From: an uncultured virus (IMG/VR IMGVR_UViG_3300033074_001668)
Lineage: Duplodnaviria > Heunggongvirae > Uroviricota > Caudoviricetes
IMG/VR virus record: IMGVR_UViG_3300033074_001668
Length of the DNA stretch: 20,000 bases
Direction: 5' to 3' (one strand)
Shown: piece after piece, positions 1-20,000 of the stretch
Position numbering within the stretch: position 1 is the stretch's first letter
Layout of the letters: every line of letters begins with the position of its first letter
Position numbers and translations under genes: made by a program
The notes under the pieces: model-generated
The model's input: only the letters and a program-made list of their open reading frames with translations
Told to the model about the DNA's origin: nothing
Databases searched by the model: none

Positions 1-1791
1 AATAGGGCGGTAATTAAAGACTTTACTGAAGATATTACTTATAACATTATTACATTATGGATGAAAGTTAATACTTGTAACAAATCTGATGCAATTGAAC
101 AAATGGCATTAAAATATAGTATTAAAATTGACAAAACTGATAAAAAAGAATTTTCTAAATTACAAACAAATGAAACGGTTATAGATTTAATTAAAAGAGT
201 TAATACAGTTGATTTTGTTTATTATAGATTAGCAAATGCATCTAAAAATTGTACAATTAAATCTGTTAAAACTGGAAATTCAAAAACGTTTGATGGATAT
301 AAAATGTTGGCTAGCCACGTTTTAAGATTCCAATTAAAAATTAAAAATCCAGATGAAGAAATGAGAAAAGCATTCGAAGAAGCATTTTTGCAATATGTTA
401 TTATTGATGCATTCGAAGACTTTCTTCCAGGTGGAGATAGAGTATTTGAAGATGATTTTATCCAATATGTTAATATTTGGACAGCATCTGATAGTTATAA
501 AAAATGTTGGGAAGAAGCAGAATCATTACAACCAATGAATATGGATGAGGCATTAAACTTAATTAAAGATGTTTGCCCTACTACATATATATTCTTATTG
601 CAAATTACTCAAAAGGGTGATTTAAAATATTTCTTAAATTGGTTAAATGCTTTATCTAAATTCCAATATCTTCCAATTGTTCCAATCTTCCCTTCTATCG
701 AAGGAGCAGGTAAAAACTTATTTGCAAACGAAGTATTAGCTCCGTACTTAAATAAATGTTATATTACTGTAGCTAATGGTCAAGCAATGCAATCAAACTT
801 TAACTCATTTATGGGATATTCAAACTTAATTATTGCCGATGAGGGAGATTTTACTGGTTCTCGTGAATTTGACCAATTAAAATTATTAACTGGTAATGAT
901 ACGGTTAGGGTTGAGAAAAAAGGTGTTGATGCACAAACAATGGCTAGAAGATTTAATGTATGTATGTTTACGAATGGTACTGAACCAGTTAGACACTCTA
1001 TTACAGATAGAAGATGTGTATACAATAAATTAGAACATACATTAGAAGCAACTTTAACTAAATTAGGCTTTAAATCTATTGATGAATTTAAAGATAAGAT
1101 AGCAGAAGAAATTCATAAGTTTTGGGGAATTATAATTAAAACAAAACTTCATAAACCGTGGATAAATCATAATATTAAAAATGGTCAATACCATTACCAA
1201 ATTTTAATGATGCATCCATTTGGAAAATTAATTTTAAAAATTATTGAAAATAAATGGGACGAAATTTCATTACAATTAAATGAAAAGCAAAAAGAACTTC
1301 AAGATGAAAAAACAAATATGATGTTGTTACAAAATATTGAAAATGCTTTCTTTAATGGCGAAGCACTTCCATTAATTACAATTAATAAATATTTAGATGC
1401 AATGTCTTGGAAATCAAGTACAAGTATTCAAGAGTTTATTAATAGAAATAAACTACAAAATCATGGAATCGAAATTATAGTAGATCATGATAGTATTAAA
1501 ATTAAATTAGATGCTGTTAAGTTACAAGAGTTTATTTTCCAAGAAAATAATCTTTCTGAACTTATTCCAGAATTTGCAGTTGAAAAAATTAAAACATTAG
1601 ATGAATTAAAAGCTGAAATGGAAAAGAAAAGAAATAAGAAAACTCAAACTGGTATTAAAGTAGTAAATAAATATGCAAATGTTCATAATACTACAACTGA
1701 ACCATTTACTGGTCCAGGTTCTGAATCATTTGGTTCTGCACCTAAGTTTGATCCTTCTACAATGCCTACTCTTCCAGGTGGAATAAAATAA
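1..1791 (+). CDS. SF3 (D5/NrS-1-like, DUF5906-type) primase-associated helicase, 5'-truncated by window edge
   Basis: Walker A SIEGAGKN, Walker B IIADE, LKLLTG..VRVEKKG, motif C MFTN, Arg finger DRR. Frame 1 is open from base 1 (NRAVIKDFTEDITYNIITLWM), so the true start is upstream of the window. Pro/Gly-rich C-terminal tail. Confidence 0.85.
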   Translation, partial: NRAVIKDFTEDITYNIITLWMKVNTCNKSDAIEQMALKYSIKIDKTDKKEFSKLQTNETVIDLIKRVNTVDFVYYRLANASKNCTIKSVKTGNSKTFDGYKMLASHVLRFQLKIKNPDEEMRKAFEEAFLQYVIIDAFEDFLPGGDRVFEDDFIQYVNIWTASDSYKKCWEEAESLQPMNMDEALNLIKDVCPTTYIFLLQITQKGDLKYFLNWLNALSKFQYLPIVPIFPSIEGAGKNLFANEVLAPYLNKCYITVANGQAMQSNFNSFMGYSNLIIADEGDFTGSREFDQLKLLTGNDTVRVEKKGVDAQTMARRFNVCMFTNGTEPVRHSITDRRCVYNKLEHTLEATLTKLGFKSIDEFKDKIAEEIHKFWGIIIKTKLHKPWINHNIKNGQYHYQILMMHPFGKLILKIIENKWDEISLQLNEKQKELQDEKTNMMLLQNIENAFFNGEALPLITINKYLDAMSWKSSTSIQEFINRNKLQNHGIEIIVDHDSIKIKLDAVKLQEFIFQENNLSELIPEFAVEKIKTLDELKAEMEKKRNKKTQTGIKVVNKYANVHNTTTEPFTGPGSESFGSAPKFDPSTMPTLPGGIK

Positions 1792-1800
1792 GGAAAGAAA

Positions 1801-3123
1801 GTGAAAAATACTGTAATATTAGAAATGACGGAGTTGGTAGATAACTCCGATTTTAAAGGTTTACCAAGAGTAACTAATCCCCAAACATTTGGACAGAATA
1901 ATATTCCAACTCCAGATGGTTTGTACTCGGAAATTATTTTTGGTAGAAACCTAAAAGATCAAAGTTCAAAATTTGCATATATTGAATTAGGAACATTAAT
2001 TCTTAGTCCAGACGTTTATAATAATATTAATAGATTAGATCCATTATTTAAAAAGATTATTGATCCAAAAATGGAAACAAAAGCTATTTTACAAAATGGA
2101 ATTTTAATTGAATCTGATAGTGGGAAACGTGGTGCTGGATGGTTACATTCAATATGGGATCAAATTGATTTTGATAAATACCAAAAACCTGGTTTAAAAG
2201 ATAATTCATATCAATTTAAAGAACTTAAAAAAGAGCAATTGTTCTTAACGAAGTGGATTGTAATTCCTCCATTATTTAGACCATATATGGAAGAACGAGG
2301 GGTAATGAAAGAAGATCATATTACTGGTCTTTATAAAGAGATTTTGAGATTATCTACAACACAAAAAGGTCAAAATCCCTATCTTGATAAATTACTTGAT
2401 AATAATTCTAAGTCGGAATTAATTCAATCAAAAATTATTGAATTACATGATCATATAATTAGTTTAATTGATAAATCTACTGGAGCTCAGGAACAAAAAT
2501 TAGTTGGTAAAAGACAAAATAATGTTGCAAGACTTGTTGCAAATGCATCTCCAAGAATTCCATTAAGTGGGGTTGGTTTACCGTGGCATTATTTATTAGG
2601 ATTATTTGATAAACATGTTATTGCAGAAATTCAAAATTCTAAACAAAAAGAAGAAATTTTTAAAATTTTAGAATTACCAATGAATACTACTCCAGAAGAA
2701 TTTGGTCAATATTTTGATTACGTTGCTAGAAATGCAGATGTTTATACTGAGAGTCCTGGTGGAGATAAAAAGAAACAATTATTTATTGATTTACTTATGG
2801 ATATATTTGAAAAAAATCCATCATTAAAAGTAATGCTTAAACGGGATCCAGCGTGGGATAAGTTTTCTTATCATTCATTAAATCCAATTATCATTACAAC
2901 TAATGCTTATCACGTAGTAACTAACTCTATGATTTATAAACCAATTGGTGGAGATAGTTTTACTACAAAAGTTTGTGGGATGATTCAACCAATTAGAAAT
3001 TCTATTTTAATTTCTAAAGAAGTTCCAAAAAGTAAAACAAAATATCAGATTAAATTAATTGATAAAAATAAAGCGATTACTATGAAATCAATGCAACATT
3101 ATATGGAAAAATTAATTAAATAA
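1801..3123 (+). CDS. rpoC: DNA-directed RNA polymerase beta' subunit, N-terminal part (clamp + DPBB) with degenerate catalytic motif
   Basis: Collinear beta' motifs: DGLYSEIIFG, AYIELG, VIPPLFRP, LVGKRQNNVAR, VGLPWHYLLGLF, VMLKRDP (= VLLNRAP), IYKPIGGDSFTT (aligns to VCAAYNADFDGD). GTG start with AAGGA RBS. Confidence 0.9.
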   Translation: MKNTVILEMTELVDNSDFKGLPRVTNPQTFGQNNIPTPDGLYSEIIFGRNLKDQSSKFAYIELGTLILSPDVYNNINRLDPLFKKIIDPKMETKAILQNGILIESDSGKRGAGWLHSIWDQIDFDKYQKPGLKDNSYQFKELKKEQLFLTKWIVIPPLFRPYMEERGVMKEDHITGLYKEILRLSTTQKGQNPYLDKLLDNNSKSELIQSKIIELHDHIISLIDKSTGAQEQKLVGKRQNNVARLVANASPRIPLSGVGLPWHYLLGLFDKHVIAEIQNSKQKEEIFKILELPMNTTPEEFGQYFDYVARNADVYTESPGGDKKKQLFIDLLMDIFEKNPSLKVMLKRDPAWDKFSYHSLNPIIITTNAYHVVTNSMIYKPIGGDSFTTKVCGMIQPIRNSILISKEVPKSKTKYQIKLIDKNKAITMKSMQHYMEKLIK

Positions 3124-3131
3124 GGACAACA

Positions 3132-4289
3132 ATGATAGAAAGACATCAGGTTGATAATGGTAATTTTCTAATACCATCTGGAGCTCAGTATCCAGAATGG
3201 GCAATTGATAGAATAAATAAATTCCAGGAGACAATTTATTCTATCTCAAATGCTCATAGAGAACCAAATGAACAAGCTTTAAAATCATTTACCGCTGCCT
3301 TAGAAACATATATAATTCCTGCAGGGGTTAAAATAACGAAAGCTTTAACTAAACCAGAAATAAATAAATTAATCCAATCGTATGCAAAAGTTCTTAATGA
3401 TGAAGAATTTCCAGTATATATTTGGTTATTAATGAATGCTGGCTTTTATTTATCAACAATTCTTCCAACTTGTATAGATGAAGATTCTTTAACTGTTCCG
3501 GAAGTAATAAAAGAACGAAGATTGAAATCTATTGAGGATTTTAAAAAGACTGGGAATAAACAAGCTTATTTAAAAGAGATTCAAGAAATATCAAAAGAAG
3601 TTTTAGTTTATATGACATCTATCGATAATGCTTTTGGGGATTTTATTAATTCTAAAGCAAACGGATCTTTGGACCACATTCAAGAACTATTAGTTGGTAT
3701 TGGATTAGCATTTAATACTAAGGGTGAGATAATTGATACAATTACTAATTGTTTAGTTGATGGTGTTACACAAACGGATTATTTTAGTAAAGGTTCTACT
3801 GGAATTGGTGCATTATTTGCTAAATCAAGTGAAACTGCGAAACCTGGTTATTTAGGTAAAAAATTATCAAATATGTGTGAAAAAGTTAAACTATCAAATG
3901 ATAGAGACTGTGGAACAAAAAGATTGTTAAAAATAAATACTAAAAATAAAGATTTTTTAGAATCATTTATTGGTCAATTATATAGTCCAAAAAATACTCC
4001 AACTGATTTAAAAGAATTTAGTAAAGAAGATATTAGTTCTTTTATTTCTAAAGATATTTATTTTAGAGCTCCACCTTATTGTAAATCTCCTGGACATAAC
4101 ATTTGTTTTAATTGTTATAATCAAGAGTTTATAAGAAACCATAATTTAAAAGCTGGAGATAATATTGGTTTATACGCAAGTACTGGTTTAACTGGAAGCC
4201 TTGTATCATTAACCCTTAAAAAATCTCACGTTGGTATTAACTTAAAAACCGAAAAGGTAAATTTTCTTAAAGATTTAGGAATAGAATAA
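3132..4289 (+). CDS. rpoC: RNA polymerase beta' subunit, second part (funnel, bridge helix, Zn site, trigger loop)
   Basis: SKANGS (= SGARGS), TAKPGYLGKKL (= TANSGYLTRRL), DCGT, RAPPYC..ICFNCY (= RSVVSC..VCAHCY), GDNIG, LTLKKSHVG (= LTMRTFHIG). AAGGA RBS. Confidence 0.9.
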   Translation: MIERHQVDNGNFLIPSGAQYPEWAIDRINKFQETIYSISNAHREPNEQALKSFTAALETYIIPAGVKITKALTKPEINKLIQSYAKVLNDEEFPVYIWLLMNAGFYLSTILPTCIDEDSLTVPEVIKERRLKSIEDFKKTGNKQAYLKEIQEISKEVLVYMTSIDNAFGDFINSKANGSLDHIQELLVGIGLAFNTKGEIIDTITNCLVDGVTQTDYFSKGSTGIGALFAKSSETAKPGYLGKKLSNMCEKVKLSNDRDCGTKRLLKINTKNKDFLESFIGQLYSPKNTPTDLKEFSKEDISSFISKDIYFRAPPYCKSPGHNICFNCYNQEFIRNHNLKAGDNIGLYASTGLTGSLVSLTLKKSHVGINLKTEKVNFLKDLGIE

Positions 4290-4301
4290 GGATTTTTAAA
4301 T

Positions 4302-4622
4302 ATGAAAATATTTATTGCTGAGGGGTATTTAGAAGATACCCCAAAACCAAATAAGATTAAACGTTTATTTATTTGCGAAAAAGAAGAAGACACTATTTCA
4401 AAAACAAATATATCAAATCATCTTAACAAAAATTTTACAATTTCTTTAGATAGACTCGAATTCTTAATTGATTCTGAAGATACATATAATGAAATCTATT
4501 TAGTTGGGGAAGTTTTTTCAACTATTGATATAGAAACATGCGAGGATCTAAAACAAATATGTTATGAGTTGTGGTCTATAGACGAAGAAGATTATACAAT
4601 TGAAGAAATTTTAAAATATTAA
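4302..4622 (+). CDS. hypothetical acidic protein, last gene of helicase/RNAP operon
   Basis: AAGGA RBS, 106 aa, Glu/Asp-rich, no recognised motif. Confidence 0.7.
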   Translation: MKIFIAEGYLEDTPKPNKIKRLFICEKEEDTISKTNISNHLNKNFTISLDRLEFLIDSEDTYNEIYLVGEVFSTIDIETCEDLKQICYELWSIDEEDYTIEEILKY

Positions 4623-4632
4623 AGCAACAAAA

Positions 4633-4661
4633 AATAACCCTCCCATAATGGGAGGGTTATT
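4633..4661. terminator. intrinsic terminator between convergent operons (probably bidirectional)
   Basis: Perfect 13-bp stem AATAACCCTCCCA-taa-TGGGAGGGTTATT. The A-run on the left gives a U-tract on the minus strand. Confidence 0.85.
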
Positions 4662-4670
4662 CAACCGTGT

Positions 4671-4901
4671 TTATAACGCACAATATAAAATTAATACCAA
4701 ACATACTAAAGCAAAAATCATTCCAATTATTAAAAAGGTTTGAAAAATTGATGCCAGTATTGTTCCAATAGCTAAATATAATTGCCAATTTTGCATCCCA
4801 TCTAATATAGACGGATTAGCAGATACAATTGAAGTAACTTTATATGCAAAGTATATAATGGACATTACTAAAATATAAATAATTACATATTTGAGTTTCA
4901 T
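4671..4901 (-). CDS. small membrane protein (2 TM)
   Basis: Two long hydrophobic segments; TAATG overlap with the upstream gene. Confidence 0.7.
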   Translation of the reverse strand: MKLKYVIIYILVMSIIYFAYKVTSIVSANPSILDGMQNWQLYLAIGTILASIFQTFLIIGMIFALVCLVLILYCAL

Positions 4902-5299
4902 TAATAACTCCTATATCCACCATAATATGGTAATCTAGAATTATTTATTGCATCAATAATTGAATCTCTATTATGCCGTACGCAAGTATTTAAATCTCCA
5001 TAATAAGCGAATTCTTTATCCGCAGCAAAATTTCCCGATACAAAAATTAACCCTTTTAATTCTGGATGCTTTTTCATTTTGAATCTTCCACTTTTAATAT
5101 CACTTATTATAGCTTCTCTTTCTTTAATTGAAACCTCTTCACAATTTGTTCCAGATTCATATTTAAATCTAAATGAACCCATTCCAACATCATATTTTGA
5201 AATGGTTGAATCATATTTAGATTCACTTTTATTTGCCCAACCAAATCCTTCACCAAAACCATAACTGAGAATAAGAACTAACCAAATAAGTTTTTTCAT
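4901..5299 (-). CDS. putative secreted protein, paralogue of 5296-5610
   Basis: Start re-called at 5299 (MKKLIWLVLIL.., ATGA overlap with upstream stop); signal-peptide-like N-terminus. Confidence 0.7.
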   Translation of the reverse strand: MKKLIWLVLILSYGFGEGFGWANKSESKYDSTISKYDVGMGSFRFKYESGTNCEEVSIKEREAIISDIKSGRFKMKKHPELKGLIFVSGNFAADKEFAYYGDLNTCVRHNRDSIIDAINNSRLPYYGGYRSY

Positions 5300-5610
5300 T
5301 TCGTCTTCCCATTGTTGTTCATAATTACTTCGTAAAGGTCTGCACCACAATCTTCATAATCTTCATACATATTTACTTTACTTTTATCAGTTTCAATAAT
5401 TATATATTCTGACCATTTTGAATCTGGTTTAGAAATTTTAACTTTACCCTCTTTCATTTTTAATCTAATTGTTTCAACCTCATTTTTTGAAACTGGAATA
5501 CAATTCCCAATTCTTAAATCTGGTTTGTATTTTAATTTATCAACAATATCTTCAGCATAAAGCCCACTAAGAATTCCAGCAACACAAATTAAACTAACTA
5601 ACTTTTTCAT
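5296..5610 (-). CDS. putative secreted protein
   Basis: MKKLVSLICVAGILSGLYA signal peptide; AAGGA RBS. Confidence 0.75.
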   Translation of the reverse strand: MKKLVSLICVAGILSGLYAEDIVDKLKYKPDLRIGNCIPVSKNEVETIRLKMKEGKVKISKPDSKWSEYIIIETDKSKVNMYEDYEDCGADLYEVIMNNNGKTK

Positions 5611-5619
5611 TTTCTTTCC

Positions 5620-6414
5620 TTACAAATCTTTATTTATTTTTGGGTAATTTTCATTACAACATTTCTTTAAATGACCTTTTCGATGCTTATATTTTAAAAC
5701 ATCCATATAATCATAATCTTTTAATCTACTTAGCCCATCTTTAACTAATTCTGGAACCAGATTACATTTCATCGATGGATTAAAGCCATTGATTTCTAAA
5801 AGAATATCATCTTCTACTTTTAATGCTGAATCTCTGCCATCATGAGCAAGTCTTTTTAAAAGAGAATATTTACTCAACCCACTAAAAGAATCATTTTTCT
5901 TTTGTGAATTTTTTAATGATTTAATTTTTAGATAATCTTTTTGGAATATAATCATTCCACCTTTATTCATTGGAAAAGGTTTACTATTTCCGAATGATAA
6001 AACTAAATAATCAATTCCTTCAAAACCATTACCAAATATACTAGGTAACTCCCCAACTGGTAAATACCCAGCAGAATCCACTATATTATGAACTTGATAA
6101 TAATGATCCCAATCATAATCTACTAATTCAATTTTACTGAATCTCGATAAGACATTTTTTACCGAAACATAAGTTTGATTTGGAATTACAACTTTTGTAT
6201 TCTTATCAAACTTATTTTCTAGGTTATTTACCATACAACAAAGCTCAATTGCATTTGTTGCAGAATCAACTAAAACAGCTTTATAATCTTTTTGATAATC
6301 TTTTCCTTCACATAAGAAATTAAGCATTAATCTTTCAAACTCTAAAATTGTATTATTTGGATTTCCATCTATTAATCCAGAAACTGGATTACATGTTATT
6401 GTTGATACCCTCAT
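5620..6414 (-). CDS. DegT/DnrJ/EryC1/StrS-family PLP-dependent aminotransferase (short form)
   Basis: AVLVDSATNAIEL, VVIPNQTYVSV, IVDSA (PLP-binding Asp), SFGNSKP (catalytic Lys), GGMI, LAHDGRD. Confidence 0.8.
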   Translation of the reverse strand: MRVSTITCNPVSGLIDGNPNNTILEFERLMLNFLCEGKDYQKDYKAVLVDSATNAIELCCMVNNLENKFDKNTKVVIPNQTYVSVKNVLSRFSKIELVDYDWDHYYQVHNIVDSAGYLPVGELPSIFGNGFEGIDYLVLSFGNSKPFPMNKGGMIIFQKDYLKIKSLKNSQKKNDSFSGLSKYSLLKRLAHDGRDSALKVEDDILLEINGFNPSMKCNLVPELVKDGLSRLKDYDYMDVLKYKHRKGHLKKCCNENYPKINKDL

Positions 6415-7505
6415 CTTTTTCTCCCTAATCCAGGCAATTCCGGTAACGGTATATGTGGAATATTTATTTTTTCTCTATCAGTTTCCGTTGCAGCAAAACT
6501 TAAATGTCTCATAATTGCACTTTTTGTTTCCGTAATAAATGATCTACTTTTAATTCTATTATAATCAATAGCATCCAATACATTATTTTTACTCCAATAT
6601 CTATATTTATATAATGTTAATGGAATTGATCCAATATTTACAACATTACAATGCATAAACATATTTGGAAATATTCCAGATAACATTTTAATTCCAGAAC
6701 CTTCGATAAAATCATTATCAATTTTTTCATCTATAATTCTAACGATTGGAATTGAATTACATAATGCATCAAATATGATATTTGGAAATGGATCTTTATG
6801 ATTTGGATGAGTATATAAAAATGCATCAACATCTAATTTCTCATTTTGTAAATCAATATCATTATCCAAACCATATAACTTAAATTTGATTTTACCATTC
6901 AATCTTAAAAGAATATCATCATAAATTTTAGTTTGATATGGGCAAGTATCTTTTCTATAATAAATACCTACTGTTATATTCGGACTCTTTTTAATTAACC
7001 TATCAAACGATGCAAGAATTTCTTCATTGCTTCGATTTTGAGTAAATTTAAAGAACTTAGGAAAATACTTCATGTTCTTATTTAACGAATATGGTCTAGT
7101 TTGAGCATATTCGTTCACGAACTCATAAGGATATTTACCTTTAACATTTCCTTTAGAAAAACATATATCATATTTTCTTGCGATCAATGGATACATTCCT
7201 CTTGTTTCAATATCTTGAACAAAATTAAATGAGAACAAAATTTTATCCCTAAACAACTTATTTTTATAAAGCTCTTTAATTTCATTTACTTCTACTCTTA
7301 AACATTGGAAACTAAGATACGATTCTTTTTTATGGAATTCATCGAAGAATCTTTCGAATGCAATAACTGAAGCAATTTGACCACGCATTCTACCATAATC
7401 TTTATAAATCAATGGTATTATGTAACGATATGAATTTAAGAATAGTTCAAATTCTTTACTCTTAAAATCCATTTTATTTCTATTGTCATTAATGCTATCT
7501 TTCAT
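6411..7505 (-). CDS. putative GT-B glycosyltransferase
   Basis: DAFLYTHPNHKDPFPNIIFDALCNSIPIV resembles the GT4/group-1 D....S..E.F......EA...G.PV motif; ATGA-coupled to the aminotransferase. Confidence 0.6.
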   Translation of the reverse strand: MKDSINDNRNKMDFKSKEFELFLNSYRYIIPLIYKDYGRMRGQIASVIAFERFFDEFHKKESYLSFQCLRVEVNEIKELYKNKLFRDKILFSFNFVQDIETRGMYPLIARKYDICFSKGNVKGKYPYEFVNEYAQTRPYSLNKNMKYFPKFFKFTQNRSNEEILASFDRLIKKSPNITVGIYYRKDTCPYQTKIYDDILLRLNGKIKFKLYGLDNDIDLQNEKLDVDAFLYTHPNHKDPFPNIIFDALCNSIPIVRIIDEKIDNDFIEGSGIKMLSGIFPNMFMHCNVVNIGSIPLTLYKYRYWSKNNVLDAIDYNRIKSRSFITETKSAIMRHLSFAATETDREKINIPHIPLPELPGLGRKR

Positions 7506-7920
7506 CTTGTTCCGGTCCTTGTATTTTTTCTAATTCCAATTTCTCTACTGGAAGGGCTTCATTTGGTTCATCTATCCAATCTTCATATCTAACCATCTTT
7601 TGTTCTTTCTTTTGAGGCTTTTGCGTTTGCTCTTTTTGCTTAAGTTTTTCTTTTTCTTCCGCAATTTTGGCTTGCTTTTCAATTTCCAATTGTTTTGGTT
7701 TATTTCTTTTTTCCTCTATTAATTTGATTACTTCATCAAATTCTTTAGATGAATTATTTTGTTTAATGATTTCTTTTTGAACAATTTCTTTATTTTGCTC
7801 AAGAGTTTTTTTATCTGGAGTATAATCATTAACCAATAGATAAGCCGAATAACAAATGAATCCAAAAAAGAATACTAATAGTAATAGTATTTTTTTAGTA
7901 ATTGATTTAAATCCTGCCAT
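7495..7920 (-). CDS. membrane-anchored coiled-coil hypothetical protein
   Basis: N-terminal TM helix followed by a K/E/Q-rich helical region. Confidence 0.7.
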   Translation of the reverse strand: MAGFKSITKKILLLLVFFFGFICYSAYLLVNDYTPDKKTLEQNKEIVQKEIIKQNNSSKEFDEVIKLIEEKRNKPKQLEIEKQAKIAEEKEKLKQKEQTQKPQKKEQKMVRYEDWIDEPNEALPVEKLELEKIQGPEQDER

Positions 7921-8369
7921 TAATGGCTCCTAATATCAGTTATGATATAATCGTAGCCGCTTGTTTTCGATGACGAATAAGTTTTCTTATAAAATAGTTT
8001 ACTTGTTCCTTCCGCATCAATTCCAAATTGTTCATTTACCCACCATACACAAGTCAGTAAATGATTTCCAGGGTTATTTTCATCTATTACTGTATCAAAT
8101 ATTTCTCTCTCATTTTTGATATAGTAATTTCCCCTAATTGAAAATCTAACTTTTCCAGAATTAAGAAATAGAATTTCTTTAAATTTTTCGTCAACAGTAT
8201 TAAATAGTTTTAGAATATCTGGATTCATTTGTTTATCAATATTTTTTGGGTCAAATGTATTAATCTCTGACCCATCCTTATCTACCTCTTTAACCAGAAA
8301 TAATCCTGGTTGAAACTTTCCAAAGCATGAAAAGAATTTTATAATTTTCTCTTTCTCTTTTATACACAT
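7920..8369 (-). CDS. hypothetical protein
   Basis: 149 aa ORF tightly packed in the operon (TAATG overlap). Confidence 0.65.
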   Translation of the reverse strand: MCIKEKEKIIKFFSCFGKFQPGLFLVKEVDKDGSEINTFDPKNIDKQMNPDILKLFNTVDEKFKEILFLNSGKVRFSIRGNYYIKNEREIFDTVIDENNPGNHLLTCVWWVNEQFGIDAEGTSKLFYKKTYSSSKTSGYDYIITDIRSH

Positions 8370-8371
8370 TT

Positions 8372-9319
8372 TTAATTCCCAATTATATCTTTTTCTATCT
8401 GCGCTATCAATTTAATATTTTCTTCATCCGTTTGAAATAATTCATTTCTTGTTTCCACGCAAAATAATTCACTCATAAAATGAATAAGATTATGTTTACT
8501 TGTACCAAACAATGAACATAATTTCCCTAAATGATTTTCAATTTCTTTTGTCCAAAGTAATTTATCATTAACCACTTCTATTTGATTCTTCACTGCAGCT
8601 ACACCAAATTCAGAAGCTAATATTGCAAGATAAATATGATAAACCTCTTCTTTCAAATTTAAACTTGTACCCGATTTAATATTTTCAAAGTTTTTAAATG
8701 ATCCAGTCTTTAGACCAGAAAACAATCTAATTCTTAAATCAACTAAATTTCTTTGAGATTTCCCACATGAATTTAAAACATGTGTTTCATAAGGTGAACA
8801 TAAAATATTGAATGGAGCATTTCCAATCAATTTAATAAGCTCTGAAACTTTCTCTTTCATTTGTTTTGGTATATATTTTTCATTATTCCAAGAATCATAG
8901 TTTTTATATTTATCATCTAAATTTTCATCTATGAAATATAAATGTTCTTCCAACCATCTTCCCTCGAACAGTAAACCAAGTGGCCACATCAATAACCCTG
9001 AGCCACTTAAAACCAAATCGTATTTTAATTGATCTTTTGTTACTGGACCATCTGGAAAGGTTGGTGCCCAAAGATCGATTTTGATATAACCAAGACCAAG
9101 AATATTTTTACCTTTTTGTTTATCGATAATATATTTGATAACTTCGTAATCTTCTAAGTCAATTCCAGCAAACACAATTTTATCTTCAACCAATTCTTGA
9201 TTGTTTTTAACCCTATCTGGAATGTAATCAGATAACTTAATATCATCTTGGATTTCTTGGATTTCCGCAGCTAACTCATTTACTTTTAAAAATTTTACAA
9301 TATCTGGTTTATTCAGCAT
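8372..9319 (-). CDS. hypothetical protein
   Basis: 315 aa ORF, AAGGA RBS, TAATG overlap. Confidence 0.75.
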   Translation of the reverse strand: MLNKPDIVKFLKVNELAAEIQEIQDDIKLSDYIPDRVKNNQELVEDKIVFAGIDLEDYEVIKYIIDKQKGKNILGLGYIKIDLWAPTFPDGPVTKDQLKYDLVLSGSGLLMWPLGLLFEGRWLEEHLYFIDENLDDKYKNYDSWNNEKYIPKQMKEKVSELIKLIGNAPFNILCSPYETHVLNSCGKSQRNLVDLRIRLFSGLKTGSFKNFENIKSGTSLNLKEEVYHIYLAILASEFGVAAVKNQIEVVNDKLLWTKEIENHLGKLCSLFGTSKHNLIHFMSELFCVETRNELFQTDEENIKLIAQIEKDIIGN

Positions 9320-10305
9320 TATTTATCCTTTTTAATTTCAATAAAATAATCATTAGCAATTGCATATAAATGAAACTGCTCTTTTTTAGATAAAATTTCT
9401 TTTCTAATTTCTGGCGTAAAAGTAGTATTATAAGATACATGAGTTCTATTTAACTCATTATGATTAACTGTAAACACTACTGTTTGTCCAGCTAAATGAA
9501 GTTCTTTAACTTTAGCTAAAAATTCTTGTAAACCATTTAACCAAATTAAAAGCATTCTAACTTTATCTTGAACAGTAACTTCAACTGGGTCCAATGAATC
9601 TTGATATGGATGAGAACCCATAAAATATTGATATCTGCTAATAAAGAATAAATCCCAAGCAGTAACAACATGTTGGAAAATTCCATTTGGAAGAATTTCC
9701 AATAACTCTAAAATTCTTTGTGGAGTAAATGATTCCAACTCAGAATAAAATATTTCACTTTCCCCAATCAATAAAGATTGGTAAATTGTTACTTCTTGTG
9801 TATCAACATCATGCTTATATATTACTAAATAAGCATTATCTTCAAAATGATGAATATTTAAACTATAATCAAGCTTTCTATTTGGAAGTGGTAACCAATC
9901 CATTTCACAAAGGATATCTCCTTCAGTTTTCCAAAATAAACCAATATATTTATTTTGTTTCTTTTCTCTTAGAAATGTCATTTCCATTTCATTTAGAAAT
10001 TTAATTGGTTCTTTATTAAATAAAACCACATCTGGCATTTCTAAATCAAATATTTTCTTAACTCCAGTAATTTTAAAGATCCCCATTGAAGCCATTTTTG
10101 CTATAATGATTTCATTATAATTATATTCAGTTTTTTCTTTCATTTCTGGATATAATTCATAACCCGTCCAATCTTTTGCAACATTCGTTTGGTACATTTT
10201 TGTAGGTACTTCCGTAGTATGAAATGTGTATTCATTAATCTTAAATGTATATATTGGGAAATTGTTCCCAAGAAAATTGTAAACTTCTCTATTTGTTGTA
10301 TTCAT
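9319..10305 (-). CDS. hypothetical protein
   Basis: 328 aa ORF, AAGGAG RBS. Confidence 0.75.
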   Translation of the reverse strand: MNTTNREVYNFLGNNFPIYTFKINEYTFHTTEVPTKMYQTNVAKDWTGYELYPEMKEKTEYNYNEIIIAKMASMGIFKITGVKKIFDLEMPDVVLFNKEPIKFLNEMEMTFLREKKQNKYIGLFWKTEGDILCEMDWLPLPNRKLDYSLNIHHFEDNAYLVIYKHDVDTQEVTIYQSLLIGESEIFYSELESFTPQRILELLEILPNGIFQHVVTAWDLFFISRYQYFMGSHPYQDSLDPVEVTVQDKVRMLLIWLNGLQEFLAKVKELHLAGQTVVFTVNHNELNRTHVSYNTTFTPEIRKEILSKKEQFHLYAIANDYFIEIKKDK

Positions 10306-10342
10306 TTTTTCTCCTTTAAAGAGGGTAATGACCCCATATTGT

Positions 10343-10840
10343 TTAATTTACAGACAGTCTATATTGAACTGTAGTAATCACTTGTTCTAAATTGATAACA
10401 TCATTAATACCACATAAAGAATAATTGGCTGTTATAAAAAGATCTTCTCCTGGTCGTTTTACATATTGATCCACTTTAGTACAATAATCCAATTTGATTC
10501 CCAAACGATCAGCCATTTGATTCAATTGATACTTTGTTAAACTATAAGCCTCAATGAAAACCCTATCAACTTTGTTTTCACCAATTGGGATCTCTAATCC
10601 AATCGTTGGTTTTGAATACATTGTTGTTTTAGAATAATCATAAAACAATGCTGCATTAAATGATTCAACTCCAATAATTTTAATTGGAATAACAAAAAGT
10701 GCTTTTTGTTCAATAATGTCCTTTTGTGATTTAAAACTTATGTCATAAACTTCAGCTTGCGCATTCATCCCTAGCATCATTAATACCAATGCAACAATTT
10801 TTACCATCCCAATTTTCACAGCTTTCACTTGTGTTTTCAT
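10343..10840 (-). CDS. putative secreted hypothetical protein
   Basis: Start re-called at 10840 (MKTQVKAVK) behind AAAGGAAAG; signal-like segment ending AQA. Confidence 0.65.
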   Translation of the reverse strand: MKTQVKAVKIGMVKIVALVLMMLGMNAQAEVYDISFKSQKDIIEQKALFVIPIKIIGVESFNAALFYDYSKTTMYSKPTIGLEIPIGENKVDRVFIEAYSLTKYQLNQMADRLGIKLDYCTKVDQYVKRPGEDLFITANYSLCGINDVINLEQVITTVQYRLSVN

Positions 10841-10970
10841 TTTTCTTTCCTTTCTCAAAAAGTTTATCTTTAATTTTATGGTATAAATATATACCATCCA
10901 AAAGCATTATGTATATTAATATCGAAACAATAATTAATATCATAAATAATTCTCTATCTACCGTAGTCAC
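10752..10970 (-). CDS. small membrane protein
   Basis: GTG start with AAGGA RBS and N-terminal TM helix; 3' end overlaps the next gene. Confidence 0.45.
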   Translation of the reverse strand: MTTVDRELFMILIIVSILIYIMLLDGIYLYHKIKDKLFEKGKKNENTSESCENWDGKNCCIGINDARDECAS

Positions 10971-11016
10971 TTGTATCCTTTATCTAAACTTAGTTTAATG
11001 TCTTTTCGGACAAATT

Positions 11017-11967
11017 TTAATTTAGATAAGTATCAAATAATTTTGGATTTAATATTAATCCATCAATTTCATCCCAGAACTTTTGAATATCATTTTTATA
11101 ATATTCCATAAAGATTCCATTTGGTTTTATATTTGTAAACATATAACCAATTTTACTAAACTTATCTATTATATGATAAAATGAATCAATTTTTTCTTGC
11201 TCCCAATCATTCGCTTTTAAATCATTTACTAATTTATCAATCGAATACTGAGTTCCACCAATTTCAACAATTATATTTCTTCTTGGCTGAACTTCTTTTT
11301 TCTCTTTATTATATAAATAACTTCTTTGGATAACCCCTTTTAAATCTAAGGCATCTCTATCAGCAGCACTAAATATTTCACATAATACATTTCTAAATTC
11401 CCCATCGTAACTTGCTCTATGCTGTTTACACATGTAGCCAACATTCATAAATACAAAATCAGGTAAAAAGAAATATAAATCTTTACTTGATACATCTAAT
11501 TTTTTAGAAGCTTTTTCTTTAATGAAAAAGTCACATAATTCTTCTGCCATAAGATGATGTCTAATTCTATCTTTAGATTGATAGACATCATGAATAATTG
11601 CAGCTAAACCAACCATAACAAATAAAGTATGAACTTGTAAACCATTAACTTTTTCTTCTTTACTAAAGATAATATGTTTTCTTTCTTCATAATGTAAATT
11701 TAAAATGTTATTGTTAAGTAAATACCATTCAAGAATTTTAAATCCCTTTTCCATTACTCCAAATATATGTTCTTGGCCATGACTGCCATCTCCATAATAA
11801 TTATGTTTCAATTTTTCCCACATACCAGAAACTAAATACGAGATTCTATCTAAATTAAAATCATCGCATGGATTTCCTTTCTCATATAATTCTTTAAATC
11901 CTTTTAAAGAATAAACTATCTCTCCGATAGTTTTATTTTTACTTGTACTTGTACTTAATTCTTTCAT
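11017..11967 (-). CDS. HD-domain metal-dependent phosphohydrolase
   Basis: HGQEH..V, AAIIHD, HH, HRAS, AADRD motif series; AAGGA RBS. Confidence 0.8.
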   Translation of the reverse strand: MKELSTSTSKNKTIGEIVYSLKGFKELYEKGNPCDDFNLDRISYLVSGMWEKLKHNYYGDGSHGQEHIFGVMEKGFKILEWYLLNNNILNLHYEERKHIIFSKEEKVNGLQVHTLFVMVGLAAIIHDVYQSKDRIRHHLMAEELCDFFIKEKASKKLDVSSKDLYFFLPDFVFMNVGYMCKQHRASYDGEFRNVLCEIFSAADRDALDLKGVIQRSYLYNKEKKEVQPRRNIIVEIGGTQYSIDKLVNDLKANDWEQEKIDSFYHIIDKFSKIGYMFTNIKPNGIFMEYYKNDIQKFWDEIDGLILNPKLFDTYLN

Positions 11968-12005
11968 CTTTCCATCCTTTTATTTTTACTATTAAACCTA
12001 AGAAC

Positions 12006-12031
12006 AAAATACCAACCATAGTTGGTATTTT
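12006..12031. terminator. hairpin, possible intrinsic terminator
   Basis: 11-bp perfect stem AAAATACCAAC-cata-GTTGGTATTTT; T-rich ends on both strands. Confidence 0.6.
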
Positions 12032-12123
12032 TATTATACGTATATAACTTTACATAAGTATAATTTATTGATTAGCCTGATTTTTCTTTTTCCCATCTTT
12101 CAATCCCTTTTTGTAATTTATTT

Positions 12124-12212
12124 GACAATAATCTTATATGTTTATTGTCTTACTAATTATATAATATCTATGTTAAAAATTTCTTATAATAACTAGTTTA
12201 ATATAGATATTA
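12124..12212. promoter_or_regulatory. divergent promoter region with two inverted repeats
   Basis: GACAATAA-N10-TTATTGTC (12124-12149) and TAATATCTATGTTAAA-N19-TTTAATATAGATATTA (12162-12212, 15/16 match) between divergent operons. Confidence 0.5.
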
Positions 12213-12333
12213 ACACTTACAATCCACCAAATATTATCCAAATTCTAATTTATCCAACCAGATATAAAATTACCATTATCATAGAAATATATATAGTAAC
12301 ATATAAAATATATTTTAACACGAAAGGGACTTT

Positions 12334-14823
12334 ATGTCAAAAATTAATATTAGAAAGAGAGCTGGTCACACAGAACCTCTAGATATTTCAAAAATTAGAA
12401 AAATGACTACAGAATCTACTGATGGTTTAGAGGGAGTATCTCAAAGTGATCTTGAACTTGATGCTCAAATTAAATTCATTGATGGAATGAGTTCATCTGA
12501 TATTCAAGATGCACTAATTAAAACGGCTGTTGAAAAAATCGATATCGATGTTCCAAATTGGACATTTGTTGCGGCAAGGTTATTCCTTTACGATTTATAT
12601 CATAAAGTTGGAAGACTTATTGGTGGAGAAAAAGGTAAACAATATAGCCATTTAAGAGATTATTTAAATTACAATATTGATCATGATAAAGTTTCGCCAG
12701 TATTTGGTTTTGATTATAAAGATGGAATCAAATATGAATTATATGATTTAGATGAATTAGATAAATATATTGATCCAAAAAGGGATTTATTATTTAACTA
12801 TCTTGGTGTAAAAACAATTTTTGATAAATATCTTGTTAAAAATGAGAATGGTGATTGTAGTGAATTACCACAGCATATGTTTATGGCTATTGCAATGTTC
12901 CTTGCTCAAAATGAAGATAACCGAATGGAAAGAGCAAAAGAATTCTATGATGTTATTTCAAAAATGGAAGTTATGTTAGCAACTCCAACTTTAAGTGGTG
13001 CAAGAAAACATAGAAATCAATTAAGTTCATGTTTCATTGGAGCAGCTCCAGATAACATTGAAGGAATTTTTGATTCATATAAAGAAATGTCATTATTATC
13101 TAAATATGGTGGTGGTATTGGTTGGGATTGGAATCAAATTAGAGCAATGGGTGGAAATATTGATAATAATAAATCTGCTGCAGGTGGAACGGTTCCATTC
13201 TTAAAAATTACAAATGATATTGCTTTAGCGGTTGACCAACTTGGTGTAAGAAAAGGTGCAATTGCAGTTTACCTTGAACCTTGGCATATGGATATAGAAG
13301 ACTTTATAGATCTTAAAAAGAACTCTGGTGAAGATAGAAGAAGAGCTCATGACCTATTCCCTGCTTTATGGATTCCAGATTTATTTATGGAAAGAGTTTT
13401 AGAAGATGGGCAATGGACATTATTTGACCCACATGATACTCCTGATTTACACGGTTTAATGTCGGAAGAATTTGATAAAGCTTATATTGCTTATGAACAT
13501 AATCCAAATATTAGAAAAGTTACAATTAAAGCAAAAGACTTATGGAAAAAAGTTTTAACTTCTTATTTTGAAGTTGGTAGCCCATTCTTATGTTGGAAAG
13601 ATACGGCAAATAGAGCTAACCCGAATCCACATGTTGGAAATATTAAGTCTTCAAATTTATGTACTGAAATTTTCCAAAATACATCTGCAAATAAATATTT
13701 AATGAAATTATATATTGAAGATGATAATGGTTCAAATGAACATTATTTAGTAGAAGAAAATACTACTATGATTTTAATTAATGGTTCTCATAAATTAGCT
13801 AAGAATGCAAATTCTTTAGATACAGTTATTGGATTTAAAAATGATGAAGATATGGACTTCTTAGAAGAACCATTTAAAATTTATACGGTTGAAAAAGAAG
13901 TAATTCCAGGTGAAACAGCTGTATGTAATTTAGCATCAGTAAATCTTTCAAGAATTAATACAAAACAAGATATCGAAAGAGTTATCCCAACTGCAGTTAG
14001 AATGTTAGATAATGTTGTATCATTAAATTATTACCCAACTAAAAAAGCTAAAGATACTAATATGGCATCAAGAGCAATTGGTTTAGGTGTAATGGGTGAA
14101 CATCAAATGATAGCTGAAAAAAGTATTAAATTTGGTTCTCAAGAACATTTAGATTTAATTGATCATATTATGGAAGCAATTTCTTATAATACAATTCTTG
14201 CAAGTACTGTACTTGGTCAAACAAAAGGTAATTATAAAAACTTTGAAGGTTCAAATTGGTCTAAAGGAATTTTACCTCATGATCATGCAAATCACTATGT
14301 TATGGAATTAACATCTTCATCTAAATCAACAAATGTTTATACTAATGGTGAATGGGACCAATTAAGAGAAAGAACAAAAAGATTTATGAGAAATGGTTAT
14401 TTGATGGCTATTGCTCCTACTTCGTCAATTTCTATTTTAGTTGGAACAACTCAAGCAATTGAACCATGTTATAAAAGAAAATGGTATGAAGAAAATATGA
14501 GTGGTTTAATTCCAGTTGTTGTACCAAATTTATCTCCAAATACTTGGGAATTCTATACTCCAGCATTTGAAATAGACCAATTACAAGTTATTAAAGCTGC
14601 AGCAATTAGACAAAAATGGATAGATCAAGGTCAATCTACAAATATTTTTATGAGCTTAGATAAAGCAAGTGGGAAATATTTACATGAGATTTATACATTG
14701 GCTTGGAAATTAGGACTTAAGTCAACTTATTATTTAAGAAGTCAATCTCCTGATTCATCTAAAGCGGAAATGAAAAAACCAGATGTTGTTGATAGATCAA
14801 TGGAATGTTCTGGGTGTCAATAA
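12334..14823 (+). CDS. nrdA: ribonucleoside-diphosphate reductase class Ia alpha subunit with N-terminal ATP cone
   Basis: ATP cone (IRKRAG..EPLD), ATPTL, QLSSCF, GGGIG, SSNLCTEI, VCNLAS, APTSSIS, KSTYYLR, C-terminal CSGCQ. Confidence 0.97.
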   Translation: MSKINIRKRAGHTEPLDISKIRKMTTESTDGLEGVSQSDLELDAQIKFIDGMSSSDIQDALIKTAVEKIDIDVPNWTFVAARLFLYDLYHKVGRLIGGEKGKQYSHLRDYLNYNIDHDKVSPVFGFDYKDGIKYELYDLDELDKYIDPKRDLLFNYLGVKTIFDKYLVKNENGDCSELPQHMFMAIAMFLAQNEDNRMERAKEFYDVISKMEVMLATPTLSGARKHRNQLSSCFIGAAPDNIEGIFDSYKEMSLLSKYGGGIGWDWNQIRAMGGNIDNNKSAAGGTVPFLKITNDIALAVDQLGVRKGAIAVYLEPWHMDIEDFIDLKKNSGEDRRRAHDLFPALWIPDLFMERVLEDGQWTLFDPHDTPDLHGLMSEEFDKAYIAYEHNPNIRKVTIKAKDLWKKVLTSYFEVGSPFLCWKDTANRANPNPHVGNIKSSNLCTEIFQNTSANKYLMKLYIEDDNGSNEHYLVEENTTMILINGSHKLAKNANSLDTVIGFKNDEDMDFLEEPFKIYTVEKEVIPGETAVCNLASVNLSRINTKQDIERVIPTAVRMLDNVVSLNYYPTKKAKDTNMASRAIGLGVMGEHQMIAEKSIKFGSQEHLDLIDHIMEAISYNTILASTVLGQTKGNYKNFEGSNWSKGILPHDHANHYVMELTSSSKSTNVYTNGEWDQLRERTKRFMRNGYLMAIAPTSSISILVGTTQAIEPCYKRKWYEENMSGLIPVVVPNLSPNTWEFYTPAFEIDQLQVIKAAAIRQKWIDQGQSTNIFMSLDKASGKYLHEIYTLAWKLGLKSTYYLRSQSPDSSKAEMKKPDVVDRSMECSGCQ

Positions 14824-14826
14824 ATA

Positions 14827-14850
14827 ATTAGGAGGAATTTCCCTCCTAAT
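14827..14850 (+). terminator. stem-loop after nrdA (weak terminator or mRNA-stabilising hairpin)
   Basis: 9-bp stem ATTAGGAGG-aatttc-CCTCCTAAT; no clear U-tract. Confidence 0.5.
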
Positions 14851-14864
14851 ATAAAAGGAAAATA

Positions 14865-15347
14865 ATGTCAGTTATTCAATTCCAAAGTGTGGATACACTT
14901 CCAGAATTTTATAAAGTTTTTAAAATAATTGAAAAGATTGGTAACTTTTATCCAGACTTTAGAAATTGGTATTTTGATAAAGTTATTCCTGGAGTTTTAT
15001 TAAACCAAGATGAAATATTTATAGCAAAGAAAAAAGACGTAATTCTTGGTGCATGTATAATTAAAAATTCGGATGAAAAGAAATTAAGATGTCTTAGGGT
15101 ATCAGAAGAATTTCAAAATAAAGGTTATGGTTTATATATTATAGATGAAGCATTAAAGCGATTAAATGCCGACAAACCAAATTTATCAGTACCAGAAGAA
15201 TTAATGAATGATTATTCTAGGATTTTTGTAAATAGATACAACTTTAATTTAGATATGGTTCATAAAAATTTATATCGTAAAAATAAATTGGAATACGAAT
15301 TCAATGGAAAAACCTTATTGAAAGGTAATGTAAATTACGGAGTATAA
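14865..15347 (+). CDS. GNAT-family N-acetyltransferase
   Basis: Acetyl-CoA binding motif A: LRVSEEFQNKGYG. Confidence 0.8.
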   Translation: MSVIQFQSVDTLPEFYKVFKIIEKIGNFYPDFRNWYFDKVIPGVLLNQDEIFIAKKKDVILGACIIKNSDEKKLRCLRVSEEFQNKGYGLYIIDEALKRLNADKPNLSVPEELMNDYSRIFVNRYNFNLDMVHKNLYRKNKLEYEFNGKTLLKGNVNYGV

Positions 15348-15356
15348 GGAAAATTA

Positions 15357-15881
15357 ATGAAACAAGTTATTCCAACTGAAGCATCTTTTAAAAAAGATTT
15401 AGCTTTTTTAAGTAATATGTATAAAGCTCCAATTATTATGTCAAAAGAAATGGTTGGACCAAGATACGAATATTATAGTAATTTTTTTGAATTTGATAAT
15501 AAAGAATATCCTGCTACAGAAAATTTATATCAAGCATTAAAAAATAGATATCTGGCTGGAAGAGATGATTTTAGATTAATTTCACCTTTTGAGGCTAAGT
15601 CTAATGGATTTAAAATTCCTAAATCGGATATATGGCAAAATTGGAATCATAGAAGACTTATTGCTATGGAATTGGTTATTGATTTAAAATTTAATACTTG
15701 GCCCCATCTTTTAGATATGCTTGTAAATACACCAGATGATAAATTGGTCGAATGGAATACTTGGAATGATACTTTCTGGGGTAAATCAATTAAGACTGGT
15801 AAAGGTGAAAATAATTTAGGTGAGATACTAAAAAGAAAAAAATATAGAACAATTTGGGATAGACTTGGATTGTTTAAATAA
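15357..15881 (+). CDS. NADAR (YbiA-like) family protein
   Basis: FLSNMY, YPATENLYQA, KF, LVEWNTWNDTFWG, GENNLGEIL. Confidence 0.88.
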   Translation: MKQVIPTEASFKKDLAFLSNMYKAPIIMSKEMVGPRYEYYSNFFEFDNKEYPATENLYQALKNRYLAGRDDFRLISPFEAKSNGFKIPKSDIWQNWNHRRLIAMELVIDLKFNTWPHLLDMLVNTPDDKLVEWNTWNDTFWGKSIKTGKGENNLGEILKRKKYRTIWDRLGLFK

Positions 15882-15890
15882 GGAAAATTT

Positions 15891-16286
15891 ATGAATACAA
15901 AAATTGATATCAATAATCCATTTGGAATTCGAGATGATTTATTTGATAGTGAATCTAGAAGTCATTTAACTTGTCCAAATTGTGAATTCCATACCGTTAT
16001 AAAAGTATTTAATCCCGAGGACTTTAATTATCCGGAATGGAATGCCAAAGCTAAATTTCAAAATAATAATTCAAAAGAACACGTTAAATTAAGAATACCA
16101 AATGCTATTACTTTAAGTAAACATATGCAAATTCATCCAACTAGAGTTTTTAATGAATTGGTTTCAAGTTATTGGTCCGCTTGGGATTGGGATGTATGTG
16201 AACAAATTGCTATAAAGAATTTGCAGACAAAATGTTTAAATTGTAGTTATGATTTAGAATATTTAAGGATAAAAAATGAAAGTTGA
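15891..16286 (+). CDS. hypothetical protein with two CxxC motifs (possible Zn ribbon)
   Basis: CPNC near the N-terminus and CLNC near the C-terminus; AAGGA RBS. Confidence 0.65.
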   Translation: MNTKIDINNPFGIRDDLFDSESRSHLTCPNCEFHTVIKVFNPEDFNYPEWNAKAKFQNNNSKEHVKLRIPNAITLSKHMQIHPTRVFNELVSSYWSAWDWDVCEQIAIKNLQTKCLNCSYDLEYLRIKNES

Positions 16287-16515
16287 AGTAACTTTACAAT
16301 TCGAAGTACCAGATAATAGTGATATAGATATAGTCGCTCCAATATTAAGGGAACGAGTTAAAGATTTCGATTATTATAATGAATTGGTACAATGGAATTT
16401 TATTACTAGTCCAGATAAATCTATCTTAAAAAAAGAAGAACGACTTGAGCATTTAGAGAGAGCGGTTTCTGCATTTAAAGAATTGCTCCAACTAAAAAAG
16501 AAGATAGAAGCATAG
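16276..16515 (+). CDS. hypothetical protein
   Basis: 79 aa, AAGGA RBS. Confidence 0.65.
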   Translation: MKVEVTLQFEVPDNSDIDIVAPILRERVKDFDYYNELVQWNFITSPDKSILKKEERLEHLERAVSAFKELLQLKKKIEA

Positions 16516-16589
16516 AGGCTGACCAATTATTATGTAATCATCACAGAAACGCTAGAGAAACATATTATAAAAATTTATAAGGAAAATTT

Positions 16590-17414
16590 ATGAAAACTGC
16601 AACATTATTCGCATTTAAAATTATAAGATTAGGTTCTGAAAACTTAGAAATTAGTTCTTGGCCTTTCGAATTAACTTTAGATTTTAAATCAGTTAAACAA
16701 ATTGATTCGAATTATTCGTTACCAATTATTAGTCAGGAATTAATTGAAATACCTTGGGCTAACCAAACAGATAATAGAGATAGAGGTACTATCGAACTAG
16801 TAAAATTCGAATTGAACGAAGAAGAAATAAAAGATATCGTGTTCCAATATACATTCAAACAATGGTGTCCATATAGAAAACAAGTAATATTTGACCAATG
16901 TATTTTAACTAGAGATTCTATTGGACCAATAGAAGATAAATTATATGATAGTTTTGCACATCAAAAATCGGTAATAACGAGTAATGGAGCATATAGATTT
17001 GACTTTACTTATAAAACTGAACAATGGAAGTTTTTAAAATGGGTAACCAAGTATTATAATTATGTAAATCATATACATGATAAACACTGGAATGTTGCTT
17101 TAGGTATTTTAGAAACATATGCAGAAGATCAATTGTATAAAGAAATTAAATTAGTTCCTACTCTGGTTCAAGATAATAAAGAAAAACCTTTCGAAGGTAA
17201 AAATTTTGTTAACTTTAATGAATTAAGCGATTATGGTTTAATTTGGAAAATTAATAAAGAGATTTTGCATCCACTTGGATTAGCTTTGGCTAGAAATGAA
17301 GATGGAACTTCAAATGGTTGTATTGTTGCTCCAGATGGAGTATGGGAATATAATAAAGAAGCAGATGAGAGAAATCTGGAAAAATATGATAATTTTTTAA
17401 ATCTATTAAAATAA
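16590..17414 (+). CDS. hypothetical protein with conserved phage C-terminal domain
   Basis: C-terminal NELSDYGLIWKINKEILHPLGLALA..DGVWEY resembles a widespread small phage protein; AAGGA RBS. Confidence 0.7.
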   Translation: MKTATLFAFKIIRLGSENLEISSWPFELTLDFKSVKQIDSNYSLPIISQELIEIPWANQTDNRDRGTIELVKFELNEEEIKDIVFQYTFKQWCPYRKQVIFDQCILTRDSIGPIEDKLYDSFAHQKSVITSNGAYRFDFTYKTEQWKFLKWVTKYYNYVNHIHDKHWNVALGILETYAEDQLYKEIKLVPTLVQDNKEKPFEGKNFVNFNELSDYGLIWKINKEILHPLGLALARNEDGTSNGCIVAPDGVWEYNKEADERNLEKYDNFLNLLK

Positions 17415-17425
17415 AAAGGAATACT

Positions 17426-17650
17426 ATGGAAAATCAACATCAAAAAATTAAAGGTTATAGAGATCTTACTCAGGAAGAAATTAACTTAATGAATGAGGTT
17501 AAAGAAAAGGGTGCAGAGCTGGGGGCATTAATTGAAAAATTAGATAATATACCAGAAATCGATAAGAATTGGTTAGCTACTGGTAAACTTGGAGTACAAC
17601 AAGGTTTAATGGCGATTGTAAGAGCTATTACTAAACCAGACTTCTTCTAA
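17426..17650 (+). CDS. acb2: anti-CBASS cyclic-nucleotide sponge protein Acb2
   Basis: MENQHQKIKGYRDLTQEEINLMN...WLATGK..VQQGLMAIVRAITKPDFF matches the Acb2 signature (NQH.KIKGYRDL..EEI..MN; WLA.GK...Q.G.MA..RAI..P..F). Confidence 0.9.
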   Translation: MENQHQKIKGYRDLTQEEINLMNEVKEKGAELGALIEKLDNIPEIDKNWLATGKLGVQQGLMAIVRAITKPDFF

Positions 17651-17671
17651 AAAAATTAAAAGGAATAAACA

Positions 17672-18334
17672 ATGAAAGCGCAAATTAATGGAATCGAAAT
17701 TCCGTGGTCAGTAACTACATTAGAGCAATTACAACAATCTCCAGGTTTTATGGAATTATATTTACATTGTGAAGACGAATTAGAATTAATTGAAACATTT
17801 ACGAATGGGTTTAATTATCTAAAAGGTCAAATCGTTGAAATAAGTCTTACTGGATTTGGTAGAGTACCAGCTATCGTAACTAAAGTTAATGATAGAGATG
17901 AAAATGGTCATCTGACTTATGATATTGTAATTCTGCTTGGTGAAAGAAATAAGAGTGCAATTAGAAGTGAAGAAAGATACTTATGGAGATTTACAGAAAA
18001 AGCTGATGAAAATACTATTAAAAACTTCAATACTGTAATTGAAACTTTATTTAATCCAAATTATGGATATGATGAATTCTTCATTAAAGATTTTGAAATT
18101 GATACAATTTGTTATTTATCTGAAACTGCTATCGTAAGTTATAATTTGAATCAAATTAATCCTAAAAAACCAGATATTGGTAGAGGACTTGTTCGAAGCG
18201 AATTTATGAATTTTGGACTACCAAACAGAGGGCAAACTTCTAGCATAGTTAATGTAGATGAATGTCCTTTTACTGAGGGGAAAACTTTATCTGAAATATG
18301 TGGAAAAGAGGTTGATGATAATGAACATTACTAA
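17672..18334 (+). CDS. hypothetical protein
   Basis: 220 aa, AAGGA RBS. Confidence 0.7.
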
Positions 18335-19364
18335 TGTACAAATAGAAAAGAAAATTATTTATAATCCGGATTCAAACGAAAGTTTGAATGATCGACGGGT
18401 TTTTGGTGGAAATAGTGATGGTATGATTAACTTCACTAAAATGAAATATCAATGGGCTTTAAATCTTTGGGATACTATGGAAGCAAATACTTGGTTCCCA
18501 AGAGAAGTTCAAATGACTGGTGATGCAAAAGATTATAAATTATTATCTGAACCAGAAAAGAGAATGTATGATTTAGTTTTAGCACAACTTATTTTTATGG
18601 ATTCATTGCAAACAAACAACCTTATGGATAATATTAATCCATATATTACTGCTCCAGAAATTAATGCTTGTTTAAGTAGACAATCTTATGAAGAAGCGAA
18701 TCACTCTAAATCATATGCAGTTATGGTTGAATCAATTTCTGATAATACTGATGAAATTTATAATTTGTGGAAAACAGATGAAAAATTAAGAGAAAAGAAT
18801 TCATTTATTGCTTATGTTTATTTAGAGCTATCTCGTGGTGAAATGATCAATGAAAAAATTCTATTAGCTTTATTTGCAAATCAAATTCTTGAGGGAATTT
18901 ATTTCTATTCTGGCTTTGCTGGATTATATGCTTTAGGTAAATCTGGAAAAATGCTTGGCTCTTCGCAAATGATTAGATTCATTCAAAGAGATGAAGTTAC
19001 ACACCTTTTACTTTTCCAAAACATGATTAATGCTACAAGAAAAGAAAGACCAGAATTATTTACAGCTGAGTTAGAAGAAAAAGTAAGAAATATGTTCAGA
19101 AAAGCAGTAGAGTTAGAATCTTCTTGGGGACATTATATTACTCAAAATCAAATCTTAGGATTAACTGATCCAATTATTACTCAATATGTTCAATACCTTG
19201 CAGATAAAAGACTTGAAGCAGTTGGATATAAAGCTGAGTACGGTGTTAAGCATCCTATTCCGTGGGTTGATGGATATTCTAGTTTTAATGATCAAAGAAC
19301 TAATTTCTTTGAAGGTAATGTAGTAAATTATTCAAAAGGGTCAATTGACTTTGATGATTTCTAA
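18321..19364 (+). CDS. nrdB: ribonucleoside-diphosphate reductase class Ia beta subunit
   Basis: [20 protein letters not shown] (radical Tyr), [20 protein letters not shown]...Y. Start re-called at 18321 behind GAGG. Confidence 0.96.
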
Positions 19365-19376
19365 AAAAGGATTAAT

Positions 19377-19598
19377 ATGGGAATTGAATGTGGTTGCGAT
19401 ATTAATAAATGTTGTCATGAAAATAAAATATTCAAAAAATATACTCCGTCAGAACCAACAGAGGACAATTTACCAATGTTTCCAAAAGATGATAGAGATG
19501 GAAATATGGGTCCAATTATAGCATGTACCATAAGCTTTGCAATAGTTGCTACAATTTGCTTACTGGTATTTGCATATCAATATGCAAAACAAGGATAA
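19377..19598 (+). CDS. small membrane protein, Cys-rich N-terminus
   Basis: AAGGA RBS; C-terminal TM helix. Confidence 0.65.
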   Translation: MGIECGCDINKCCHENKIFKKYTPSEPTEDNLPMFPKDDRDGNMGPIIACTISFAIVATICLLVFAYQYAKQG

Positions 19599-19601
19599 TA
19601 A

Positions 19602-19850
19602 ATGGCTTATCATCCAGATGATATGTATATAAATGATCATGATAAATTATGTGGTCGAAACCGAAATGTAAAATTTGGTGGGGAATGGGATTCCGAAATT
19701 AAATTGAAACGTAGAGCACCTAATCAACCAAAAAAAGTTTACTATGAACCAAAGTATCCAAACGAACCAACCGAATCTCTTCATCTTGGTGGAGTCTTTT
19801 TAAGCTTCGTTAGTATTATAATTATTGGTATCATAATATATAATATATAA
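19602..19850 (+). CDS. small membrane protein
   Basis: AAGGA RBS; C-terminal TM helix. Confidence 0.65.
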   Translation: MAYHPDDMYINDHDKLCGRNRNVKFGGEWDSEIKLKRRAPNQPKKVYYEPKYPNEPTESLHLGGVFLSFVSIIIIGIIIYNI

Positions 19851-19860
19851 AAGGATTAAA

Positions 19861-20000
19861 ATGAGTATTTTAATAGACGAATTTATAACAAAAACAAAAG
19901 AGTCGAATATAACAGAAGGAATCGATTTAGCTGATGGTGCTGGTACTAAATGGTATATAGCAAAACCATTATCTAAATCTTTAACCCCAAAAGACATATG
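19861..20000 (+). CDS. hypothetical protein, 3'-truncated by window edge
   Basis: AAGGA RBS then ATG at 19861, open to the end (MSILIDEFITKTKESNITEGIDLADGAGTKWYIAKPLSKSLTPKDI). Confidence 0.6.
   Translation, partial: MSILIDEFITKTKESNITEGIDLADGAGTKWYIAKPLSKSLTPKDI

Follow-up and report, generated by a model that had tools for sequence, protein, structure and literature searches.

The Catalytic Motif of the Phage RNA Polymerase Gene

The window, i.e., the whole 20,000-nucleotide stretch of viral DNA analyzed here (27% G+C, phage-like), carries an RNA polymerase beta' gene in which the Mg-binding motif DxDGD appears to be missing. This raises the question of whether the encoded polymerase is catalytically dead, uses a rewired metal site, or obtains the rest of its motif from another protein. 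ORF 1801-3123 on the plus strand encodes a 440-aa protein (P0002) containing ...NSMIYKPIGGDSFTTKVCG..., and bases 2947-2967 read ggt gga gat agt ttt act aca (GGDSFTT), with D385 at 2953-2955. The preliminary description had reported GGDSFTT in place of DxDGD, D385 as the only Asp of the motif present in the ORF as encoded, and no DxDGD in the other frames nearby or in the next gene; these observations were confirmed by the bases and by conservation in the family. No D.DGD, [DE].D[GA]D, or [SCT]DG[DE] in an RNA polymerase context was found in the six frames of the window, the next gene included. The layout of the window is given in Table 1. The primase/helicase gene, which is truncated by position 1, is separated from ORF 1801-3123 by ten bases, and the latter from ORF 3132-4289 by nine bases. 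Both beta' ORFs have AGGA 8-10 nt ahead of the start codon, in agreement with the ribosome-binding sites noted earlier.

Table 1. Positions of the features discussed in the text.
Feature	Position	Strand	Remarks
Primase/helicase gene, 3' part (596 aa)	1..1791	+	DUF5906, E 7.6e-14; DNA primase PHROGs 1829 and 1156
Predicted N-extein: beta' N-terminal subunit to the first catalytic Asp, residues 1-385	1801..2955	+	
KRDP, residues 347-350	2839..2850	+	Conserved RxP element of the beta' double-psi barrel
GGD, predicted final three N-extein residues	2947..2955	+	D385 = first Asp of DxDGD, putative intein position -1
Predicted split-intein N-fragment, residues 386-440 (55 aa)	2956..3120	+	Ser386 = putative intein residue 1
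beta' C-terminal subunit (P0003, 385 aa)	3132..4289	+	PHROGs 2962 and 3015
Bridge helix	3822-3857	+	Inside the beta'-C gene
Trigger loop	4200-4235	+	Inside the beta'-C gene
Small acidic ORF (P0004)	4302-4622		After beta'-C
Class I ribonucleotide reductase genes	12334-14823 and 18258-19364		

P0002 matched the jumbo-phage "RNA polymerase beta" family PHROG 2986 (E 4e-26) along residues 22-247 only. When it was used as a tblastn query, jumbo-phage beta' genes were matched in 152 phage records, the best being those of Listeria phage LPJP1, Fusobacterium phages, and AR9 (g145), and none of the matches went beyond residue 321. The AlphaFold model of P0002 (pLDDT 77.5) was most similar in Foldseek to the beta'-N chains of the AR9 nvRNAP (7s01_d and 7s00_d, E 1e-13), and bacterial beta' subunits were also retrieved. 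Structural alignment with VIA-align against the beta' of AR9 nvRNAP and of bacterial RNA polymerases gave Z scores of about 16. Many of these alignments placed residues 11..381 of the model on residues 23..456 of E. coli beta' and ended exactly where the catalytic loop should begin, which is also the place of the motif. The gap-free alignment to the E. coli loop that had been proposed earlier holds for GGD, which is homologous, but SFTT and FDGD correspond merely in position. A MAFFT alignment of P0002 with three canonical proteins left the catalytic loop unaligned.

The motif was conserved among homologs. Of 62 family members, with identities as low as about 37%, 61 contained the pattern [GA][GA]DS[FML] and one had GGDAF. 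G-D-S was invariant in the N-piece alignment (A5), and K-R-D-P was invariant in all 37 aligned N-pieces and was also present in the nearest canonical relatives. Contigs of four further runs, belonging to four studies of wastewater and freshwater metagenomes, spanned the site. In the rows shown (259 further rows belong to the same comparison), the sole indel listed was at 4641, and there was no base difference at 2929-3074. A blastn search with both beta' genes against the phage collection gave no match, and no relatives of the two beta' alignments were found in the genome contigs. Because all but one of the 62 members share the motif and independent contigs bridge it, it is genuine and reflects neither an error nor recent decay.

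Three States of the Site in Related Proteins

A profile (HMM) search with the N-piece family against 1.84 billion representatives gave 2887 matches at E <= 0.001, and the best 150 of these were sorted according to the state of the site. About 20 of the best 150 resembled the window protein, having 36-80 aa beyond GGDS, which is the range of tail lengths across the family. The sorting had assigned 22 to this split form, including a false pattern match (P0258) and a variant with Cys at position 1 (P0149). Another 87 were canonical and contained D.DGD, and 37, mostly fragments, had neither motif. The nearest canonical relatives among the best 150 (P0151, P0187, P0208, and P0255; about 430 aa, with KRDP) contained GGDSDGD.

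The four remaining proteins of the best 150 were longer, with 176-488 extra residues placed directly after GGD and ending in Asn followed by SDGD or SDGQ. With a slash marking each junction, these were GGD/CLKGN...CN/SDGD (P0184), GGD/CVKGN...CN/SDGD (P0215, with LAGLIDADG_3 within the insert, E 6.8e-12), GGD/TFKGK...CN/SDGD (P0172), and GGD/SILGN...AN/SDGQ (P0177, ended by the contig edge). These inserts are contiguous inteins in the catalytic loop. They share with the window protein the insertion point (after GGD and before SDGD) and a homologous host protein, and their C-terminal blocks, YD[FL]T...N/SDGD, are similar to those of the partner family described below. On the other hand, each is a single polypeptide with Cys, Thr, or Ser at position 1 and with Cys or Ala before the terminal Asn, whereas the halves in the window family are separate genes and the break lies about 55 residues into the intein.

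The SFTTKV... of the window protein occupies the place of the first residues of the contiguous inteins. The N-piece profile aligned with the contiguous-intein forms with an hhalign E of 3e-52, running 14 residues past GGD; the 55-aa tail alone gave no significant sequence match past about 14 residues. AF2 modeled this tail as four beta-strands and one helix, unlike the strand-helix tail of canonical beta', at low model confidence that extended to the junction loop (381-389). These comparisons indicate that beta' homology stops at GGD (D385), that the residues from Ser386 onward are the N-fragment of a split intein, and that the catalytic loop is interrupted rather than mutated or replaced. The wording of the preliminary description, that NADFDGD was "replaced by" GGDSFTT, is therefore misleading.

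The SDGD-Bearing Partner Gene

The fetched loci were scanned in six frames for [SCT]DG[DE]. The scan found ...KN/SDGDIL... in an ORF of 378-423 aa on the same strand, upstream of the primase gene. This ORF, in which KN/SDGD was followed by a beta' tail counted at 56-59 aa, was present in all five related contigs whose sequence covers 4.5 kb or more on the upstream side of the N-piece (G001, G002, G003, and the contigs of L015 and L016). The gene order was the same in all five, i.e., partner, primase/helicase (1021-1086 aa at full length), N-piece, and beta'-C, and in L015 these genes are separated by short gaps only, suggesting a single operon. The earlier idea of a motif completed in trans was thus right in outline, as in all these relatives the SDGD and the beta' tail reside on a separate, intein-bearing protein.

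A search with the L015 partner (P0281) found 101 proteins. All 102 partner-family proteins examined contained KN/SDGD followed by a C-extein of 56-64 aa ending in DDAILGLY..TK. Across 40 aligned partners, H37 (near the N-terminus), D344 (in YDxT), N365, and S366 (P0281 numbering) were invariant, as was the string K-N-S-D-G-D-I. The partner C-extein was similar to canonical beta'-N over the final 68 residues of the latter (BLASTP E 5e-4). The C-terminal 83-103 residues of the partner could be aligned with the contiguous forms across the end of their intein and the beta' tail that follows it (BLASTP E 4e-6; hhalign E 1.3e-10, probability 96.9). Matches to the Pfam family Intein_splicing (PF14890) were below the 35.8-bit cut-off for P0375 (E 5e-6, 26.8 bits), P0377 (E 6.8e-6), and P0282 (E 0.014), and P0281 and P0287 had no match to this family. 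The residue ahead of the terminal Asn of an intein is usually His; it is Lys in the partner family.

The AF2 model of P0281 (pLDDT 84.6, pTM 0.80) had a disordered C-extein, as expected of a piece that belongs in another protein. Foldseek ranks 1-14 for this model were all endonuclease-bearing inteins, with PI-PfuI first (E 9.5e-7) and TliVMA, PhoVMA, PI-SceI, and PI-TkoII also among them. In VIA-align, residues 2..365 of the model were matched to positions 36..429 of the TliVMA intein, which has 432 residues (Z 14.4, rmsd 4.2, 296 aligned). The model was also aligned on PI-PfuI (39..454 of 454), the RadA intein (39..174), and the Aes123 PolB1 split intein (9hth_B; 36..166, Z 11.6), and comparison with about 25 mini-inteins gave Z scores of 9-12. 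According to these alignments, the partner starts 20-40 residues into an intein and Asn365 is the last intein residue; the missing intein start is what the 55-aa tail of the window protein would supply. Residues 128..270 of the model resembled the LAGLIDADG enzyme I-DmoI (Z 6.4). The residue that should be the catalytic acid of the first LAGLIDADG-like helix was not constant (Tyr, Leu, Phe, Met, or Glu); therefore, the endonuclease-like domain is probably degenerate.

Proposed Split Intein and Alternative Explanations

Taken together, anatomy, homology, fold, conservation, and gene order in relatives make it very probable that the beta'-N of one of the multisubunit RNA polymerases of this phage is encoded in two pieces that are cut inside the Mg-binding loop and carry the halves of a naturally split intein; we further infer trans-splicing and the presence of the partner in this genome. 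The N-piece (ORF 1801-3123) would consist of N-extein residues 1-385 ending in GGD and a 55-aa intein N-fragment starting at Ser386. The C-piece (about 430 aa), encoded upstream of the primase/helicase gene, would contain the remainder of the intein with its LAGLIDADG-type endonuclease-like domain, ending in Lys-Asn, and then a 58-aa C-extein starting with SDGD. The steps proposed here are based on the established chemistry of class 1 inteins. The two intein fragments would associate, Ser386 would attack the carbonyl of D385, the acyl group would move to Ser+1 of the partner, and the terminal Asn would cyclize. The residues that this chemistry would use are conserved: position 1 is Ser in 61 of 62 N-pieces (Ser386 in the window; Ala in one), and Asn followed by Ser at +1 is present in all 102 partners, i.e., those from the relatives and P0388. 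Splicing would yield a beta'-N of about 443 aa (385 + 58), close to the size of canonical relatives (431-445 aa), that acts with the beta'-C subunit encoded at 3132-4289. Joining GGD of the N-piece to SDGD of the partner produces GGDSDGD, which is also the loop sequence in the nearest canonical relatives among the best 150 matches. The DxDGD loop would exist in the spliced product, while the ORF as encoded lacks it. The layout is unusual in that the C-piece comes first, the two halves are separated by the primase gene, and the C-fragment has kept the endonuclease-like domain.

The other active-site elements listed in the preliminary description (KRDP, GKR, the bridge helix, and the trigger-loop His) were present and conserved. 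In beta'-C, the bridge helix KSSETAKPGY and the trigger loop LTLKKSHxG were invariant in 26 sequences at 34-89% identity, which would fit an active polymerase, not a dead one. This conservation speaks against the earlier proposals of a selected, catalytically dead beta' paralog (clamp, decoy, or replisome partner) or of a rewired metal site; under these, the upstream SDGD protein would be functionally unrelated. In their favor, the ORF as encoded has one of the three Asp, the gene adjoins a primase/helicase gene, and a related contig encodes a canonical beta' (NSDYDGD) and a beta, so that transcription need not rely on the window copy. However, the residues after GGD are better read as the start of an intein fragment than as a changed loop, which speaks against both versions. 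Furthermore, the missing SDGD and beta' tail lie behind an intein end on a syntenic protein, relatives carry contiguous inteins at the identical point, and the tail after GGD is predicted to be all-beta, unlike beta'. A dead or rewired enzyme is therefore very improbable.

A complex that no longer splices is a closer competitor, although still an unlikely one. The intein-derived pieces would bind each other non-covalently, and the enzyme, with its loop held by the folded intein, would either work or merely assemble. The Lys instead of His before the terminal Asn, the Pfam intein match below threshold, and the one member with Ala at intein position 1 are consistent with such a loss of splicing. 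In contrast, Ser1 in 61 of 62 N-pieces together with the terminal Asn and Ser+1 in all 102 partners would be hard to explain without splicing chemistry, and an intein of about 420 residues in the Mg-binding loop would occupy the active-site cleft. An assembly or sequencing error, or recent gene decay, has a negligible chance of explaining the site, given the occurrence of the motif in nearly all homologs and the independent contigs that bridge it. The split intein with trans-splicing is thus the preferred explanation. Two other candidates within the window were considered and rejected. The small acidic ORF (P0004), a candidate for an acidic donor in trans, follows beta'-C in the close relative L015 but not in the distant L021, and had no family match. 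The N-terminus of beta'-C (..QVDN/G..), a candidate for the intein end, has Gly at +1 and no DGD after it.

Genomic Link and Other Polymerase Genes

The partner gene is predicted to lie outside the window, since the primase gene is cut at position 1, and should be about 1.5 kb or more upstream. For this reason, the split loop is undetectable from the window alone. One partner of the P0287 cluster, P0388 (430 aa, ending ...ILKN/SDGDILTM...), and the beta'-C of the window are each on record on a 73,576-bp contig, the equal size serving as a proxy for identity. A scan of viral contigs with P0388 found nothing. The records for a 236,063-bp contig include a partner (P0398), an N-piece (P0058), and a beta'-C (P0071). 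Gene order in the relatives and the matching record, as a proxy, thus provide an indirect link of the partner to this genome. Further members were on contigs of up to 309-316 kb, indicating that the phage is a jumbo phage.

A related 92-kb contig (33% complete) encoded one beta subunit (801 aa) and, as a gene of its own, a full-length beta' containing NSDYDGD. The six-frame search of this contig for DxDGD found only this canonical beta', which is a different gene. The phage therefore probably has two polymerases, like phiKZ and AR9. No cognate beta subunit was found within the window. P0069 of the 92-kb relative (461 aa) was considered as a second beta'-C and rejected, as it has only the Zn-cluster part in common and lacks the bridge helix and trigger loop.

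Comparison with Known Systems and Significance

Split inteins are already known from phage-like "fractured genes", including those of gp41, NrdA/NrdJ, IMPDH, DnaE, ligase, and terminase (Dassa et al., 2009; PMC2677866). These systems and the window family have in common an essential phage enzyme encoded in two intein-bearing genes, a conserved catalytic insertion site, predicted trans-splicing, and a homing-endonuclease element. They differ in order, being N-part, free-standing homing-endonuclease gene, and C-part in the fractured genes as described there, and C-part, primase/helicase (about 1,050 aa), and N-part in the five contigs of the window family. The endonuclease-like domain of the window family lies inside the C-part, in contrast to the free-standing genes of that description. 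Furthermore, the host is a multisubunit RNA polymerase beta', unlike the hosts named in PMC2677866, in which "RNA polymerase" does not occur. In the jumbo phage MIJ3, a putative split intein resides in PolB (PMC6892783). Both this host protein and the layout, with the N-part first and an HNH endonuclease gene between the halves, differ from those of the window family.

The Aes123 PolB1 intein is reportedly cysteine-less and atypically split. The PolB16 OarG intein is described, in the part of the source available, as cysteine-less and atypically split with a 15-aa N-fragment (Pasch et al., 2023; PMC10189870). To the extent of these partial descriptions, both share with the window family Ser instead of Cys nucleophiles, a split near the N-terminus, a short N-fragment, and a C-fragment with most of the HINT fold. 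The N-fragment is longer in the window family (55 aa in the window and 36-80 aa in the family, compared with the 15 aa given for PolB16), and the C-fragment (about 365 aa) contains a LAGLIDADG-like domain. The host is an RNA polymerase instead of the DNA polymerase B given for PolB16 and Aes123, and the window family is known from sequences and models.

The division of beta' into N and C subunits is common to the window phage and to the multisubunit RNA polymerases of the phiKZ and AR9 type, as presented in the available portions of two reviews (PMC7598289, PMC7824862). In these portions, DxDGD is described as universally conserved and no intein in an RNA polymerase gene is mentioned. In the jumbo-phage papers found to mention inteins, these are located in other genes. 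AR9 g145, annotated as a virion RNA polymerase subunit, is interrupted by introns, i.e., at the DNA/RNA level, whereas the window gene is interrupted by an intein. The literature search, which did not extend to subscription journals or intein databases, found no account of an intein within a multisubunit RNA polymerase of a phage. The element is thus of a known kind in a new host protein, namely the catalytic loop of a multisubunit RNA polymerase.

If trans-splicing occurs as proposed, the gene only appears to depart from a catalytic motif that ranks among the most conserved in biology. For annotation, a "missing" phage active site can be a split intein with its other half kilobases away and in swapped order, and both automatic annotation and a 20-kb window miss such a distant half. 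Phages from wastewater and freshwater supply 60 or more N-pieces and 102 partners, which would make this a large family among the few naturally split inteins known. Judging from the sequences, Ser at both nucleophile positions would make this intein cysteine-independent, and this property and the N-terminal split site are both sought by protein engineers. A more speculative and rather unlikely extension is that trans-splicing is a licensing step and not simply the tolerated scar of a parasitic element, or that the N-piece and/or the excised endonuclease-bearing intein has a job of its own beside the primase. If licensing were true, the beta'-N precursor would be catalytically inert until it met the C-piece, and a virion-type polymerase would become active only at a set time or place, e.g., during head assembly or after injection.

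Variation at the Catalytic-Loop Site

The first Asp of DxDGD in phage beta' looks like a hot spot for intein insertion, judging from the sequences of related proteins. Three further variants at this site were found among the best 150 of 2887 profile matches to the N-piece family (P0149, P0224, and P0207; slashes mark junctions). P0149, from another lineage, carries a short Cys-1 N-fragment with a 37-aa tail (GGD/CVNY...), while the other two variants, also from other lineages, comprise QGD/SVIGC... and a contiguous insert, GAD/CSWDE...Q/CDGD.

Architecture of the beta' Genes

The GTG assigned as the start of the N-piece may be wrong; the Met equivalent to residue 9 is the first residue in many homologues. 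The N-piece and beta'-C genes are separated by 9-10 bases, or overlap, in the window and in the related loci L005 and L015, and by 1.6-2.3 kb in two distant relatives (L004 and L006). In a 25,314-bp contig from sequencing run X4, which elsewhere follows the window, 62 bases at the 3' end of beta'-C are replaced by 1,210 different ones. The insertion is specific to this strain, lies close to the trigger-loop region, and is possibly another mobile element.

The acidic ORF downstream of beta'-C is kept in L015 (a 71%-identical relative), is not conserved in distant relatives, and had no match in a family search. A small C-terminal-most beta' piece is known in virion RNAPs, and this ORF might be such a piece. 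In L021, a 514-aa ORF lies directly 3' of beta'-C. P0069, encoded by the related 92-kb contig G001, shares with beta'-C only the Zn-cluster segment (PHROG 3015, E 5e-15, residues 201-291), and lacks the bridge helix and trigger loop.

Coordinates of the features discussed
Feature	Length	Location
Assigned N-piece start, GTG		window 1801
Alternative N-piece start, ATG		window 1825-1827
Replaced segment of beta'-C		window 4197-4260
Very acidic ORF, 3' of beta'-C	106 aa	window 4302-4622
N-piece/beta'-C separation		L004 11209-13530; L006 11197-12788
P0069	461 aa	G001 12060-13445
Fragmented DNA polymerase and topoisomerase II genes, endonuclease ORFs and queuosine-type genes of G001		L013 14632-18230; L014 7364-8620 and 9813-11069; L012 9477-15108

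Selfish Elements and DNA Modification

The phage group of G001 is heavily colonized by selfish elements. In G001, the DNA polymerase is divided among no fewer than four distinct ORFs. Topoisomerase II is also encoded in pieces, and HNH/homing-endonuclease ORFs are interspersed among these gene fragments. These phages may also modify their own DNA; G001 harbors queuosine-type genes (QueC/D/E and GTP cyclohydrolase).
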